In this document: piece after piece, positions 1-64,000 of the stretch
How the letters are laid out: each line of letters begins with the position of its first letter
Numbering within the stretch: the first letter of the stretch is position 1
Assembly (NCBI GenBank): GCA_035623825.1
Contig: DASPSR010000007.1
Location: 128,001 to 192,000, forward strand
Reading direction: 5' to 3'
DNA from: Nitrospirota bacterium
GTDB taxonomy: Bacteria; Nitrospirota; UBA9217
DNA: 64,000 bases
The notes under the pieces: model-generated
The model's database searches: none
The model's input: only the letters and a program-made list of their open reading frames with translations
What the model was told of the DNA's origin: nothing
Made by a program: the position numbers and the translations under genes

Positions 1-482
1 TGACCGCGCGAATAAAAGGTGCGTGATACCTGGGCGCCGCCGAAGGAGCGAGTCACGAGATAACCAGCATAGTCGCGGGCGAAGGGCACGCCTTGTGCTA
101 CGCACTGATCGATTATGTTTGTGCTCACCTGTGCCAAGCGGTATACGTTCGCTTCTCGTGATCGGAAGTCTCCGCCCTTGATTGTGTCGTAGAAGAGACG
201 GTAAACGCTGTCGCCGTCGCCGGGATAGTTCTTGGCTGCGTTGATCCCCCCCTGCGCCGCGATGCTATGGGCGCGGCGCGGGCTGTCCTGTGCGCAGAAG
301 GACTGCACCTCATAGCCGAGCTCACCAAGGGTTGCCGCAGCGGACGCCCCGGCGAGCCCGGTTCCGACCACGATGATGCGGTGCTTCCGCCTGTTCGCTG
401 GATTCACGAGTTTCAGTTCTTGGCGACGCCGTTCCCACTTCTCGGCAAGATGGCCGGAAGGAATTTTACCGTCAAGGATCAT
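1..482 (-). CDS. sdhA: Succinate dehydrogenase/fumarate reductase flavoprotein subunit (5' part; runs off window)
   Basis: Not in the ORF track. Manual translation from ATG at 482 gives [16 protein letters not shown]...[10 protein letters not shown] (FAD GxGxxG) ...[18 protein letters not shown] (covalent-FAD His motif). It lies downstream of sdhC. Confidence 0.95.
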
Positions 483-580
483 TGTATCAAGCTCCGGAAT
501 TTGGTAGGCAGCATAGCACATCGAGGATGGTGCTTTTTATCCTCTGACTCATGGGGTCTTTCACCCTGCTCTATGCGTCA

Positions 581-1249
581 TTACTGCCTCAATATCCCCA
601 GAACCACTGCCACCGGGATTGACATGTACCAGAAAAAAAGAATGACCGACGCTATCGCTCCCGATTTTTCGAATGCGGGGATCGTCCTCTCGTTATTCAA
701 CCCCCATGTCTGAAGGGAGCTCTGCATGCCGTGGAGCAAGTGAAGCCCCAAGGCCGCCAGGGCAATGACGTAAGACCCGCAAACGGCGATATTTTGAAAA
801 CTGCGAACTACCATCATGAGCACGTCCGGTCTTCCCATGGCATCGACATGGCTGTCCGCAGAAATCGCAGGATTCGTGATTTGGAATGTGAACTGCAGGA
901 GATGATAGATAAGGAAAATGACGATAACAATGCCGGTCCAGAACTGATTTCTTCCCGCAAAGGTCGCGTGTAGGTAATGTGTCACTGCGTAGGGCTGCGG
1001 CTTTGCCGCCTTATTGTCGATCTTGATCACGATGCCATAATACAGGTGGACGGTAAAGGCCGCTATCAGAACAATCCTGCCTCCCCAGACAAACAGCGGC
1101 AGGGTATATAAAGCCGCGACATAAGAATTGAGCTTGTGAAAGAAGATAGTTGAGTTACCGGCTATGTGAAAGATGACGAAGACGACAAGTACCTCTCCAG
1201 AGATTGCCATAAGTATCTTTCTGCCGACAGTGGATGTGGGGAAGACCAT
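581..1249 (-). CDS. sdhC: Succinate dehydrogenase cytochrome b558 subunit
   Basis: STVGRKILMAISG start, about five TM helices, conserved His (FHIAGN, YHLLQFT, LHLLHGMQS); adjacent to sdhA. Confidence 0.92.
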   Translation of the reverse strand: MVFPTSTVGRKILMAISGEVLVVFVIFHIAGNSTIFFHKLNSYVAALYTLPLFVWGGRIVLIAAFTVHLYYGIVIKIDNKAAKPQPYAVTHYLHATFAGRNQFWTGIVIVIFLIYHLLQFTFQITNPAISADSHVDAMGRPDVLMMVVRSFQNIAVCGSYVIALAALGLHLLHGMQSSLQTWGLNNERTIPAFEKSGAIASVILFFWYMSIPVAVVLGILRQ

Positions 1250-1378
1250 TCAGGATTCCTTTGTAGTTCGGAGTCGGTTACGATGACCGTTTCGAAAATG
1301 AGAAGGTGCGTTCTTCGCATTTGGCGCCACCGGGTGGCCCCGATCGATGCAAGCCTCGTAACCGTTTTGCACCAACCG

Positions 1379-2782
1379 TCATTTTCCCGGTTCTTCCATG
1401 ATTCCGCCCTCGGTCATTTTTCTCGGATCGAGCAGTCGGTCCAGCTCCTCTTTCGACAAATTCGTCATCTCGGCAGCGACGTCTTTTAGCGAACGTCCTT
1501 CGGCATAGGCTTTCTGCGCGATCTGGGCCGCCTTCTCGTAGCCGATGACGGGGTTCAGCACCGTCACGAGTACCGGGTTCTGGCCCACAAGTGCCTCAGT
1601 ACGCTCCCGGTTCACGGTAAAGCTTGCCACGACCTTGTCTGCAAAAAGTCGAGCAGCATTTCCAAGAAGCGTAATCGACTGGAGCAAGTTATGGGCGATT
1701 ACCGGCAGCATGACATTCAACTCGAAGTTGCCGTGCTGGTTGCATACGGTGATGACCACGTCGTTCCCTATTACCTGGGCGCAGGCCATCATCATCGCTT
1801 CGCATATCACGGGGTTCACCTTGCCGGGCATGATGCTCGAACCCGGTTGGAGCGCGGGCAAGGATATCTCCCCCAGTCCAGCGACCGGACCGCTGTTCAT
1901 CCACCGGATGTCGTTGGCGATCTTCATAAAGGACGATGCAGTGGCTTTCAGATGCCCGCTCAGCTCCACGGCCGTATCCATGGTTGCCTGGGCTGCGAAA
2001 TGGTTGTTGGTCTCGGCAAAGGGGTGCCTCGTGCGCTGGACGATCTTGTCCACGACGCGCCTGCCGAATCCCGTCGGTGCATTGATGCCAGTGCCCACGG
2101 CCGTGCCGCCGATGGAGAGCATTGCCAGACGCGGCAGGCATGACTCGAGACGCTCGATTGCCTGCGCGACCTGAAAAGCCCAGCCGCCCATCTCTTGACT
2201 GAGGAGGATTGGCACGGCGTCCATAAGGTGCGTGCGGCCGGTTTTGACGACATCACGAAAATCAGGTTCACGCTTTTTGATCACTTTGTTGAGGTGCTTC
2301 AATGATGGCAGAAGCAGTTCGGTCACGTGAAGGAAGGCGCTTATATGGATAGCGGAAGGGATAACGTCGTTTGACGATTGGCCCATGTTCACGTGGTTGT
2401 TCGGATGGACCTTTGTGCCTGAGCCGCCGAGGAGCTGTGTAGCCCTGCGTGCGAGCACCTCGTTGGCATTCATGTTCGTCGATGTTGCCGAGCCTGTTTG
2501 GAATATATCGAGGGGGAAGTGGTCATCCCATTTCCCCTCGACAATTTCGAGTGCCGCTTGGCGGATAGCCTGCGCCGTTCTGGGTTCGAGCAGGCCGAGC
2601 TCCGCGTTCACCTCGGCAGCGGCAGCCTTGATGAGCCCGAGGGCCCGGATAAAGACATGGGGGAAGCGAATTCCGCTCACAGGGAAATTGTCAATCGCTC
2701 GTTGCGTCTGTGCCCCATAGAGGGCGTCTGCCGGAACCTTGACGTCACCAAGGGAATCTTTTTCGATACGGTAGTCGGTCAT
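1379..2782 (-). CDS. fumC: Fumarate hydratase class II
   Basis: RIEKDSLG...YGAQTQRA start, FQTGSATSTNMN, GRTHLMDA and the GSSIMPGKVNP signature. Confidence 0.97.
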   Translation of the reverse strand: MTDYRIEKDSLGDVKVPADALYGAQTQRAIDNFPVSGIRFPHVFIRALGLIKAAAAEVNAELGLLEPRTAQAIRQAALEIVEGKWDDHFPLDIFQTGSATSTNMNANEVLARRATQLLGGSGTKVHPNNHVNMGQSSNDVIPSAIHISAFLHVTELLLPSLKHLNKVIKKREPDFRDVVKTGRTHLMDAVPILLSQEMGGWAFQVAQAIERLESCLPRLAMLSIGGTAVGTGINAPTGFGRRVVDKIVQRTRHPFAETNNHFAAQATMDTAVELSGHLKATASSFMKIANDIRWMNSGPVAGLGEISLPALQPGSSIMPGKVNPVICEAMMMACAQVIGNDVVITVCNQHGNFELNVMLPVIAHNLLQSITLLGNAARLFADKVVASFTVNRERTEALVGQNPVLVTVLNPVIGYEKAAQIAQKAYAEGRSLKDVAAEMTNLSKEELDRLLDPRKMTEGGIMEEPGK

Positions 2783-3144
2783 AGGGATAAGAATGTGGAC
2801 CCGGAATTTGCTTAATCACAAATCACGATGTTATTTGAAGTCAATAATTAGGATGACAGTGTTGCTTTTTTACACCTTTATTGCGTATTGTGCTAAGAGT
2901 CCAATCCTTGAAGAGACATGGGATGCAAAGAACTTGTTTTGTGATCAGACGCAGCCGTGAATCATGGATGTTATTATAGCGACTTTGAAAGGATTTTGCA
3001 CTGTGTTTTTTAAAAAAGAAAATACCGGAAGCTTTGCCAGTGACGATGCCGAAAACCTCTTCTTTAGAAGAGGGTCGGGATTCAGCAGGCGACAAAAGGG
3101 CCGCCAGTCCTCGATTTTCCGCAGCGAAGTGTAGAAAACTCGAG

Positions 3145-3173
3145 TTGACCGGCACAATAATTAATTCTATAAT
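3145..3173 (+). promoter_or_regulatory. Sigma70-type promoter of malic enzyme gene
   Basis: TTGACC-N17-TATAAT followed by SD AGAGGAG and ATG 3195. Confidence 0.65.
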
Positions 3174-3194
3174 GAGGGCAAGAGGAGATGCGCT

Positions 3195-4613
3195 ATGGAC
3201 TCTGGATGCAACCCCGGACCCAGTCCCAGCTATAGCATAACAATCAGGCTAGAGATCGAGAACCGCATAGGAATGTTTGCCAAGATAGCCACGGCCATCA
3301 GCAGCGCCGGCGGCGACTTGGGTTCTGTAGACATCGTTCGCGTCCAGAAGGGCAAGATCATCCGGGACATCACTGTGAACGCCAGCAATGAGGAGCATGA
3401 GAAGGCGATTGTACGATCGATCAAGACTGTGGTTGGCGTGAAGGTCCTCAGGGTCATGGACCGAACCTTTTCGTCGCATGAGGGGGGAAAGATCGAGATC
3501 AAAAACAAGCTCCCTATGCGCGACCGGAGCGACCTCTCCCAGGTCTACACGCCGGGCGTTGCACGTGTGTGCATGGACATCCATGAGAACAAAGAACACG
3601 CCTACCGTTACACGATTAAAGGTAACTCCGTGGCTATTGTCTCTGATGGAACCGCCGTGCTCGGCCTCGGTGATATCGGGCCTGAGGCTGCGCTGCCGGT
3701 TATGGAAGGCAAGGCCATGATTTTTAAGGAATTCGCAGGCATCGATGCCTTCCCGATTGTACTCGCGACCAAGGACGTCGAGGAGATCGTGAATACGGTT
3801 AGATCTATCGCTCCGGCCTTCGGAGGCATCAACCTCGAGGACATTTCCGCCCCGCGGTGCTTCGAGGTAGAAAAGAGACTCCGAAAAATGCTTGATATTC
3901 CGGTATTCCATGACGATCAGCACGGTACCGCCGTGGTCGTGCTCGCCGCGCTCATCAACGTTGCGCGTCTGCTGAAACGCGATATCAAGAAGTTCAAAGT
4001 CGTTGTTGTCGGTGCAGGCGCAGCAGGCTCGGCCACAGCACGGATCCTCCTTGCCTCAGGCATCAGGGACATCATCGTCTGCGACACAGCCGGGGCCCTG
4101 TACGCCGGCAGAAAACAGGACAGGGATCCTGCTAAGCGAGAGCTCTCGAAGGAGACGAATCCGCGGAAGGTGAGGGGGAGTATTTCTGAGGCAATGAAAG
4201 GAGCGGATGTGTTCATTGGCTTGTCTGCACCGAACGTCATCACGAAAGAAGACATTCAGAGGATGTCCAAATCCCCTGTGGTTTTCGCCCTTGCCAATCC
4301 CGATCCCGAAATCAGACCTGAGGATGCCATGCCGCTGGTGCGCGTCATGGCGACGGGCCGGTCCGATTATCCGAACCAGATCAACAATATGCTCGGGTTC
4401 CCCGGCATCTTCCGGGGCCTCCTTGATGTCCGCGCTAGGGGCGTGAACGAAGCAGTGAAGCTCGCCGCTGCACGCGCCATCGCCCATATCGTAGAGGAGG
4501 ATGAGCTGCACGAGGACTATATTATTCCGAGCATCTTCGACCGCAAGGTGTCCGCATACGTGGCCGCCGCAGTTGCAGAGGTGGCGAAGAAGACGGGCCT
4601 GGCACCGGAATAA
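3195..4613 (+). CDS. NAD(P)-dependent malic enzyme with N-terminal ACT domain
   Basis: N-terminal ACT-like NRIGMFAKIATAI; VYTPGVA, DGTAVLGLGDIG, INLEDI, FHDDQHGTA, GAGAAG, ATGRSDYPNQINN. Confidence 0.95.
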   Translation: MDSGCNPGPSPSYSITIRLEIENRIGMFAKIATAISSAGGDLGSVDIVRVQKGKIIRDITVNASNEEHEKAIVRSIKTVVGVKVLRVMDRTFSSHEGGKIEIKNKLPMRDRSDLSQVYTPGVARVCMDIHENKEHAYRYTIKGNSVAIVSDGTAVLGLGDIGPEAALPVMEGKAMIFKEFAGIDAFPIVLATKDVEEIVNTVRSIAPAFGGINLEDISAPRCFEVEKRLRKMLDIPVFHDDQHGTAVVVLAALINVARLLKRDIKKFKVVVVGAGAAGSATARILLASGIRDIIVCDTAGALYAGRKQDRDPAKRELSKETNPRKVRGSISEAMKGADVFIGLSAPNVITKEDIQRMSKSPVVFALANPDPEIRPEDAMPLVRVMATGRSDYPNQINNMLGFPGIFRGLLDVRARGVNEAVKLAAARAIAHIVEEDELHEDYIIPSIFDRKVSAYVAAAVAEVAKKTGLAPE

Positions 4614-4749
4614 GTAAGTGCGGGAGACGCCGGGCGACCTGAGGGCCTCTCCACTAGTGAAATTAAATCTTTTGCCACCCTTATGTTTCTGCGAATGAAG
4701 ACATCTTCGTCTCCACTTGTCCGAAATTGATCATCAGGAAGGAAAACCT

Positions 4750-6021
4750 ATGGCCGTGAATCATGAGAGATTACACAAAGACGAGAAAGACCTCCGCAGC
4801 CTGGCCATGACCGAGCTGCAGGCCATCTATGCCGATCTCGGGCTCACCCGGGACGAACTCGACCTCTTGGTTGCTCCACGCCGCTCCTTCACGGTGAGCT
4901 TTCCGGTAAAGACATCCGCGGGCAAGACGCAGATGTATACAGGCTACCGCGTACAGTACAATGACGCGCGCGGCCCTGCAAAGGGTGGCATCCGGTTCCA
5001 TCCGGATATGAACCTGGGTCACACGAGCGATCTCGCCTTTCTTATGGCCCTCAAGTGTGCGGTCGTGGATATCCCCTTCGGCGGCGCTAAAGGCGGTGTA
5101 GTCGTAGACCCCTTGGAGCTCAGCCGGGGGGAGCTTCAGCTCGTTACACGCGGCTACATCCGGGCCATCGCGGACTTCATCGGACCGTTCAAAGATATCC
5201 CCGCCCCCGATGTCTATACCGACGAGCACATCATGGCATGGGTCCTTGACGAGTATGAGCGCATCAAACGGGAACACATCCCCGCTGTGGTAACGGGAAA
5301 GCCGCCGGAGCTCGGTGGCATCAGTGTGCGCAGGTATTCAACCGCGCTCGGCGGGGTGCACGTGCTCGAGCAGGCCATGAAGGAGAGGGGAATGGAGGTT
5401 CGCGGGACGCGTGTCGCGGTTCAGGGCTTCGGCAATGTTGGCGGGAATGTCGCGCGCATCCTCCATCATTGGGGCTACACGGTAGTTGCCGTGAGCGACG
5501 TTAATGGTGCCATCCTGAACCCGAGCGGCATCGACATCTCCTCGCTCAGGCGACACAAGAACAAAGAAGGCAGCGTCGTGGGCTTTCCCGACGCAAAAAG
5601 CATCACGAACGCCGAACTTCTCACGACCGACTGCGACATCCTTATTCCCGCTGCGCTATCTAACCAGCTCGATGAGAACAATGCCCGTGACGTAAAGGCA
5701 AAAATCGTTCTCGAACTCGCCAATGCGCCAACAACCGCTGCGGCCGACGACCTCTTATTCGGAAGGGGAGTCCTGGTTATTCCGGACATCCTCGCTAATG
5801 CCGGTGGTGTAGCTGTGAGCTATTTCGAATGGAGCCAGAACCTAAGTAACGATCGCTGGCCGGAACATAAGGTCCTCGAAAAATTAAAACAGACAGTGAT
5901 AGCTGCCTTCAATGATGTCCATGGGCTCTGCAAGGAAATCGGTTGCAGGCTACGCAAGGCCGCGTACCAGCTCGCGGTAAAACGGATCCTGAACGCGGAG
6001 AGACTACGCGGTAATCTCTAG
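4750..6021 (+). CDS. gdhA: Glu/Leu/Phe/Val dehydrogenase (glutamate dehydrogenase)
   Basis: GPAKGGIRFHP, PFGGAKGG, DIPAPDV, QGFGNVG, PDILANAGGVAVSYFEW; start chosen at ATG after GGAAGGA. Confidence 0.9.
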   Translation: MAVNHERLHKDEKDLRSLAMTELQAIYADLGLTRDELDLLVAPRRSFTVSFPVKTSAGKTQMYTGYRVQYNDARGPAKGGIRFHPDMNLGHTSDLAFLMALKCAVVDIPFGGAKGGVVVDPLELSRGELQLVTRGYIRAIADFIGPFKDIPAPDVYTDEHIMAWVLDEYERIKREHIPAVVTGKPPELGGISVRRYSTALGGVHVLEQAMKERGMEVRGTRVAVQGFGNVGGNVARILHHWGYTVVAVSDVNGAILNPSGIDISSLRRHKNKEGSVVGFPDAKSITNAELLTTDCDILIPAALSNQLDENNARDVKAKIVLELANAPTTAAADDLLFGRGVLVIPDILANAGGVAVSYFEWSQNLSNDRWPEHKVLEKLKQTVIAAFNDVHGLCKEIGCRLRKAAYQLAVKRILNAERLRGNL

Positions 6022-6141
6022 GGACTCTTTGGAGTTAAAGCGCAGGGTACGAAATCAAGTACCTTGCCCGCAGGTGGAATCAGGAGAGGGCTGCTTCGCG
6101 CCAAGCACATAAAGAGTCACATTAATACTAAGGAGCGGCTT

Positions 6142-6741
6142 ATGATGAAGTGCAGGTCGTCAGTGGTGAAGCTTGTTTTTTTTATATGCTCTATAATAGT
6201 ATTCTCAGCATGTGCGAAGCCAACAGTGTCTGTATGCTTTACGACCCGCGACAACTGCTCCAGCGCAATCACCCATGAGATCGAACAGGCCAAGACCGAG
6301 ATCCTCGTACAAGCCTATTCGCTCACGTCCAAACCGATTGCGGATGCGATCGTGAAAGCAAAGGATTCTGGCGTGAGCATCGGGGTCATCCTCGATCGGT
6401 CATCCAAATTTGCGCGGAACAGTGCCACTTTTTTCTCCGTGCTCAATGGGATTCCCACCTATCTTGACGGAAGACATTCGATAGCAGACAACAATATGAT
6501 TGTAATCGACAAACGGACGGTCATAACCGGCAGTTACAATTTTACGAACGAGTCCGATGAAAAGAACGCCGAGAATCTACTCATAGTCAAGTCGGACGAG
6601 TTGGCAGGGGCCTATATCGACAACTGGCAGGAGCACAAGGGCCATTCCGAAGAGTTCAAGAACGAACCCCCAAAGGAGCAGCCCAAAACTGAAAAGAAGA
6701 AAACGGTGAAGAAGAAAAAGAAGCCAAAGGAAGGGCAATGA
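6142..6741 (+). CDS. PLD/Nuc-like nuclease-family lipoprotein with degenerate HKD motif and Lys-rich tail
   Basis: Lipobox-like FSAC; ILVQAYSLTSKPIADA, VITGSYNFT, NAENLLIV match the Nuc/PLD family; the HxKxxxxD position reads DNNMIVID. Confidence 0.8.
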   Translation: MMKCRSSVVKLVFFICSIIVFSACAKPTVSVCFTTRDNCSSAITHEIEQAKTEILVQAYSLTSKPIADAIVKAKDSGVSIGVILDRSSKFARNSATFFSVLNGIPTYLDGRHSIADNNMIVIDKRTVITGSYNFTNESDEKNAENLLIVKSDELAGAYIDNWQEHKGHSEEFKNEPPKEQPKTEKKKTVKKKKKPKEGQ

Positions 6742-7058
6742 CAACGAGCGGCTGGCGGCGGATGGCACATAGAGGTTGGTTCTGTTAGCACGTAATGGGG
6801 GTGTTCTAGCCGGAGCGACGTCGCGAGATTGGATTATACCGGCCAGAACGACCCGATACCGAGGATGAGCGCACAGCGGTTCTCGTAAAGATATAATCAA
6901 TAATAGTCAAAAAAAATGTACACACAGCGATCTTGATGGTAGCGCATCGGCGTTGAAAGGTACTTTCCGATTTATTCTGCACATACCTCCTCGCGCGCAG
7001 AGGTTCTTCATAAGGGGATCCCGATGATTTCAAGGATAGTTTTAACGTGTGGCAAGGC

Positions 7059-7086
7059 TTGAAAAACCCTGTAATCCGGGTATAAT
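7059..7086 (+). promoter_or_regulatory. Sigma70 promoter, likely leaderless transcript
   Basis: TTGAAA-N16-TATAAT; ATG starts 6 nt after the -10 box and there is no SD. Confidence 0.65.
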
Positions 7087-7092
7087 CTTTAT

Positions 7093-7458
7093 ATGAAAAC
7101 GAAGAAGAACCTTATCATTGTCGGAGATCGGGTCCTTATTGACCCCGACGAACGGATGGACAAGACGCCTTCGGGGCTTTACCTTCCCCCCACTGTCAAG
7201 GAAAAGGAGAAGATCATGGGTGGGCACGTGGTGAAGACGGGACCAGGCTATCCGATCCCTGAAGCGACGCCGGATGAATCGTGGACCTCAGGGAGGAAAG
7301 AAGTGAAGTATCTTCCCCTGCAGGCGGCAGAAGGAGATTATGCGATCTTTCTCAAGGACGCCGCAATGGAGATCGAATTCGAAGACAAGAAGTACCTCAT
7401 TGTTCCACATTCGGCGATACTTGCCTTGGTTCGTACGGAAATTTCCGAGGAGAATTAA
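7093..7458 (+). CDS. Co-chaperonin GroES/Cpn10-family protein (solitary)
   Basis: GDRVLI, KTPSGLYLP mobile loop, VVKTGPG, EIEFEDKKYLIVPHSAILA; no groEL adjacent. Confidence 0.85.
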   Translation: MKTKKNLIIVGDRVLIDPDERMDKTPSGLYLPPTVKEKEKIMGGHVVKTGPGYPIPEATPDESWTSGRKEVKYLPLQAAEGDYAIFLKDAAMEIEFEDKKYLIVPHSAILALVRTEISEEN

Positions 7459-7625
7459 AAAACGTCATGACTACCGATAAGCGCTGCATCGAAAAAATTC
7501 GCATATTAATCCTCGATAGTCATTGTTCCCCTTTGATTCAATCCGGCCCTCTGGTGCTGAAATCAAAGTAAGTCTTGATGTCATCGGGTTCTTCTGTTAC
7601 ATTCATTAAACAACCGGAGGAAGTC

Positions 7626-10289
7626 ATGAAAACCGGCAGTATTCGTTTCACACTTATCTTGTCGCTGCTGATCTGTTTCGTCCCGGTCACGCTGCCGGCA
7701 GCAGATAAGGACGTTCTTCGTGCATCGCTCGCGAACGGGCTTCGGGTGGTGATCGTGAAAAACGCGCTGGCACCCGTGGTGACCACAGAGGTGAATTACC
7801 TAGTGGGGTCAAATGAGGCGCCGGAAGGGTTTCCCGGTATGGCACACGCGCAAGAGCACATGATGTTTCGGGGAAGTCCGGGAATGTCCGCTGCCCAACT
7901 TTCGAACATCATTGCCCTGATGGGAGGGGACTTTAACGCAGATACTCAGCAGACCGTTACCCAGTATTTTTTCACCGTACCCAAGGATGCGCTGGATGTT
8001 GCACTCAAAGTGGAAGCAGTGCGCATGCAGGGTGTGCTGAACACTCAGGAGCTCTGGGAGCAGGAGCGGGGGGCGATAGAACAGGAGGTGGCCCAGGATC
8101 TCTCGACCCCGGATTACGTTTTTTCAATGCGACTCCTTGCGGAGATGTTTGCAGGTACACCCTATGCACATGATGCTTTGGGCACGCGACCTTCGTTTCA
8201 GAAGACGACGGGTGCTATGCTCAAGCAGTTTTTTGACTCGTGGTATGCACCGAACAACGCCATCCTCGTCATCGTTGGTGATGTGGACCAGCAGAAGACC
8301 CTGGAAAAGGTTAAGGATCTTTTCGGAGCGATTCCGAAGCGGACATTGCCAGACCGTCCGGCGGTAAAGCTTCAGCCGGTGAAGCCAGCGACGATCGCAT
8401 TTGATACGGATTTATCGTACGGCCTAGCGGTTGCGGCCTATCGCCTGCCCGGATTCGACAGCCCTGACTACGCCACAGGCCAAATTCTGGCTGACGTTCT
8501 GGACAGCCGGAGAGGAAATCTCTACACGCTGGTTGTCGAAGGGAAATCGCTCTTCACAGGCTTCGATGGGGGTACGCTGCCGAAGGCAGCATACGGATAC
8601 GCCTTTGCTGCATTTCCGCCGGGAGGGGACGGCAAAGGCCTGGTTACTACAATAAAGAATATCATTGCCGAGTACGTGAAAAATGGGGTCCCTGCTGATC
8701 TCGTCGAATCGGCAAAACGTCATGAGATCGCTGATGCGGAATTTCAGAAGAATTCAGTTGCCGGACTCGCTGCCGCCTGGTCCCAGGCCCTCGCAGTCGA
8801 AGGCCGAGGCTCACCTGACGACGATATTGAAGCAATCAGAAGAGTAACGGTCGAAGACGTGAACCGCGTGGCCAGAGAATTTCTAGTGAACGATTCGGCG
8901 ATCACTGCAGTTCTTACACCGCGGCCATCGGGAAATCCCGTCTCCTCCAAGGGGTTCGGCGGCAAAGAGTCCTTTGCCCCTCAAGAGACCAGTCCTGTTG
9001 AACTTCCCGCATGGGCGCAGAAAGCTGCAATACCGCCCGGTGTGCCGGTGTCCCTGGTTAATCCCGACGTTTCCACACTGCCCAACGGGATTCGCCTGAT
9101 TGTTCAGCCTGAGAATGTAAGTCCCACGGTTAGCGTTATTGGCCAGGTGAAGAACAACGACGATCTTGAAGAGCCTGCGGGACAAGAAGGGGTCTCCGAC
9201 GTGCTGGGAGGCCTCTTCTCCTATGGGACAACATCTCTCGACAGGCTCGCGTTCCAGAAGGCTCAGGACGATATTGGTGCAGATGTTTCAGCCGGTTTAT
9301 CGTTCTCGCTCAGGGTTCTCTCAGACCATTTCGATCGGGGCATGGAACTCCTTGCGGACAACATACTGCATCCGGCTCTGCCTGAAGCAGCCTTCGTCGT
9401 TGTGCAGCGGGAAACGGTCAGTTCCCTGCAGGGCCAACTCAAGAGCCCTGCCTATCTTTCGAGGCGGGCGCTTCGTGAGGCCCTCTATCCCAAGAACGAC
9501 CCAGTGCTTCGCGATCCCTCACCAGAGACCGTGGCGGCGCTTTCACTGCACGACGTTAAATCCTATTATGCAAAGGCTTTCCGCCCCGATATGATGACCA
9601 TCGTGATAATCGGCAATGTGACTCCGGAACAAGCGCGTACAACAGTGGGAAAATACTTCGGAACCTGGACTGCGGCGGGGCCGAAACCGGCGACGGATCT
9701 TCCAGCCGTGCCGCACAACAAGCCCTCGGCGTCTTCGGTCCCCGATACGAGTAGGGTTCAGAATGAGGTGCTGCTTGCCGAGACAATTGACGTCACGCGT
9801 TCTCACCCGGATTACTACAAACTTCAGCTCGGCAACCACGTTCTGTCCGGTGCATTCTACGCTACGCGTCTCTATCGCGACCTTCGTGAGAAGGCCGGAC
9901 TTGTCTATTCGGTAGAGTCTTATCTCGAGACTGGGAAGAACCGATCCCTTTTCAGCGTTTCATACGCATGCGACCCGCCGAATGTGTCGAAGGCGCGGGC
10001 AATGGTCGAGAGCAATCTGCGCGAAATGCAGACTTCACCCGTGACGGAGGAGGAATTGCAGCGGGCCAAAACGCTTCTCGTCAGGCAGATTCCCCTCACT
10101 GAAGCGAGCACAGATAGCATCGCCCGGAGGCTGCTCTCCCTCTCGCTGGAGGATCTGCCTCTTAACGAACCTGTCCGTGCTGCACAGCATTACCTTGAGA
10201 CGACGGCCGAACAAGTAAGGGATTCGTTTGCCAAATGGATACGGCCCGCCGACTTCGTTCAGGTAACAATCGGTCCTACCCCGGAATAG
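7626..10289 (+). CDS. M16 (pitrilysin/PqqL-like) zinc metallopeptidase, exported
   Basis: Signal peptide, LANGLRVVI, inverted zincin HAQEH, duplicated second half (LPNGIRLIV, RLYRDLREKAGLVY). Confidence 0.93.
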   Translation: MKTGSIRFTLILSLLICFVPVTLPAADKDVLRASLANGLRVVIVKNALAPVVTTEVNYLVGSNEAPEGFPGMAHAQEHMMFRGSPGMSAAQLSNIIALMGGDFNADTQQTVTQYFFTVPKDALDVALKVEAVRMQGVLNTQELWEQERGAIEQEVAQDLSTPDYVFSMRLLAEMFAGTPYAHDALGTRPSFQKTTGAMLKQFFDSWYAPNNAILVIVGDVDQQKTLEKVKDLFGAIPKRTLPDRPAVKLQPVKPATIAFDTDLSYGLAVAAYRLPGFDSPDYATGQILADVLDSRRGNLYTLVVEGKSLFTGFDGGTLPKAAYGYAFAAFPPGGDGKGLVTTIKNIIAEYVKNGVPADLVESAKRHEIADAEFQKNSVAGLAAAWSQALAVEGRGSPDDDIEAIRRVTVEDVNRVAREFLVNDSAITAVLTPRPSGNPVSSKGFGGKESFAPQETSPVELPAWAQKAAIPPGVPVSLVNPDVSTLPNGIRLIVQPENVSPTVSVIGQVKNNDDLEEPAGQEGVSDVLGGLFSYGTTSLDRLAFQKAQDDIGADVSAGLSFSLRVLSDHFDRGMELLADNILHPALPEAAFVVVQRETVSSLQGQLKSPAYLSRRALREALYPKNDPVLRDPSPETVAALSLHDVKSYYAKAFRPDMMTIVIIGNVTPEQARTTVGKYFGTWTAAGPKPATDLPAVPHNKPSASSVPDTSRVQNEVLLAETIDVTRSHPDYYKLQLGNHVLSGAFYATRLYRDLREKAGLVYSVESYLETGKNRSLFSVSYACDPPNVSKARAMVESNLREMQTSPVTEEELQRAKTLLVRQIPLTEASTDSIARRLLSLSLEDLPLNEPVRAAQHYLETTAEQVRDSFAKWIRPADFVQVTIGPTPE

Positions 10290-10443
10290 GCAAAACGAAC
10301 TGACACCACTTCGGCACATTTCCGTTTTGGCTACCAGTGCGCAAATGCTGCTTCATCTCCTCTTCTGCGAAGAGAAAGCCGCTAAAAAGTCACCCCGCAC
10401 GTTCAGGCGTGATTCCGGCGAAGGCTCATCTTAAGATCCTGAT

Positions 10444-10971
10444 CTATTTGATAGCCCCACACGCTACCCTTCCACCTCCGCCTCCCAGCGGAGCCGGCAT
10501 ATCGGAATAATTGTCGCCTCCGGCATGGATCATGAGAGACCGTCCCTTCAAATCGGCTGTCTTGAGCCGTGGTGCCAGAACGGGCGTTGTGGCTTTCCCG
10601 TCAGCGCCGACGTATAAAGCCGGCAAATCGCCGAGATGCCCCTGAGCAAAGGGCCCTTCGTGCTTACTTGTTCCAGCAGGATCGTAGTGCCCTCCCGCCG
10701 CAAGGCCTGACACCTGCTTGCCATCTTTCATAGCCGGGCCGCAATCAGGATTCTGATGCACATGAAAACCATGAATACCCGGCGTCAACTCACTGAGATC
10801 CGGAACCAGCAGCAGCCCGTACTGCGTGTCCGAGATGCTCACCGTGCCGATGCTCTTTCCTGTGCCCTGGTCTGTTATGAGGTTCATTTGAACGACAATT
10901 CCTCCGGCGAACGCAGTCCCTGCGATCACTACTGCAAACACAATCAGCAGAACATATAGACCTTTTCTCAT
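10444..10971 (-). CDS. sodC: Periplasmic Cu/Zn superoxide dismutase
   Basis: Signal peptide; [42 protein letters not shown]. Confidence 0.96.
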
Positions 10972-11044
10972 GATGTTTTCCTCCTTTGGAAGTTTTTATG
11001 TTTAAATTATAACACATCCTACATGCCCGAGACCTGGCGAAACA

Positions 11045-11072
11045 TTGACAATCAGGTTCAAGGTGGTAAAAT
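11045..11072 (+). promoter_or_regulatory. Sigma70 promoter of aconitase operon
   Basis: TTGACA-N16-TAAAAT with extended -10 TG, about 140 nt upstream of the aconitase ATG. Confidence 0.7.
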
Positions 11073-11211
11073 TAATCATAGAAAGGCCCATTAAAAAGGA
11101 CTACTAACATCCTGTTTTTATGAGGTCTTGATTACGGCGAATGGCCCTTTGGTCTACCCCTCGGAAGGGGGGCTATGCTGAACGGGCTTTCAACCATAAG
11201 ACTATGGACGT

Positions 11212-13161
11212 ATGAAAGTGAACAAGAACCTAACTCATCAAATTTTAGAGGCCCACCTGGTGGAAGGGAAACTGGTTGCCGGCAGGGAGATTGGCATCAG
11301 GATCGACCAAACCCTGCTTCAGGATGCCACGGGAACGCTCGCCATGCTGGAGTTCGAGGCATTGGGACTCAATGCGGTCAAGGTAGGGCTTGCAGCGCAA
11401 TACGTGGACCATAATCTCCTCCAGACGGATAACAAGAATGCCGATGATCACAAGTTCCTCCAGACCGCATCCGCACGATATGGTGTTTTTTTCAGCAAGC
11501 CGGGCAACGGCGTATCGCATCAGGTGCACATGGAGCGTTTCGGCGGTCCGGGCAAAATACTTCTAGGCGCGGATAGCCACACCCCGGGTGCTGCGGGTGT
11601 TTCCATGCTGGGCATCGGGGCGGGGGGATTGGATGTCGCCTTGGCTATGGCCGGATATCCCTATTATCTTCCTTGCCCCATAGTGCTCGGAGTCAAACTT
11701 ACGGGCAAACTCCCTGAATGGGTGAGTGCCAAGGACGTGATACTGGAGATGCTGCGGCGTTACGACGTCAAAGGCTGCGTAGGCAAGATCATCGAGTATT
11801 ACGGCCCGGGGGTCAAGACTCTGTCCGCCACAGACCGCGAGACGATCGGCAACATGGGCACGGAGACGGGGGCAACAACCTCCCTCTTCCCGTCTGATGA
11901 ACGGACGCGGGAGTACCTGTTCGCCCAAGGGCGAGGTGATGCGTGGACTCCGCTTTCTGCCGATGATGGGGCGAAGTATGACGAATATATGGAGATCGAC
12001 CTCTCGAGGCTTGAACCGCTTATTGCCAAGCCTTCGTCGCCGGGTAACGTGGTGCCCGTACGCGAAGTGGCTGGTATCAAGGTGGACCAGGCGATCGTCG
12101 GCAGCAGCGTCAACTCATCCTTCCGAGACCTTATGATTGCGGCCAGAATGCTCGAGGGCCGGCGTATCAATCCCGATACCTCGTTCCATGTAAACCCAGG
12201 GAGCCGCCAGGTGCTCGAGAACGTGTATCGGGCAGGAGGTCTCCTGGCCTTTCTGGCCGCAGGCGCACGCGTCCATGAACCCGGATGTCAGGGGTGCATC
12301 GGCATGGGACAGGCGCCGGGCACCGGTGAGGTGAGCCTCCGCACGTTCCCTAGAAATTTCCCGGGCAGATCGGGGACCAAGGAAGACAGGGTCTATCTCT
12401 GCTCTCCCGAGACGGCGACGGCAGCGGCACTGAAGGGAGTGATCACGGACCCGAGAGATCTTGCACAAGACATGGGATACCCCCGGATCGAAGAGCCTGA
12501 ACAGTACCTTATCGACGAGAAGTCCATCATATTTCCGTCAGAGGCACTGAGGAAGACTGCGATCATCCGCGGGCCGAACATCAAGGCTCTGCCAGAACTG
12601 AAACCCCTTCCCGAAACGCTCGAGGCTGAGGTCGTGCTCAAGGCAGGAGACAACATTTCCACGGACACTATCATGCCGGCAGGGAACCGTGTACTTCCCT
12701 TCCGTTCCAACATTGAAGCGATCAGCGAATTCGTATATTCGCCGATAGATCCCGATTTTGCAAAAGAGTGCAAGTCACGGGGTGCCGTGGTCGTCATTGC
12801 CGGCGAGAACTATGGTCAGGGGTCGAGCCGAGAACATGCAGCGCTCGCACCACGGTATCTCGGCGTTCGAGCAAAAATCGTGAAAAGCTTTGCCCGTATT
12901 CACAAATCGAATCTCTGTAATTTCGGCATCCTACCGCTCACTTTCAGAGACCGTTCGGACTATGACAGGTTGAACAAAGGCATGATGGCAGTGTTTTCGG
13001 ATATCCGAAGGCGGATTGAACGGGGTGACCGGGAAATCCCGGTAGAGATTAATGGACAGACCATAATCACGGTTCTGGACGTGTCCGAGCGTCAGCGGAA
13101 ATATCTGCTGGCGGGAGGGACGCTGAATTTCGTTAAGCAGGAGCTTTTGGCTGGAGTGTGA
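11212..13161 (+). CDS. Aconitate hydratase (short ~650-aa type)
   Basis: QDATGT, YVDHN, DSHT, GCQGCIGMG, RNFPGRSG, ISTDTIMPAG, NYGQGSSREHAA. Confidence 0.93.
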   Translation: MKVNKNLTHQILEAHLVEGKLVAGREIGIRIDQTLLQDATGTLAMLEFEALGLNAVKVGLAAQYVDHNLLQTDNKNADDHKFLQTASARYGVFFSKPGNGVSHQVHMERFGGPGKILLGADSHTPGAAGVSMLGIGAGGLDVALAMAGYPYYLPCPIVLGVKLTGKLPEWVSAKDVILEMLRRYDVKGCVGKIIEYYGPGVKTLSATDRETIGNMGTETGATTSLFPSDERTREYLFAQGRGDAWTPLSADDGAKYDEYMEIDLSRLEPLIAKPSSPGNVVPVREVAGIKVDQAIVGSSVNSSFRDLMIAARMLEGRRINPDTSFHVNPGSRQVLENVYRAGGLLAFLAAGARVHEPGCQGCIGMGQAPGTGEVSLRTFPRNFPGRSGTKEDRVYLCSPETATAAALKGVITDPRDLAQDMGYPRIEEPEQYLIDEKSIIFPSEALRKTAIIRGPNIKALPELKPLPETLEAEVVLKAGDNISTDTIMPAGNRVLPFRSNIEAISEFVYSPIDPDFAKECKSRGAVVVIAGENYGQGSSREHAALAPRYLGVRAKIVKSFARIHKSNLCNFGILPLTFRDRSDYDRLNKGMMAVFSDIRRRIERGDREIPVEINGQTIITVLDVSERQRKYLLAGGTLNFVKQELLAGV

Positions 13162-13238
13162 CAGTGTCAAGATTTTTTTGAAGGCAGCGCTCAGCATGGC
13201 CGCGATAGATGAAAATAGGACCCAGAGGGGAGGCAAGG

Positions 13239-14420
13239 ATGTCTGATGCCGTGAAAGTTAAAAACATCGGGTTGCGTGGGGTCACGGTGGCGGACACAAA
13301 GATATGCCATATAGACGGCGAGCATGGTATCCTCATCTATCGCGGATACCGAATCGAAGAGCTCGCCAGAAACTCGACATTCGAGGAGACTGCTTATTTA
13401 CTTCTCCACGATTCGCTGCCGACCGAGCAGCAGCTCGAAGAATTTAAAACCCGGCTCGTTGAAGCACGGGAGGTCCCGGGATATATCTTCGACAGCCTCA
13501 AAAAGCTGCCCGTACGGTCACACCCTATGGACGTTCTCCAGGGATCCATACCGCTTTTGGCCACGGCTGATCCAGATCTGTCGGTCGAAACGAGAGAGGC
13601 GAACATTGTAAAGGCCGTAAGGCTTATTGCTCGCATCCCCCCGGTTGTCGCAGGCTGGCAGCGAATACGGAACGGCAAGGATCCGGTGCCGGCTGACGAT
13701 ACGCTGTCCCATGCAGGAAACTTTTTGTGGCAGCTCACGGGCACGCAGCCTGATGCCGAGATAGCCCACGATCTCGATACCGTGCTGGTGCTCCACGCCG
13801 ACCATGCATTCAACCCGTCCACCTTCGCCTGCCGTGAGGTCGTGTCCACGCGTGCGCACATGTATGCAGGCGTCGCTGCAGGGGTAGGCGCTTTATCAGG
13901 AAGCCTCCACGGTGGCGCCAACGCCCAGGTGATGAAGATGCTCTTGGAACTCCGCAACGAAAAGGACATCGCGGCGTGGGTAAAAAGACAACTTGATAGC
14001 GGCCAGAAGATAATGGGCATGGGGCATGCAGTCTATAAGACGCTGGATCCCCGAGCCGTGTTTCTGAAGGACATGTGTTTCAGACTTGGCGAGAAGCTGC
14101 GTGAGCCGCACTGGTGCAGGCTTTCGACCCAGATTGAGGAGAGCGCAGTGGCGGAATTCGAAAAACGAGGCAAGACAACAATCAAGCCCAATGTCGATTT
14201 TTATAGCGCACCGGTCTACCACATGATGGGTATTCCACGCGATCTCATGACGCCGCTCTTCGCAGTGTCGAGGATCGCGGGCTGGACCGCACATATCATC
14301 GAGGAAAAGTTCGGCGACGCACAAGATAAACCCGCGCTTTACAGGCCATCATCAGAGTATATCGGCAACTACTGCGGCAAGACAGGTTGCGTTTATGAGC
14401 CGATTGAAGAGAGGAAGTAA
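13239..14420 (+). CDS. gltA: Citrate synthase (short type; 2-methylcitrate synthase not excluded)
   Basis: GLRGVTVADTKIC, LIYRGY, LHADHAFNPSTF, LHGGAN, MGMGHAVYKTLDPRA, PNVDFYS. Confidence 0.9.
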   Translation: MSDAVKVKNIGLRGVTVADTKICHIDGEHGILIYRGYRIEELARNSTFEETAYLLLHDSLPTEQQLEEFKTRLVEAREVPGYIFDSLKKLPVRSHPMDVLQGSIPLLATADPDLSVETREANIVKAVRLIARIPPVVAGWQRIRNGKDPVPADDTLSHAGNFLWQLTGTQPDAEIAHDLDTVLVLHADHAFNPSTFACREVVSTRAHMYAGVAAGVGALSGSLHGGANAQVMKMLLELRNEKDIAAWVKRQLDSGQKIMGMGHAVYKTLDPRAVFLKDMCFRLGEKLREPHWCRLSTQIEESAVAEFEKRGKTTIKPNVDFYSAPVYHMMGIPRDLMTPLFAVSRIAGWTAHIIEEKFGDAQDKPALYRPSSEYIGNYCGKTGCVYEPIEERK

Positions 14421-14556
14421 GGCGCTGAAAGGTATGGTGCCGCAGAGTCAGAGGGCAAAAAAAGAAAACCTGGCTCAACATTCAAGATTAAATGTTCGAT
14501 ACGGCATGATCAGCGCTGCTACTTAAAAAAATCAATCATGGGAAAATGCAAGGGGG

Positions 14557-15969
14557 GTGACAGAAATGAAAGTTCGATCCATGAAAACATACCGAGACAG
14601 AAGCATTAAGATACAATCGATCAACCCCTATAACGAGCAGGTGGTACAGGAATTCGATCTACTGTCGCGTGCCGAACTTGACCGACAGGTTGAGAGGTCC
14701 CGCGAGGCCTTTAACGCTTGGAGGGGCGTTCCGGTCGTTGATCGGGCCAGGCGCGTGAAGACGCTTGGCGACCATTTGCGGGCTGAGAAGAGGAAATATG
14801 CGGAACTCATAACAAGGGAGATGGGGAAGCCCATCAGGGAATCGTTAGCCGAGGTCGAGAAATGTGCATGGCTCTGCGATTATTACGCGGAAAATGCCGA
14901 GCGTTTCCTAAAGCCCGAGGAGATCAAGACGGAGTCGAAGAAGAGCTACGTCGCGTTCGAGCCACTGGGCATCGTGCTCGCGATCATGCCATGGAACTTC
15001 CCTTACTGGCAAGCGTTCCGCTTCGGCATCCCCGCGATAAGCGCGGGGAACGTCGTTTTGCTTAAGCATGCGTCCAATGTGCCTGCGACTGCGCTGTCTA
15101 TCGAGGGCGCATTCCGGGCTGCTGGCTTCCCGGAGAACGTGCTCAAGACCGTGCTCATCGATGCGAATGCCGCACTTAAGCTTATCGACGATGATAAGGT
15201 AGATGCCGTTTCCCTGACGGGAAGCAACAAGGCCGGCGAGAAGGTCGGCGAAAGTGCTGGGAGGAATATCAAGAAGTTCGTGCTAGAACTGGGCGGTTCC
15301 GACCCCTACATAGTCCTTGACGATGCAGACGTAGAAAAGGCGGCTAGGACCGCCGTGAACGCTAGGATGATCAACACCGGTCAGAGTTGCATCGCGGCAA
15401 AGCGCTTCATTGTCATGGAGAAGGTTGCCGAGGAGTTCAAGAAGGTCCTCGTTTCGCGGTTCAAGGAGCTCACGGTCGGCGACCCCATGGACGATACAAC
15501 CGATCTCGGCCCCGTTGCCAAGAAGGAGATCCTTGATTCCCTGAAGGAGCAACTCAGGGATGCGAGGGCAAAAGGCGCCAGCGTCCTGCAGCCCGATCAT
15601 CCCTTTAAGAAGGGCTTTTACTTCGCACCTGCCATTGTCTTCAATCCCAAGGAGAACATGAAGGTCCTCAAAGAGGAGGTGTTCGGACCCATCGCACCGG
15701 TTATCGTCGTCAAGGACGAGGACGAAGCGGTTCGGGTCGCGAACAACACCGACTACGGCCTCGGCGCCTCTGTCTGGAGCCGGAACACGGACAGAGCAGA
15801 GCGGATAGCTTCACGGATCGAGGCTGGTTTCATTGCCATCAACGACATGGTGAAATCCGATCCCCGCTTGCCCTTTGGAGGCGTGAAGAAGTCGGGTGTC
15901 GGCAGGGAGCTATCACATTATGGACTGAGGGAATTCGTGAACATCAAGACCGTGGTTGTAAGGGAATAA
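14557..15969 (+). CDS. NAD(P)-dependent succinate-semialdehyde dehydrogenase (Sad/GabD1-like ALDH)
   Basis: SINP, IMPWNFPYWQ, LKHASNVP, LTGS, LELGGSDP, NTGQSCIAAKRF, EEVFGP, PFGGVKKSG; true start may be 14566 or 14581. Confidence 0.88.
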   Translation: MTEMKVRSMKTYRDRSIKIQSINPYNEQVVQEFDLLSRAELDRQVERSREAFNAWRGVPVVDRARRVKTLGDHLRAEKRKYAELITREMGKPIRESLAEVEKCAWLCDYYAENAERFLKPEEIKTESKKSYVAFEPLGIVLAIMPWNFPYWQAFRFGIPAISAGNVVLLKHASNVPATALSIEGAFRAAGFPENVLKTVLIDANAALKLIDDDKVDAVSLTGSNKAGEKVGESAGRNIKKFVLELGGSDPYIVLDDADVEKAARTAVNARMINTGQSCIAAKRFIVMEKVAEEFKKVLVSRFKELTVGDPMDDTTDLGPVAKKEILDSLKEQLRDARAKGASVLQPDHPFKKGFYFAPAIVFNPKENMKVLKEEVFGPIAPVIVVKDEDEAVRVANNTDYGLGASVWSRNTDRAERIASRIEAGFIAINDMVKSDPRLPFGGVKKSGVGRELSHYGLREFVNIKTVVVRE

Positions 15970-16173
15970 ATCATAAAGACGATCATAACCGTGGAGGCAC
16001 GGAAGAAAGTTCAAGATCCAAATGCCAAAGATAGTTTAGCGGTCGAAAATCAAACAGGTTGCCGAAAGGCTTTCACATTAATATGATATTTGAGCAATGA
16101 TGCTCGCCTTTCTTTTATCGGTGTGCCTCTGTGGTTAAATTTTTGTTTGAGACGTTCGCGAGGATCGTACCCT

Positions 16174-17805
16174 ATGAAGGCATCTGATCTATTCGTAAAG
16201 CAACTCGAAGAAGAGAGCGTCGAGTATATATTTGGCCTTCCCGGGGAGGAGAACCTCGACTTTCTCGAATCGCTCCGCACATCCTCGATTAAGGTCGTCA
16301 TTACGCGGCACGAACAGGCCGCAGCGTTCATGGCCGCCACTTATGGCAGATTGACAGGAAAGGCCGGTGTCTGCTTTTCGACGCTGGGGCCGGGGGCGAC
16401 AAACCTCATGACAGGCGTGGCTCATGCGCAGCTCATCGGCGCACCGCTCATCGCCATCACCGGCCAAAAAGCTCTTCGCGATAACTGGCAGGCAGCCTTT
16501 CAGCTCATCGATGTTGCGAGCATCATGCACCCCGTCACGAAGTATTCCCTCTCAATTGCCGATCCAAGCACCATCCCTACAGTCACGCGGAAAGCGTTCC
16601 GGATCGCACAGTCGGAACGTCCGGGCGCCGTACATATCGAGTTGCCTGAGGATGTCGCCCAGAGCGAGGCGCGCGCGGCCGTACAGAAACGAGGCTATGA
16701 ACGCCGGCCATCTCCTGACCCCAAGGCCGTGGACCGCGCAGCATCCCTGATCAACGCTGCGCAGAACCCCCTCCTCATTCTCTCCTCCGGCGCCAACCGG
16801 AAGTTGATCTCGCGCCGAATAAGCGAGTTCGTGGAGAAAACGGGGATCCACGCGGTTCATACACAAATGGGCAAAGGCGTGCTGAGCGATGCGTCTGAAT
16901 ATAGTCTCTTTGCCACCGGAATCCACAAAAAGGATTTCGTGAACTGTGGCATCGATAAAGCCGACCTCATCGTCACGGTGGGATACAACATCGTCGAGTA
17001 TCCGCCCTACCTCTGGAACGAGCGCTTGGACAAGGAAGTGATCCATATCGGATTCACCCCGGCCGCACTGGACAGGTATTACAACCCTGCTGTCGAAGTT
17101 GTTGGGGATGTGTCAGCGACGCTCAGATCGCTATGTGAGAGGGTTGGGCGAAAGAGCGGAAAAACGTTCCGAGCCATCCGCGCCTATCTGGGGAAAAAGC
17201 TCGCCATTGATCCCACCCGTCAGTTCCCACCCACTCCCCAAGAGGTGGTCTGGCATGTGCGGAATGTGCTGTCCGAGGACGACATCGTTACGATGGACAA
17301 CGGGATCTATAAACTCTGGTTCTCACGGCTCTATAAGACCTATAACCCCAATACTTTTTTACTCGATAATGCCCTTGCGACGATGGGCGCAGGTCTTCCA
17401 TCGGCCACGGCAGCGAAGATGCTCAATCCCGACAAGAATGTCCTCGCTGTAGTGGGAGACGGAGGATTCATGATGAACTCTCAGGAACTGGAGACGGCGC
17501 TCCGATACAACATTCCCGTTGTCGTGCTAATCCTTAACGATAACGCCTTTGGGTTCATCAAGTGGGAGCAGCAGGCCAAGGGCTTCAAAAATTTCAGCTT
17601 GGACTTCGGAAACCCCGACTTTTCACGTTTCGCGGAGAGCTTCGGTGCGGCGGGTTTCAAAGTCCGGAAAGGGGACGACCTCTCGAATGTGTTACGCGAG
17701 GCCTTTGCACTCAAGAGGCCGGCGGTGATCGAATGTCCCATTGATTATTCCGTCAACTATGCAACTTTCTCAAAAGAGCTCTCGAACTTTGTGTGCGAGG
17801 TGTGA
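16174..17805 (+). CDS. ThDP-dependent enzyme of the acetolactate-synthase-like family; probable 2-oxoglutarate decarboxylase
   Basis: IFGLPGEENL, RHEQAAAFMA, STLGPGATN, GDGGFMMNSQELETA (ThDP motif), CPIDYS; no ilvN or ilvC nearby; directly after the SSADH gene. Confidence 0.8.
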   Translation: MKASDLFVKQLEEESVEYIFGLPGEENLDFLESLRTSSIKVVITRHEQAAAFMAATYGRLTGKAGVCFSTLGPGATNLMTGVAHAQLIGAPLIAITGQKALRDNWQAAFQLIDVASIMHPVTKYSLSIADPSTIPTVTRKAFRIAQSERPGAVHIELPEDVAQSEARAAVQKRGYERRPSPDPKAVDRAASLINAAQNPLLILSSGANRKLISRRISEFVEKTGIHAVHTQMGKGVLSDASEYSLFATGIHKKDFVNCGIDKADLIVTVGYNIVEYPPYLWNERLDKEVIHIGFTPAALDRYYNPAVEVVGDVSATLRSLCERVGRKSGKTFRAIRAYLGKKLAIDPTRQFPPTPQEVVWHVRNVLSEDDIVTMDNGIYKLWFSRLYKTYNPNTFLLDNALATMGAGLPSATAAKMLNPDKNVLAVVGDGGFMMNSQELETALRYNIPVVVLILNDNAFGFIKWEQQAKGFKNFSLDFGNPDFSRFAESFGAAGFKVRKGDDLSNVLREAFALKRPAVIECPIDYSVNYATFSKELSNFVCEV

Positions 17806-17849
17806 CCCTAAACAACAACAACAAGAACGACGACGCCGATGAGTGATGA

Positions 17850-17920
17850 TGTATCAGGAGACAATAAAGTTCGCCCAGAGATAACAAAGTTTGCCCTAGA
17901 CAATAGAATTCTTCCAATTA
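17850..17920 (+). mobile_element. Tn7-like right-end remnant: three juxtaposed TnsB-type sites
   Basis: GACAATAAAGTTCGCCC, GATAACAAAGTTTGCCC and GACAATAGAATTCTTCCAAT at 19-20 bp spacing. The third matches the reverse complement of 21620-21640 at 19/21. The terminus is degenerate (TGTATCAG). Confidence 0.65.
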
Positions 17921-17934
17921 GCACCACTTCAAGC

Positions 17935-18060
17935 TCAATTAAAGACTTCCTCAGGATAGACTTCCGGTTTGTAGTAATGTAATGTATCCTCGGAATGTAA
18001 CGGATGATGACCAATTGTATGAGCAATAGTAAAACGCTGCATGTGCGCATGATCGTCTTC
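17935..18060 (-). pseudogene. Fragment of ImmA/IrrE-family metallopeptidase
   Basis: QRFTIAHTIGHHPLH resembles RQRFTIAHE[LI]GHxxLH with the catalytic Glu lost; no intact start or context. Confidence 0.5.
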
Positions 18061-18193
18061 TCTTCCGCCAAGAAATAGTTGCTCCCTCTTTCTTAAAGAA
18101 AACACCCGAGATGCCGCCATCAGAAAATGGAAAAGGAATAATATCAAGCTGTTCGTGAAACTGCCAGATTGTTTCAAAATTCCTGGCCAGCCC

Positions 18194-19735
18194 CTATTCC
18201 CTCGGAGGGCGACTCAGCACATCGAGGGCTACCGGATTTATAAGGCGCAGGTCCTTTGTATAGATCCCGACGCCTGGATATTCGGAATAGTATTCCCAGA
18301 AGCTCCAATGAAGACCTTCATCGCGCATAATACTGGTGAGATCCTGTAGGTATCTGACAACACTTTCCCGAGCCGGGTTCGCGTGGGCAGTGAATTCTCC
18401 AACATAGAGCGGTACCTTGTGAAGGGACTTGAACCGCAATGCATAGCCAAGTTGTTCGAGGATCGCTTTCCTGTCCACATGCCCAAGCATTCTTCGTTTG
18501 TGCCAGGACAGGGAAAGAACATTTTCTCCGGTCGCTCGTTCTGAGCTATACCATCCTGAAAGACGGTACTCGCCTTGTTCAACTTCAAAGGGGCTGCTCG
18601 TTGCTGAACCAGGCGTCTGGCACCCGGACAAAGCCAGGGAGAATTTCCCGGTATGTGCGGCCTTGTCAGTAACACTCACGCATGCGCCCCGAATATTCCA
18701 GCTTATTCCCGGATAATCTATCTCAAAAGAGCTGTTCGAGACGAGGGGGGCGGGCAGTTCAAGAGTGCGACCATCGACTTCAAGCATGATATCATCGACA
18801 AATACGGTCCCGGCATTACCATATGATGAGATGTTCACCAAAAGCAGTTCAGCCCCTTCAGGGGGCCGCGCCCGGACGCTTACGCGTGACCATCCGTTGT
18901 CTCCTGTCATCGTTCCGGTCTTTGTTTCACCGATCTTTTCCCCGAATGTTGTCATCGCTCCGGGGTATGTTAATGCGACTCGTTCCGTTGTGGTCACGTA
19001 GAGGGTGAAAGAGGACGGGTAGAAAAAGTGAATGCTGTAAACCGTGTTCTTGTCTGGGAAAAGAAACAACTCGTTCCTTCCACCAGGCAGCAGGGCTTCT
19101 TCAATAATAAGAATATGGTTCTTGTCGCGTGAGCGTATCTTTTTTATTGTGGTGCTCATGACGCGGATATAATCCTTTCCTGTTGGAGGCTCCCCTTCAT
19201 TCAGGAGATCATATCCTGCGACGATAGTTTGCTGGGCATACCTTTCAGCGATTTTTTCCCACAGCGAGTAGAAGCATTCCTGATGCTCGTCCTTAGACCA
19301 AAAGTCGAAGGCTGTTTGTCTGTGGACGACAAAATCATGGGAGTTCTGGATTCCCGGAGCAAGGTGCATATCGAGGACGACAAAAACAGCATATTTCTTG
19401 CACCAGTTCAGGAGAGTATCGAGGAGGGTAAAGTTGGCTTCGTTGTAGTTGAACGGCTCGACCACAAAGTCTCGATAATCAATCACGAGACGAATGCTGT
19501 TCCAGGCTGAATCGGCAATTCTCCTTATGTCCTGCTCGCCCAGTGCGTGCTTGAAATGCTTGAACTGTACATTGATGCCACGAAGCAGTATCCGTTTGCC
19601 AGAAGCATCAAGGATCTTTTCTCCCTTGACCTGGAGAAATTTTTCTTGGGTATTGCCGGAAGATACTTGTGTGGTATGAAGCAGTATCGAAATGAACAGG
19701 GTAACCGTAAGAATGGTCTTTATCATTATCGTCAA
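18194..19735 (-). CDS. Secreted GH5 glycoside hydrolase with inserted carbohydrate-binding-like domains
   Basis: Signal peptide; LRGIN, NSIRL, VVLDMHLAPG, YDLLNE (acid/base), YSIHFFYP, LYVGEF (nucleophile), WSFWEY; about 200-aa insert with VFVDDI and NSSFE. Confidence 0.88.
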   Translation of the reverse strand: MTIMIKTILTVTLFISILLHTTQVSSGNTQEKFLQVKGEKILDASGKRILLRGINVQFKHFKHALGEQDIRRIADSAWNSIRLVIDYRDFVVEPFNYNEANFTLLDTLLNWCKKYAVFVVLDMHLAPGIQNSHDFVVHRQTAFDFWSKDEHQECFYSLWEKIAERYAQQTIVAGYDLLNEGEPPTGKDYIRVMSTTIKKIRSRDKNHILIIEEALLPGGRNELFLFPDKNTVYSIHFFYPSSFTLYVTTTERVALTYPGAMTTFGEKIGETKTGTMTGDNGWSRVSVRARPPEGAELLLVNISSYGNAGTVFVDDIMLEVDGRTLELPAPLVSNSSFEIDYPGISWNIRGACVSVTDKAAHTGKFSLALSGCQTPGSATSSPFEVEQGEYRLSGWYSSERATGENVLSLSWHKRRMLGHVDRKAILEQLGYALRFKSLHKVPLYVGEFTAHANPARESVVRYLQDLTSIMRDEGLHWSFWEYYSEYPGVGIYTKDLRLINPVALDVLSRPPRE

Positions 19736-19774
19736 TGGGCGGGACAGGTAATGAGACTTTTTGAAGGCCTGATG

Positions 19775-19945
19775 TTAAGATGTCTTCATTGTCCGGGGAT
19801 CTGAGCAAGGTTCCCCTCTCCTGCACTGCGAAGACTTAGTCCCGCATAGAGTGTACCAGTTCTTGAAGCCGTAGTAGAATACAAGCGTCACATAAATGCA
19901 GATCGCCGCCACGACGGCTATGATGATCAGCATGATCGTCACCAT
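19775..19945 (-). CDS. Small (56 aa) single-TM protein with Cys-containing tail
   Basis: Below the ORF-track cutoff. SD AGGAGGT then MVTIMLIIIAVVAAICIYVTLVFYYGFKNWYTLCGTKSSQCRRGEPCSDPRTMKTS; ends 40 bp before the GH5 gene. Confidence 0.6.
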   Translation of the reverse strand: MVTIMLIIIAVVAAICIYVTLVFYYGFKNWYTLCGTKSSQCRRGEPCSDPRTMKTS

Positions 19946-20190
19946 ACCACCTCCTGCCGATATATCTTAGTATATGATAGCGCTGAGACAGAAGAAGTCA
20001 AGAGGAGAAAAGGCTGAGGAAAGAGTACCCTATCGTGTCACTCTAACGCTGCACCCATATCATCGATGGAGCCTTCATCTTTTATCACCATGAAAGTCTC
20101 CGGCTTTAGTTGTTGACTCAGAACCAACTGGATCGTTACAAGAAAACAGGCCATTAAATACAGAAGATGAGAGATATTCCAGGAGGATCT

Positions 20191-20333
20191 TCACCGAGCT
20201 GCGTATTTCTCGGCGAACACAGAATATATCCGCTCGCTCAGTTCATCTGCTTGTTGGGCGATCGCAAAGCAGGACAAGAGAACTAACGCAACGATACTGC
20301 CGGCGAGAAACGATACTGCGCACAGAATCCCAT
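20191..20333 (-). pseudogene. Frameshifted small membrane-protein gene remnant
   Basis: Frame reads ILCAVSFLAGSIVALVLLSCFAIAQQADELSERIYSVFAEKYAAR*; the ATG at 20333 after AAAGGG is one base out of frame. Confidence 0.35.
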
Positions 20334-20432
20334 TCCCTTTTAATTCAATTGGTTCTGACGCAAAAGACGCATTTCAGCATGTGATGTGCATCGGTAATAA
20401 CAAAAAAAGGCAAAAGTAACGCGACCGACGGC

Positions 20433-21314
20433 CTAAGATGTTTCTTCAAGAATGTCCTTTTGATCGCGCACAGCCAGATGGGCGGCCAAGGACCTTGCCA
20501 CAATAGGGTTCGAGAGTTCTGGCGGAATCGAGATATCCTTCAGCACGCATCGGGACAATTCCATGAGATCGGACGTAGCCGCATGACGAGAGCACTTTCT
20601 TACCGCCGTATGAACGCGTTGAAGATACTGCAGCCCCTCATTCATGCGTTGGTAGACGAGGGCACCTTGCCGGGGTTCATCCCAAGAGGGGAGGAGATAA
20701 TGAAGGTCCTTAACGGCCTTAAGCTTTTGTATGGACGCAACCGAGGCCGGGACATCCTCGTAGATGGGCAGCTCGCCGGGAACGGGGATGGCATCTCCTG
20801 AAAAGAGCGCCTGGTATCCGAGCAGCAGAATGGCGATCGAGCCTTTCGAGTGGCCCGGGGTGTGGATCACCTGCAGCTTGAGGCCGCAGCCGAGGTCAAA
20901 AACCTCACCGTCCTCGAGCAGCCTGTTCACTACCAATGATCCAGCCACAAGAGAGCCGAAACCGGGTACCGGCCTCTCCTTTGCCTGCAGCTGTACATTC
21001 TCGATCCAAGCCTTTTCCGCGGCGTGAGCGGCAATAGCGCATCCCGTCTCCCCCTTTATGGTTCTTGATGCCCCGATATGGTCCGGATGAGAATGCGTCT
21101 GGACAATCAGCGATATGTCGCTTACTCTCCGGTCTGTCGCCCTCAGATAATTGAAGATCGTCTCCTCGGCAGACGCCACGCCGGCATCGATAAGACAGAT
21201 CCCATGCGTGCCGTAGATAAGATAGACGTATACGAACCGCTCCAGCGTCACGCCCCACGGGGTCGTTATGGTAAAGGGAATCTTGATTGCATGAATTTGC
21301 TTGTTGATCTGCAT
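20433..21314 (-). CDS. Metallo-beta-lactamase-fold hydrolase
   Basis: LIDAG, THSHPDHIG, HTPGHSKG, LFSGD; start set at MQINKQ. Confidence 0.9.
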   Translation of the reverse strand: MQINKQIHAIKIPFTITTPWGVTLERFVYVYLIYGTHGICLIDAGVASAEETIFNYLRATDRRVSDISLIVQTHSHPDHIGASRTIKGETGCAIAAHAAEKAWIENVQLQAKERPVPGFGSLVAGSLVVNRLLEDGEVFDLGCGLKLQVIHTPGHSKGSIAILLLGYQALFSGDAIPVPGELPIYEDVPASVASIQKLKAVKDLHYLLPSWDEPRQGALVYQRMNEGLQYLQRVHTAVRKCSRHAATSDLMELSRCVLKDISIPPELSNPIVARSLAAHLAVRDQKDILEETS

Positions 21315-21427
21315 TGATACAGTATTTCCTTTTCCCCATACTATAGAATATTTGAATCCATTGCAAGATAAAACAAGGAAGACCTCGCAAGGGGCTGCCT
21401 TTTTGTCAGTGATCCACATAAATGCGC

Positions 21428-21517
21428 TTCAACGTATTTAACGGCGCTCTCTACTATGCAGCCAATGATGCCACGAATGGTTGAGAGCATTGGAATACTG
21501 ACGGTACCATGGCCGAA
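21428..21517 (+). pseudogene. ELWxxDGT-repeat protein fragment
   Basis: Reads FNVFNGALYYAANDATNG*EHWNTDGTMAE: one repeat with an in-frame stop. Confidence 0.6.
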
Positions 21518-21597
21518 TTAATAAAACTCAAATCTATACTGGAACACGCAGCAGTTGCGTTTCTTGGAAATTCTAATTTTATCCTATCGGCTAAAAA

Positions 21598-21746
21598 AGT
21601 AAGAACTTTATTGTTTGCGATTGGAAGAACTTTATTGTCTTAAACGGGGAAAAGTAAGAACTTTGTCTTTTTTGCCGATTTTCGAACACTATATAAATCA
21701 ATGAGTTAGAATAAGCATTTTGCAACAACTTTGTTGTTTGCAGACA
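21598..21746 (-). mobile_element. Tn7-like left end, copy 1
   Basis: Minus-strand terminus TGTCTGCAAACAACAAAGTT; internal sites at 21601, 21625 and 21656; perfect IHF consensus AATCAATGAGTTA at 21696-21708. Confidence 0.8.
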
Positions 21747-21879
21747 ACAAACGTCGTCGGCGAAACAAGGGAGAACCATGGACCGTAAAGGCAAGACTGC
21801 ACCTCAATTTCACAAAGAGGAAAGAGAATCTTGGAATTACCGATCTTACTAAATTTCCGCCCAAGTTCTGACATGACGG

Positions 21880-22854
21880 CTATCTCTGCTTCCTCTCCCA
21901 TTCCCATGCAGTCTTGATGATGTAATCGAGGGAATCGAATTTCGGCTTCCAATTCAGTTTTTGTTTCAACCTGGAACTGTCAGCAACCAGGACTGGAGGG
22001 TCTCCTCCCCTTCGCTCAGTCTCCTGGACCACAAAGCTCTTCCCAGTTACCTTCTTGGCGGTATCAATCACTTCCCTTACGGAGTATCCATGGCCGTAGC
22101 CACAATTAAAAAAATCACTCTTGCCACCCTCAAGAAGATATTTGAGTGCAAGAAGATGAGCATCGGCAAGGTCTTCTACATGGATATAGTCCCTGATACA
22201 TGTGCCGTCAGGAGTGGGGTAATTTGTCCCGTATACCTTGATGCTCTGGCGCTCCCCTTTTGCGGTCTTTAATATAAGCGGAATTAGGTGCGATTCAGGG
22301 TTGTGCCGCTCCCCGATTCGTCCCTTAGAATCCGCCCCTGCGGTATTGAAGTAACGGAGGGAAATCTGTTGAAAATCCATGGCAGCCGACAGATCCTTTA
22401 AGACCTGTTCAACAATGACCTTTGATTGACCATAGGGATTGATGGGGCTTATCTTCTCATCTTCGGTTATCGGGACTTTTTCGGGAATGCCGTACACGGC
22501 CGCGCTAGAAGAAAAGATGAATTTGCGCACCCGATGTTTTGTGAGGACATCTAGAAGGTTTAAGGTGTTTCCTACGTTGTTTACATAATATTTAATAGCA
22601 TTACTGACCGATTCGCCGACCTCGATGAAAGCCGCAAAATGCATCACCGCATTAGGCCTGAACCATTTTACGGTATGTTCAAGTCGCATCGTATCAGCTA
22701 GGTCACCAACGACTAGTTCACCATCCAAGACAGAATCACGGTAGCCCCTCGAAAGGTTGTCGTAGACCAGTATCGTAAAACCCGCTTCATCTAGGGCTTT
22801 GACGACGTGACTTCCTATATATCCGGCACCGCCGGTGACAAGGATATTTCTCAA
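21880..22854 (-). CDS. galE: UDP-glucose 4-epimerase
   Basis: ILVTGGAGYIGSH, HFAAFIEVGES, FSSSAAVYG, PYGQSK, LRYFN, DGTCIRDYIHV. Confidence 0.96.
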   Translation of the reverse strand: MRNILVTGGAGYIGSHVVKALDEAGFTILVYDNLSRGYRDSVLDGELVVGDLADTMRLEHTVKWFRPNAVMHFAAFIEVGESVSNAIKYYVNNVGNTLNLLDVLTKHRVRKFIFSSSAAVYGIPEKVPITEDEKISPINPYGQSKVIVEQVLKDLSAAMDFQQISLRYFNTAGADSKGRIGERHNPESHLIPLILKTAKGERQSIKVYGTNYPTPDGTCIRDYIHVEDLADAHLLALKYLLEGGKSDFFNCGYGHGYSVREVIDTAKKVTGKSFVVQETERRGGDPPVLVADSSRLKQKLNWKPKFDSLDYIIKTAWEWERKQR

Positions 22855-23197
22855 TAATGTCTCTCTTATAGTAAAAGTATTATGATCGTATTTCTTTACG
22901 ACTCAGTAAGTTAATAACACGAACACGACTACGAGTCAAATCGTATTTTCCGCTTTTGCAAATTCCTCAATCTAGCCACTTATTTAGTAAATCAAACTGT
23001 AAGTCCGTTACCATCCATTTCTCTGGTAACTAATCGGCTATTGAACAGCCCCACTTAGCTCATTGGAATGCACCTTGTTTAGTTCTTGCCATCATCTTGA
23101 TGTCTCCATAAAATGCTCTTGCAATTTGTAAATCGTTTTTAGTATGATAAGTGCATATGCGTTTTGCGGCCTTAGAATGCGGTTTATGGGCCAAAAA

Positions 23198-23344
23198 AAC
23201 AAGAAATTTATCGTCTGCGATTGTAAGAACTTTATTGTCTTAAACAGGGAAAAGTAAGAACTTTGTCTTTTTTGCCGATTTTTGAGCACTATATAATTCA
23301 ATGAGTTACTACGAGCTTTGTAATAACTTTATTGTCCGCAGACA
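23198..23344 (-). mobile_element. Tn7-like left end, copy 2
   Basis: Minus-strand terminus TGTCTGCGGACAATAAAGTT, close to the Tn7 end TGTGGGCGGACAATAAAGT; sites at 23201, 23225 and 23256; IHF-like ATTCAATGAGTTA at 23296-23308. Confidence 0.85.
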
Positions 23345-23460
23345 TCTCCTCCTCCTGTATGTTTCATATCGTAGTTATTACTCTCATCAACAGAATATTC
23401 TTCGTACGGATGTTTGCAAATAAAGAGATGTGATGTTGTGCAACATTCTGCCCAGTTTTA

Positions 23461-23489
23461 TTGACAAGCATAGCGGCCATTGCTATCCT
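23461..23489 (+). promoter_or_regulatory. Sigma70-type promoter
   Basis: TTGACA-N17-TATCCT with extended -10 TG, upstream of the CBM48 gene. Confidence 0.5.
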
Positions 23490-23610
23490 TAGATTAGTTA
23501 CAGAGGTATGATATCGCGATAAACTGAAAATAAGGAGAAGACGCCGTACGAAAGCTTGAAATGTGCGCGATTCACAATACTTCACAAATCAGAATGAGGA
23601 GGTGACATTT

Positions 23611-23934
23611 ATGCCGGCAATGGAGACCGTTAAAGAGATGAAGGAATCCATAAGCATACATCGGGGCTTCGGTAGGTCGCGAGACGTGGAATTCGTGCTT
23701 TATGCGCCTGAAGCTAAGAAAGCTTATATCGCAGGTAAATTCAACAATTGGAACACAGAACAGTATCCCATGAAAAAAGGCAAGGATGGGTTTTGGAGAA
23801 TAAAAATCAAACTATCTGCGGGGACGCATGAGTATAAGTATTTTGTTGATGGCGCTTGGGCTCAAGATGTTCCCTGTGCCGCACTGGTGCCGAATCCATT
23901 TGGCACTTCTAACTGTGTAATTTCAGTGAAGTGA
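23611..23934 (+). CDS. Glycogen-binding (CBM48/AMPK-beta-like, isoamylase early set) domain protein
   Basis: SD GAGGAGG; VEFVLYAPEAKKAYIAGKFNNW, GTHEYKYFVDGAW, NPFGTSN. Confidence 0.88.
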   Translation: MPAMETVKEMKESISIHRGFGRSRDVEFVLYAPEAKKAYIAGKFNNWNTEQYPMKKGKDGFWRIKIKLSAGTHEYKYFVDGAWAQDVPCAALVPNPFGTSNCVISVK

Positions 23935-24020
23935 TCGATTGTCGGGGTGACGATGCAGTCGAGGTCGTGTAAAAACCTCTGGGTGTTTTTCCCAGGCAAC
24001 CGTTAAAGCGAATCTTGACA

Positions 24021-24059
24021 GCCCCGTTCCGTGGACGTTAGGAGCGGGGTTTTGTATTT
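24021..24059 (+). terminator. Intrinsic terminator
   Basis: GCCCCGTTCC / GGAGCGGGGT stem followed by a T-rich tail. Confidence 0.6.
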
Positions 24060-24542
24060 ACTGCTCGTCTTTGCACTAGCAAATCGATGCGCGGACCTTT
24101 TCCGCTGTGTAACTACCAACCAGGGATTCACAATTTAATTTCGATATAGCCTCATGCCTATTAATAGGTGTCTTCGATACTGATGCGAATTCTAAAAAAT
24201 AAGGATTTCCGCTAGATGACTTTCGCCAGGCCTTCCTATTCGAAACGTGTGACTAAGACGTCTTATCAGCAAGAATAGATACATCCTGAAGTCGTTGTCG
24301 ATGTAATTCTTTGCAACCTTCATGTTTCCTGCCGAACGAAACAGCACGTATCCCGACTATCTCCATCCCAGGTGGTTGACAATTGTATCGTTCAGGAATA
24401 TAGTTTTTTCGATCCATGAATATCATGGCACAATCATTGCTAAACTCGATAATACCGGAAATTCGTTTTTTACGAGTTAAGCATAACCAGACAATCACTT
24501 GTTAGGCCTGTTAACAATTTCAAAAATCACCAAGGAGAAAAC

Positions 24543-24857
24543 ATGCGCTGGTATCACTACATTGCTTTCTTTTTTGCTGGAGCGTTTCTAACAAACGCAA
24601 TTCCTCATTTCGTCAACGGTATCTCCGGCTCAGCTTTTCAAAGCCCCTTCGCCTCTCCACTTGGGCAAGGCCTATCTTCAGCGTTGGTCAATGTTCTTTG
24701 GGGCTTTTTCAATTTTGTACTCGGCTACCTTCTGGTTTGCAGAGTTGGGACCTTCAGCCTCAGAAAGACCAGCCACGCAATTGCATTGGGTGCCGGAATC
24801 CTTTGTATGTCGCTTATGCTGGCCCATTCATTCGCGCGGTTCCATGGCGGATTGTAG
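24543..24857 (+). CDS. Small membrane protein (about 3 TM) carried as an integron gene cassette
   Basis: SD AAGGAG; hydrophobic helices, NAIPHFVNG.SG..FQSPFA.P motif; bounded by GTTAGGC (24501) and GCCTAAC (24867). Confidence 0.8.
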   Translation: MRWYHYIAFFFAGAFLTNAIPHFVNGISGSAFQSPFASPLGQGLSSALVNVLWGFFNFVLGYLLVCRVGTFSLRKTSHAIALGAGILCMSLMLAHSFARFHGGL

Positions 24858-24866
24858 TAATGGTCG

Positions 24867-24993
24867 GCCTAACCATAATACGCTCAAATCGGACCCAACA
24901 GCCGCTGATTGGTTCCTCCACCGGACATCCGTCCTTCTCGTCTCCTTCGTGCCTCCGGCTGGCGGTTGGTCCGGTTAGCGAGACTCGTTCTGA
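24867..24993 (+). mobile_element. Integron attC site
   Basis: R'' GCCTAAC; L'' GCT[C]AA with extra base; inner arms CGGACCCAACAGCC / GGCGGTTGGTCCG; L' GGTTAGC; R' GTTCTGA. R'' is the exact complement of the cassette-start GTTAGGC. Confidence 0.8.
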
Positions 24994-25184
24994 ATAGTAC
25001 TATTGGAATTATTGGAGTTTCCAACTCTGAGACTTAGTAGGTGCCGTTAACTCCGGTCGAGAGAAGGTCGTCTGATCTTTTCTGGTTGAAATGTTCAGCC
25101 TTAGTGTCTTCCTGAAAGGCGCTAGTTGCCATTCTTTTAAATATTGTTCGTTTCTCGTGAAAGTTGCAATTCTGGATGCAAAAT

Positions 25185-25330
25185 GGTAAGAAATTAATTG
25201 TCTGCAAATTTCACAACATTATTGTTTATTGAATTAAAATGTAAGAACTTTAGTTTTCGGGCGGTTTTCCGGCCATTGAAATATCAATGAGCTACAGACT
25301 TGTTTGTAAGGACTTAATTGTCTGCAGACA
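25185..25330 (-). mobile_element. Tn7-like left end, copy 3 (more diverged)
   Basis: Minus-strand terminus TGTCTGCAGACAATTAAGT; sites at 25188, ~25212 and 25243 with the same spacing as copies 1 and 2; IHF-like TATCAATGAGCTA at 25282-25294. Confidence 0.75.
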
Positions 25331-25410
25331 CCCCTCCTCTCTCGCTCGTCGTCTTTTTTTCATGGCTAACTGCAACTAGCTTCAGTTTTTCTCGCCTGCA
25401 TCTCTTCCCG

Positions 25411-25544
25411 TTGACAATGCAGCGCTAAAAGAATAAAATGTCGGACTCGCAATACCCGTAGATGATCAAGAACTCTTTCGGAATCCAACGCTATCTACTC
25501 CAAAACCGTTCACCATTGACATCGCACTAGTTCGGGCATATAGT
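25411..25544 (+). promoter_or_regulatory. Two tandem sigma70 promoters
   Basis: TTGACA-N17-TAAAAT (25411-25439) and TTGACA-N17-TATAGT (25516-25544). Confidence 0.6.
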
Positions 25545-25582
25545 TGGTGTGCTGCGATCTAACTGCAGGCCAAGAGTCAGAA

Positions 25583-26059
25583 ATGACAAAAGCAAACGAT
25601 ACGATAGGCCGTGATGATCCATTTGGCTTAAGTCGCTTCATAAATGCTCAAGACGGCGTCTATGATCGTGTCCTCGAGGAGTTGAAAAACGGCCGGAAGA
25701 GATCGCACTGGATGTGGTACATATTTCCGCAGGTTGATGGATTGGGATACAGTGCTACCTCGAAACACTATGCCATAAAAAGTGTAGAAGAGGCTCGGGC
25801 ATACTTAAATCACCCTGTTCTTGGATCAAGACTGTTGGAATGTGCAAACACTGTCTTGGCCACTGAAGGACGGTCAGCTTCTGGTATTTTTGGCTACCCC
25901 GATGATCTGAAGCTTCAATCCTCCATGACTCTTTTTGCATCCGTAGCGGATCAGGACTCCGTATTTGCCCATGTCCTTGATAAGTATTTTCAGGGCGAAC
26001 GCGACGTGAGAACGCTCCAGATATTGAAGAAAATGAGGGGGGACAAGGGCCGAGAATAG
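25583..26059 (+). CDS. DUF1810-family protein
   Basis: DPFGLSRFINAQ, GRKRSHWMWYIFPQ, AYLNHPVLGSRL, IFGYPDDLKLQSSMTLF. Confidence 0.88.
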   Translation: MTKANDTIGRDDPFGLSRFINAQDGVYDRVLEELKNGRKRSHWMWYIFPQVDGLGYSATSKHYAIKSVEEARAYLNHPVLGSRLLECANTVLATEGRSASGIFGYPDDLKLQSSMTLFASVADQDSVFAHVLDKYFQGERDVRTLQILKKMRGDKGRE

Positions 26060-26149
26060 CCTGGCGATGCGCTCCAACAGATGAGCTAATCAAATGATAA
26101 CTGCGCTTATGGTTATGAATCGTATATCTTTTATAGATCCTTTCTGTCA

Positions 26150-26275
26150 TATTATGCCACCGAACCTATACCTATAAATTTGCATTTCGGAAGCCTTTTG
26201 CTTCCAATCGTGCCCGGCAAATATATGCTTCCATAAAATAAGCGAAAAACACTTGGCTTGGACAAACTCAGCCAT
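26150..26275 (-). pseudogene. Frameshifted DUF2007-like (putative signal-transducing) gene remnant
   Basis: MAEFVQAK, then in a shifted frame FAYFMEAYICRARLEAKGF, resembling EAxxxxxxLExxGI. Confidence 0.35.
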
Positions 26276-26413
26276 AGAACGGATATATCATCACACCATA
26301 TGTAAATATATCTAGCAAGCTCACATAGTACTCCCTATATGAATTACGGGGCCAACAGCGTGAATACATCTGAAGCGAATAACAATTTCAATCCCCTTGC
26401 TAATTGTGCTAAC

Positions 26414-26520
26414 ATGATAGCATCAGATACAGGCATGCTGATCAACAACAACCCGGCACAATGAACAACAATGGTGCGCTAAACAATTTCGGGACACTGA
26501 ACAACTTCGTCAATCAATAG
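26414..26520 (+). pseudogene. Fragment of Asn/Gly-rich repeat (beta-helix/autotransporter-like) gene
   Basis: DTGMLINNN, frameshift, then GTMNNNGALNNFGTLNNF repeats of G-x-L-N-N. Confidence 0.4.
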
Positions 26521-26562
26521 GGAACAAAATAAGTTACAGATTCATTAATTTCAGGAGGCATT

Positions 26563-27390
26563 TTGACCATATCAAAAAATATTAGGCAATATTATTATAG
26601 CTTGTTTGATCTGTTAAAATTGGATAAAAATGGTGGGGATCCCAATGGGCCTGTGGTATCCCTGACAACTGTCCCGCACCGTATTGATAATATCAAGCCA
26701 ACGCTGGTCAGCTTATTGCGTCAAACGGTAAAACCAAAACGAATTGAAATAAACTTGAGCGAAGAATTGTTTGCGGGGAGAAAAATACCCATGTCGCTTC
26801 TAAACCTGGAAAATGTAAAAATATGTTGGCAAAAAAAGGATTACGGTCCTGCTACAAAATTGATTGCCACGATCGAAAGATATCAAACTCAAAACGAGAG
26901 AATAGTTATAGTTGATGATGATATGTATTATTCGAAAGATATGATATCGGATTTAATGGCTGCTGATATGAAAGCAGATGGCAAACACGTTTTTTGCATC
27001 AATGGCTTTTTATTACCAAGGGACCTTAAATCAGAATCTATTGGATCGGACAAGGCATTGAAGTCAGGCACCAGAAAAGTAGCGGTTATTGAGGGATGTG
27101 GTGGCTACATATTACGTTCTAACCATCTTGATTGGAAGTTACTGTTAAATCTTGAAAATGCTCCAGCAAGAGCCTTGTTTGATGACGATATTTGGTTTAG
27201 TGGTCATTTAAGCAAAGCTGGCGTTGACAAAATACAGATTCCGACCGGCAAAAGGAAGTCTCTGGTCAACTCCCATAAAGGATCTGCTATTAGTGGCGAC
27301 AGGTGGCAATTGCAATCGGATTTGATGATCTTTTTTAAAGATGATTGGAAAGATTATGAGTATGAACGTGATCAACCACGTACCTGCTGA
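26563..27390 (+). CDS. GT-A fold glycosyltransferase
   Basis: VVSLTTVPHRI, DYGPATKL, IVIVDDD, DDIWFSGHL; visibly AT-rich. Confidence 0.8.
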   Translation: MTISKNIRQYYYSLFDLLKLDKNGGDPNGPVVSLTTVPHRIDNIKPTLVSLLRQTVKPKRIEINLSEELFAGRKIPMSLLNLENVKICWQKKDYGPATKLIATIERYQTQNERIVIVDDDMYYSKDMISDLMAADMKADGKHVFCINGFLLPRDLKSESIGSDKALKSGTRKVAVIEGCGGYILRSNHLDWKLLLNLENAPARALFDDDIWFSGHLSKAGVDKIQIPTGKRKSLVNSHKGSAISGDRWQLQSDLMIFFKDDWKDYEYERDQPRTC

Positions 27391-27602
27391 GCCAGCCCAA
27401 TCATTAATCGTCTGTGCATGAAGAGATAGAGACCTGACGAGCACCGTGGTCTGTCATGGGTGCACGGTACACGCAGGGAAAGTGCCGACCACAGAGAGCC
27501 GGAAAGCTCGCCCAGACCGGCTTGAGGCAGGCGGGATTTTCGTCAGTATCTATGCCGGGTCCGTGCGCGCGGTCCGTAGTACGGCGATGAATGAGTTGCG
27601 GT

Positions 27603-28235
27603 ATGAAATCAGACGAGAGAAAAGACTTCGACAGAGAGGCGGCTACCTGGGACCAGAATCCAGGCAGGGTCAAGCTTGCCGATGACGTAGCCGATACGAT
27701 CATCAGAGAAATACACCCGACCAGAGATATGGACGTTCTGGATTTCGGCTGCGGTACGGGGTTGGTGACTCTCCGGCTGCAGCCTTTCGTGAAGACGATT
27801 ACTGGCGCTGACAGTTCAAAAGGCATGCTCGGCGTTCTCCAGGACAAGGTCAGCAGGTCGGGCCTGAAGAACGTTAAGATGCAATTCGCGGATTTTGAAA
27901 AGGGGGAGCGAGTAGAGGGAACGTTTCATTTGGTTGTGAGCAGCATGACCCTGCATCATGTGTCTGACACCGGCCAGCTGTTCAGGCAGTGGTATGGTCT
28001 GCTGCTGCCAGGCGGCGTGCTCTGCGCCGCCGATTTGGACGCGGAGGACGGTTCTTTTCACGGAGACAATTTTGGCGTGCTGCATTTTGGTTTTGATCGG
28101 CGACACCTGAAAGGGCTTCTCCAAAAGACTGGTTTTACGGAAGTCCGTGATGTAACGGCCGCAGCCGTTGAGAAAGAGATCGAAGGGAAGGGGAAACGGA
28201 CGTTCAGGGTGTTCCTGATAATCGGGAAAAAATAG
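27603..28235 (+). CDS. Class I SAM-dependent methyltransferase
   Basis: FDREAATWD, VLDFGCGTG, SSMTLHHV, HFGFDR. Confidence 0.9.
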   Translation: MKSDERKDFDREAATWDQNPGRVKLADDVADTIIREIHPTRDMDVLDFGCGTGLVTLRLQPFVKTITGADSSKGMLGVLQDKVSRSGLKNVKMQFADFEKGERVEGTFHLVVSSMTLHHVSDTGQLFRQWYGLLLPGGVLCAADLDAEDGSFHGDNFGVLHFGFDRRHLKGLLQKTGFTEVRDVTAAAVEKEIEGKGKRTFRVFLIIGKK

Positions 28236-28298
28236 CAGAAGACGAATCATACAGGTGGTGGCATGAGGAAGCGGTGCACCGTGAATCACATCATCGCC

Positions 28299-30824
28299 TC
28301 AACACGTTGCCTGCGATCCGCTGCCGAGCATTTCCGCTACCTTGTTTAAGAGCTTATTGGGCGACACGGGCTTTGAAAGAAAGTTAACGTCGTCTCCCAG
28401 GAGGCCTTTTTTATAGATGATTTCTGCGGTATATCCGCTCGTAAAGAGCGCCTTGACTGAGGGGTTCATCTTCCTGATCTCGTTATAGGCCTCTCGGCCG
28501 TTCTTCCTCGGCATGATGACATCAAAGATAAGGAGCCGGATTGTATCCTTATTATCCCGGTATTTCTCTAGAGCCTCTTCGCCATCGGAAGCCTCAATGA
28601 CGGTATAGCCAAATCCCTGTAGCACCGCCGTCGTAAGGTTCCGTACACTGCTGTCATCTTCTGCGACCAGGAGGGTCTCCGTGCCACCAGTCGGCACGGG
28701 GGCGCTGACAGACCTTGCGTGATGGAGCGCGGCCTTGATCTGCGGCAGATAGACCTTGAAGGTCGTACCTATCCCGGGTTCGCTATAGACACTGATATAC
28801 CCGCTGTGCTGTTTTACGATACCATAGACGATGGCAAGGCCAAGCCCGGTCCCTTTGCCCGTGGACTTGGTGGTGAAGAACGGTTCAAAGATCCTCTTTA
28901 CGGTTTTCTTGTCCATACCCGTGCCAGTGTCCGTTACGGTGAGCAGCGCGTAATTACCAGGCTTCCCGTATCCGTGCGCCTTTATGAAATCGCTGTTCAA
29001 CTCAACGTCTCCCGTCTCAATGGTCAACTTTCCCCCTCGCGGCATGGCATCCCTCGCGTTCGTGACGAGATTGATCATGATTTGCTCGATCTGGCCCGTA
29101 TCCGCCTTAATGGGCAATGGTTCATCGTGTAGAACTTGCTTGATCTCGATGTCCTCTCCGATGAGCCGCTCTATGAGTTTCTCGACCCGCCGCACGATTG
29201 TATTCATCTCCACGTGCTTTGGAGTGAGTATCTGCTTCCTGCTGAATGCTAGAAGGCTTTGGGTAAGGCTGGCTGCTCGCTCCGTAGACGCGAGAATGCT
29301 GTTCACGCTTGGCCGAAGGGGGTCGTTTTCAGCCATCTTCATCTGCATGAGGCTGCTATAGCCGATGATCGCCGTTAGGATATTGTTGAAGTCGTGCGCC
29401 ACACCGCCCGCCAATGTTCCTACAGCCTCCATTTTCTGAGAGTGAAGAAGCTGTTCCTCTAGCCTCTTTTTCTCGGTGATATCATTGTGAATCTCGATTG
29501 CCGAAATTATTTCACCGCGGGAATTCTTCAAAGGGAAAGACCTGACCTCGGTATAGACGGAGTCCCCTTCCTTATCATAGTGCGTATGGACTGCGGTATG
29601 TGGTTCGCCGGTCTCAAATGTGCGCTGCACGGCGCAGTCTTCACCTGACTCGTAACAGGGTGAAAGCATGTGGTGCGAGATCTCATAGCAGTGTCTGTAT
29701 ATTATATCGTCCGACGTCATCTTAAGCTTGCTGCAATAGGCTTTGTTGACGGAGACTATCCTGAAGTCGCGGCTGATTACGATGAACCCCTCGTCTACGG
29801 TGTCGAGGACATTTTTGATGAACTCCTCGTTATGCTTGTGTTCGGTGACGTTTTTGAATATGCCCTGTGTCTGCACAGGCCGACCGTCGATGACACTGCA
29901 ATGAACACTGCCTTCGACGATGACTGGCTTACCGGCCTTGGTCATGAACGTAGCACCGATGCGATCGATTTTTTCGCCGCCCAAGATGCGCTCGAACATC
30001 TCCTTGAAGTGATCCCTGGAATTAGGGTGGACAATGTCGAGGACGCTCATCTGGGCTATCTCCTCCTCGTTGTATCCGAGGGTCTCCCGCCAGGCCCGAT
30101 TGACATGCCGGAAGCTGCCGTCCGGCCCAGAGCTCTGGATGAGGTCATGGGCATTCTCAAAGAGGTCCCGGTATCGTGTCTCTCTTTCCGTGAGCGACTG
30201 TTCCATGCGCTTCTGACCGGTGATGTTGCGTGCTATACCCAGGATTGCGAGCATTTTGCCGTTCTGAATCTGCGGCGCCGAAATGATTTCTGTCGTAAGA
30301 TATTCTCCCGATTGCGAGAGAATGCGCAGTTCATAGGGAGACGGGGTCTGACCTGCTGTAAGGCGTTTGAACGCATCGAATGCTAGGTGAAGATCCTCGG
30401 GATGGATGATCGAGTGAAAATGCCTGCCGATATATTCCGTGCGCGGGAACCCGGTAACGGTTTCAAACACGGAGTTCAGGGTGGTGAATGTCCCTTCGGG
30501 GGAAAGGATAAAGATGATGTCCGGAGCAGTTTCGACGAGAATGCGATACCGTTGTCCCGATTCGGTCAGTTCTAACACGGTCGTCCCGAGCCTCCTCATC
30601 ATGAGGCTGCTATACGTGCTGAGCCCGAGAAGAACGATCATGATGCATGTCAGCGTGATGATCTCACCGGCGGTGGGCTTAAGTAATTGACGGAAGAAAG
30701 ACTTCTCCTGGGAAAGGCAAGCATTAATAAAGGGCCCTGAGACCCAGACGAACAAGCAGAGGCTAATCCCTGCGAAAATCATTTTCCATGGCATCCTCTT
30801 GCGCTGTAAGACCTCTGATTTCAT
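28299..30824 (-). CDS. Membrane hybrid sensor histidine kinase (2 TM, 3 PAS, HisKA, HATPase, REC)
   Basis: [42 protein letters not shown]-terminal receiver (AEDD, DVIMP, SKP). Confidence 0.95.
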
Positions 30825-31073
30825 TTTTACCTGCCTGACAATGAGGTTTGCCTGTTTATCCGTTTCGACGCACCTGTATAAAGGTCTTATCGGAATTCCA
30901 GGTCAAAACTTTAACTTGCCATGCCTGCGAGCGGTAAGTGCATGGGCCATCCCCCGATTACCCGAACAGATTCATAATTCGAGCGTTCGGAAAGCAGCAA
31001 CGTCATGAAGGTATGGAATAATAGATCAGAAATGATATAATATTCTGGAATACTGGAAGACCTCTTTATTAGT

Positions 31074-32198
31074 ATGATAGATGCGATCATATCCCATTTT
31101 GAGATCCCCGGGGCGCTCACAAGGACGGTGCGGTTCGGCTCCGGACTGATTAACGATACCTACCTCTGCGAGATGAAAGATGGCGGAGAGATACGCAAAT
31201 ACATTCTCCAGCGCATTAATACCTCAGTGTTCAAAAAGCCGGAGCAGGTTATGGAGAATGTGGAGGTCGTGACCAATCATATTGTGAACAGGCTCCGTGC
31301 GGAAGGCGTCAGAGACCCCTATGCAATCACTCCGGCGCTCATCCATATAAGCGGGGGTCGCTCGTTCCATAGAGACGATTCCGGTGCGTACTGGCGCCTG
31401 TTTCATTTCATTAAATCCGGAGTGGTGTATGACAAGGTCAAGGATGTACGGCACGCCTACGAAATCGGTCGAGGCCTCGGAAGGTTTCAGTCGCTCGTAT
31501 CGGACCTCCCGCCAGGACGACTCCACGATACGCTTCCCGGGTTTCATCAAACACCGCACTATCTTGCCGAGTTTGATGAAGCGCTCAAGGCAGATGTACA
31601 AAGACGGTCCGCTGAAGTTCTAGCTGAAAGAGAGTTCGTGTATCACAGAAGGTCCCTTGCACCCGGGTTGACCGGTCTAGTCGCTTTGAAGGAACTTCCG
31701 GTCCGTGTGGTGCATAATGACCCGAAAGTGAACAACGTTCTGATTCATGCCATTACGGGGGAGGCCCTGTGCATGATCGACCTGGATACGGTCAAACCAG
31801 GAATCGTTCACTACGATTTCGGCGACTGCCTTCGCTCCGCAGCCAACCCGGCAGGAGAGGATGCGGAGGATCTCAGAACGGTCGGACTCGATCTTCCTGT
31901 CTTTGAAGCGGTGACCCGCGGATATCTGCGCGAAGCTGGCGGGTTCCTTACGGGAAAAGAGATTGCCATGCTGCCGGCAGCGGTGAAGATAATCACCTTT
32001 GAACTCGGGATCCGCTTTTTGGCCGATTACCTCCGCGGCGATACCTATTTCAAGATCAGATATCCCAAACATAACCTTCAGCGGGCAAGGGTTCAGTTCA
32101 AACTGCTCGAGAGCATCGAAAGGGCGGATGAGGACATTGCCTCCATTGTGAGCAAGGTCATCGATACCGAGGGCAGAGATGATCCGCCGATGCAATGA
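31074..32198 (+). CDS. Aminoglycoside-phosphotransferase-fold kinase (N-acetylhexosamine 1-kinase-like)
   Basis: GSGLINDTY, ILQRIN, VHNDPKVNN, IDLDTV, RFLADYLRGDTYFK. Confidence 0.85.
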   Translation: MIDAIISHFEIPGALTRTVRFGSGLINDTYLCEMKDGGEIRKYILQRINTSVFKKPEQVMENVEVVTNHIVNRLRAEGVRDPYAITPALIHISGGRSFHRDDSGAYWRLFHFIKSGVVYDKVKDVRHAYEIGRGLGRFQSLVSDLPPGRLHDTLPGFHQTPHYLAEFDEALKADVQRRSAEVLAEREFVYHRRSLAPGLTGLVALKELPVRVVHNDPKVNNVLIHAITGEALCMIDLDTVKPGIVHYDFGDCLRSAANPAGEDAEDLRTVGLDLPVFEAVTRGYLREAGGFLTGKEIAMLPAAVKIITFELGIRFLADYLRGDTYFKIRYPKHNLQRARVQFKLLESIERADEDIASIVSKVIDTEGRDDPPMQ

Positions 32199-32384
32199 CG
32201 AAGACTTCGATGGTATCCTTCCCTACGTCAACTGGGGAGCACAGGCAATATATAATATAGAGGAGCGATTCCTGCGGACCTTTGGAAGGACCGCACAGCT
32301 TCAGCAAGTACTTGGCGCAGCCGGTGCTAAAATCCGGTGCTAAAATCCTGTTTCTCAGCCCCCCGAATAATGCTATAATTCCCC

Positions 32385-33656
32385 ATGCGTTTTATCGCCG
32401 ACCTTCACGTCCATTCACGTTACTCACGGGCGACAAGCAAGGACATGTCGCCCGAAACCATCGGGAAATGGGCGCAGCTCAAGGGCATCACGGTCATGGG
32501 CACAGGAGACTTTACCCATGCCGGGTGGCTCAAGGAGCTTGAAGAAAAGTTCGAACCGGCGGAAAACGGGTTATTCAGGCTCAAAAAGGAATGTCAGGAC
32601 GGTGACATACCTGGGTCGTGCAAGGCCGATGTCTACTTCATCCTCTCCTCGGAGATAAGCTGCATCTATAGCAAGGGCGGAAAGACCCGGAAGATACACT
32701 CCGTTATTCTTGTGCCAGACTTTGAAAGTGCGGCTCGCTTGAATCTTGCCCTATCGAGGATCGGGAATCTCAATGCCGATGGAAGGCCGATCCTCGGGCT
32801 TGATGCAAAGGATCTCCTCAAGATCACGCTGGACTCAGCTCCTGAGGCGGTGTACATACCTGCGCACGCATGGACGCCGCACTTCTCGGTCTTCGGCGCT
32901 GCATCGGGCTTCGATTCACTCGAAGAATGTTACGAAGAGCTTGCTCCGAATATCCATGCCATTGAAACCGGACTCTCATCAGACCCGCCCATGAACTGGC
33001 GTCTCTCCGCCCTCGACCGGATCACGCTCGTGTCCAATTCCGATGCGCACTCGGCAGCTAAGATAGGGCGCGAAGCGAATATCTTCGACACGCGGATCTC
33101 ATTCGCGTCTATGATGAGCGCCATCAGGACGAAAACTGGTTTTCTCGGCACCATCGAGTTCTTCCCGGAAGAAGGAAAGTATCACTACGACGGACACCGG
33201 GACTGCGGTGTGAGCCTCTCCCCCCAGGAAACGATCCACCGCAACTATCTCTGCCCAGTTTGCGGGAAGAAATTGACTGTAGGCGTCATGCATAGAGTCG
33301 AAAAGCTCGCGGACCGGGGTTGCGGTTTCAAGCCTCAGGGGTCGCCTTCATTTCAGTCCGTCATCCCCTTGCAGGAGATCATCGCTGAAGGGTTGAAAGT
33401 TGGGGCGAACACGAAAAAGGTGAATGAACTTTATTTTAGTCTGCTCGAAAAGCTGGGAAATGAATTCACGATCCTTATAGATGCTCCGCTCGATGATGTC
33501 GAACGCGCAGGCTCGCCTCTCGTCCGGGAAGCCATATCGCGCATGCGTGCGGGGAACGTTCATATCGCGCCCGGATACGATGGGGAATATGGGAAGGTCA
33601 GGATATTTCAGGAAGTGGAGCGGAGAGAGATTAAGGGGCAGATGAGGCTGCTATGA
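32385..33656 (+). CDS. Endonuclease Q-family PHP-domain protein
   Basis: ADLHVHSRYSRATS, GTGDFTH, PAHAWTP, ETGLSSD, SNSDAHS, GKYHYDGHRDC...CPVCG zinc site, PGYDGEYG. Confidence 0.9.
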   Translation: MRFIADLHVHSRYSRATSKDMSPETIGKWAQLKGITVMGTGDFTHAGWLKELEEKFEPAENGLFRLKKECQDGDIPGSCKADVYFILSSEISCIYSKGGKTRKIHSVILVPDFESAARLNLALSRIGNLNADGRPILGLDAKDLLKITLDSAPEAVYIPAHAWTPHFSVFGAASGFDSLEECYEELAPNIHAIETGLSSDPPMNWRLSALDRITLVSNSDAHSAAKIGREANIFDTRISFASMMSAIRTKTGFLGTIEFFPEEGKYHYDGHRDCGVSLSPQETIHRNYLCPVCGKKLTVGVMHRVEKLADRGCGFKPQGSPSFQSVIPLQEIIAEGLKVGANTKKVNELYFSLLEKLGNEFTILIDAPLDDVERAGSPLVREAISRMRAGNVHIAPGYDGEYGKVRIFQEVERREIKGQMRLL

Positions 33657-35263
33657 GAAAGGCAATGCCGCTCTTGTTTGATGGCTTGAACGAATTCCAG
33701 AGGAAAGCCGCCGCATTCGACGGTTCTCTCTTGACCGTCGCCGGACCAGGGACGGGAAAGACGCTGACCATCGCCCACAGGCTTGCCTATCTTATTCATC
33801 AAAACGTTCCACCTGAAGAAATTCTTGCGGTGACATTCACGAATCGTGCGGCGCGGGAGATGCGGGTCCGCGCGGGTGACGTGATCGGGAGCGATGCGTC
33901 GAAGATATTCATAGGTACGTTTCACCTTCTCGGCCTCAAGATCATTAAAGACAACCGCACGGATGATTTTCTTGTCTATAGCAGAGAGGAACAGGTCAAG
34001 CTTCTAAAGTCATTGATGAATGATTCAACGAGGAAAGCACAGCGTGCTGCAGAACAAATATCGAGGATGAAGAATTCTCTGGGTAATGAAGATTGCGAAA
34101 TGCAGGAAGCGTATGAATCCTATGAGGCCGCATTAAGGCAACGGAACGCTTTCGACTTTGACGACCTCATAAAGATACCGATCGGGATGCTCCAAAGCAG
34201 GCAGACCGCGCGAAAATACCGGGACAGATTCAAACACATCATCGTCGATGAATATCAAGACATCAATCCTGTCCAATATCAGCTCTTGAAGTGTCTCGCC
34301 GGAAACAGCGGAAATGTCTGCGTTGTGGGAGATGCCGATCAGGCGATTTATGGCTTTCGCGGGGCCGACATCGAGAACTTTCTGAACTTCGAAAAGGATT
34401 TTCCTGGTGCAACGCGAATAACTCTCACCGAGAACTACCGGTCAACGGGCGCCATCGTTAATGCTGCGGACGGCCTGATCAAGCATAATGAGAGGCGGGT
34501 CGATAAGAAACTCGTTCCTCTGAAGGAGAAAGGCGTCCCGATTGCCATCCTCTCTGTTCCTGATGAATATGCCGAGGGTGCTGCCATTATACGGAAGATC
34601 GAAGAGCGCATGGGAGGTACCAGCCATTATCAGATGGTGCGGAATGGTTCAGGAAGGGGTGATTCGGAACGCTCCTTCCGATTTTCGGATTTTGCTGTGA
34701 TCTTCAGGACCCATGCCCAGTCGAAGGTACTGGAGGAGGTGTTCGCGGCATCAGGCATTCCCTATCAAATGATCGGTCGTCGGAGCAGCGCGCAAGTTGA
34801 GGAAATAGAGGAGACCCTTGCCTATCTTCAGTCGCTTATTCATCCCCACGAGACAATCGGGTCCGGCCGGATCGATGCACTGGAATCCAAACTTCTGACC
34901 GCTGCGGATCTATTCGATCCACGGGCCGATGCCGTTACGTTGATGACCCTCCATATGGCAAAAGGTCTGGAGTTCCCGATCGTGTTCATCACGGGGTGCG
35001 AAGACGGCCTGCTTCCCTGTACAATCATGAAGGAGGGCGTGGACATCGAGGAAGAGCGAAGGCTGCTTTATGTCGGGATGACAAGGGCAAAGGACGAGCT
35101 TCATCTCATCTACGCGCGGTCCCGGTTCCTTTACGGACAAAGGCTAGCTCCTTCGCCATCTCCGTTCATCGGGGAAATTCCCGAGGAATTTATTTCCAAT
35201 ATTACTGTTCATGACCGAGCGAAGAAAAAGAATGAACCAGATCGACAACTAGGACTGTTTTAA
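33653..35263 (+). CDS. UvrD/Rep-family SF1 helicase, compact
   Basis: AGPGTGKT, VTFTNRAA, VDEYQD, VGDADQAIYGFRGA, ENYRS, TLHMAKGLEF, EERRLLYVGMTRA; start overlaps the EndoQ stop (ATGA). Confidence 0.92.
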   Translation: MRKAMPLLFDGLNEFQRKAAAFDGSLLTVAGPGTGKTLTIAHRLAYLIHQNVPPEEILAVTFTNRAAREMRVRAGDVIGSDASKIFIGTFHLLGLKIIKDNRTDDFLVYSREEQVKLLKSLMNDSTRKAQRAAEQISRMKNSLGNEDCEMQEAYESYEAALRQRNAFDFDDLIKIPIGMLQSRQTARKYRDRFKHIIVDEYQDINPVQYQLLKCLAGNSGNVCVVGDADQAIYGFRGADIENFLNFEKDFPGATRITLTENYRSTGAIVNAADGLIKHNERRVDKKLVPLKEKGVPIAILSVPDEYAEGAAIIRKIEERMGGTSHYQMVRNGSGRGDSERSFRFSDFAVIFRTHAQSKVLEEVFAASGIPYQMIGRRSSAQVEEIEETLAYLQSLIHPHETIGSGRIDALESKLLTAADLFDPRADAVTLMTLHMAKGLEFPIVFITGCEDGLLPCTIMKEGVDIEEERRLLYVGMTRAKDELHLIYARSRFLYGQRLAPSPSPFIGEIPEEFISNITVHDRAKKKNEPDRQLGLF

Positions 35264-35300
35264 CCCTTATCCCCGATACACTAACGCGAGGAAACCCACG

Positions 35301-35675
35301 ATGCCGACCAGAATTAAAATTATCATGAGGAATATCGCCGTCTATGCGGAGCTATTCGACACCAGATGCGCAAAGGAAATTGTCGGTGCACTCCCTGTAG
35401 AGACAAGGCCAAACGAGTGGGGCGATGAGTTCTATTTCGAGATCCCCGTCAAGATGCCGCTCGACGAGACGGCATCAACCGCGGTAAAGTCCGGAGATAT
35501 AGGATTCTGGCCTCCGGGTAACGCTCTGGCTATTTTCTTCGGTCCTACACCCATGAGCTACGGCAACGATCCCGTGCCAGCGAGCGCCGTGAACATTGTC
35601 GGAAGAATTGTGGGTAATGCTTCAGTATTGAAGAAGGCAAAGGGGGCGTTAAAGATCAGAATCGACAAGGCTTGA
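35301..35675 (+). CDS. Cyclophilin-like fold protein (DUF369/TM1367-like)
   Basis: WGDEFYF, GDIGFWPPGNALAIFFGPTP, PASAVN. Confidence 0.8.
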   Translation: MPTRIKIIMRNIAVYAELFDTRCAKEIVGALPVETRPNEWGDEFYFEIPVKMPLDETASTAVKSGDIGFWPPGNALAIFFGPTPMSYGNDPVPASAVNIVGRIVGNASVLKKAKGALKIRIDKA

Positions 35676-35784
35676 TTCATTGTCGATCCATCTGCCCATC
35701 CTTTCTTTTTTGTCCTTTGTCTCTGACGTTCGATTTCTGACTTACTTCTTTACCTCCCCCTTCTCCATGTGTTAATATGGTTCT

Positions 35785-37224
35785 GTGAGTATACAGCCGG
35801 TCATCATTTCCCGATCTGAACATCCCCTCTCCCGGAAGTGGATCAGTGCCAACGCGATCCGGGTGCTTTACCGGCTGAAGGAAAAAGGGTATCAAGCGTA
35901 CCTCGTCGGAGGCGGCGTGCGAGACCTGCTGCTCGGCCGGGAACCTAAAGATTTCGATATTGCCACCGACGCAAGGCCTCATGAGGTCAAAAAAGTCTTC
36001 CGCAACTGCCGGCTCATCGGTCGACGGTTCCGTCTCGCCCACATCCACTTCCCTAACGAAATCATTGAAGTCGCAACGTTCCGTGCCTTGGCGTCCGAAG
36101 AACCGGAGACCGAAGCAGGTCCGGGAAATGTGGAACAGCCTGCCCTCCCGGCCATACAGCCGCCGGCTGACAGCGCGGCGCCTGATGATCGGGTCCCGCA
36201 GCAGCCGCAGAAGCCCCGTCCCCCGCGGCTCCTGAAGACCGAAGACGGCATGATCCTGCGCGACAATATCTTTGGCACGCCGGAAGAGGATGCGCTGCGG
36301 CGCGATTTTACGGTAAATGCTCTCTTTTACAACATCGTGGACTTTTCCGTCATTGACTACGTGGGGGGGATGCAGGACCTTCGGGGCGGACTCATCAGGA
36401 TCATCGGCGATCCAGTTGTGCGCTTCACCGAGGACCCGGTGCGTATGGTGCGGGCCGTGCGTTTTGCCGCCATGCTCGGGTTCGAGATCGAGGAGAACAC
36501 GTACAGCGCCATGATTGATCTGAAGGACCGGGTGGCGCTGGCTTCGCCTTCCCGGATGTACGAGGAGGTTCTCAAGCTCTTTTTGCTGGGCGAAGGCGAG
36601 AAGACCTATCAGCTGCTCAGAAGGACCGGCATCTTCGGCGTCCTGTTTCCGCGCCTGAATGAGTGGGTGGATGCGGAGTCCGACGGATTCCCGCATATTT
36701 GGATCGGCAAGGCACTCGAATGGGTTGATGCGTGCGTGCAGGCGGGGAGACAAGTGCCACCGCATGTCCTGTTTTCGCTCATGTTTGGCCAGTTCATCGA
36801 AGAAAAGGCTGCGGAGCTCAGAAAAGCCGGTTCGTCTGCGCTGGATTCTGTAATACGGGCTGTAAGCGAGTTTCTCTCGGAAGAGGCGCAGCGGGTGATG
36901 GTCCCGAAGAAGGTTGGATACCCGATGCGCGATATTTACTGGAACCAGTACCGCTTTGAGAAAACCGCTGGCAGGAATCCCCTCTATTTTCTCAGAAGGC
37001 CGGGGTTTGCCGATGCATTCGAGTATCTGCGTTTCACGAGCGAAGTCACGGGTGAGAAAAAAGAGCTACGCGCCTGGTGGAAGGGATTCATAAAGAACAA
37101 TCCGCTATCTCCAGATGAAGAAAAGGATATTCGAAGGAATCGTGAGAAGCGCGTAAAGCCAGCCAGAAGAAGAAGGAGACGGGGAAGAACAGGAAAACCC
37201 GAGACGCTTAAGCCGGAACTGTAA
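35785..37224 (+). CDS. pcnB: Poly(A) polymerase I
   Basis: AYLVGGGVRDLL, KDFDIAT, LIGRRFRLAHI (PAP-specific), DALRRDFTVN, EDPVRMVRA, Arg-rich C-terminus. Confidence 0.92.
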   Translation: MSIQPVIISRSEHPLSRKWISANAIRVLYRLKEKGYQAYLVGGGVRDLLLGREPKDFDIATDARPHEVKKVFRNCRLIGRRFRLAHIHFPNEIIEVATFRALASEEPETEAGPGNVEQPALPAIQPPADSAAPDDRVPQQPQKPRPPRLLKTEDGMILRDNIFGTPEEDALRRDFTVNALFYNIVDFSVIDYVGGMQDLRGGLIRIIGDPVVRFTEDPVRMVRAVRFAAMLGFEIEENTYSAMIDLKDRVALASPSRMYEEVLKLFLLGEGEKTYQLLRRTGIFGVLFPRLNEWVDAESDGFPHIWIGKALEWVDACVQAGRQVPPHVLFSLMFGQFIEEKAAELRKAGSSALDSVIRAVSEFLSEEAQRVMVPKKVGYPMRDIYWNQYRFEKTAGRNPLYFLRRPGFADAFEYLRFTSEVTGEKKELRAWWKGFIKNNPLSPDEEKDIRRNREKRVKPARRRRRRGRTGKPETLKPEL

Positions 37225-37319
37225 TCCGGGATTTTTTAACACGAAGACGCCGGGGCACATAGGTATTGAGGTTTTTTTCGAGTTTTCGCGGCGTCGTGAC
37301 AGCTGTGGAGGTACACATC

Positions 37320-38159
37320 ATGCCCAAACTACCGCGTTTTTTTATATCACCAGAACAGGTTTCCGACATGTACATAACCGTCACTGATGAAGACGTGCAC
37401 CATATTGCGGCAGTGTTACGAATGGGTATCGGAGATCATCTCCTCCTGTGTGACGGGAAAGGAACCGAGTACACCGTGAAGATTGATCAGATGATCCGGT
37501 CAGGGATCAAAACGAAGATCCTTGATAAAATCAAGAAGAAGATCCGTTTCCCCCTCGTTACGCTCGGCCAAGGGTTGCCCAAGGCCGACAAGATGGAATG
37601 GATCGTGCAGAAGGCAACGGAACTCGGCGTTGCGGCCATCGTGCCCCTGGTCACGGAGCGGACGATCGTGAAGGTCAGGGACGCAGAAAAGCGCCTTATC
37701 CGATGGCAGAGGATCTGCCGGGAGGCGGCCATGCAGAGCAATAGGCCGGACATACCAAGGATCGAATCTATTCAAAAATACTCGGCGTTCATGGTAGAAT
37801 TATATGATCCCATCGAGCCCCCCTTTGCTAAAGGGGCGGATATGGCACATCCCATTTCGAAGAAAGCGGATAGAGGGGGATTTTCTTCACAAGAGACACT
37901 CCTGATCCTTCCTTGGGAAGAAGCGACAAGCCCCATCAAGGACGTGCTCAGGGCAAGTCCTGATATTAAGAGCATCGTCGTACTCATCGGACCGGAAGGC
38001 GGATTCTCCGCCGCCGAGGCGGCGATGGCGCGAGAAAATGGTTTCCGTGCTGTGAGCCTGGGTCCGAACATTCTGCGCACCGAAACCGCGGCCATGGCGG
38101 TCCTCAGTATGATACTTTATGAAACAGGCGCCAATAGTCAAGATACCAGTCTCTCATAA
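37320..38159 (+). CDS. rsmE: 16S rRNA m3U1498 methyltransferase
   Basis: MPKLPRFF, HHIAAVLR, QKATELGV, EAAMQS, IGPEGG, SLGPNILRTETA. Confidence 0.95.
   Translation: MPKLPRFFISPEQVSDMYITVTDEDVHHIAAVLRMGIGDHLLLCDGKGTEYTVKIDQMIRSGIKTKILDKIKKKIRFPLVTLGQGLPKADKMEWIVQKATELGVAAIVPLVTERTIVKVRDAEKRLIRWQRICREAAMQSNRPDIPRIESIQKYSAFMVELYDPIEPPFAKGADMAHPISKKADRGGFSSQETLLILPWEEATSPIKDVLRASPDIKSIVVLIGPEGGFSAAEAAMARENGFRAVSLGPNILRTETAAMAVLSMILYETGANSQDTSLS
37807..37883. repeat. Palindromic G/C-run element inserted in frame within rsmE
   Basis: ATCCC...CCCCTTT-GCT-AAAGGGG...GAGGGGGATTT, translating as DPIEPPFAKG...RGGF. Confidence 0.5.
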
Positions 38160-38275
38160 TTACCAATAATTATCGAACCGGTCAATAACAGGGACAGCGC
38201 ACTGTGAAATTGAGATTTAAAACTTCATTGGAGCTTGGGATTCGGAGCTTGGTTATTCCTCCACCCGTATTTTCC

Positions 38276-38305
38276 TTGACACAAAAACAGCGGAGATGTT
38301 AATAT
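38276..38305 (+). promoter_or_regulatory. Sigma70 promoter of rpiB-glyA operon
   Basis: TTGACA-N18-TAATAT with extended -10 TG. Confidence 0.6.
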
Positions 38306-38447
38306 CAATGTCTACGAAAAGGCGGGGTTCTTATACAACCGGCCTGAATGGGGGTGAAAACCGGGGTTGTCCAGCATCCTGATCATCACCCCCACCTTCG
38401 ATTTCTTCCCCATCGGGCGGAGGAGATAAGGAGAAAGGCATTTTCAC

Positions 38448-38900
38448 GTGAAACTAGCGATAGCCTGCGACCACGGCGGTTGGGATCTAAAAGAAGAGAT
38501 CGCAAAATTCATAAAAACGATCAAGAATATCGAACTAATAGACCTCGGAACGACGGACAGAGCCTCCGTTGACTATCCCGATTACGGGAAAAAGGTCTCC
38601 GAGGCCGTCTCGAACAGAGGCGTGGACCGTGGAATCCTGATTTGCGGTACGGGCATCGGTATGTCCATAGTTGCCAACCGGTACCCGAACGTGCGCGCTG
38701 CGCTCTGCCATGACCATTTTACAGCGCAGATGAGCCGTCTGCATAACGATGCCAATGTCCTTGTCATGGGCGAGCGGGTCATCGGGAAGGGCGTTGCGCT
38801 GGAAATCGTGAAGACTTGGCTCGATACAGAATACGAAGGCGGCCGGCACCAGAAACGGCTCGACAAGATATCGGAAATAGAAAAGTCGATTAAAGGATAA
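38448..38900 (+). CDS. rpiB: Ribose-5-phosphate isomerase B
   Basis: [36 protein letters not shown]. Confidence 0.96.
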
Positions 38901-38904
38901 CACG

Positions 38905-40158
38905 ATGTCAGAACTCAAAGGGACGGATCCGGAGGTCTACAATGCGATCAAGGGCGAAGAGGAACGAGAGCTTTCCAAGATCGTCCTCATCGCGTCCGAA
39001 AACTATGTGAGCAATGCCGTTCTCGAAGCACAGGGCTCGGTGTTCACGAACAAGTATGCCGAGGGGTACCCCCAGAAGCGCTACTACGGCGGATGCGAGT
39101 TTGCCGATCAGGTCGAGTTGCTGGGCATCGAGCGGGCCAAAAAACTCTTCGGAGCCGAGCATGTGAACGTCCAACCCCACTCGGGTTCGCAGGCCAACAT
39201 GGCAGTGTATTTCAGCGTACTTCAACCCGGGGACGCAATTCTCGGCATGGGCCTTCCGCACGGCGGCCATCTCACGCATGGTGCGAGTGTAAGCTTCTCA
39301 GGAACGCTCTACAAGGCATTCGCCTATGGCGTAAACAAAGACACGGAACTTCTTGATTATGACGAAGTGGAGCGACTGGCTGTTGAGCACAAGCCCAAGA
39401 TGATCGTGGCGGGATATAGCGCCTACTCGAGGATCATCGACTTCCCCCGGTTCCGGAAGATCGCCGACATGGTGGGCGCATACCTGATGGCGGATGTTGC
39501 GCACATTGCAGGGCTCATTGCAGCAGGGGAACATCCGAGCCCGGTCCCCTACGCGGACTTCGTCACAACGACGACGCACAAGACCCTGCGCGGTCCGCGC
39601 GGCGGTATGATCATGTGCTCCGAGAAGTTCGCCAAAGCCATTGACAAGGTCGTCTTCCCCGGGATCCAGGGCGGGCCGCTCATGCACGTGATCGCGGCCA
39701 AGGCCGTCGCATTTAAAGAGGCGCTCCAGCCCGAGTTCCGCGAGTACCAGCGGCAGGTGGTGAAGAATGCCAGGGCCCTGGCGCGGCGTCTGACGGTGGA
39801 TGGGCTTCGTATCGTTTCGGGGGGCACTGACAACCACCTCATGCTTGTCGACCTTACGCCGAAGAACATCACCGGCAACGAGGCCGAGGATGCGCTCGAC
39901 GCCGCGGGCATAACGGTAAACAAGAATAGCATCCCTTACGACCAGAAGCCGCCGCGCGTGACAAGCGGCATCCGCTTGGGGACGCCGATTGTGACCACGC
40001 GGGGCATGCGTGAACCCGAAATGAAATTCATCGGAGACCTCATCTGCGAGGCGCTCGCAAACGTCCGATCCCCAGAAAAACTCGCTGCGATCAAGGAGCG
40101 GACCCGGGCATTCTGCAGCAAGTTTCCACTGTTCGCAATGGAAAAGGCAGGAGTTTGA
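38905..40158 (+). CDS. glyA: Serine hydroxymethyltransferase
   Basis: [42 protein letters not shown]. Confidence 0.98.
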
Positions 40159-40295
40159 ATACAAGAAACAGCCAAATCTCATAATAAGGGTTCCCGAGCG
40201 TAGCCATTTAAACTTGGACAACTGACGGTTTGACCTTGAAGCGCTGATTCTTGGAGCCCATTTTTGGATTTGGTTGTTGTGATTTGGAGGTTGCT

Positions 40296-40760
40296 ATGAC
40301 CAGACCTTCGTGGGACGAATATTTCATGGAGATCGCGCACCTCGTGAAGAAGCGCGCCACGTGCCTCCGGCGGCAGGTCGGCGCCGTGATTGTCAAGGAC
40401 AAGAACATTCTCGCCACGGGCTACAACGGTGCGCCCTCGGGAATCGAGCATTGCCTCGAGCGCGGGTGCCTGCGCGAGCAGCTCGGCATCCCGTCGGGCG
40501 AGCGGCATGAGATCTGCCGTGGGCTGCACGCGGAGCAGAACGCAATCATCCAAGCGGCCAAGCATGGCACGACGATCGAGGGCTCTACCCTCTATTGCAC
40601 GAACCAGCCTTGCGGCATCTGTGCCAAGATGATCATCAACGCAGGTGTGAAGCGAATTATTTTCGAGGACGGTTACCCCGATGCCCTGGCCGCTGAGATG
40701 CTGAACGAGTCCGGGATCAAGATCACGCAGTACAAGAAATCAGAACCAGTTCGCAGCTGA
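40296..40760 (+). CDS. dCMP deaminase / ComEB-family deaminase
   Basis: [26 protein letters not shown]. Confidence 0.92.
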
Positions 40761-40826
40761 TAGCCTAGGTTCTTGCGGTTACTATGAGCTTCGAGCCGCG
40801 AGCAAAGAGCTAGAACGAGCCAAACG

Positions 40827-41375
40827 ATGCGCTGTCCCTATTGTTCCAACATTGACAATAAGGTGGTGGATTCCCGGATGGGGAAGGAAGGCGATACCAT
40901 CAGGCGCCGGCGCGAGTGCCTCAAGTGTGAGGGACGGTTCACTACATACGAACGCGTCGAGGAAGTGCTGCCGTCGGTCATCAAAAAGGATGGGAGGCGT
41001 GAACCCTTTGACCGGATGAAGATATTGAACGGGCTTAAGAAAGCATGCGAGAAGCGTCCCATCAGCATGGACATGCTTGAAAAGACCGTGGAGGCAATCG
41101 AGAAGTCGCTCCAGGATAAGGGTCTTAAAGAAATCCCGAGCACAGTCATCGGTGGAGAGGTCATGGAGCGGCTCCATAAGTTGGACGAGGTTGCTTATGT
41201 CCGCTTCGCTTCGGTTTATCGGTCTTTCCGGGACATCAACGAGTTTATGAGCGAGCTCAAGGATATCTTGAGCAATAAGGAAATGAAGACCGTGAAGGAA
41301 ACCACCGAAAAACCTAAGAAAACGGAAGAAAAAAACAAGAATTCCGAAAAATTGTCCTTGCCCCTTGATACATAG
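40827..41375 (+). CDS. nrdR: Transcriptional repressor NrdR
   Basis: [24 protein letters not shown] cone, [10 protein letters not shown]. Confidence 0.97.
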
Positions 41376-41400
41376 ACCATGACCCCTGTGATTACACCCA

Positions 41401-43569
41401 ATGACCGACCTTGTCGTTGATATAGCCGTCGGTATTTCCGTATACAAAACCTTCCATTATTGCGTACCCGAGGAGATACAGGGAAGTCTCATACCTGGGT
41501 CGCGCGTGCTTGTTCCCTTCGGAAGTAGGCATATACCCGGAACGGTCCTCGGGTTTACAAGCCAGAGCGACACGGCCGGTCTTAAATCCATTATCGAAGT
41601 CCTTGACAATGCCATTACGCCGGAACTCCTAGCCCTTGCACGCTGGGTGTCAGACTACTATATGTATCCCCTCGGCCAGACTATCGAAGCGCTGGTGCCC
41701 AAGGCAGTTTCACGCGCAAAACCAAGAAAGAAAAAATTCGTCAGGCTGTTGCGCCAGCCTTCGTCTCCTCTGCGCGGGGCAAAGCAGGCAGCGCTTCTCC
41801 AGATGATTCTAGAACGGGGAGAAACAGCGCTCGATGCCTTGATTGGTTTTTCACACGCCACGGTCAACGCGCTCAGGGGAGAGGGGATCATCGAGATCAT
41901 TGAACGTGAAATTCAGGTTCCTGCGGCGCCTGAGGGTTTTGTCCCGAGCATCCCGCCCCTACTCATGCCCGAGCAGGCCGAGGCAGTTCAGGGAATTACA
42001 GAAGCAGTTGAAACGGGTCGCTTCGAGGTATTCTTGCTGCACGGCGTGACTGGGAGCGGCAAGACTGAAATTTATCTTCGGGTAATCGCGAAGCTTGCGG
42101 ATAGATGCGGCGGCGCAATAGTGCTTGTTCCCGAAATTGCGCTCACGCCGCAGCTCCTTGCTAGGTTCCGAGGACGTTTCGGCAATCGTGTTGCCGTCCT
42201 TCATAGCGGGCTTACGGACCGCGAGCGTGCCGACGAATACCGGCGCATTCAGGCCGGCCACGTTGATGTCGCAATCGGCGCACGATCGGCAATTTTTGCC
42301 CCTTTCGAACGTGTGAGGCTCATCATCGTCGACGAGGAGCATGAGAATTCTTATAAGCAGGAAGAGGGACTCCGCTATCACGGACGTGACGTGGCGGTCA
42401 TGCGAGCGAAGCTTCAGAAAGCCGTTGTCGTGCTCGGCTCTGCCACGCCGTCACTTGAAAGCTACCACAATGCGAAAAGCGGCAAGTACCGCTATCTGCA
42501 CCTCCCGCACCGCGTGGACCATCGTCCCATGCCTCGGGTGGCGGTGGTCGATGCTAAAGCCCTGCCCAGACCTTCACTCTATTCCCCTGTTCTCGTCGAG
42601 CAGATCAAGAAGCGGCTCGAAAAGAATGAACAGACGCTCCTCCTCTTGAACCGCCGAGGTTTCTCATCCGTGCTTATCTGTGGGGACTGCGGCATCGCCA
42701 TTAAATGCCCAAGCTGCAGCGTGTCCCTGACCTTTCACAAATCGGATCAGAAGCTCAAGTGCCACTACTGCGGCTATCTCACCCGGCCTCCGGACCGCTG
42801 CCCGTCGTGCTCGAGCGTCAACCTGAAGCTGCTGGGCTCGGGTACGCAGAAGATTGAAGAAGAGCTTCAGATGCTCTTTCCGGCTGCGCGGATCAAGAGG
42901 ATGGACAGCGATACGGTCAAAGGCAGGCAGGCTTACGATACGTTGATCCGCCAGGTTGACCGGCGGGAGGTGGATATCCTGCTCGGCACCCAGATGGTCG
43001 CGAAGGGACATGACTTCCCGTCCGTGACGCTCGTGGGTGTCGTGGACGCCGATGTCGGGCTGAATCTGCCCGACTTCCGATCCGCGGAAAAGACCTTCCA
43101 ACTCATCACCCAGGCCGCGGGAAGGGCCGGGCGGGGAGACGCTTTGGGCGAAGTGGTCATCCAGACCATGAACCCGCACCACTATTCCGTCCAGCACAGC
43201 AGAAACCACGATTACGAAGGCTTCTATCATGACGAGATTTCCTACCGCAGGGAACTCGGGTATCCGCCAATCGGCAGGATCATCAAGCTCGAAGTGAAAA
43301 GTCCCAATGAATCACGTGCCGCAGAAGGGGCGAAGGCCGCGCAGGACCGAATACGCAGCCTTATGCGGGGAAAAGAGACCATGTTGCTTGGTCCCGCGCC
43401 TGCACCAATAGCAAAGGTTCGCGGCCAGTACCGGTTTCAGCTGCTCCTGCTTTCCCAGAAACGCGACGTGATCAGATTTCTTGCCGCAGAGGGCAGAAAT
43501 GCGGTCGCAGAAAAATCCGGCGGGAAGTGCAGAGTGATTGTTGATGTGGACCCGATGAATCTGATGTAA
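41401..43569 (+). CDS. priA: Primosomal protein N'
   Basis: GVTGSGKTE, VPEIALT, DEEHE, four CxxC pairs, GTQMVAKG, QAAGRAGR, DVDP end. Confidence 0.97.
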   Translation: MTDLVVDIAVGISVYKTFHYCVPEEIQGSLIPGSRVLVPFGSRHIPGTVLGFTSQSDTAGLKSIIEVLDNAITPELLALARWVSDYYMYPLGQTIEALVPKAVSRAKPRKKKFVRLLRQPSSPLRGAKQAALLQMILERGETALDALIGFSHATVNALRGEGIIEIIEREIQVPAAPEGFVPSIPPLLMPEQAEAVQGITEAVETGRFEVFLLHGVTGSGKTEIYLRVIAKLADRCGGAIVLVPEIALTPQLLARFRGRFGNRVAVLHSGLTDRERADEYRRIQAGHVDVAIGARSAIFAPFERVRLIIVDEEHENSYKQEEGLRYHGRDVAVMRAKLQKAVVVLGSATPSLESYHNAKSGKYRYLHLPHRVDHRPMPRVAVVDAKALPRPSLYSPVLVEQIKKRLEKNEQTLLLLNRRGFSSVLICGDCGIAIKCPSCSVSLTFHKSDQKLKCHYCGYLTRPPDRCPSCSSVNLKLLGSGTQKIEEELQMLFPAARIKRMDSDTVKGRQAYDTLIRQVDRREVDILLGTQMVAKGHDFPSVTLVGVVDADVGLNLPDFRSAEKTFQLITQAAGRAGRGDALGEVVIQTMNPHHYSVQHSRNHDYEGFYHDEISYRRELGYPPIGRIIKLEVKSPNESRAAEGAKAAQDRIRSLMRGKETMLLGPAPAPIAKVRGQYRFQLLLLSQKRDVIRFLAAEGRNAVAEKSGGKCRVIVDVDPMNLM

Positions 43570-43611
43570 TGCGCGGAAAGTCAGTATCAGCTCCCTCCCA
43601 TACAAACCCGA

Positions 43612-45147
43612 TCAATGCGCCGGCGGAGGGTCGCCCGGCGACGTGGCCTGCTGCATCACGAATACGAGCGGAAGAACACACAGGATGAGCACGCAGATGG
43701 TAAGGAAGGCATCGGCGAACGCGAGGGTTGTTGACTGTCTGATCAGCTCCCCGTATATCAAACCGTTGGCGCCGGAACCCGGGAGGCCCTGGGTTCCCAG
43801 AAAAGCCGCCATTTTATCCCGGGAGATGGAATAGGCCGGATCGAAAGGGGACAGGTGTTCCACGAGACGCGTCTGGTGAAACTGGGCCCGCCGGGAAAGC
43901 ATGGTAGTCGTAAAGGCGATGCCCACGCTGCCACCAAGGTTCCGGAGCAGGTTGTACAAAGAAGTTGCCTCGGTCATATTTTCCCGGGGAACATGGGATA
44001 GGGTCATAGTCGTGAGCGGGATGAAGGTTAAACCCATGCCGACACCGAGAACTGCCCGGGGCCAGACGAAAGTCCAGAAGTCCGTCGTGAGATTGAAACG
44101 CGACATCAGGTAGGTGCTCAGGGCACAGATCGTTATCCCGACCGCAATAAGGCGCTTAGGATTGACTTTGCCTATCAACTTTCCCGCAAAGGGCATTGCG
44201 AGCATAGTTGCGAGACCGCCGGGACCGAGGACCAGCCCAGCATAAGACGCCGTATATCCCATGATCGACTGGAGAAAAATGGGTAGCAGCACGATGCTCC
44301 CGAAGAGGTTCAGGAACACGAAGAACATCACCGTGCATCCGTTCGCAAACGTACGGTCCTTGAAAAGGCGAAGATTGACAATTGCTTGTTTGGAATAGAT
44401 CTCGTTGACCGCGAGAAGCACTAGCGACACGGCCGAGATGACCGCGAAGGTCACGATCAGTTTTGAGCCGAACCAGTCTTCACTTTCTCCCTTGTCGAGG
44501 ATGAACTGGAGAGAACCCAGGCCGGCTGAGAGGAAGGCAATGCCCCAATAGTCGATCTTCATCTTTACACGCTTCATGTATGGTGGGTCCTGGATTACGA
44601 TGATGTTCATGATGATGGATAGGATGCCGATGGGAATGTTGATATAGAAGATCCAGCGCCAGGACCAGTTGTCCGTGATCCATCCGCCGAGCAGCGGGCC
44701 GGCGATAGGGCCGAGCATGGCACCCATGCCAAAGATGGCCATAGCCGTGCCGTGTTTTTCGCGGGGGAAACTTTCGAGCAGGATCGACTGGCTCAGCGGA
44801 ACGAGTCCGCCGCCTCCGATGCCCTGGATGATCCTGAAGAACACGAGGCTCTGAAGGCTCCAGGCCGAACCGCACATGAATGAACTAAAAGTGAAAAGGG
44901 TGATGGAGGCGATGAGATAGTTCTTTCTGCCGATAAGACGGGAGAACCACCCCGCCATCGGGATTATGATAGCATTCGACACAAGATAGGCAGTGATGGT
45001 CCACGTGGACTCGTCTATGCCTGCGGACAACGCTCCCCTGATGTGATTGAGCGACACGTTTACGACCGACGTGTCGATGATTTCGATCAATGTAGGGAGC
45101 ATGACCGTGAGGGCGATGATGCCACGGCTCATGGTATTCCGTGTCAT
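43612..45147 (-). CDS. emrB: DHA2 MFS efflux permease (EmrB-like)
   Basis: IDTSVVNV, WTITAYLV, FRIIQGIGGG, GPLLGGWITDNWSWRWIFYINIP. Confidence 0.9.
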   Translation of the reverse strand: MTRNTMSRGIIALTVMLPTLIEIIDTSVVNVSLNHIRGALSAGIDESTWTITAYLVSNAIIIPMAGWFSRLIGRKNYLIASITLFTFSSFMCGSAWSLQSLVFFRIIQGIGGGGLVPLSQSILLESFPREKHGTAMAIFGMGAMLGPIAGPLLGGWITDNWSWRWIFYINIPIGILSIIMNIIVIQDPPYMKRVKMKIDYWGIAFLSAGLGSLQFILDKGESEDWFGSKLIVTFAVISAVSLVLLAVNEIYSKQAIVNLRLFKDRTFANGCTVMFFVFLNLFGSIVLLPIFLQSIMGYTASYAGLVLGPGGLATMLAMPFAGKLIGKVNPKRLIAVGITICALSTYLMSRFNLTTDFWTFVWPRAVLGVGMGLTFIPLTTMTLSHVPRENMTEATSLYNLLRNLGGSVGIAFTTTMLSRRAQFHQTRLVEHLSPFDPAYSISRDKMAAFLGTQGLPGSGANGLIYGELIRQSTTLAFADAFLTICVLILCVLPLVFVMQQATSPGDPPPAH

Positions 45148-46163
45148 TTTGCAATCACCGTTGGGTCGACGGACATGCCGATGCGCAGAACGTGTTCCTT
45201 GTCCGTCCCTTCTTCGAATACGATCTTGACCGGGATGCGCTGGACCACCTTGACGTAATTGCCTGTGGCGTTCTCCGGAGGGAACAGTGAAAAGGTCACT
45301 CCGGTCCCGGCCATGATGCTGTCGATCCTACCCTGGAAGACCTTGCCAGGATAACTGTCCACCTTTATTTTTACAGCTTGGCCCGGCCTGATGTTCTCCA
45401 TCTGTGTTTCTTTGAAATTTGCCGTTACCCAGATGTCGCTCAGAGGGACAACGGCCATGAGCGGCTGGCCCGCCTGTATCTGGTTTCCGGTCTGCACGGA
45501 CTTTTTCGTGATGTAGCCATCAGCAGGCGCATAGATCTTCGTGTACTGATAGTTGAGTTCGGCGAGCGTCGCCGTCGCTTCCTTCTGCCTGACCGTTGAC
45601 ACCTGTGTCAGTCTTTGAGATTCCGCCGACCGGAGCTGCTCTTCGGCCGCCTTTACCTGGGCTACGGCTACCTCGTAGGCTGTCATGGCGCGATCGTAAC
45701 GGTCGCGCGGGATGACTTCCTTCTGATAGAGGTTTTCTGCCCGCCTCTTCTCAATATCGGCCAGCTTAAGGTTGGCCCGTTGCAGCTCGAGGTCCGCCCG
45801 TGCAGCCGCGATCTTCGTCTCAGCCTCATCCAGCTTCGCCTTTTCCGCATTGACAACGGAGGACGCCTCACGGAACCGCGCGCTATAATCTGCCGGATCG
45901 ATATCGAGCAGAAGGTCGCCTTTTTTAATGGGCTGATTATCCGTGACGTAGATCTCCTTTACCGTGCCGCTGATTTTCGCCGCGATCGTGTGGATGTTGC
46001 CGTCGATGAAAGCGTCATCGGTGGAGACGTGCGTCTTGCGGTACCCGACATAGAAATAGCCGATGATCAGACCGGTCACCAGGACAGCCCCGACGATCAT
46101 AAACGCCTTTTTCTTTTTCTGGTTGTCCCCTGTCTGGGGATTCGGTGCTTGTTCTTCTGCCAT
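45144..46163 (-). CDS. emrA: Membrane fusion protein (EmrA-like, HlyD family)
   Basis: STDDAF, ANFKETQ, FPPENATGNYVKVVQRIPVKI; start at MAEEQ after SD AAGGAG. Confidence 0.9.
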   Translation of the reverse strand: MAEEQAPNPQTGDNQKKKKAFMIVGAVLVTGLIIGYFYVGYRKTHVSTDDAFIDGNIHTIAAKISGTVKEIYVTDNQPIKKGDLLLDIDPADYSARFREASSVVNAEKAKLDEAETKIAAARADLELQRANLKLADIEKRRAENLYQKEVIPRDRYDRAMTAYEVAVAQVKAAEEQLRSAESQRLTQVSTVRQKEATATLAELNYQYTKIYAPADGYITKKSVQTGNQIQAGQPLMAVVPLSDIWVTANFKETQMENIRPGQAVKIKVDSYPGKVFQGRIDSIMAGTGVTFSLFPPENATGNYVKVVQRIPVKIVFEEGTDKEHVLRIGMSVDPTVIAK

Positions 46164-46267
46164 GCGTAATTCTCCTTGGTGGTTATGACACATCGCAGGG
46201 GACATGGAGCCGAAAAATAACGCGATGTTGCCCCGTACCCATACCCTCTGCTTCCTTATTTAGCAAT

Positions 46268-47557
46268 CTATTTCCCATACACACTTAGGAGGTCCTTGCC
46301 CATGGAATAGAGCAGGCCGGCTTCGGCCCGCTCAAACCCGTATTGCGCACTCCACGTATTGGTCCGAGCTGCCGTCAGGAGCGTCACGGCATCGAGCAAT
46401 TCGATGGCCGTACCGACGCCTTCCTGGTAGCGAAGACGCTGGAGCCGGAGGTTCTCCTCGGCCTGGGCAACGGCGGTCTTCGTCACCTCGATCTTCTGCG
46501 CCGAGGTCTGGAGATTGAGGTAGGCCTCCTGCACATCAAGACGGACAGCATCGACGATCTTGTCTCGGGTGATCCTGAGTGACGCCAGTTCGCTCTTACC
46601 AATGTGTATCTTGGCGCTGCTTGCGCCGCCTGACGAGAGGTTGATGTTCACGCCTGCGATCAGGGACCAGTTGGACTGGTTAACCACGTACTGGTTTTCC
46701 TGGTATTCATATCCGCCGGAGAGATAGAAGCTGGGCAAATACTCAGCCTGCGTCGCTTTAATGCTCTCTTCCTTGGACCGTATCCCTGCGTCGATAACCC
46801 TGATCTCCGGGCTCTCGGCCTCGGCCACAGTCCAGGCGGCTTCGAGCGAGATGCCGGCTGAGGGGCTCTTCCTAACCTCTTCGGGCTGCACTGCTTCGTT
46901 CAGCGGCCGCAAAAGCAGGCTGTTTATGTGCGACGCCCGGACGGACCGGAGATTCTCGAAGGTCAGGTACCGTTGGCGCGAATCGGCGAGCGTGACGTCA
47001 GCCTGAAGCACGTCGTTCTTCGTTACCACACCGGCGTCATATCGCACCAGAGCATCCTGTTTGTGGGCCTCGTACTGTTTCACTTCTTCGGCCGCCACCT
47101 GAAGCAGCTTTTCCGACTCGAGGAGATCAAGATAAGCGATGATAAATTCCAAGGCCGAACGGTTCTTTGCCCGCAAGGTCTCTATCTCTCTGGCTTGGAG
47201 CCCGAATGCGGCGGCGTCTATGGATGACGAGGTTTTGCCAAAGTCATAGAGCAGCTGACTTGCTCTGACGCCGTAGGTCAAGTACCTATCCTGCGAGGTG
47301 GGGACCACATTGGGGCCGAACTTAAACTGAGGCTGATACTGAAGCCATGTCTCGTTTCCGTACAGGTCCACCGAGGGCAGCCAGGGGGAGCGCGCCAGGG
47401 ATACGGCGCCCCGGGCGACTTCTTCATCCGAACGAGCGATCTTCACGTCACGTCCTTTGGTCTCGACGATTTGCAACCCTTCTTCGAGGGTGAGCGAAAG
47501 GCCCGCCGCAGGGACGAAGAGTACGAAAAAGAACACTGCTATTGTCAAACGCCGCAT
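46268..47557 (-). CDS. TolC-family outer membrane efflux protein
   Basis: Signal peptide, WLPSVDL / YLPSF repeats, RYQEGVGT; first gene of the efflux operon. Confidence 0.88.
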   Translation of the reverse strand: MRRLTIAVFFFVLFVPAAGLSLTLEEGLQIVETKGRDVKIARSDEEVARGAVSLARSPWLPSVDLYGNETWLQYQPQFKFGPNVVPTSQDRYLTYGVRASQLLYDFGKTSSSIDAAAFGLQAREIETLRAKNRSALEFIIAYLDLLESEKLLQVAAEEVKQYEAHKQDALVRYDAGVVTKNDVLQADVTLADSRQRYLTFENLRSVRASHINSLLLRPLNEAVQPEEVRKSPSAGISLEAAWTVAEAESPEIRVIDAGIRSKEESIKATQAEYLPSFYLSGGYEYQENQYVVNQSNWSLIAGVNINLSSGGASSAKIHIGKSELASLRITRDKIVDAVRLDVQEAYLNLQTSAQKIEVTKTAVAQAEENLRLQRLRYQEGVGTAIELLDAVTLLTAARTNTWSAQYGFERAEAGLLYSMGKDLLSVYGK

Positions 47558-47740
47558 GGAAGTACCTCAGGAAAGGTCTAAAAAAAATGTAAGTGGTCAC
47601 TATAATACGCTAAAATGAATAAAAAGGGAAGTCCTCATTATATGGCAATAAAATCCGTTCGTTGAGGACGAATTTTGTTTCACCTTGAATCTGGGATGAG
47701 TTATATTGTCAAGGATACAAAAGCGTAGAACGAGGGGAGC

Positions 47741-48670
47741 ATGCCGCAGGTGATATCCGCAAGTAGAAGGACTGACGTCCCCGCCTTTTATACGGATTGG
47801 TTCGTTAACCGGCTCAGGGCGGGTACAGTCCATGTCCAGCAGCCGTATACGAGCAAGCTTATACGCGTATCGCTCGAACCTGAGAACGTGAGCGCCATCA
47901 TCTTCTGGTCAAAGGATTTTGCACCGCTTCTTCGCAAACTCGAAGTGATCGAAAAAACAACGAAGAACCTCTTTTTTCATTTTACCATCACAGCAAACAG
48001 AGAGTTGGAGCCCGATACCCCTGATTACAGAGACGCGATAGCGGATTTCATCTTTATCACCCGGCGATATTCCCCGGAGCAGATCATCTGGCGGTACGAT
48101 CCCATCTGTATTACCGACACATCGTCCAGTGAAATTAACGAGGAACGCTTTATTCAATGCGCGGAGCTGCTGAAAGGATATGCGCAGAAGTGTACGATAA
48201 GTTACGTGCATCCTTACAAGAAAGTTCTGGAAAACTTGAAGAAGAAAACCGGCCACGCATTAATAGATCTATCCGTGGATAAGAAACGTGAATACGCACA
48301 TCGCTTGGCAGCGAGATCCGAGGTATACGGGATCCATCTCTCCGCCTGCTGCAATGATTATCTGCTGTCCGAAAAAATAAAAAAGGCAATCTGCATAGAC
48401 GGTCGTTATCTGACTAAGGTATTGAGAACGCCTGCCGATACGCGGCGAGCCGCAACGCGGAAGGAATGCGCCTGCACAACGAGCATTGATATCGGGGCAT
48501 ACAACACCTGTGCGCATGGCTGCTTGTATTGCTATGCAAACGACGATAAAGACAGGCCGAGACTGGCGCAGCAGCGGCATAATCCTGAGTGGAGCGCACT
48601 GAGTATGAATGTGTCTGAAGCCGAGTCAAGGAAAACAGAAAAGCAAGGGCAGCTTTTTCAGGATGACTAG
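47741..48670 (+). CDS. DUF1848-family protein (radical-SAM-like, C-terminal CxxxCxxC)
   Basis: ISASRRTDVPAFY, IFWSK, WRYDPI, RKECAC, DIGAYNTCAHGCLYCYAN. Confidence 0.88.
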   Translation: MPQVISASRRTDVPAFYTDWFVNRLRAGTVHVQQPYTSKLIRVSLEPENVSAIIFWSKDFAPLLRKLEVIEKTTKNLFFHFTITANRELEPDTPDYRDAIADFIFITRRYSPEQIIWRYDPICITDTSSSEINEERFIQCAELLKGYAQKCTISYVHPYKKVLENLKKKTGHALIDLSVDKKREYAHRLAARSEVYGIHLSACCNDYLLSEKIKKAICIDGRYLTKVLRTPADTRRAATRKECACTTSIDIGAYNTCAHGCLYCYANDDKDRPRLAQQRHNPEWSALSMNVSEAESRKTEKQGQLFQDD

Positions 48671-48774
48671 ACGCAGGGAACGTTTAGAGGGCGCGGCATG
48701 CAAGAGAAGGCGTGGAATGCTTAGCCAGCAGGCCCGGATTTATCGGGCCTGCAATATTTGATTGCGAAAGGGAG

Positions 48775-48984
48775 TTACGTCAATGTCTTTACAACGTGCG
48801 CTGCTTTGGGGCCTTTGGGGCTGTCAACAATTTCGAACGTTACTTCCTCGCCTTCGGAGAGGGTTTTGTAGCCTTCGCTCTCAATTTCGCTGAAGTGTAC
48901 AAAGACATCTCCACCCTCCTCCCGTTCAATGAACCCATAGCCTTTGGACTCACTGAACCATTTGACTTTCCCTCGAGTTGCCAT
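48775..48984 (-). CDS. cspA: Cold-shock protein
   Basis: GKVKWF, KGYGFI (RNP1), VFVHFS (RNP2); SD AAGGAGG. Confidence 0.95.
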
Positions 48985-49029
48985 ATAGGTACCTCCTTCG
49001 TGCGGAGTCGAAGATCGGAATTACGTAAT

Positions 49030-49061
49030 AAAAAAGCCGCGAAGCTGACAGTCTTCGCGGC
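49030..49061 (-). terminator. Terminator-like hairpin in the csp leader
   Basis: GCCGCGAAG-loop-CTTCGCGGC followed by T6 on the minus strand, about 45 nt upstream of the csp start. Confidence 0.65.
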
Positions 49062-49391
49062 GCCACGTCGTTCACTGCAAAAAACTTCGAACTTCCAAAT
49101 ATATGGTCACACTTTCATGTCAAGATGTCAAGGATAATGATACCATGTCTCGGGAGCTTCGGTTTTCACATCCTTCACGCAGAGATCATGGGTTTTCCTC
49201 TTTGACGATCATTGACAGGCGCTAGAAAAAGGTCTAAATTACCATCTCCTGCCAGTCATCGTGGCATAATGATGGTGATTTCGATCTGTAATTCATTAAT
49301 AGGGGATGAACATACCCTACAGAACCGTATATGAACCTCTTCGCATCCGAGTCGATCCGTTGGATTCCCTAAAGATTTTGGAGATAGTAAG

Positions 49392-51380
49392 GTGAAAAGG
49401 ACACAGAAGCATACATACTACCTTGCAGCCTGTGTTTCACTCATAACATTTGTGGTCTATCTCTCATCTCTGCATCATGATTTCGTAGAATGGGATGATG
49501 CCCAGTATGTTACTGAAAATCCTCATATCCGCTCACTAAACATGGCCTTTATCAAGTGGGCTTTTTTTGATTTCCATGCAAGCAACTGGCACCCCCTTAC
49601 ATGGATATCTCATGCCGTTGATTATGCCATTTGGGGATTGAACCCATTGGGGCATCATCTGACAAATGTTGTTCTTCACGCCGCTAATACTTTTTTGGTG
49701 GTATTTCTCACAGTAATGCTTGTCAATGCATTGAAGGATACATCAATAAAAAATGGATTATCTGAATTCTTGGATGATCGGACGACACTTATAACTGGAG
49801 GGGTAACCGGGCTCTTGTTCGGTCTTCATCCCTTGCACGTCGAATCAGTGGTTTGGGTAGCGGAGCGGAAAGACGTCCTGTGTGCACTGTTCTTCCTGCT
49901 CAGCATCACCATGTATACGCAATATGCGGTCAGTATATCAAGCAGACCGCCTGAAGGACATCTATCTCCTCGATTTTTCAATAAACGGTATTTAGCTGCA
50001 CTCGCATTCGGCATCCTCGCGGTTCTCAGCAAACCAATGGCGGTTACCATCCCCGTCGTGCTGCTGATTTTAGACTGGTATCCTTTTGAGCGAATTCTGT
50101 CGCTGAAGACACTTCTGGTTGCCCTTGTCGAGAAGCTTCCGTTCATCGCATTGAGTTGTATTTCCTCGGTCCTGACGGTGTTGGCGCAGGGAACGGGAGG
50201 GGCCATCGTGCCCATAGAATCCGTGCCACTATCAGCACGAGTGCTGGTAGGAATAAGGTCCCTTATTTTGTATCTCTGGAAGATGATATGGCCTGTGAAT
50301 TTGATTCCCTTTTACCCATATCCAGCGGACGTATCCCTATCATCATTGGAATATCTATCAGCAACGGCTATGGTGATCGCGATCACGGTGATCTGTGTGG
50401 TGAGCGCTCAAAGGCAGAAATTATGGTTATCGGTCTGGAGCTATTATGTCATAACCCTGGCTCCCGTGCTCGGTATTATTCAGGTGGGAAGACAGGCAAT
50501 GGCAGACAGATATACGTATTTACCGAGCCTGGGACCATTCCTCATTGTGGGTTTAGCCGTCGCATGGACTTGGAGAAAGGTCAATGCCATAACGAGATGG
50601 AATTCGATCAAAAAACCGTTCAGCGCTGCCACCATTTTTGTGCTGATAGCCATGTCATATTTAACCTTGGCACAGATAGGCATTTGGAACAACAGCATTC
50701 GGCTATGGAGCTATGTCATCGGGAAAAATCCAGAGAGAGCCCATCTTGTCTTTTATTTTCGCGGCCTGGCTCTTCTCAATACCGACCAGGCAGACAAAGC
50801 CATCGATGATTTTGACAGAGCGATAGCTTTGGATCCGTATTTTAGTGATGCTTTTTTAAATCGAGGCAATGCTTTCGAAAAAAAAGGCGAGTTTGAGAAA
50901 GCAATCAACAACTTCGATAGGGCAATCGCCTTGAACCCTTCTTATGAAGCCTATTTCAATCGAGGTATCACATTTGAAAAAATGGGACAACTCGACAAAT
51001 CAATCGGGGACTATGACCGGGCAATCGCCTTAAACCCGTCCCGGTATGAAGCTTATCAAGCGGGAGGCACGCTGTATGGCAAGATGGGCTTGTTCGATAA
51101 GGCGATAGAATATTTTAATAGGTATATTGCTATAAATCCAAAGCATTCTGAATCTTACAACAATCGTGGTCTGTGCTACGCATACCTAGGCGAGGATGAT
51201 CGAGCACTACAGGATTTTAATAAAGCAATTGCACTGGATCAAGACTTGGCTGTTACTTATCGTAACCGCGGTAATCTTTATCTGAGAACGGGCAGGAGAG
51301 AACTCGCCTTCCCGGATTTTCAAAAAGCCTGTGATCTCGGGAATGAACCGGCTTGTAACGCATTAAAAGCGATACGGTAG
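49392..51380 (+). CDS. Multi-TM protein with C-terminal TPRs (TMTC-like GT-C glycosyltransferase)
   Basis: EWDDAQYVTENP, NWHPLTW, HPLHVESVVWVAERKD, MADRYTYLP, then several TPR repeats. Confidence 0.82.
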   Translation: MKRTQKHTYYLAACVSLITFVVYLSSLHHDFVEWDDAQYVTENPHIRSLNMAFIKWAFFDFHASNWHPLTWISHAVDYAIWGLNPLGHHLTNVVLHAANTFLVVFLTVMLVNALKDTSIKNGLSEFLDDRTTLITGGVTGLLFGLHPLHVESVVWVAERKDVLCALFFLLSITMYTQYAVSISSRPPEGHLSPRFFNKRYLAALAFGILAVLSKPMAVTIPVVLLILDWYPFERILSLKTLLVALVEKLPFIALSCISSVLTVLAQGTGGAIVPIESVPLSARVLVGIRSLILYLWKMIWPVNLIPFYPYPADVSLSSLEYLSATAMVIAITVICVVSAQRQKLWLSVWSYYVITLAPVLGIIQVGRQAMADRYTYLPSLGPFLIVGLAVAWTWRKVNAITRWNSIKKPFSAATIFVLIAMSYLTLAQIGIWNNSIRLWSYVIGKNPERAHLVFYFRGLALLNTDQADKAIDDFDRAIALDPYFSDAFLNRGNAFEKKGEFEKAINNFDRAIALNPSYEAYFNRGITFEKMGQLDKSIGDYDRAIALNPSRYEAYQAGGTLYGKMGLFDKAIEYFNRYIAINPKHSESYNNRGLCYAYLGEDDRALQDFNKAIALDQDLAVTYRNRGNLYLRTGRRELAFPDFQKACDLGNEPACNALKAIR

Positions 51381-51556
51381 CACAGGTTATGTGAGAATTA
51401 AGAATTGCAAGTCCCGGGGCATTTTTGCACGCCGTTCCTGGGAAATTGCCACGAAGGTGAGTGCTGATTTGTAATACGCAATCCAGCGCGAATCAATAGC
51501 TTCGACGGGTGATAACTGCGAATAAATAGGCAAAACGATAAAGCACCGATCTCTCT

Positions 51557-52741
51557 ATGAAAAAGATTTTGATGATATGTCTTCTTCTCGTCCTCGTGGC
51601 CTGCGCCCGACCCCCGATGCCGGTCACGAAGCCCGAAGATGCGCTTGAGAGAATCTCCTGGTGGCGGGCTGTTGCGCCGCGTGATGACCGGGAGTTCAAG
51701 GATGTCGCCACGGCGGCACATCAAAGCCTGGAGTATTACAAGAAACTGCCTTCCGGGACGAGCTTCTCTTTCGGCCGGGAACAGGTCACCGCACTGGACA
51801 TGGTCGTGACTCTGCAGAACTTTCTCTTGATCGTTGAGAACGATTCGCTCACCGCTGACCAGAAAGTAAGGCAAATAAAGAACGAATTTGTACTCTACCG
51901 TTCGGTTGGTTCGAACGGCAAGGTTCTGTTCACCGGATACTACGAACCGGTGCTCGCGTGCAGGCTGGTTGCCGATGACATATACAAGTATCCTCTTTAC
52001 CGAAGGCCGGATGATATCATCGAGATCGACCTCACCCTGTTCGGAGACAGCTTCCCGAAAGACAAGATATTCGGCAGGCTGGACCATAATAAGGTCATCC
52101 CGTATTACTCGCGCGAAGAGATAGACAAAAAGCAGGTCATCGCGAACAGGGGTTTGGAAATGCTCTGGTGCAACGACCCCGTCGCGATGTATTTCCTCCA
52201 AGTCCAGGGATCAGGCAAGGTGGATCTGGGTGACGGGAACGTTGTGAGTGTGCTGTACGATGGTCAGAACGGCAGGCCTTACAAGAGCATCGGCAAATAT
52301 CTTATCGACGGCGGCTTTATTCTCAAAGAGAACATGTCCATGCAGGCGATCCGCGAATACCTTTACGCCCATCTTGACGATGTCTTTGGGATTTTAAACC
52401 AGAATCCGAGCTATGTTTTCTTCCGCATGGACATGGGGCCGGCGATCGGAAACATCGGCGTGCCGCTCACCCCCGGCCGTTCCATTGCCACGGACAGCAG
52501 GCTCTTCCCCAAAGGTGCCCTCGCACTCATTGCAACCCAAAAGCCGGTTGTCGAGAATGGCGCTATCAAGGCGTGGGTGCCTTTCACGCGGTTCGTACTG
52601 AACCAAGACACGGGCGGAGCCATTAAGGGGCCTGGTAGGGTGGACCTGTTCTGGGGTCAGGGCGAAGAGGCCGAAATAGGGGCGGGGTACATGCAGCAGA
52701 AAGGGGAGTTGTATTTCTTGATGAGGAAAAAATCCCAATAA
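51557..52741 (+). CDS. mltA: Membrane-bound lytic murein transglycosylase A
   Basis: Lipobox LVAC; FTGYYEP, LQVQGSG, NPSYVFF, QDTGGAIKGPGRVDLFWG. Confidence 0.93.
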   Translation: MKKILMICLLLVLVACARPPMPVTKPEDALERISWWRAVAPRDDREFKDVATAAHQSLEYYKKLPSGTSFSFGREQVTALDMVVTLQNFLLIVENDSLTADQKVRQIKNEFVLYRSVGSNGKVLFTGYYEPVLACRLVADDIYKYPLYRRPDDIIEIDLTLFGDSFPKDKIFGRLDHNKVIPYYSREEIDKKQVIANRGLEMLWCNDPVAMYFLQVQGSGKVDLGDGNVVSVLYDGQNGRPYKSIGKYLIDGGFILKENMSMQAIREYLYAHLDDVFGILNQNPSYVFFRMDMGPAIGNIGVPLTPGRSIATDSRLFPKGALALIATQKPVVENGAIKAWVPFTRFVLNQDTGGAIKGPGRVDLFWGQGEEAEIGAGYMQQKGELYFLMRKKSQ

Positions 52742-53008
52742 ATTCTGAACGCTCAGTGCAAAACCACGGAGGACAAAACATTTAAAAAATTATCTATTAG
52801 ATATCGCTGATCAGAGAATCGAATGTGGCGTTCCGTTTCCCTAGTCCATCTTCCAAAAAATTCTTTTGTGAGCTTCTGGTTGTGTCCTCAGGTGGGAGGC
52901 CAAGCGGGCTGTTGGCACCTATATGGGCCCCTCGAGGCGGTACGCATGAATGCCGGGGAACGGGAAAGGAATCCGTCTTGTGTGCGGCGCAGGATTTTTT
53001 CGCTTGCC

Positions 53009-53037
53009 TTGACAATACCGCTCGCTGCACCTACACT
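53009..53037 (+). promoter_or_regulatory. Sigma70 promoter
   Basis: TTGACA-N17-TACACT upstream of SD AAGGAGG. Confidence 0.65.
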
Positions 53038-53068
53038 CTAAATAAAATCTTTCCGAAGGAGGACAGCT

Positions 53069-55516
53069 GTGAACATGAGAGATAGAGAGCTGCCAGCATC
53101 CGAACTCAGGCACGCGACAGACCCCGCCGAATTCCCGTTCCAGACCACCGCCGAGATCTCGCTCAAGGATGAGGTGATCGGCCAAGCACGCGCTGTAAAT
53201 TCCATAGAGTTCGGGCTCTCCATCCATAATCACGGCTATAATATCTTCGTTTCCGGGATCCCCGGCACGGGCAGAAACACAATCGTCAAATCCATTGTAA
53301 AGCGGATTTCCCTCGGACGTCCAGTGCCTGACGACTGGTGCTACATCAATAATTTCAAGGATGCTGACCGGCCGCATGCAGTCAATCTCCCCCCTGGAAA
53401 GGGAAGCGAATTCCGGCACGACGTGGATGCTTTCATCGCGTTCATGCAGAGCGAGATCCCGAAAGTCTTCGAGTCAAAGGAGTACGAGGAGCAGAAGACC
53501 CGCATCGTCGAGGGAGAGGAAAAGGCCAAGGAAGTCCTCTTCGGTGAGGCCGGCCAGCGGGCACTCGGACTCGGGTTCCAGCTTTCGATTACCCGCACGG
53601 GCATTGTAAAAGTCCCTCTGTGGAAGGGCAGGCCGCTCCAGCAGCAAGAGTTGGAAGGTCTTGCGCCCGAGCAGCGGCTCGAGCTCGAGGAACGCGAAAA
53701 GAAAGTGGACGTCGAGATCCGCGATTTCCTAGCCAAGGCCCGACAGCTGGACAAAGAAGCGCACGAGAAGATCCACGAGCTGAACCGCCGCATAGCGCAC
53801 TTCGCCATGGGGCACCAGCTTGAAGATCTCAAGGAAAAGTACGGCGTCAACCAGCGAATTCACGAATATCTCTCCGAGATTGAGGAAGACATCCTGAACA
53901 ACCTGCGCGAATTCCTCGGCCAGACACCGGAACTGCCCATAGCCATTGAGGGAATGGACAAGGTGAGCTTCTTTGAACGCTACAGGGTGAATGTCATCGT
54001 GGACAATTCCGGAACGAGGGGCGGACCCGTGGTGGACGAGGCAAACCCCACGTACAACAATCTTGTGGGCCGTATCGAGCGCAAAGCGCGGTTCGGCGCA
54101 TTCTATACCAACTTCACCATGATACGCTCAGGCTCCGTGCTCCAGGCCAACGGCGGATATCTCGTGCTGAACGCGCTCGATGTGCTCCGGAACCCATTTT
54201 CCTGGGACGCGCTCAAGCGTATCATAAAGAAGAACGAGGTGAAGATCGAGGACGTAGCCGAACTCTACGGCTTCACTACGGGCGGTATCAAACCCGAACC
54301 CATACCGGTTTCTCTCAAGATCATCATGCTTGGAAGCCCGTGGCTTTACTACCTTCTTTATTATTATGATGAGGACTTTCGCGATATCTTCAAGGTCAAG
54401 TCCGACTTCGATACCCAGGTCACGAGCACCCATGACGAAAAGATGCGTTACGCGAACTTTATCGGCAACATGGTGAAGACCGAGAACTTGCTTCCCTTTG
54501 ACCGGAATGCGGTAGCAGCCGTCATAGACTATGCCGTCCGATTGAGCGAGAGAAAAAGTAAGCTTTCCCTCAGGTTCAGCGATCTCACGGACCTGGTGCG
54601 CGAGGCGTCGTATTGGGCGTCGCAGGCACGGAGCACAGTTGTGACCGTTGAACACGTAGACAAGGCGCTAGACGAGAAGGTCTATCGGGCCAATTTGATC
54701 GATGAGCGCATCCAAGAGCTCTTTGCCGACGGAACACTGATGGTTGATGTGACAGGCGCAGTCACAGCGCAGGTGAACGGTCTGTCGGTGTACGATATCG
54801 GGAATTTTTCCTTCGGTAAGCCGTCGCGCATAACGGCCAGGGTATACCTAGGCAAAGGCGGTGTCCTTGATATCGAGCGTGAGGCTAAACTTTCGGGCCG
54901 CATTTACAACAAAGGCGTGCTCATTCTCTCAGGATACCTGGGTGGCGTGTATGCACAGGATAAGCCGCTTTCGCTTTCGGCCAGCTTGGCCTTTGAACAG
55001 AGCTATGGAGAGGTCGAGGGGGACAGCGCCTCGACGGCGGAGCTCGTCGCGCTCATATCGGGTATCGCCGAGGTTCCGGTGAAACAGGGAATTGCTATCA
55101 CGGGCTCAATCAACCAGAAAGGCGAGATCCAACCCATCGGCGGTGTGAACGAAAAAGTCGAGGGATTCTTTGCTGTGTGCAGGAACCGGGGGCTCACTGG
55201 CGAACAGGGCGTTGTTATTCCGAGGATCAATGTAAAGAACCTCATGCTTAAAAAGGGTGTTGTCGAGGCGGTCAGGGAAGGGAAATTCAGGATCTACGCC
55301 GTCTCGACTGTCAACGAGGCGCTCGAAATACTAACCGGTATGCCTGCGGGGGAGAGGGACGACGAAGGAGCCTATCCCGAAGGGTCCGTTAACTTTCTAG
55401 TCGATAAAAAGCTGAAGGAGATGTCAAGAAAGCAGAAAACCGAGGATAAGGGCGAGGAAAAAAAAGAGAAAAAGGAAGAAAACAATGAGATGCCACCCAA
55501 CAAAACGCAGCCATGA
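53069..55516 (+). CDS. Lon-like protease (LonC / AAA_32 type)
   Basis: IGQARA, degenerate Walker A GIPGTGR, ANGGYL, Ser-Lys dyad GDSAS...IGGVNEK. Confidence 0.9.
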   Translation: MNMRDRELPASELRHATDPAEFPFQTTAEISLKDEVIGQARAVNSIEFGLSIHNHGYNIFVSGIPGTGRNTIVKSIVKRISLGRPVPDDWCYINNFKDADRPHAVNLPPGKGSEFRHDVDAFIAFMQSEIPKVFESKEYEEQKTRIVEGEEKAKEVLFGEAGQRALGLGFQLSITRTGIVKVPLWKGRPLQQQELEGLAPEQRLELEEREKKVDVEIRDFLAKARQLDKEAHEKIHELNRRIAHFAMGHQLEDLKEKYGVNQRIHEYLSEIEEDILNNLREFLGQTPELPIAIEGMDKVSFFERYRVNVIVDNSGTRGGPVVDEANPTYNNLVGRIERKARFGAFYTNFTMIRSGSVLQANGGYLVLNALDVLRNPFSWDALKRIIKKNEVKIEDVAELYGFTTGGIKPEPIPVSLKIIMLGSPWLYYLLYYYDEDFRDIFKVKSDFDTQVTSTHDEKMRYANFIGNMVKTENLLPFDRNAVAAVIDYAVRLSERKSKLSLRFSDLTDLVREASYWASQARSTVVTVEHVDKALDEKVYRANLIDERIQELFADGTLMVDVTGAVTAQVNGLSVYDIGNFSFGKPSRITARVYLGKGGVLDIEREAKLSGRIYNKGVLILSGYLGGVYAQDKPLSLSASLAFEQSYGEVEGDSASTAELVALISGIAEVPVKQGIAITGSINQKGEIQPIGGVNEKVEGFFAVCRNRGLTGEQGVVIPRINVKNLMLKKGVVEAVREGKFRIYAVSTVNEALEILTGMPAGERDDEGAYPEGSVNFLVDKKLKEMSRKQKTEDKGEEKKEKKEENNEMPPNKTQP

Positions 55517-55761
55517 TGATCCGTTCTACGACGATATGTGAAATCTGTTACTGGTTCCGTTGCTACGCTTTCGAAAACGTTGCTTTTCAGGTTGTTGAGG
55601 GTAAAAGTTTGTTGTCGACCCGTTTCGTCATTAAAGTTGTTTATGTGGACGGTTCCCTGATCCCGTCGCGAACCGTTCGGGGGCGGGGGGCGGGAGCCGG
55701 CTTCACGAGAGGTTTCAAATGTACGAAAGCTATTAGTGCTTAATCGGAATGACATCATATT

Positions 55762-56370
55762 ATGGGGTGGAACAGATTGCTTTCTAAAGCGTGCATCCAA
55801 TTGCCCGATTGGACCAAGAATATATTAACGACATCCCCTGAGGTGTTCTCGTCAGCCGAAGACCGTCTGCGCTTTGTCATAGCACTTGCGCGTCAGAACG
55901 TGCAGCGTCAAACGGGCGGCCCCTTCGCCGCTGCCGTCTTTGACGAAGGCGGCCACTTGACCGCCCTAGGGGTCAACATGGTCGTCATCTCGAATTGCTC
56001 CGTTCTTCATGCGGAAATTGTGGCGCTGGTTCTCGCTCAAAAGGCCTTAAATAGGTACGACCTCAGCGACGGAGGCAGACTGCACTATGATCTTGTAACC
56101 GCCGCAGAACCCTGCGCCATGTGCTTCGGCGCCATAACCTGGTCTGGCATCCGGCGACTTGTGTGCGGGGCGCGAGACGAGGACGTGCGGGCCATTGGAT
56201 TCGATGAAGGGCCCAAGTTGAATGATTGGGTCGCGGCGCTCAATGGTCGCGGGATAACGGTGGTGCGGGACGTTCTCCGTGAGGAAGCAACGGCAGTACT
56301 TCGAGAATACGTTGCAGCAGGAGGGACAATCTACAATTCCGGTCGTCCAGCTGGGTCATCCTTGAAATGA
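55762..56370 (+). CDS. Nucleoside/guanine deaminase (CDA fold)
   Basis: GGPFAA, HAE, EPCAMC, GFDEGPK. Confidence 0.88.
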   Translation: MGWNRLLSKACIQLPDWTKNILTTSPEVFSSAEDRLRFVIALARQNVQRQTGGPFAAAVFDEGGHLTALGVNMVVISNCSVLHAEIVALVLAQKALNRYDLSDGGRLHYDLVTAAEPCAMCFGAITWSGIRRLVCGARDEDVRAIGFDEGPKLNDWVAALNGRGITVVRDVLREEATAVLREYVAAGGTIYNSGRPAGSSLK

Positions 56371-56758
56371 ATTCATCCTTGATGTTGTCGGTTGACAAAC
56401 AGAGGGTCATCAAAATGTGCCGAGGAAATGCAACGTAATTATCCTCTGCAAAAATACACGCCTCGTGCCAGGGTGATGGCGCTAGGTTGCCTCCCGAAAC
56501 TTGCAGTTGACAATATTCAACAAAATGTTTAGATTACATCACGATGCGGGAGGATCCCAGACGATCTTTAAATCCGGCACATCACGTGAACGTGATCCCG
56601 GAGCCGAGTCGGGAGATCGAAGATTGCGATGGAGACTGGTCCTGCTCACTGTCACACGGTGCACCATGCATTGAGGATACGCAAGCCGGAACTCCTCTTA
56701 AGTGGTGCAGCGCCGGTGAGTGCCGGCTGAATTCCATGATCTCTGAATGGATGGGAGT

Positions 56759-57124
56759 ATGAAGACTATATTGCTGGTAGACGATGATAGCGATATCTTA
56801 AGTTACCTAGAGGACACCTTGAGCATGTTCGGGTATCATGTTATACCGAAACCCGATGCTGGATCTGCTTTGTCAGTCATTCGGGAAGGGACGAAAGTTG
56901 ATCTTGTCGTGACGGATTACTCGATGCCCGGGATGGGGAGTCGTGAATATTTCACTGCGCTCAAACAGGCCTTGCCGACCGTGCCGGTTATCATCCTCAC
57001 TGGGTATGGCTCTGTGGAGAACGATATAAAGTCTCTCGGGCTCTCACTGGTCGAATATGTCAGCAAGCCGGTCGAGTCAAAGGAGCTAGATCGTATCGTA
57101 AAGGCGGTGTTGGACAGAAGATAA
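56759..57124 (+). CDS. Single-domain response regulator
   Basis: ILLVDDD, VTDYSMPGM, ILTGYG, VSKP. Confidence 0.9.
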   Translation: MKTILLVDDDSDILSYLEDTLSMFGYHVIPKPDAGSALSVIREGTKVDLVVTDYSMPGMGSREYFTALKQALPTVPVIILTGYGSVENDIKSLGLSLVEYVSKPVESKELDRIVKAVLDRR

Positions 57125-57210
57125 GAAGCCAAGAATTTTCAGGAAGGATTTGGTTTTCCGTTTCGTCCTAGCAATGTGGATCAGGAAGTGCAGCAATCGT
57201 GCGCTCAACT

Positions 57211-57378
57211 CTACGTTGGCTGGGGATACTCGGTTGGAATCGGCATCCCGCGCGTATAACAGCATTCTCCCCACTCAGTTTCCCGAACCAGAAGATTTTC
57301 TAAGACCAAGCTGGCTTCATAACAGGCTTGGGGCTGAGATACGCTACGATAATCTGCACTAATACCTTCTTTTCTCAT
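57211..57378 (-). CDS. Possible small protein (55 aa)
   Basis: Open frame MRKEGISADYRSV...EWGECCYTRGMPIPTEYPQPT in an otherwise empty gap; weak SD. Confidence 0.25.
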   Translation of the reverse strand: MRKEGISADYRSVSQPQACYEASLVLENLLVRETEWGECCYTRGMPIPTEYPQPT

Positions 57379-57665
57379 GCCGCCTACCCTTTGTATAACC
57401 TCGGAACAAGCTCATCGTTTTTTACATTTGATCCTTAATTTGTTGTTGGTCAAAGGACGTTAAAAACTTGAGAAAATAACACAATATTGTTTGACTTTGT
57501 AATAATATCCATATCCTGTGATTTGAATCACTTTCTTGCAGGTTGTTTCGCTTTTAAAATGGTCTTTCACATACTGCAATGGATTGATCTGCTGCCGGTC
57601 ATTATGAGGCGCAATCCATCAGATTTTTGAGGACTGCGTGATAGATCGTGTTATACGGTGAAGTC

Positions 57666-57697
57666 AAAAAGAATAGGCTCCGGGGATTCCCGGAGCC
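57666..57697 (-). terminator. Intrinsic terminator
   Basis: GGCTCCGGG / CCCGGAGCC stem with a T-rich tail on the minus strand, after the 57733-57993 gene. Confidence 0.7.
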
Positions 57698-57732
57698 GCT
57701 ACAGGTTGATCCATTTCACGGGTATGTTATCT

Positions 57733-57993
57733 TTATTTTGCCTTTACTTCGATGTCCGTTGCCTTCATCTCGTACTGGATAGTGACCTTGGCGCCGACCT
57801 TGAGGTCGCCCTTGACCTTGGTGTTCGCGTCCTTGGCTATTTCCCATTTGTCCTTGCCCTTCTGGACCACGATCATCGTATCCTTGACCTCCAAGACTGG
57901 GCCGGTCACTTGATAGGTCTTGACAGACCCGGCGAATGCTGCTGCTGCCACGATTATTGCTACGACTGCTGCTACGATTGCTGCGCGCTTCAT
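57733..57993 (-). CDS. Small exported beta-rich (OB-fold-like) protein
   Basis: SD AAGGAGG, signal peptide ending AFA, TYQVTGPVLEV...GDLKVGAKVTIQY. Confidence 0.85.
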   Translation of the reverse strand: MKRAAIVAAVVAIIVAAAAFAGSVKTYQVTGPVLEVKDTMIVVQKGKDKWEIAKDANTKVKGDLKVGAKVTIQYEMKATDIEVKAK

Positions 57994-58144
57994 AGAAGAC
58001 CTCCTTGAAGTGAGATGATAACAGCAAAACTATAGCGAATACCATCGCCTCTGTCAAGGGTACAGTAATCCTTTCGGCCTCCTGATGCCGTCCCCGGCGT
58101 TTGCCGCCAAGGACTGAGCCCGACACGCTACGGATGATCTGGCG

Positions 58145-58387
58145 TCATATCCGGCTGCCGATAACATGGGCGCACTTCTGGCAGTGATGCAGAAGGCCTT
58201 CTCGGCCTCTGAAACGGCTGATGCGGCAGAATTGTTCGGCCATCACGCAGATCGTGACGTCCTTGCACATCCGACTCTGTGGCGCGACACCCCCGCGATG
58301 CGACAGAACGGAGCTGAGCAAAATCTGGCGAATAGGATTGTTCCAGGCCGGCCTTGGCTTAAAAGCGCTTTTGACCAAGGTTTTCAC
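58145..58387 (-). CDS. Hypothetical Cys/His-containing protein
   Basis: ORF with CKDVTIC and HHCQKCAH; the overlapping plus-strand ORF reads like an antisense shadow. Confidence 0.3.
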   Translation of the reverse strand: MKTLVKSAFKPRPAWNNPIRQILLSSVLSHRGGVAPQSRMCKDVTICVMAEQFCRISRFRGREGLLHHCQKCAHVIGSRI

Positions 58388-58525
58388 GCATCGGCCATAT
58401 CAAGCTTGCATCAGGGGCGTATGACGACGCAAATCGAATAAAACTTTTCGTTTGATTTTATCTCGGCGTGATGCTATTATTTTCGATACTGCCCAAGAGG
58501 AACGCGGTCGTTCGAGGTTCTCGTT

Positions 58526-61006
58526 ATGATGAAGAAATGGTTTGATAAAATCCTTGGAATAATCCATAAGTGGTATTTGTCGGCTTGGGAAAAGTTCAAG
58601 GTCTTCTGGTTCGCCTTTGCGCTTCCCTGGTTTAAGGACTTCACTCCCAAGAAGGCGTTAAAGATCCTCGTCATAGCATTTGTGGCCGGCATTCTCTTTA
58701 TCGCGCTCTTGTTCTACATTCTCTCTTTCGGCCTGCCCACGGTCGAATCGCTCAAGGACTACAAACCGAGCCCGGGTACGCTCATCTTGGCCGAGGACGG
58801 CAGGGTACTGGGTCAGGTGAAGATCGAGAAGGGCATCTACGTACCGCTTCAGCGGATCCCGAAGTTCATGGTGAACGCGCTGCTTGCGACCGAGGATCCG
58901 CGCTTCTACCAGCACAAGGGCATCGATTACCGCGGCATCATGCGAGCTGCGCTGAAAGACATTATGTCGGTCCGGCTGAAGCAGGGTGGCAGCACAATCA
59001 CGCAACAGCTCACGAAGGTGGTTTTCCTTTCCCCGGAACGGAAGTTCACACGCAAGATAAAAGAAATTATCCTTGCACGACGGTTGGAAAAAGAACTAAA
59101 CAAGGAGGAGATCCTCGAACTCTACCTGAACAAGATCTACTTCGGCCACGGAGCCTACGGCGTACAGATGGCTGCCAAGACATATTTCGGGAAAAACGCT
59201 TGGGAACTCAACCAGGCCGAGGCTGCGCTTCTTGCCGGTCTGCCAAAATCGCCCATGGTATACTCACCCTACAGCGATATCGACCTGACCAAACTGCGGC
59301 AGTGGCAGGTGCTCAAGAGGATGGTGGACGAAGGTTACCTGACCACCGACCAAAGCATGAAAATCTACAACCAGCCGCTTAATCTCGAGAACCTGAGGCC
59401 CCAGGAAGAGCTTGCGCCGCACCTCGTGGACTATATCCGCAAATACATCGAGAAGAAGTACGGGCCTGAAATGCTGTACCAGGATGGGCTCAAAGTCTAC
59501 ACGACGATCGACCTCGATCTTCAGCGGGCAGCGGTATCGGCACTTAGGGAAGGTCTTCGTTCGCTCGACAAACGGCAGGGGTTCCGCGGTCGCGTGGGCT
59601 TCAAGAAGCTCAAGTCCACGCCGATCCAGTGGGGTTCGCTCCATGTGATGGTAAAGCCCGGGGAAGGGTTCAACGCGCACGTGCTGGCGGTCGGCGATAA
59701 CTATATCACGGTCAGGGGTCGCGGGCTTGTCGGCTACATCATGCAGGAGGACATGGCCTGGGCACTCCTCAAGCATAAGAAGAAACGGGATGATCCTGAT
59801 GAATACAAGAAGCCTCAGGAGATCGTCCAGCCAGGCGACATCATCAGGGTTCGCTTAAAGGACTACGACAAGAAGCAGCAACTCGCCTCGTTTGTTCTGG
59901 ACCAGACGCCGCTCGTTGAAGGCGCCGTGGTGTCGATCGAGCCTTTCACCGGGTATGTGCGCGCCATGGTCGGCGGATATGACTTCGTCGAAGGAGGATT
60001 TAACCATGCTACCGAGGCCAAACGCCAGCCCGGATCGTCATTCAAGCCGTTCGTGTACGGCGCGGCGCTCGAAAACGGGTTCACTCCGGCCTCGATCCTC
60101 ATGGACCTGCCGGTAATCCATGAGAAGACCGAGTTCGAAAAGAAAGGATGGAAGCCCGAGAACTACGATGAGCGGTTCCTCGGCCCCATGCGGCTTAGGA
60201 CGGCGCTCGCGCTCTCACGGAACGCCGTCACCGTTGGTCTGCTTGAGAAGATCGGGCTGGACAAAGCCATTAACTTCGCGCGCAAGTGCGGCATCACCAG
60301 CCAGATCAGCTACGATTATACCACGGCCCTCGGCTCGTCTGCGGTCACGCCGCTGGAACTGACCTCTGCCTATGCCACGTTCGCCTCTCAGGGAGTGCAC
60401 ACCGAGCCCATCATCATTACGAGCATCATCGACGGCAAGGGTGCCGTGCTCGAGAGCTACCAGCCCAAGCCTGAGGAGACGATCGATAGGAACACGGCCT
60501 TTCTGGTCACGAGCCTGCTCAAGAGCGTGGTCGAGGAGGGCACGGGCAAGGGCGCACAGGTGCTTGGAAAGCCAATCGCGGGAAAGACCGGAACGACGAA
60601 CAATTATGTGGACGCATGGTTTGTCGGATACACCCCGAGCATCGTGACGGGCGTTTGGGTTGGATATGACAACGCTACGGCTTCACTCGGTGACCGGGAG
60701 ACCGGCGCGCGCGCAGCACTTCCAATCTGGATTTCTGTCATGGCCAAGGCGCTCGCAGGCAAGCCTGCCGAGGACTTCACGCCGACGGAAGACGTGGTCT
60801 TCGTGAAAATCGATCCCGAGACAGGGCTGCTCGCGCGGGAAGGCGCGCCAGATGCGGTAAGCGACGTCTTCCGCAAGGGCACCGAGCCTACGCAGTATGC
60901 CGATGCCAAGAAAGGGCAGAAAGCAGGCCAGTTCTATATGATTGATCAAGGAAGCCCCGTCGAAACAACGAAGAAAAAACAAGAGATGGACGAGGCTGCC
61001 GACTAA
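58526..61006 (+). CDS. mrcA: Penicillin-binding protein 1A
   Basis: TM anchor; GT51 motifs EDPRF, GGSTITQQL, RKIKE; transpeptidase SSFK, SRN, KTGT. Confidence 0.95.
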   Translation: MMKKWFDKILGIIHKWYLSAWEKFKVFWFAFALPWFKDFTPKKALKILVIAFVAGILFIALLFYILSFGLPTVESLKDYKPSPGTLILAEDGRVLGQVKIEKGIYVPLQRIPKFMVNALLATEDPRFYQHKGIDYRGIMRAALKDIMSVRLKQGGSTITQQLTKVVFLSPERKFTRKIKEIILARRLEKELNKEEILELYLNKIYFGHGAYGVQMAAKTYFGKNAWELNQAEAALLAGLPKSPMVYSPYSDIDLTKLRQWQVLKRMVDEGYLTTDQSMKIYNQPLNLENLRPQEELAPHLVDYIRKYIEKKYGPEMLYQDGLKVYTTIDLDLQRAAVSALREGLRSLDKRQGFRGRVGFKKLKSTPIQWGSLHVMVKPGEGFNAHVLAVGDNYITVRGRGLVGYIMQEDMAWALLKHKKKRDDPDEYKKPQEIVQPGDIIRVRLKDYDKKQQLASFVLDQTPLVEGAVVSIEPFTGYVRAMVGGYDFVEGGFNHATEAKRQPGSSFKPFVYGAALENGFTPASILMDLPVIHEKTEFEKKGWKPENYDERFLGPMRLRTALALSRNAVTVGLLEKIGLDKAINFARKCGITSQISYDYTTALGSSAVTPLELTSAYATFASQGVHTEPIIITSIIDGKGAVLESYQPKPEETIDRNTAFLVTSLLKSVVEEGTGKGAQVLGKPIAGKTGTTNNYVDAWFVGYTPSIVTGVWVGYDNATASLGDRETGARAALPIWISVMAKALAGKPAEDFTPTEDVVFVKIDPETGLLAREGAPDAVSDVFRKGTEPTQYADAKKGQKAGQFYMIDQGSPVETTKKKQEMDEAAD

Positions 61007-63792
61007 TGGATTACAAGACGACGCTCAATCTTCCCAAAACGGATTTCCCCATGAAGGCCAACCTCAAGGACCTCGAGCCCAGGGTCATCGAGAAATGGCA
61101 ACAGGAGAAGGTCTACGATCTCATTCAGAAGCAGGGTGAGGGCCGGAAGAGCTACATCCTGCACGACGGGCCGCCATATGCGAACGGCCACATTCACATC
61201 GGTCATGCGCTGAACAAGATCCTGAAGGACATCATTGTGAAGTACAAGTGCCTGCAGGGGTTCTCATCTCCTTACGTCCCCGGTTGGGACTGTCATGGAC
61301 TCCCTATCGAGCACCAAGTGATGAAGAACCTGGGGCCGAAGAAGGACGCCGTGAACCAGGTCGAGATCAGGAAACTCTGCCGCGACTACGCCGAGAAGTT
61401 CATCAACGTGCAGCGCGACGAGTTCAAGCGGCTCGGCGTGTTCGGCGACTGGGACAACCCCTATCTCACCATGAACAACGCCTACGAGGCGGCGATCGTT
61501 CGGGAACTCGGCAAGTTCGTGGGGGCCGGCGCTGTATATAAAGGGAAGAAGCCGGTTTACTGGTGCGGTTCCGACGAAACGGCGCTCGCCGAGGCAGAAG
61601 TGGAGTACGCTGACCACGAATCTCCCTCAATCTACGTGCGATTTCCGCTGCCTGACGCGGCAAAGGTGCTCCCCCCCCTCGCGGGAAAGAACGTCTCCAT
61701 CGTGATCTGGACTACCACACCTTGGACGCTTGTGTCGAACCTTGCCGTGGCTCTCCATCCCGAGTTCGATTATATCGCCGCTGATATTGGTTCCGGTTCG
61801 GTCCTGATCGTTGCCGAAGCGCTCCTTGCTCAGTCCATGCAGAAGTTTGGCATAAAAGATTATCAGGTTCTTCAGAAGTTTAAAGGCAGAAAGCTCGAAG
61901 GCCTCAAAGCGCGTCATCCCTTCCTTGATCGGGATTCCCTTGTTATCCTTGGCGAGCACGTGACCCTCGATGCAGGCACCGGGGCCGTGCACACGGCTCC
62001 GGGCCACGGCCAGGAGGACTATGAGATTGGGCTCAAATACGGCCTCGACATCTTTGCCCCTGTTGACCGGAAGGCTCGGTTTACGAAAGAAGCGGGTCAG
62101 TTTGCGGGCGAGCAGGTGTTCAAGGCGAACAAGGGGATCATCAGCCTTCTGCGAGAGAAACATGCCCTCCTTGCCGAAGAAAAGATTTCACATTCCTACC
62201 CGCATTGCTGGCGGTGCAAGAATCCCGTGATCTTCCGCGCGACCGAACAGTGGTTCATCTCCATGAAGACAAACAACCTGTTGAGGAAAACGGTCGAGAA
62301 TGTTCACACCGTGACATGGGTCCCAGCGTGGGGAAAGGACCGGTTCCTGAGCATGATCGAGAACCGGCCCGATTGGTGCATCTCGCGCCAGCGGGCATGG
62401 GGAGTGTCTATTGTTGCGTTCACGTGCAAGGACTGCGGCGGACTGCTCTTGGACGAGGCAATCATCGACCATGTGGCTTCGATTGTCGAGCAGGAAGGGG
62501 CCGACGTCTGGTTCACCAGGTCGGCCGAAGAACTGCTGCCTGCGGATGCCATGTGCAAGAAGTGCGGGAAAAAGAATTTTGCCAAGGAGATGGATATTCT
62601 CGACGTATGGTTCGATTCGGGCGTGAGCCACGCCGCGGTGCTCAAGCATCGCCGTGAACTGAACTGGCCGGCCGATATGTATCTCGAGGGGAGCGACCAG
62701 CATCGCGGATGGTTTCAGTCCTCGCTCCTCGCGTCAGTGGGCACTACGGGCCAGGCGCCATACCGCACCGTGCTGACGCACGGGTTCACCGTCGACGGAT
62801 CGGGTAAAAAGATGAGCAAGTCTGCCGGGAACGTGGTCGCACCACAGGAAGTTATCGACAAGTATGGAGCGGAGGTATTGAGGCTCTGGGTCTCTGCGGC
62901 GGACTACCGCGATGATATCAGAATCTCGCAGGAAATCCTCACGCATCTTGCCGAGGCGTACCGAAGGATCAGGAACACAAGCCGCTACCTCCTCGGCAAT
63001 CTCTCGGACTTCGATCCCGAAGAGGACGCAGTCGTGCACAAGGATCTCCTGGAGATCGATTGCTGGGCGCTTCACCGTTTGCAAAAGCTGATCCGGCGCG
63101 TCGAGAAGGCGTATGATGATTTTGAGTTCCACGTTGTGTTCCATTCCCTGCACAATTTCTGTGCTGTGGACATGAGCGCATTCTACCTTGACATCCTTAA
63201 GGACCGCCTCTATACAACGAAGACCGCGTCGCGCGAGCGGCGCTCTGGCCAGACAGTCATGCACGCTATACTCTCGGCCATGGTCCGACTCATGGCGCCG
63301 GTGCTGTCGTTCACCGCCGACGAAGTATGGGGCTACATGAAAGATGCTTCAAAGAAAGAGAGCGTTTTCCTCACGTCCTTCCCCAAAGCAGAAGTGAACT
63401 ATATCGATGAGGCACTCGAAGCGCGGTGGGATAAGATCATCGCGGTGCGCAGCGAAGTGGCGAAAGTGCTCGAAGCACTCCGACGGGACAAGGTAATCGG
63501 CCATTCGCTCGATGCCGGAGTCGCATTCTATGCCGGGCCCGAGCTCTCTGATTTCCTGAACTGTTACCGTAACGACCTTCCGTTCATCTTAATCGTTTCA
63601 TCCGTCACGATCGCAAAAGAGTCCGATGCGCCGGCAAATGCTTATACGAGCGACGTCATCAAGGGGCTCAAAATTACTGCCGGCCCGGCAAAGGGCGCAA
63701 AGTGCGGCCGCTGCTGGATGTATCAGGAAAGTGTCGGCACAGTGAAAGGGCATCCGCAGCTCTGCAGCAGGTGCGCCGGGAATCTGGTCTAG
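61006..63792 (+). CDS. ileS: Isoleucine--tRNA ligase (type 1)
   Basis: GPPYANGHIHIGH, GWDCHGLP, WTTTPWT, KMSKS, C-terminal CGRCW...CSRC. Confidence 0.98.
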   Translation: MDYKTTLNLPKTDFPMKANLKDLEPRVIEKWQQEKVYDLIQKQGEGRKSYILHDGPPYANGHIHIGHALNKILKDIIVKYKCLQGFSSPYVPGWDCHGLPIEHQVMKNLGPKKDAVNQVEIRKLCRDYAEKFINVQRDEFKRLGVFGDWDNPYLTMNNAYEAAIVRELGKFVGAGAVYKGKKPVYWCGSDETALAEAEVEYADHESPSIYVRFPLPDAAKVLPPLAGKNVSIVIWTTTPWTLVSNLAVALHPEFDYIAADIGSGSVLIVAEALLAQSMQKFGIKDYQVLQKFKGRKLEGLKARHPFLDRDSLVILGEHVTLDAGTGAVHTAPGHGQEDYEIGLKYGLDIFAPVDRKARFTKEAGQFAGEQVFKANKGIISLLREKHALLAEEKISHSYPHCWRCKNPVIFRATEQWFISMKTNNLLRKTVENVHTVTWVPAWGKDRFLSMIENRPDWCISRQRAWGVSIVAFTCKDCGGLLLDEAIIDHVASIVEQEGADVWFTRSAEELLPADAMCKKCGKKNFAKEMDILDVWFDSGVSHAAVLKHRRELNWPADMYLEGSDQHRGWFQSSLLASVGTTGQAPYRTVLTHGFTVDGSGKKMSKSAGNVVAPQEVIDKYGAEVLRLWVSAADYRDDIRISQEILTHLAEAYRRIRNTSRYLLGNLSDFDPEEDAVVHKDLLEIDCWALHRLQKLIRRVEKAYDDFEFHVVFHSLHNFCAVDMSAFYLDILKDRLYTTKTASRERRSGQTVMHAILSAMVRLMAPVLSFTADEVWGYMKDASKKESVFLTSFPKAEVNYIDEALEARWDKIIAVRSEVAKVLEALRRDKVIGHSLDAGVAFYAGPELSDFLNCYRNDLPFILIVSSVTIAKESDAPANAYTSDVIKGLKITAGPAKGAKCGRCWMYQESVGTVKGHPQLCSRCAGNLV

Positions 63793-63864
63793 GATAGTCG
63801 CTAAGACAAGGCGCGACGAAGAAAAAAATTGAGTCTCAGGGCCTTAGTGGCTGGAAAAGGTTTT

Positions 63865-64000
63865 ATGAAGAACAAATACCTGTGGGTCGGCCTGATCGTA
63901 GCCATTGTCCTGATCCTGGACCAGTGGACAAAGCATCTTGTCGATGTGCATCTCCGCAGACACGAGGTCATAACGGTCATCCCGGGTTTTTTCAACCTCA
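63865..64000 (+). CDS. lspA: Lipoprotein signal peptidase (5' part)
   Basis: MKNKYLWVGLIVAIVLILDQWTK...VIPGFFNL directly after ileS (conserved order). Confidence 0.88.
   Translation, partial: MKNKYLWVGLIVAIVLILDQWTKHLVDVHLRRHEVITVIPGFFNL

Follow-up and report, generated by a model that had tools for sequence, protein, structure and literature searches.

How would an anaerobe whose genome yields no match to the E1 subunit of 2-oxoglutarate dehydrogenase (OGDH) get from 2-oxoglutarate to succinate? The question is raised by a 64,000-nucleotide stretch of DNA (the window) from a DsrAB-bearing (sulfite-reductase) peat anaerobe, which named homologues place probably in Nitrospirota. At positions 11212-17805, its ORF list holds genes for aconitase, citrate synthase, an aldehyde dehydrogenase (ALDH) and a ThDP enzyme resembling acetolactate synthase, all on the + strand. 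We lean towards reading the last two as an OgdA/SsaD-like bypass that would convert 2-oxoglutarate to succinate.

The four-gene block and its surroundings

Profile searches with Pfam and NCBIfam confirmed the co-directional order of the four genes that a preliminary description of this DNA had reported (Table 1). With alternative starts, the ORFs span 11212-13161, 13209/13239-14420, 14557/14566-15969 and 16090/16174-17805. ATG 16174 is most likely the start of the ThDP gene rather than TTG 16090, because homologues begin MKASDLF. The citrate synthase, which scores slightly below the TIGR01800 cut-off (413.4 versus 421.3), is the genome's sole match at E<=1e-80. Two RNA libraries contain short contigs that correspond to parts of each of the four genes, a weak support. 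We infer co-transcription with reserve: the citrate synthase and ALDH genes are ~145 bp apart, the ALDH and ThDP genes 204 bp, and weak promoter-like matches lie upstream of the ThDP gene.

Table 1 Features of the window with coordinates, strand and supporting match
Feature	Position	Strand	Evidence
Succinate dehydrogenase/fumarate reductase flavoprotein gene, N-terminal part (context)	1..521	-	NF005749 1130.6 bits, cut-off 866
SdhC, b558-family cytochrome b subunit (context)	581..1249	-	TIGR02046 150.9 bits, cut-off 96
Class II fumarate hydratase / aspartate ammonia-lyase family enzyme (context)	1379..2782	-	Ambiguous
Malic-enzyme-like protein (context)	3195..4613	+	NF009501 367.8 bits, below cut-off
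Glutamate dehydrogenase-like protein (context)	4717..6021	+	NF040817 459.3 bits, below cut-off 750
Sigma-70-like promoter match, 5' of aconitase gene	11045..11072	+	TTGACA-16-TAAAAT, 11/12, TG extension; consensus match only
Aconitate hydratase, 649 aa, PRK07229/TIGR01342 type	11212..13161	+	NF005558 950.9 bits, cut-off 612
Citrate synthase, 393 aa from ATG 13239	13239..14420	+	PF00285 424 bits
NADP-type succinic-semialdehyde dehydrogenase candidate, 467 aa from ATG 14566	14566..15969	+	PF00171 475.7 bits
ThDP-dependent 2-oxoacid decarboxylase candidate, NF006187/PRK08322 family, clade A, 543 aa	16174..17805	+	NF006187 785.9 bits

Genes for further TCA-cycle functions stand at the start of the window. 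The flavoprotein gene runs beyond it (in full, G000:C13:126569-128521), and a 269-aa Fe-S subunit ORF further upstream (L103) reads as sdhB from its cysteine motifs. The fumarase/aspartase-family product falls short of TIGR00979 (581.6, cut-off 664.75) and exceeds NF008909 (541.6, cut-off 510). Besides the block, 24 more window ORFs, from 25544 to 63792, were given to Pfam. The acetolactate decarboxylase family had zero matches among the scanned ORFs, and none of ilvN, ilvC or sucABCD was found in the window, in agreement with the preliminary description.

An additional paralogue outside the AlsS and IlvB clades

The ThDP enzyme has all three domains of its fold family (PF02776, PF00205 and PF02775). 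It matches NF006187 far above the cut-off of 509 and over profile positions 2-547 of 548, with the same score in a search of the genome, and passes no other NCBIfam cut-off. Both AlsS models (NF006378/TIGR02418) remained out of reach (467.1 versus 510; 435.8 versus 551.1), as did IlvB (TIGR00118, 393.3 versus 538.35). A tree of 92 rows, from which the characterised OgdA/KGD sequences (A2770, sll1981 and MAE_06010) were left out, places the enzyme within a starred clade of 27 rows, clade A, and outside the AlsS (100*) and IlvB (99*) clades; the preliminary description had named grouping with either as part of the evidence against its reading. Clades A and B join AlsS in an unresolved polytomy, and function is therefore not transferred by monophyly.

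The biosynthetic role has another occupant. A separate ilvBN, suggested earlier as a point to look up in the genome, exists in an ilvD-ilvB-ilvN-x-ilvC cluster on contig C3, and the C3 protein groups with IlvB in the tree. These comparisons support the window gene as an additional acetolactate synthase-like paralogue rather than the biosynthetic enzyme. Four motifs that the preliminary description had linked to the cyanobacterial enzyme (GLPGEENL, YGRLTGKAGVC, STLGPGATNLMTGVA and CPIDY) do occur in the translation; they recur whole or partly among the nine aligned NF006187 sequences and are therefore no marker of a 2-oxoglutarate enzyme.

Linkage with the ALDH gene recurs across genomes

We sampled 64 genomes of the family, the window's genome included, and found the ThDP gene in 53. 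The ALDH gene lies within 3 kb of it in 50 of these, citrate synthase is there too in 43, and all four genes including aconitase are present in 40. Because the linkage recurs in this way, the arrangement is not chance. Family aconitase copies that adjoin citrate synthase are 77-86% identical.

Pairing with an ALDH extends beyond the family. In 49 of the 76 ThDP-family loci examined, an ALDH-like match lies within 4 kb (26-55% identity to the ALDH of the window), and on haloarchaeal plasmids an annotated 'acetolactate synthase' adjoins a 'succinate-semialdehyde dehydrogenase'. Two natural ThDP-ALDH fusions, P0124 and P0183, appear among the cluster representatives. In P0124 the ALDH part shares only 27% identity with the window's ALDH, so the fusions show decarboxylase-ALDH coupling generally, not succinic semialdehyde specifically. 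The window's gene order for this pair also occurs in Methanosarcinales (Ca. Methanoperedens, Methanolobus and others), where an ALDH gene, its product 50-55% identical to ours, directly precedes the ThDP gene. There, unlike in the window, the ThDP enzyme belongs to clade B (43% identical) and citrate synthase/aconitase are near in some loci only (for example, L020). These are probably the 'methanogen' genes of Zhang and Bryant 2011, going by the quotation in PMC12214013; we found no characterised pair in the literature searched.

The ALDH retains the functional residues of a cyanobacterial SSADH

Top PDB matches of the ALDH were 3VZ1 and 4IT9 (448 bits), with 3VZ3 (444 bits) in the same top group and Sad/YneI at 387 bits. 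According to PMC7510979, 3VZ3 is a2771, the succinic-semialdehyde dehydrogenase (SSADH) of Synechococcus PCC 7002, in which W135, R139 and S419 lie beside the succinic semialdehyde carboxylate and K154 and S157 are NADP determinants. Reading the HMMER alignment to 4IT9/3VZ1, we found all eight a2771 functional residues named there retained: N144, W148, R152, K167, S170, E241, C275 and S431 of the ALDH correspond to a2771 N131, W135, R139, K154, S157, E228, C262 and S419. The catalytic Cys, Glu and Asn (C275, E241 and N144) are among them. The best NCBIfam model, the NADP-dependent SSADH equivalog NF006915, has a cut-off of 730, which the ALDH did not reach (525.7 bits).

A conserved catalytic core and a pocket predicted to differ

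To place the ThDP enzyme's residues, we mapped sites of the Microcystis KGD (MaKGD) via a proxy, P0134, a colinear Methanoperedens-type clade B protein that matched 16 of the 17 named sites and is 42-43% identical to the window enzyme. By this indirect mapping, the Microcystis enzyme appears to fall with the subclade other than the window enzyme's. The core is common to both: E47, D429, D456 and M404 align with MaKGD E50, D435, D462 and M410 (the catalytic Glu, the GDG...N(D)N diphosphate motif and the Met that keeps the cofactor in its V conformation). By the same mapping, seven of the 17 named sites differ (H251, N376, I378, Y379, F459, F461 and E465, versus Q254, V382, A384, H385, Y465, L467 and K471 in Microcystis). 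From the docking and mutagenesis pocket set (Q254, V382, A384, H385, K386, L467 and K471), again read via P0134, the window enzyme keeps K386 alone, as K380; the set is not established as defining, because it was taken from a docking model. In that model Lys386 hydrogen-bonds 2-oxoglutarate, as PMC10418658 describes it. This column holds Lys in 27/27 clade A, 41/44 clade B and 1/6 IlvB rows and in 0/10 AlsS rows, which have Tyr, Gln or His. At the column of the window enzyme's Ala402, Gln is present in 10/10 AlsS rows. Two pocket positions separate clade A from clade B: at one, Asn fills 26/27 clade A rows and Val 41/44 clade B rows; at the other, the figures are 24/27 for Tyr and 39/44 for His. 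Clade A emerges as a second PRK08322 subclade, still uncharacterised, whose substrate pocket is predicted to differ.

The clade A pocket, together with an identity of just ~43% between the clades, lends weight to another reading: that the pair serves as decarboxylase and ALDH for some other 2-oxoacid, or that the ThDP enzyme is a carboligase, with clade A functionally distinct and its tie to citrate synthase and aconitase reflecting another pathway. Further NF006187 members are paired with unrelated ALDHs (26-31% identity to that of the window), and substrates probably vary within the family. Against this, the ALDH keeps the equivalents of W135, R139 and S419, its best solved relatives are the PCC 7002 SSADH group, and in Methanosarcinales an ALDH of the same orthogroup accompanies the other clade. 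A 2-oxoglutarate substrate would also suit the neighbouring citrate synthase and aconitase genes and the failure to find OGDH and SucCD. We consider a different substrate or reaction unlikely, and infer 2-oxoglutarate as the substrate, together with the direction and weight of flux.

TCA-cycle genes and a possible second route

The genome is 89.65% complete, so gene absences are provisional. OGDH E1 (sucA), another point raised for checking, had zero matches in the genome, and 0/64 family genomes exceeded the cut-off. The genome search also did not find SucCD (the best Ligase_CoA match, on C66, reached 24 bits), glutamate decarboxylase (Pyridoxal_deC) or a convincing succinyl-CoA:acetate CoA-transferase. 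Few family genomes carry SucCD. Present are NADP-isocitrate dehydrogenase, SdhCAB, a fumarase-like lyase gene and an MDH/LDH-family match.

In the bypass that we favour, the ThDP enzyme would decarboxylate 2-oxoglutarate non-oxidatively to succinic semialdehyde, which the ALDH, encoded just upstream, would oxidize to succinate with NADP+. Aconitase and citrate synthase from the block, NADP-isocitrate dehydrogenase from elsewhere, SdhCAB, the fumarase-like lyase and the MDH/LDH-family enzyme would supply the remaining steps. The net result would be an oxidative TCA cycle without OGDH and without succinyl-CoA.

The same genome suggests a way in which this bypass could be auxiliary, for example an oxygen-tolerant or detoxifying side route, with the main flux passing through a 2-oxoglutarate:ferredoxin oxidoreductase and a CoA-transferase or ADP-forming synthetase. 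Among several OFORs, a two-subunit enzyme on C53 exceeds the cut-offs for both alpha (TIGR03710, 653.3 versus 482.75 bits) and beta (TIGR02177, 362.1 versus 261.9) and could be such an oxidoreductase; C66 encodes an ADP-forming (ACD-type) acyl-CoA synthetase and a CoA-transferase. Judged by profile scores, these may form a ferredoxin-dependent second route, and 7/64 family genomes hold the ThDP/ALDH pair alongside a SucCD-like pair. The C53 enzyme, however, scores far below cut-offs of 2-oxoglutarate-specific models (NF007206, 170.8 versus 579), and the C66 transferase is nearest the butyryl-CoA:acetate type (274.2 versus 674.8) and only weakly like succinate CoA-transferase (129.4 versus 658.7). 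A merely auxiliary role seems to us quite improbable, and the earlier wording that the shunt stands 'in place of OGDH' was nevertheless too strong given the C53 enzyme.

That the gene is a catabolic acetolactate synthase, as annotated, beside a functionally unrelated ALDH is very hard to credit: the NCBIfam name of NF006187 ('acetolactate synthase large subunit') and the best-matching solved structures (acetolactate synthases, 13bb_A at 387.4 bits and AlsS entries at 330-365 bits) favour it, but the sub-threshold AlsS scores, the position outside the AlsS clade, Ala402 for the invariant Gln, the unmatched acetolactate decarboxylase family in the scanned ORFs and the retained ALDH neighbour all oppose it.

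Comparison with known systems

Sulfate reducers of the Desulfobacter type run a modified TCA cycle with 2-oxoglutarate:ferredoxin oxidoreductase and a succinyl-CoA-handling enzyme. Our host resembles them as an anaerobic, DsrAB-bearing organism without a detected OGDH and with multiple OFORs. It differs in that neither SucCD nor a convincing succinyl-CoA:acetate CoA-transferase was found and in that a decarboxylase/SSADH pair is joined to citrate synthase and aconitase.

With the cyanobacterial OgdA/SsaD systems (A2770/A2771, sll1981 and MAE_06010), the window shares a ThDP gene annotated as acetolactate synthase beside one for SSADH, in a genome where OGDH is missing, an ALDH nearest the solved a2771 group, and an enzyme core with Lys at the KGD K386 position. 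Unlike theirs, its order is ALDH then ThDP gene, joined to citrate synthase and aconitase, and its host is no phototroph. PMC5160925 describes the ogdA-ssaD operon of PCC 7002 (SynPCC7002_A2770/A2771) with sucCD present, whereas SucCD was not found in our genome at its stated completeness. AlsS shares the three-domain fold and is the nearest solved type by sequence; it is set apart by clade, scores and the Lys380 and Ala402 columns. Closure of the TCA cycle by the shunt survives in part from the preliminary description: the extra paralogue, the SSADH-like ALDH, the undetected OGDH E1 and SucCD and the conserved block agree with it, and the changed KGD residues and the different subclade, both from indirect mapping, weaken it.

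Implications

The bypass reading is probable, yet not new in kind. Some methanogens and anaerobic bacteria carry closely related genes according to Zhang and Bryant 2011, as quoted in PMC12214013, and the bypass is cited for Thiomicrorhabdus in PMC9751133. The idea of a cyanobacterial bypass in anaerobes thus dates in print from 2011, and what is gained here is scope and detail, not principle. More tentatively, and as a conjecture we think less likely than not, clade A may be an uncharacterised decarboxylase subfamily whose acn-gltA-ssaD-decarboxylase module gives sulfate/sulfite-reducing, Nitrospirota-like peat anaerobes a ferredoxin-independent, irreversible and succinyl-CoA-free TCA cycle. 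Such a cyanobacterial-style complete cycle would serve to oxidize organic acids during dissimilatory sulfur metabolism, and might stand in for 2-oxoglutarate:ferredoxin oxidoreductase as a route that tolerates oxygen. Enzymologists have a clear target in clade A of PRK08322. Should the pair function as proposed, a TCA-cycle step lies concealed behind automated 'acetolactate synthase' annotations across a family of DsrAB-bearing anaerobes, and models of their metabolism would depict a broken cycle in error.

A four-gene block conserved in the family

Aconitase, citrate synthase, an aldehyde dehydrogenase (ALDH) and a three-domain ThDP enzyme are encoded as a block in the source genome, G000 (3.24 Mb, 67 contigs, 89.65% complete), whose contig C13 holds the window at positions 128001-192000. 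Intergenic gaps of about 145 bp and 204 bp lie within the block. The aconitase gene is preceded by a strong promoter-like site, the ThDP gene by weak ones only. All four motifs cited for the ThDP enzyme in the preliminary description were found in the window translation. Homologues open with MKASDLF, so the ThDP gene probably starts 28 codons downstream of the initially assigned TTG 16090. Just 5' of the block are genes for a superoxide dismutase and an M16 peptidase, and the peptidase gene also sits upstream of the block in another sampled genome, G161.

Features of the window and of other G000 contigs
Feature	Location	Strand	Profile match
Fumarase/aspartase-family lyase, malic-enzyme-like protein, GDH-like protein	window 1379-6021		
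M16 peptidase	window 7575-10289	+	
Periplasmic-type Cu/Zn superoxide dismutase	window 10444-10971	-	NF007628, 211.3 bits (cut-off 165)
Aconitase	window 11212-13161	+	NF005558, 950.9 bits
Citrate synthase	window 13239-14420	+	PF00285, 424 bits
ALDH	window 14566-15969	+	PF00171, 475.7 bits
Three-domain ThDP enzyme	window 16174-17805	+	NF006187, 785.9 bits
Oxalate oxidoreductase set	G000:C14:72286-77022		alpha 580.6 bits (cut-off 500)
Second aconitase paralogue	G000:C22:79351-81276		
NADP-IDH	G000:C22:97164-98354		
dsrA match	G000:C38:30450-31601		569.6 bits

We surveyed the phylum with an even sample of 301 genomes, G000 included. ThDP matches (E ≤ 1e-100) occurred in 99/301 genomes and ALDH matches (E ≤ 1e-90) in 62/301, concentrated in the window's family (52/63 and 53/63 other genomes, respectively). 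Combining in family-wide citrate synthase and aconitase searches across the 64 family genomes (G000 included), we located the ThDP gene in 53/64, with ALDH within 3 kb of it in 50/53, citrate synthase also in 43 and aconitase also in 40. Of the three genomes lacking an adjacent ALDH, G158 and G115 have the ThDP match at a contig end; G209 has a ThDP match split into two parts and yielded no match for the ALDH. The order aconitase, citrate synthase, ALDH, ThDP enzyme was seen directly in three genomes. The arrangement reported in the preliminary description is confirmed, and conservation of all four genes as a block makes it a stronger observation than was known then. The wider sdh, fumC-like, malic-enzyme and GDH neighbourhood was not found beside the block in the two-contig genome G095, so we do not count that setting as conserved.

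Two same-genus genomes (G147, G176) encode ThDP and ALDH proteins 72-75% identical to the window's, and the same block's aconitase at 85-86%. In another family, f3, 4/12 genomes (G030, G039, G079, G085) carry an ALDH orthologue with 67-72% identity to the window ALDH, and 0/12 gave a ThDP match at E ≤ 1e-100, so that the SSADH-like gene in those four has no such ThDP partner. In G119 the ALDH and ThDP genes read as a single open frame of 1078 aa, but only because a scaffold gap of 100 N separates them at locus L113 (G119:C42), 1630-1729; this is not a true fusion.

Seven peat-metagenome-labelled DNA runs hold at least 53% of the window's sampled words, and one may be its source. We compared the block with three runs, two from RNA libraries and one from DNA. 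In the two RNA libraries, both from peat, short contigs cover parts of each of the four block genes and differ from them at 0-6 positions. No contig spans two genes, and these matches speak to neither co-transcription nor expression level. They give a weak hint that the block is expressed, carry-over of DNA being possible. Metagenome proteins reach up to 91-97% identity with the window ThDP enzyme.

The ThDP enzyme and acetolactate synthases

The only profile that the ThDP enzyme matched above cut-off (509 bits) was NF006187, the PRK08322 family. It fell short of the AlsS models (467.1 against a cut-off of 510; 435.8 against 551.1) and of the IlvB model (393.3 against 538.35). Contig C3 of G000 carries a canonical ilvD-ilvB-ilvN-x-ilvC...leuA-leuCD-leuB cluster.

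We built a 92-row tree (IQ-TREE quick, LG+C20) from the window protein, 5 close homologues, 51 NF006187-labelled cluster representatives, 5 Methanosarcinales-type, 14 named-locus, 10 AlsS-labelled and 5 IlvB-like proteins, and the IlvB of G000; it includes 66 of the 150 listed representatives, with partial, fused and lower-ranked ones omitted. The window protein lies outside both the AlsS clade (support 100) and the IlvB clade (99), so the grouping with either that the preliminary description named as evidence against its reading was not found in this tree. It falls within clade A (27 rows, 99), an uncharacterised subclade. The weakly supported clade B (44 rows, 85) holds Methanosarcinales, Thiomicrorhabdus and Bacillaceae types, and these two clades branch from an unresolved polytomy together with AlsS and a few single rows. 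Profiles and phylogeny together predict that the window enzyme is neither a biosynthetic nor a catabolic acetolactate synthase.

Comparison with a characterised 2-oxoglutarate decarboxylase

The Microcystis 2-oxoglutarate decarboxylase (KGD) was compared through a proxy protein and the 17 numbered KGD residues given in PMC10418658, rather than through the KGD sequence itself. The proxy, P0134, belongs to clade B and is of Ca. Methanoperedens type; it matched 16/17 of these residues at a constant offset of -3, with other representatives far behind, and is 42-43% identical to the window ThDP enzyme. Under this mapping, the window enzyme keeps E47, K380, A402, M404, G428-D429-G430-G431, D456 and Y525. 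Changed residues are H251 (KGD Q254), N376 (V382), I378 (A384), Y379 (H385), F459 (Y465), F461 (L467) and E465 (K471).

Residues at four columns of the tree alignment
Column	Clade A	Clade B	AlsS	IlvB
KGD-K386	Lys 27/27	Lys 41/44	Lys 0/10	Lys 1/6
Window A402	Ala 25/27	Ala 33/44	Gln 10/10	Ala 1/6
Window N376	Asn 26/27	Val 41/44		
Window Y379	Tyr 24/27	His 39/44		

Acetolactate synthases differ from the PRK08322 family as a whole at the first two columns, and the last two tell clade A from clade B. The window enzyme thus has family-level marks in common with the KGD-like clade, yet represents a distinct subfamily. No cyanobacterium was among the best 80 matches of a contig scan with P0134 (Methanosarcinales, Bacillaceae, Thiomicrospira and others) or among the protein homologues of P0134 listed down to 55% identity, and no cyanobacterial OgdA/KGD was among the matches listed for tblastn searches of plasmids. 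The protein atlas offered generic ALS clusters only.

The ALDH resembles a cyanobacterial SSADH

The best solved relatives of the window ALDH are 3VZ1, 3VZ2, 3VZ3, 4IT9, 4ITA and 4ITB (444-448 bits), with Sad/YneI behind them at 387 bits. 3VZ3 is a2771, the succinic semialdehyde dehydrogenase (SSADH) of Synechococcus PCC 7002, for which PMC7510979 names catalytic residues (C262, E228, N131), residues beside the succinic semialdehyde carboxylate (R139, W135, S419) and NADP determinants (K154, S157). Counted along the alignment, 8/8 of the residues named there are kept in the window ALDH, as C275, E241, N144, R152, W148, S431, K167 and S170. Among NCBIfam models it scores best with NF006915, the NADP-SSADH equivalog, but its 525.7 bits fall below the cut-off of 730.

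Metabolic setting of the source genome

We found no OGDH E1 in G000, and 0/64 family genomes had a match over cut-off. Nor did G000 yield SucCD, the sole match being 24 bits in an ACD-type synthetase, or any match to the glutamate decarboxylase family. SucCD-like pairs occur in 7/64 family genomes, plus one partial match, and the ThDP/ALDH pair is present in 7/7 of these. NADP-IDH, an MDH/LDH-family match, DsrA, SdhC and SdhA are present in G000; the window takes in sdhC and the beginning of sdhA. An ORF for a 269-aa Fe-S subunit is an SdhB candidate by its cysteine motifs. The dsrA match has one TAA inside, which may be either the natural stop codon of the gene or an interruption. The NADP-IDH gene shares its contig with another aconitase paralogue, which has 55% identity to that of the window; both aconitases occur in most family genomes.

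Five 2-oxoacid:ferredoxin oxidoreductase (OFOR) loci were identified in G000: Por, oxalate oxidoreductase, Vor-like, Ior and a two-subunit enzyme on contig C53. A CoA-transferase encoded on C66 most resembles butyryl-CoA:acetate transferase. Given the two-subunit OFOR and this CoA-transferase, a ferredoxin-dependent route onward from 2-oxoglutarate is possible. The oxalate oxidoreductase set is complete, with beta and delta-like parts, and adjoins an oxalate/formate antiporter-like MFS gene.

Relatives outside the phylum

Methanosarcinales carry the same ALDH orthogroup, 50-55% identical to the window's, directly before a clade B enzyme. An ALDH-like match lies within 4 kb at 49/76 fetched loci, at 26-55% identity to the window ALDH, and haloarchaeal plasmid annotations place 'acetolactate synthase' adjoining 'succinate-semialdehyde dehydrogenase'. 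Natural ThDP-ALDH fusions were seen in two cluster representatives, P0124 (1016 aa) and P0183 (1019 aa). In P0124 the ALDH half shares only 27% identity with the window ALDH and so belongs to a different ALDH subfamily.

Another representative, P0129 (677 aa), joins a PRK08322-family ThDP enzyme to a cyclic-nucleotide-binding domain at its C-terminus (PF00027, 55.3 bits); this fusion suggests that in some lineage the enzyme is controlled directly by cNMP. Locus L074 of Thiomicrorhabdus sp. ISEC-1 (BQXR01000007.1) contains a full-length PRK08322-family gene at 4001-5626, 52% identical to P0134, with no ALDH within 4 kb. PMC9751133 describes the MAG of this strain as having SSADH and missing 2-oxoglutarate decarboxylase.

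Functional reading of the block

The bypass concept is already known. Zhang and Bryant 2011, as quoted in PMC12214013, noted that methanogens and anaerobic bacteria have closely related genes; the bypass is cited for Thiomicrorhabdus in PMC9751133, and was sought in Sphaerochaeta in PMC3372971. Literature searches on 2-oxoglutarate decarboxylase in Nitrospirae and in Thermodesulfovibrio yielded nothing lineage-specific and, for Thermodesulfovibrio, no paper. A bypass from 2-oxoglutarate through succinic semialdehyde to succinate, with the ThDP enzyme and the ALDH as its candidate enzymes, is the best available functional reading of the block, and one we hold with moderate confidence on the basis of gene context and the ALDH, not of demonstrated ThDP-enzyme orthology.

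What the first reader, a model, noticed from the sequence alone, without database searches (positions are those of the whole stretch)
17850..25330. Stacked Tn7-like transposon ends with no transposase: one right-end cluster facing three left ends
Seen: three ~145-bp direct repeats end in ...GCAGACA at 21746, 23344 and 25330. Each has four copies of a GACAATAAAGTT-like motif with the same spacing (24 and 31 bp between internal sites, then a gap to the terminal site). An inward-facing cluster of three such motifs lies at 17860-17920. Known: Tn7 ends begin TGTGGGCGGACAATAAAGT; right ends carry juxtaposed TnsB sites and left ends carry spaced ones. Inference: this is a non-autonomous nested element or an island built by repeated insertion. 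Each extra left end adds a cargo block (GH5+MBL; galE; CBM48+cassette), so Tns proteins supplied in trans could mobilise three sizes of element. Two duplicated ORFs in the track are artefacts of these ends.
Basis: partly seen in the sequence, partly recalled or inferred. Interest (0 to 1): 0.82.

Follow-up and report, generated by a model that had tools for sequence, protein, structure and literature searches.

The report
Fossil Tn7-like transposon stack, no transposase
This is the decayed remains of several Tn7-like transposons that landed one after another at the same spot just behind an acetolactate-synthase-like gene, leaving one right end, three left ends and their cargo genes but no transposition genes; it is a good example of a known process, not a new kind of system.

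Summary
Window 17852-17925 holds a right-end-type cluster of three abutting GACAATAAAGTT-like sites. Three homologous ~155-bp left ends with four sites each finish at 21746, 23344 and 25330.

The Tn7-like reading is supported:
- Homologous ends flank an apparently intact tnsA-tnsB-tnsC-tnsD-tnsD set in a related Nitrospirota genome (G012), at the same place: directly 3' of the orthologous acetolactate-synthase-like TPP gene, right end next to that gene.
- G012 and G014 show 5-bp target duplications.
- Ends lie at this site in at least 8 of 64 genomes of the order. The cognate TnsB is in only 1 of 64.
- Two congeners have the empty site, with the TPP gene followed after about 45 bp by a methyltransferase gene.

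The island is therefore larger than reported: 17806-27590 (9.8 kb), with low GC.

The window's own genome (89.65% complete) has no Tns protein and no other copy of the ends. No right/left pair has a target duplication, and no hidden right ends follow the left ends.

Best reading: serial insertions at one attachment site, with the right-end-plus-tns blocks later lost. "Mobilisable in three sizes" is unsupported.

The class is known; the attachment site may be unreported.

The parts
16090..17805 (+). Acetolactate-synthase-like TPP enzyme gene. Its 3' end is the inferred attachment-site anchor.
   Evidence: Pfam TPP_enzyme_N/M/C. NCBIfam NF006187, 785.9 bits against a cut-off of 509. The flank is syntenic in 24 of 24 family genomes sampled.
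17806..17851 (.). 46-nt spacer between the stop codon and the right end, rich in trinucleotide repeats. It is longer than the 9-20 nt seen in G012, G014, G043, G054 and G002.
17852..17925 (+). Right end: an 8-bp terminus followed by three abutting TnsB-type sites at 17860, 17880 and 17899 (19-20 bp apart).
   Evidence: It aligns with five other right ends. nhmmer E 9.3e-15.
17935..18177 (-). 80-aa ORF with a weak, sub-threshold IrrE/Peptidase_M78 match. Possibly a truncated gene just inside the right end.
   Evidence: E 9.3e-4, 19.4 bits against a cut-off of 22.
18194..19735 (-). Cargo block 1: GH5 glycoside hydrolase.
   Evidence: Pfam Cellulase. 85% nucleotide identity to a chromosomal gene of congener G001 that has no ends nearby.
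20433..21419 (-). Cargo block 1: MBL-fold hydrolase. It is well below the NCBIfam cut-offs for true B3 beta-lactamases.
   Evidence: 72 bits against a cut-off of 240. 85% nucleotide identity to G001:C2.
21585..21746 (-). Left end L1: four sites and an IHF-consensus match at 21696-21708 in the gap.
   Evidence: nhmmer E 4e-38.
21880..22854 (-). Cargo block 2: UDP-glucose 4-epimerase GalE.
23185..23344 (-). Left end L2: four sites and an IHF-like motif at 23296-23308 (1 mismatch).
   Evidence: nhmmer E 7.7e-39.
23563..23934 (+). Cargo block 3: 123-aa CBM48/AMPK1_CBM ORF. The other short ORFs up to 25000 have no family.
25172..25330 (-). Left end L3: four sites and an IHF-like motif at 25282-25294 (1 mismatch). 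It is the closest of the three to the G012 left ends (77-82%).
   Evidence: nhmmer E 4.4e-37.
25331..27590 (.). Distal block of the island: DUF1810 gene 25544-26059 (+) and a 275-aa ORF 26563-27390 (+) with no family. GC is 0.39-0.45. No transposon end was detected.
   Evidence: Absent between the TPP and methyltransferase genes in G001 and G003.
27591..28235 (+). SAM-dependent methyltransferase gene: the first gene of restored synteny and the right boundary of the island.
   Evidence: It follows the TPP gene directly in G001 and G003.

Best explanation
The stretch 17806-27590 is a fossil stack of Tn7-like transposon insertions at one chromosomal attachment site, the first bases after an acetolactate-synthase-like TPP gene.

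Shown:
- The ends are real Tn7-type ends. The right end has three abutting TnsB-type sites next to the anchor gene. The left ends have four spaced sites with a conserved gap.
- Homologous ends bound an apparently intact tnsABC+tnsD+tnsD element at the same site and in the same orientation in a related genome.
- Related genomes carry 5-bp target duplications there.
- Two congeners have the site empty.
- This genome has no transposition genes.

Inferred:
- Related elements inserted repeatedly at the same position, each new one between the anchor gene and the previous one. The left ends would then run from youngest (L1) to oldest (L3), with the distal block older still.
- In each resident element the contiguous right-end-plus-tns block was deleted. 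What remained was its left-end-proximal cargo and left end.
- Loss of the resident right end may have been needed before the next related element could insert, because its TnsB sites would impose target immunity.

Today the array is immobile DNA. Its lasting effect is to have delivered carbohydrate-related genes (GH5, MBL-fold hydrolase, GalE, CBM48 protein) to this genome.
For: Ends and their enrichment.

Left ends from four genomes and one further locus align over about 155 nt with the same four-site spacing. Six right ends align as an 8-bp terminus plus three abutting sites.

G012:
- TnsA, TnsB (651 aa), TnsC and two TnsD lie inside an island bounded by the TPP and methyltransferase orthologues.
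- Its TnsB matches solved Tn7 TnsB 7pik at E 8e-95.
- The 5-mer CCTTC lies before its right end and after its third left end. A second right end abuts a left end across 6 bp.

G014: a 2.8-kb tns-less element at the same site is flanked by AATTT on both sides.

Empty site in G001 and G003; synteny resumes at window 27603.

Survey of the order:
- The left-end model hits 13 of 64 genomes, three of which supplied training rows.
- Of the 10 other genomes, 4 have the hit within 20 bp to 4.7 kb downstream of the TPP orthologue in the expected orientation.
- G002 adds a degenerate right end there.

Other loci:
- Metagenome contig L071 has an L1-like left end 58 bp from the methyltransferase orthologue.
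- L034 and L035 (TnsB 58-59% identical) carry tnsABCD followed by a homologous left end. E is 2.6e-10 with a profile that excluded L034, and 3.1e-12 for L035.

Own genome:
- No TnsA_N, TniQ or Mu-transpos_C; the only rve domain is an IS3.
- tblastn with the five G012 Tns proteins gives 0 hits.
- The ends occur nowhere else in it.

GC is 0.39-0.47 over 21000-27500 against 0.52-0.57 in the flanks.

Target immunity through TnsB sites is described in PMC11014353 (passages read).
Against: - No 5-bp duplication links the window's right end to any left end. TGATG lies before the right end; ACAAA, TCTCC and CCCCT follow L1, L2 and L3. Flank alignments are no better than shuffles (L1: 241 of 500 shuffles reach the score).
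- The right end lies 46 nt after the stop codon, not 9-20 nt as in the relatives.
- At the expected position the right terminus reads TAT, while the three left termini read TGT. They may not be partners.
- The deletions that removed two right ends and all tns genes are inferred. No remnant of a right end follows any left end, even at E up to 100 in 11.5 kb.
- G043 has both ends at the site but no matching 5-mers.
- The distal block 25331-27590 has no end, so its origin is open.
- The genome is 89.65% complete in 67 contigs, so a tns set on unassembled DNA cannot be excluded.
- Which TnsD recognises the TPP gene was not tested.
- The immunity-gating step rests on two loci only.
Confidence: 0.75

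Rival explanations
1. A living non-autonomous, nested mini-Tn7-like element. The single right end can pair with any of the three left ends, and a related transposase supplied in trans moves 3.9-, 5.5- or 7.5-kb units.
For: All four ends keep their full site architecture. G014 carries a tns-less 2.8-kb element with a clean 5-bp duplication, so small tns-less units do occur at this site. A cognate TnsABCD set exists in the same bacterial family.
Against: - No target duplication for any pairing (and direct reading).
- A single locus in the genome.
- The only other occurrences, in 54 metagenome stretches, are the same locus at 99.5-100% identity.
- No Tns in this genome, and the cognate TnsB is in 1 of 64 genomes of the order.
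- The G014 element could equally be an in-place deletion derivative.
Confidence: 0.12
2. The three left ends arose in place by local duplication of one left end, not from separate insertions.
For: L1 and L2 are 86-87% identical and lie in the same orientation, 1.6 kb apart.
Against: - Similarity stops exactly at the edges of the ends; the DNA between them is unrelated.
- L3 is closer to the G012 left ends (77-82%) than to L1 or L2 (about 70-74%).
- L071 has an L1-like end as the outermost end of its island.
- G012 also stacks left ends, of two terminus types.
Confidence: 0.06
3. The repeats are operator or promoter arrays for a transcription factor that controls the genes beside them, not transposon ends.
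For: Each left end lies upstream of a minus-strand gene (MBL-fold gene, galE, short ORFs), 166-330 bp from the start codon.
Against: - The neighbouring genes are unrelated to each other and differ between genomes.
- The repeats mark the edges of insertions that are missing from congeners.
- They carry target duplications in G012 and G014.
- They sit beside tnsABCD in G012, L034 and L035.
Confidence: 0.02

Closest known systems
Prototypic Tn7 and its attTn7 (glmS) pathway
   Same: - Right end with abutting TnsB sites next to a conserved anchor gene; left end with spaced sites.
- Insertion a few bases after the stop codon, in one orientation.
- 5-bp duplications in relatives.
- In G012, a tnsA-tnsB-tnsC-tnsD gene order reading inward from the right-end side, and a TnsB matching Tn7 TnsB (7pik) at E 8e-95.
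- A Tn7-like element on an E. coli plasmid (L114:1283-1345) also shows a TGT terminus and three abutting ~20-bp sites with an AATAAAGT core before tnsA.
   Different: - The anchor gene is an acetolactate-synthase-like TPP enzyme gene, not glmS.
- G012 has two TnsD-type genes and no TnsE.
- The second base of the terminus varies (TAT, TGT, TTT).
- The window copy has no tns genes at all.
Genomic or resistance islands built by repeated Tn7-like insertion at one att site (e.g. Tn6022/AbaR in comM; remnants downstream of nrdB in Acinetobacter)
   Same: Multiple insertions at one site, recognised by target duplications, followed by deletions that leave partial elements and remnants. PMC11014353, passages read.
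   Different: Here the host is a Nitrospirota, the cargo is carbohydrate-related rather than resistance, every tns gene is gone, and only left ends of the older layers survive.
Type I-F CRISPR-associated Tn7-like transposons (left-end IHF site)
   Same: The long gap between the terminal and second TnsB site of each left end holds a match to the IHF consensus given in PMC10201428. The matches are at 21696 (exact), 23296 and 25282 (1 mismatch each). This stretch is among the best-conserved columns of the left-end alignment.
   Different: There are no cas genes. The motif is not enriched in the window as a whole (88 found against 77 expected), so the IHF reading is only a lead.
Dual tniQ/tnsD Tn7-like loci
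   Same: G012 carries two tandem TnsD-family genes (489 and 580 aa, 33% identical). This arrangement is reported for 1,048 loci in PMC10293859 (passages read).
   Different: Both are long TnsD types. Which one reads the TPP gene is unknown.

Membership tests
Tn7-like transposon (cis-acting ends) | Asymmetric ends made of repeated TnsB-binding sites: abutting in the right end, spaced in the left end, inverted relative to each other | tested here: met
Tn7-like transposon (cis-acting ends) | Terminal 5'-TGT...ACA-3' eight bases outside the first site | tested here: inconclusive
   L1-L3 have TGT. The right end has TAT at that position, with a TGT 2 bp further out. Relatives show TAT, TGT and TTT termini, including the G014 element, which has a target duplication.
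Tn7-like transposon (cis-acting ends) | 5-bp target-site duplication | tested here: not met
   Window: TGATG against ACAAA, TCTCC and CCCCT; flank alignments are at shuffle level. Met in relatives: G014 AATTT/AATTT and G012 CCTTC/CCTTC.
Tn7-like transposon (cis-acting ends) | Homologous ends found flanking tnsB and partner genes elsewhere | tested here: met
   G012, L034 and L035.
Tn7-like transposon (cis-acting ends) | Site- and orientation-specific insertion just downstream of a conserved gene, right end proximal | tested here: met
   G000, G002, G012, G014, G043, G052, G054 and G062 all have ends after the TPP orthologue. G001 and G003 have the empty site.
Autonomous Tn7-like transposon | [quoted passage not shown] | tested here: not met
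   None in the island or in the genome. The genome is 89.65% complete, and the controls for three of the Pfam searches were silent, so the tblastn carries the weight.
Mobilisable non-autonomous mini-Tn7-like element | A matched end pair with a target duplication, and more than one copy or site | tested here: not met
Mobilisable non-autonomous mini-Tn7-like element | Ends bound and cut by a TnsA/TnsB supplied in trans | not testable with these tools
   Needs a transposition or binding assay.
Transcription-factor operator array | Repeats conserved upstream of orthologous genes | tested here: not met
   The neighbouring genes differ, and the repeats bound insertions.

The most novel reading that the evidence does not exclude
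The stack may be a layered record produced by immunity-gated turnover. On this reading, a related incoming element can re-use the attachment site only after the resident's right end, with the adjacent tns genes, has been lost. Left ends with their cargo would then pile up as fossils while right ends do not.

The contrast with G012 fits this. There a right end survives next to a left end, but its sites are of a different type from those of the incoming element.

In addition, this Tn7 lineage seems to tolerate any base at the second terminal position. TAT and TTT termini flank a clean 5-bp duplication in G014. That would relax the near-universal terminal CA rule for this transposase class.

The attachment site behind an acetolactate-synthase-like gene was not found in print. 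Searches gave 0 papers containing Tn7, TnsD and acetolactate together. The supplementary tables of PMC8649781, which lists 8 Nitrospirae hosts, could not be seen.
Probability: 0.25. Interest if true: 0.55.

Novelty: new member of a known kind. Interest (0 to 1): 0.38.

Why it matters
- It shows how a conserved metabolic gene in Nitrospirota serves as a landing pad that repeatedly takes in foreign DNA.
- Ends are far more common than working transposases (ends in at least 13 of 64 genomes, the cognate TnsB in 1 of 64). Most such islands are therefore relics that annotation pipelines will miss, or will mis-call as small ORFs.
- It explains two spurious duplicated ORFs.
- It redraws the island boundaries to 9.8 kb.
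- It identifies one apparently intact element (G012), with a defined attachment site and ends, that could be tested as a site-specific insertion system.

Tried and rejected
1. Hidden right ends after L1, L2 or L3. By eye, a TGTAT... stretch after L2 looked like a degenerate right end. The right-end profile found no +-strand hit there, even at E up to 100. Rejected.

2. Target duplications or longer flank repeats in the window. None was found; the scores are at shuffle level.

3. A TnsB fragment that I thought I saw upstream of G012 tnsA. tblastn did not confirm it. Dropped.

4. RNA genes in the island. Rfam at E up to 0.1 gave 0 matches and there are no tRNAs, so this is not a tRNA-type attachment site.

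5. Shared cargo between the window island and the G012 island. tblastx matched only the left ends.

6. Ends around the G001:C2 homologues of the GH5 and MBL genes. None. Those copies are ordinary chromosomal genes.

7. Right ends of L034 and L035. The profile did not detect them. Their left boundary is known only from where the two loci stop aligning.

8. Tn7 right end from plasmid hit H22. An IS26 had removed it. H23 gave a usable Tn7-like right end.

9. The metagenome pattern scan. 54 stretches matched the 20-nt pattern, but only 6 matched the left-end profile at E up to 1e-3. Three of those are the window's own locus. The rest are what chance would give for a pattern of that information content, by my own rough estimate.

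10. Tools and files not available.
- The look-up of encoding contigs is marked closed and was not called.
- Supplementary files were not opened. Table S1 of PMC8649781 may list Nitrospirae elements and their sites.

11. Tools not used: structure prediction, complex prediction, read mapping, and the large protein searches (search for homologous proteins, the search of protein representatives, atlas).

Full report
**What is in the sequence**

The 12-nt site motif occurs 21 times in the window (up to 2 mismatches) against 3.78 expected (0 of 100 shuffles reach 21). 12 of the 21 lie between 17860 and 25322.

- Three sites are on the + strand at 17860, 17880 and 17899, 19-20 bp apart.
- Nine sites are on the - strand in three direct repeats of about 155 bp, which end in ...GCAGACA at 21746, 23344 and 25330.
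- Each repeat also has a fourth site whose inner half is conserved (21659, 23259, 25246).
- L1 and L2 are 86-87% identical. L3 is about 70-74% identical to them.
- The two 'duplicated ORFs' share 28 of 34 residues only where they cross the repeats.

**What surrounds it**

- The + cluster starts 46 nt after the stop codon of a 571-aa TPP enzyme gene. That gene scores above the cut-off of NCBIfam NF006187, 'acetolactate synthase large subunit'.
- Between the ends lie a GH5 gene and an MBL-fold gene, then galE, then a 123-aa CBM48 ORF and short unassigned ORFs.
- No RNA family and no tRNA was found.

**Boundaries**

- In two congeners (G001, G003) the TPP gene is followed after about 45 bp by a methyltransferase gene. 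Long synteny with the window starts at 27603.
- The inserted DNA is therefore 17806-27590, 9.8 kb. It includes a distal 2.26-kb block (a DUF1810 gene and a 275-aa ORF) beyond the third left end. No end could be detected in that block.
- GC is 0.39-0.47 over 21000-27500 against 0.52-0.57 in the flanks. Genome GC is 0.53.
- The first block (GH5, MBL) has near-genomic GC. It is 85% identical to chromosomal genes of G001 that have no ends nearby.

**Are these transposon ends?**

The left-end sequence led to a relative, G012, whose record title calls it a Nitrospirota MAG.

- Between its TPP and methyltransferase orthologues G012 has a ~48-kb island.
- The island holds TnsA (277 aa), TnsB (651 aa), TnsC (516 aa) and two TnsD-family proteins (489 and 580 aa), all open.
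- This TnsB matches the solved Tn7 TnsB (7pik) at E 8e-95 over residues 15-614.
- A right end with three abutting sites starts 12 nt after the TPP stop codon.
- Left ends homologous to the window's over their whole length lie at 359.7 kb, 362.1 kb (truncated) and 352.3 kb.
- A second right end, of a different site type, abuts the first left end across 6 bp.
- The 5-mer CCTTC stands before the first right end and after the last left end. CCTTGC stands at the junction.

This is the pattern expected if two elements used the same 5-bp target in turn.

**Further genomes**

- G014 has a 2.8-kb element without tns genes at the same position, flanked by AATTT on both sides at exactly the predicted distance from the first sites.
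- G002 has a degenerate right end in a 340-bp relic.
- A sequence-only model of seven left ends hit 13 of 64 genomes of the order at E up to 0.01. Three of the 13 supplied training rows.
- Of the other ten:
  - Four (G043, G052, G054, G062) have the hit 20 bp to 4.7 kb downstream of the TPP orthologue in the right orientation.
  - Four are on other contigs of fragmented assemblies, so the position cannot be told.
  - Two weak hits (E 0.004-0.006), in well-assembled genomes, are elsewhere.
- Metagenome contig L071 has an L1-like left end (85%) 58 bp from the methyltransferase orthologue.
- Two elements with TnsB 58-59% identical to G012's (L034, L035) carry tnsABCD followed by a homologous left end.
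- Six right ends align as an 8-bp terminus plus three abutting sites.
- A Tn7-like element on an E. coli plasmid shows the same right-end plan.

**What is missing here**

- The window's genome (3.24 Mb, 67 contigs, 89.65% complete) gave no TnsA_N, TniQ or Mu-transpos_C match. The control genomes were also silent for these three families, so those searches say little.
- Its only rve domain belongs to an IS3.
- The stronger test is tblastn with the five G012 proteins: no hit at E up to 0.01.
- The end profiles hit only this locus.
- In the order, the cognate TnsB is found in 1 of 64 genomes. Two more have a 23-25% identical TnsB-like protein.

**Is the array still a transposon?**

- No pairing of the right end with L1, L2 or L3 has a 5-bp duplication, and the flanks are no more alike than shuffles.
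- The right end sits 46 nt from the stop codon rather than 9-20 nt.
- At the standard position its terminus reads TAT, while the left ends read TGT.
- The only other copies found, among 54 metagenome stretches, are the same locus at 99.5-100% identity.

I therefore read it as fossil DNA, not a working non-autonomous element. An assay would be needed to exclude the latter.

**How the stack formed (inferred)**

- In Tn7-like elements the tns genes lie next to the right end, and cargo lies towards the left end.
- New insertions at an occupied site go between the anchor gene and the resident right end. The G012 junction shows this.
- One deletion that removes a resident's right end and tns block leaves 'cargo + left end'. 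That is exactly what each layer here consists of.
- A weak IrrE-like fragment just inside the surviving right end fits a deletion in the youngest layer too.
- TnsB sites of a resident element impose target immunity (PMC11014353, passages read). Loss of a homologous right end may therefore be what re-opens the site. In G012 the surviving internal right end has a different site type.
- This step rests on two loci and is a hypothesis.

**Comparison with what is known**

- Repeated Tn7-like insertion and decay at one attachment site is described for other hosts (PMC11014353, passages read).
- Tandem TnsD/TniQ genes are common (PMC10293859, passages read).
- Tn7-like elements have been counted in 8 Nitrospirae species (PMC8649781, passages read).
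- I found no paper that links Tn7 or TnsD with acetolactate synthase. The supplementary tables could not be opened.
- The conserved gap of the left ends carries a match to the IHF consensus at the same place in all three copies. This is reminiscent of type I-F CAST left ends, but the motif is too loose to count as evidence on its own.

**Verdict**

The 'repeated insertion' option is favoured, and the 'three mobilisable sizes' idea is unsupported. It is a clear, well-bounded relic of a known kind of element at a possibly unreported attachment site.

Noticed in passing
window 17852 (right end); L018:232 and about 3025; L012/L013/L039 ends; L044-L046, L052, L056: The second base of the 8-bp terminus varies in this lineage. 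It is TAT in many ends: the window right end; G012 R, La and Lb; the G014, G002 and G043 right ends; the G043, G045 and G061 left ends; and the L034 left end. It is TGT in others: window L1-L3, G012 R' and Lc, G054, and the second G062 locus. It is TTT in the G014 left end. The G014 element has TAT and TTT termini yet a clean 5-bp duplication.
   Followed up: partly
window 19783-20331 (core 19842-19957): The stretch between the GH5 and MBL genes is 73% identical to G000:C35:290-854. A ~100-bp core recurs at 70-82% identity in at least seven other family genomes. It overlaps a 56-aa ORF (19775-19945, -) with a hydrophobic N-terminus. There is no Rfam match.
   Followed up: partly
L013:9717-13313 and L013:4396-9312 (G012 island, between right end and tnsA): About 11 kb of defence-like cargo lies between the G012 right end and tnsA. 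It comprises a ThiF (E1-like) plus prokaryotic E2 pair, an HTH plus IrrE/M78 pair, and type I restriction-modification M and S subunits with a helicase-like gene. In Tn7 proper, by recollection, tnsA lies next to the right end.
   Followed up: no
L034:1531-8540 and L035:8485-15480: A compact 7-kb tnsABCD element is 79% identical between a Nitrospirales contig and a Gammaproteobacteria contig, which suggests transfer between phyla. In L035 a further 2.5 kb separates the left end from the flank that L034 shares. The right ends were not recognisable.
   Followed up: partly
contig ends in G004, G008, G015, G018, G021, G023: In six relatives the contig stops within a few hundred bases after the TPP gene (inside the gene in G015). 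Repeated or mobile DNA at this site would break assemblies in this way.
   Followed up: no
G000:C42:85304-86465 (L001:1303-2465): An IS3-family orfA/orfB pair next to a VapC-like PIN toxin gene and a small AbrB-like ORF, near a contig end. It holds the only rve domain in the genome. The IS3, PIN and AbrB labels are my reading of the translations, not tested family matches.
   Followed up: no
window 17806-17851 and L021:212-231: The spacer between the TPP stop codon and the right end is made of trinucleotide-repeat-like sequence in the window (AAC/GAC units) and in G002 (TGC units). It is longer than in G012 and G014. Possibly repeat expansion at the old target site.
   Followed up: no
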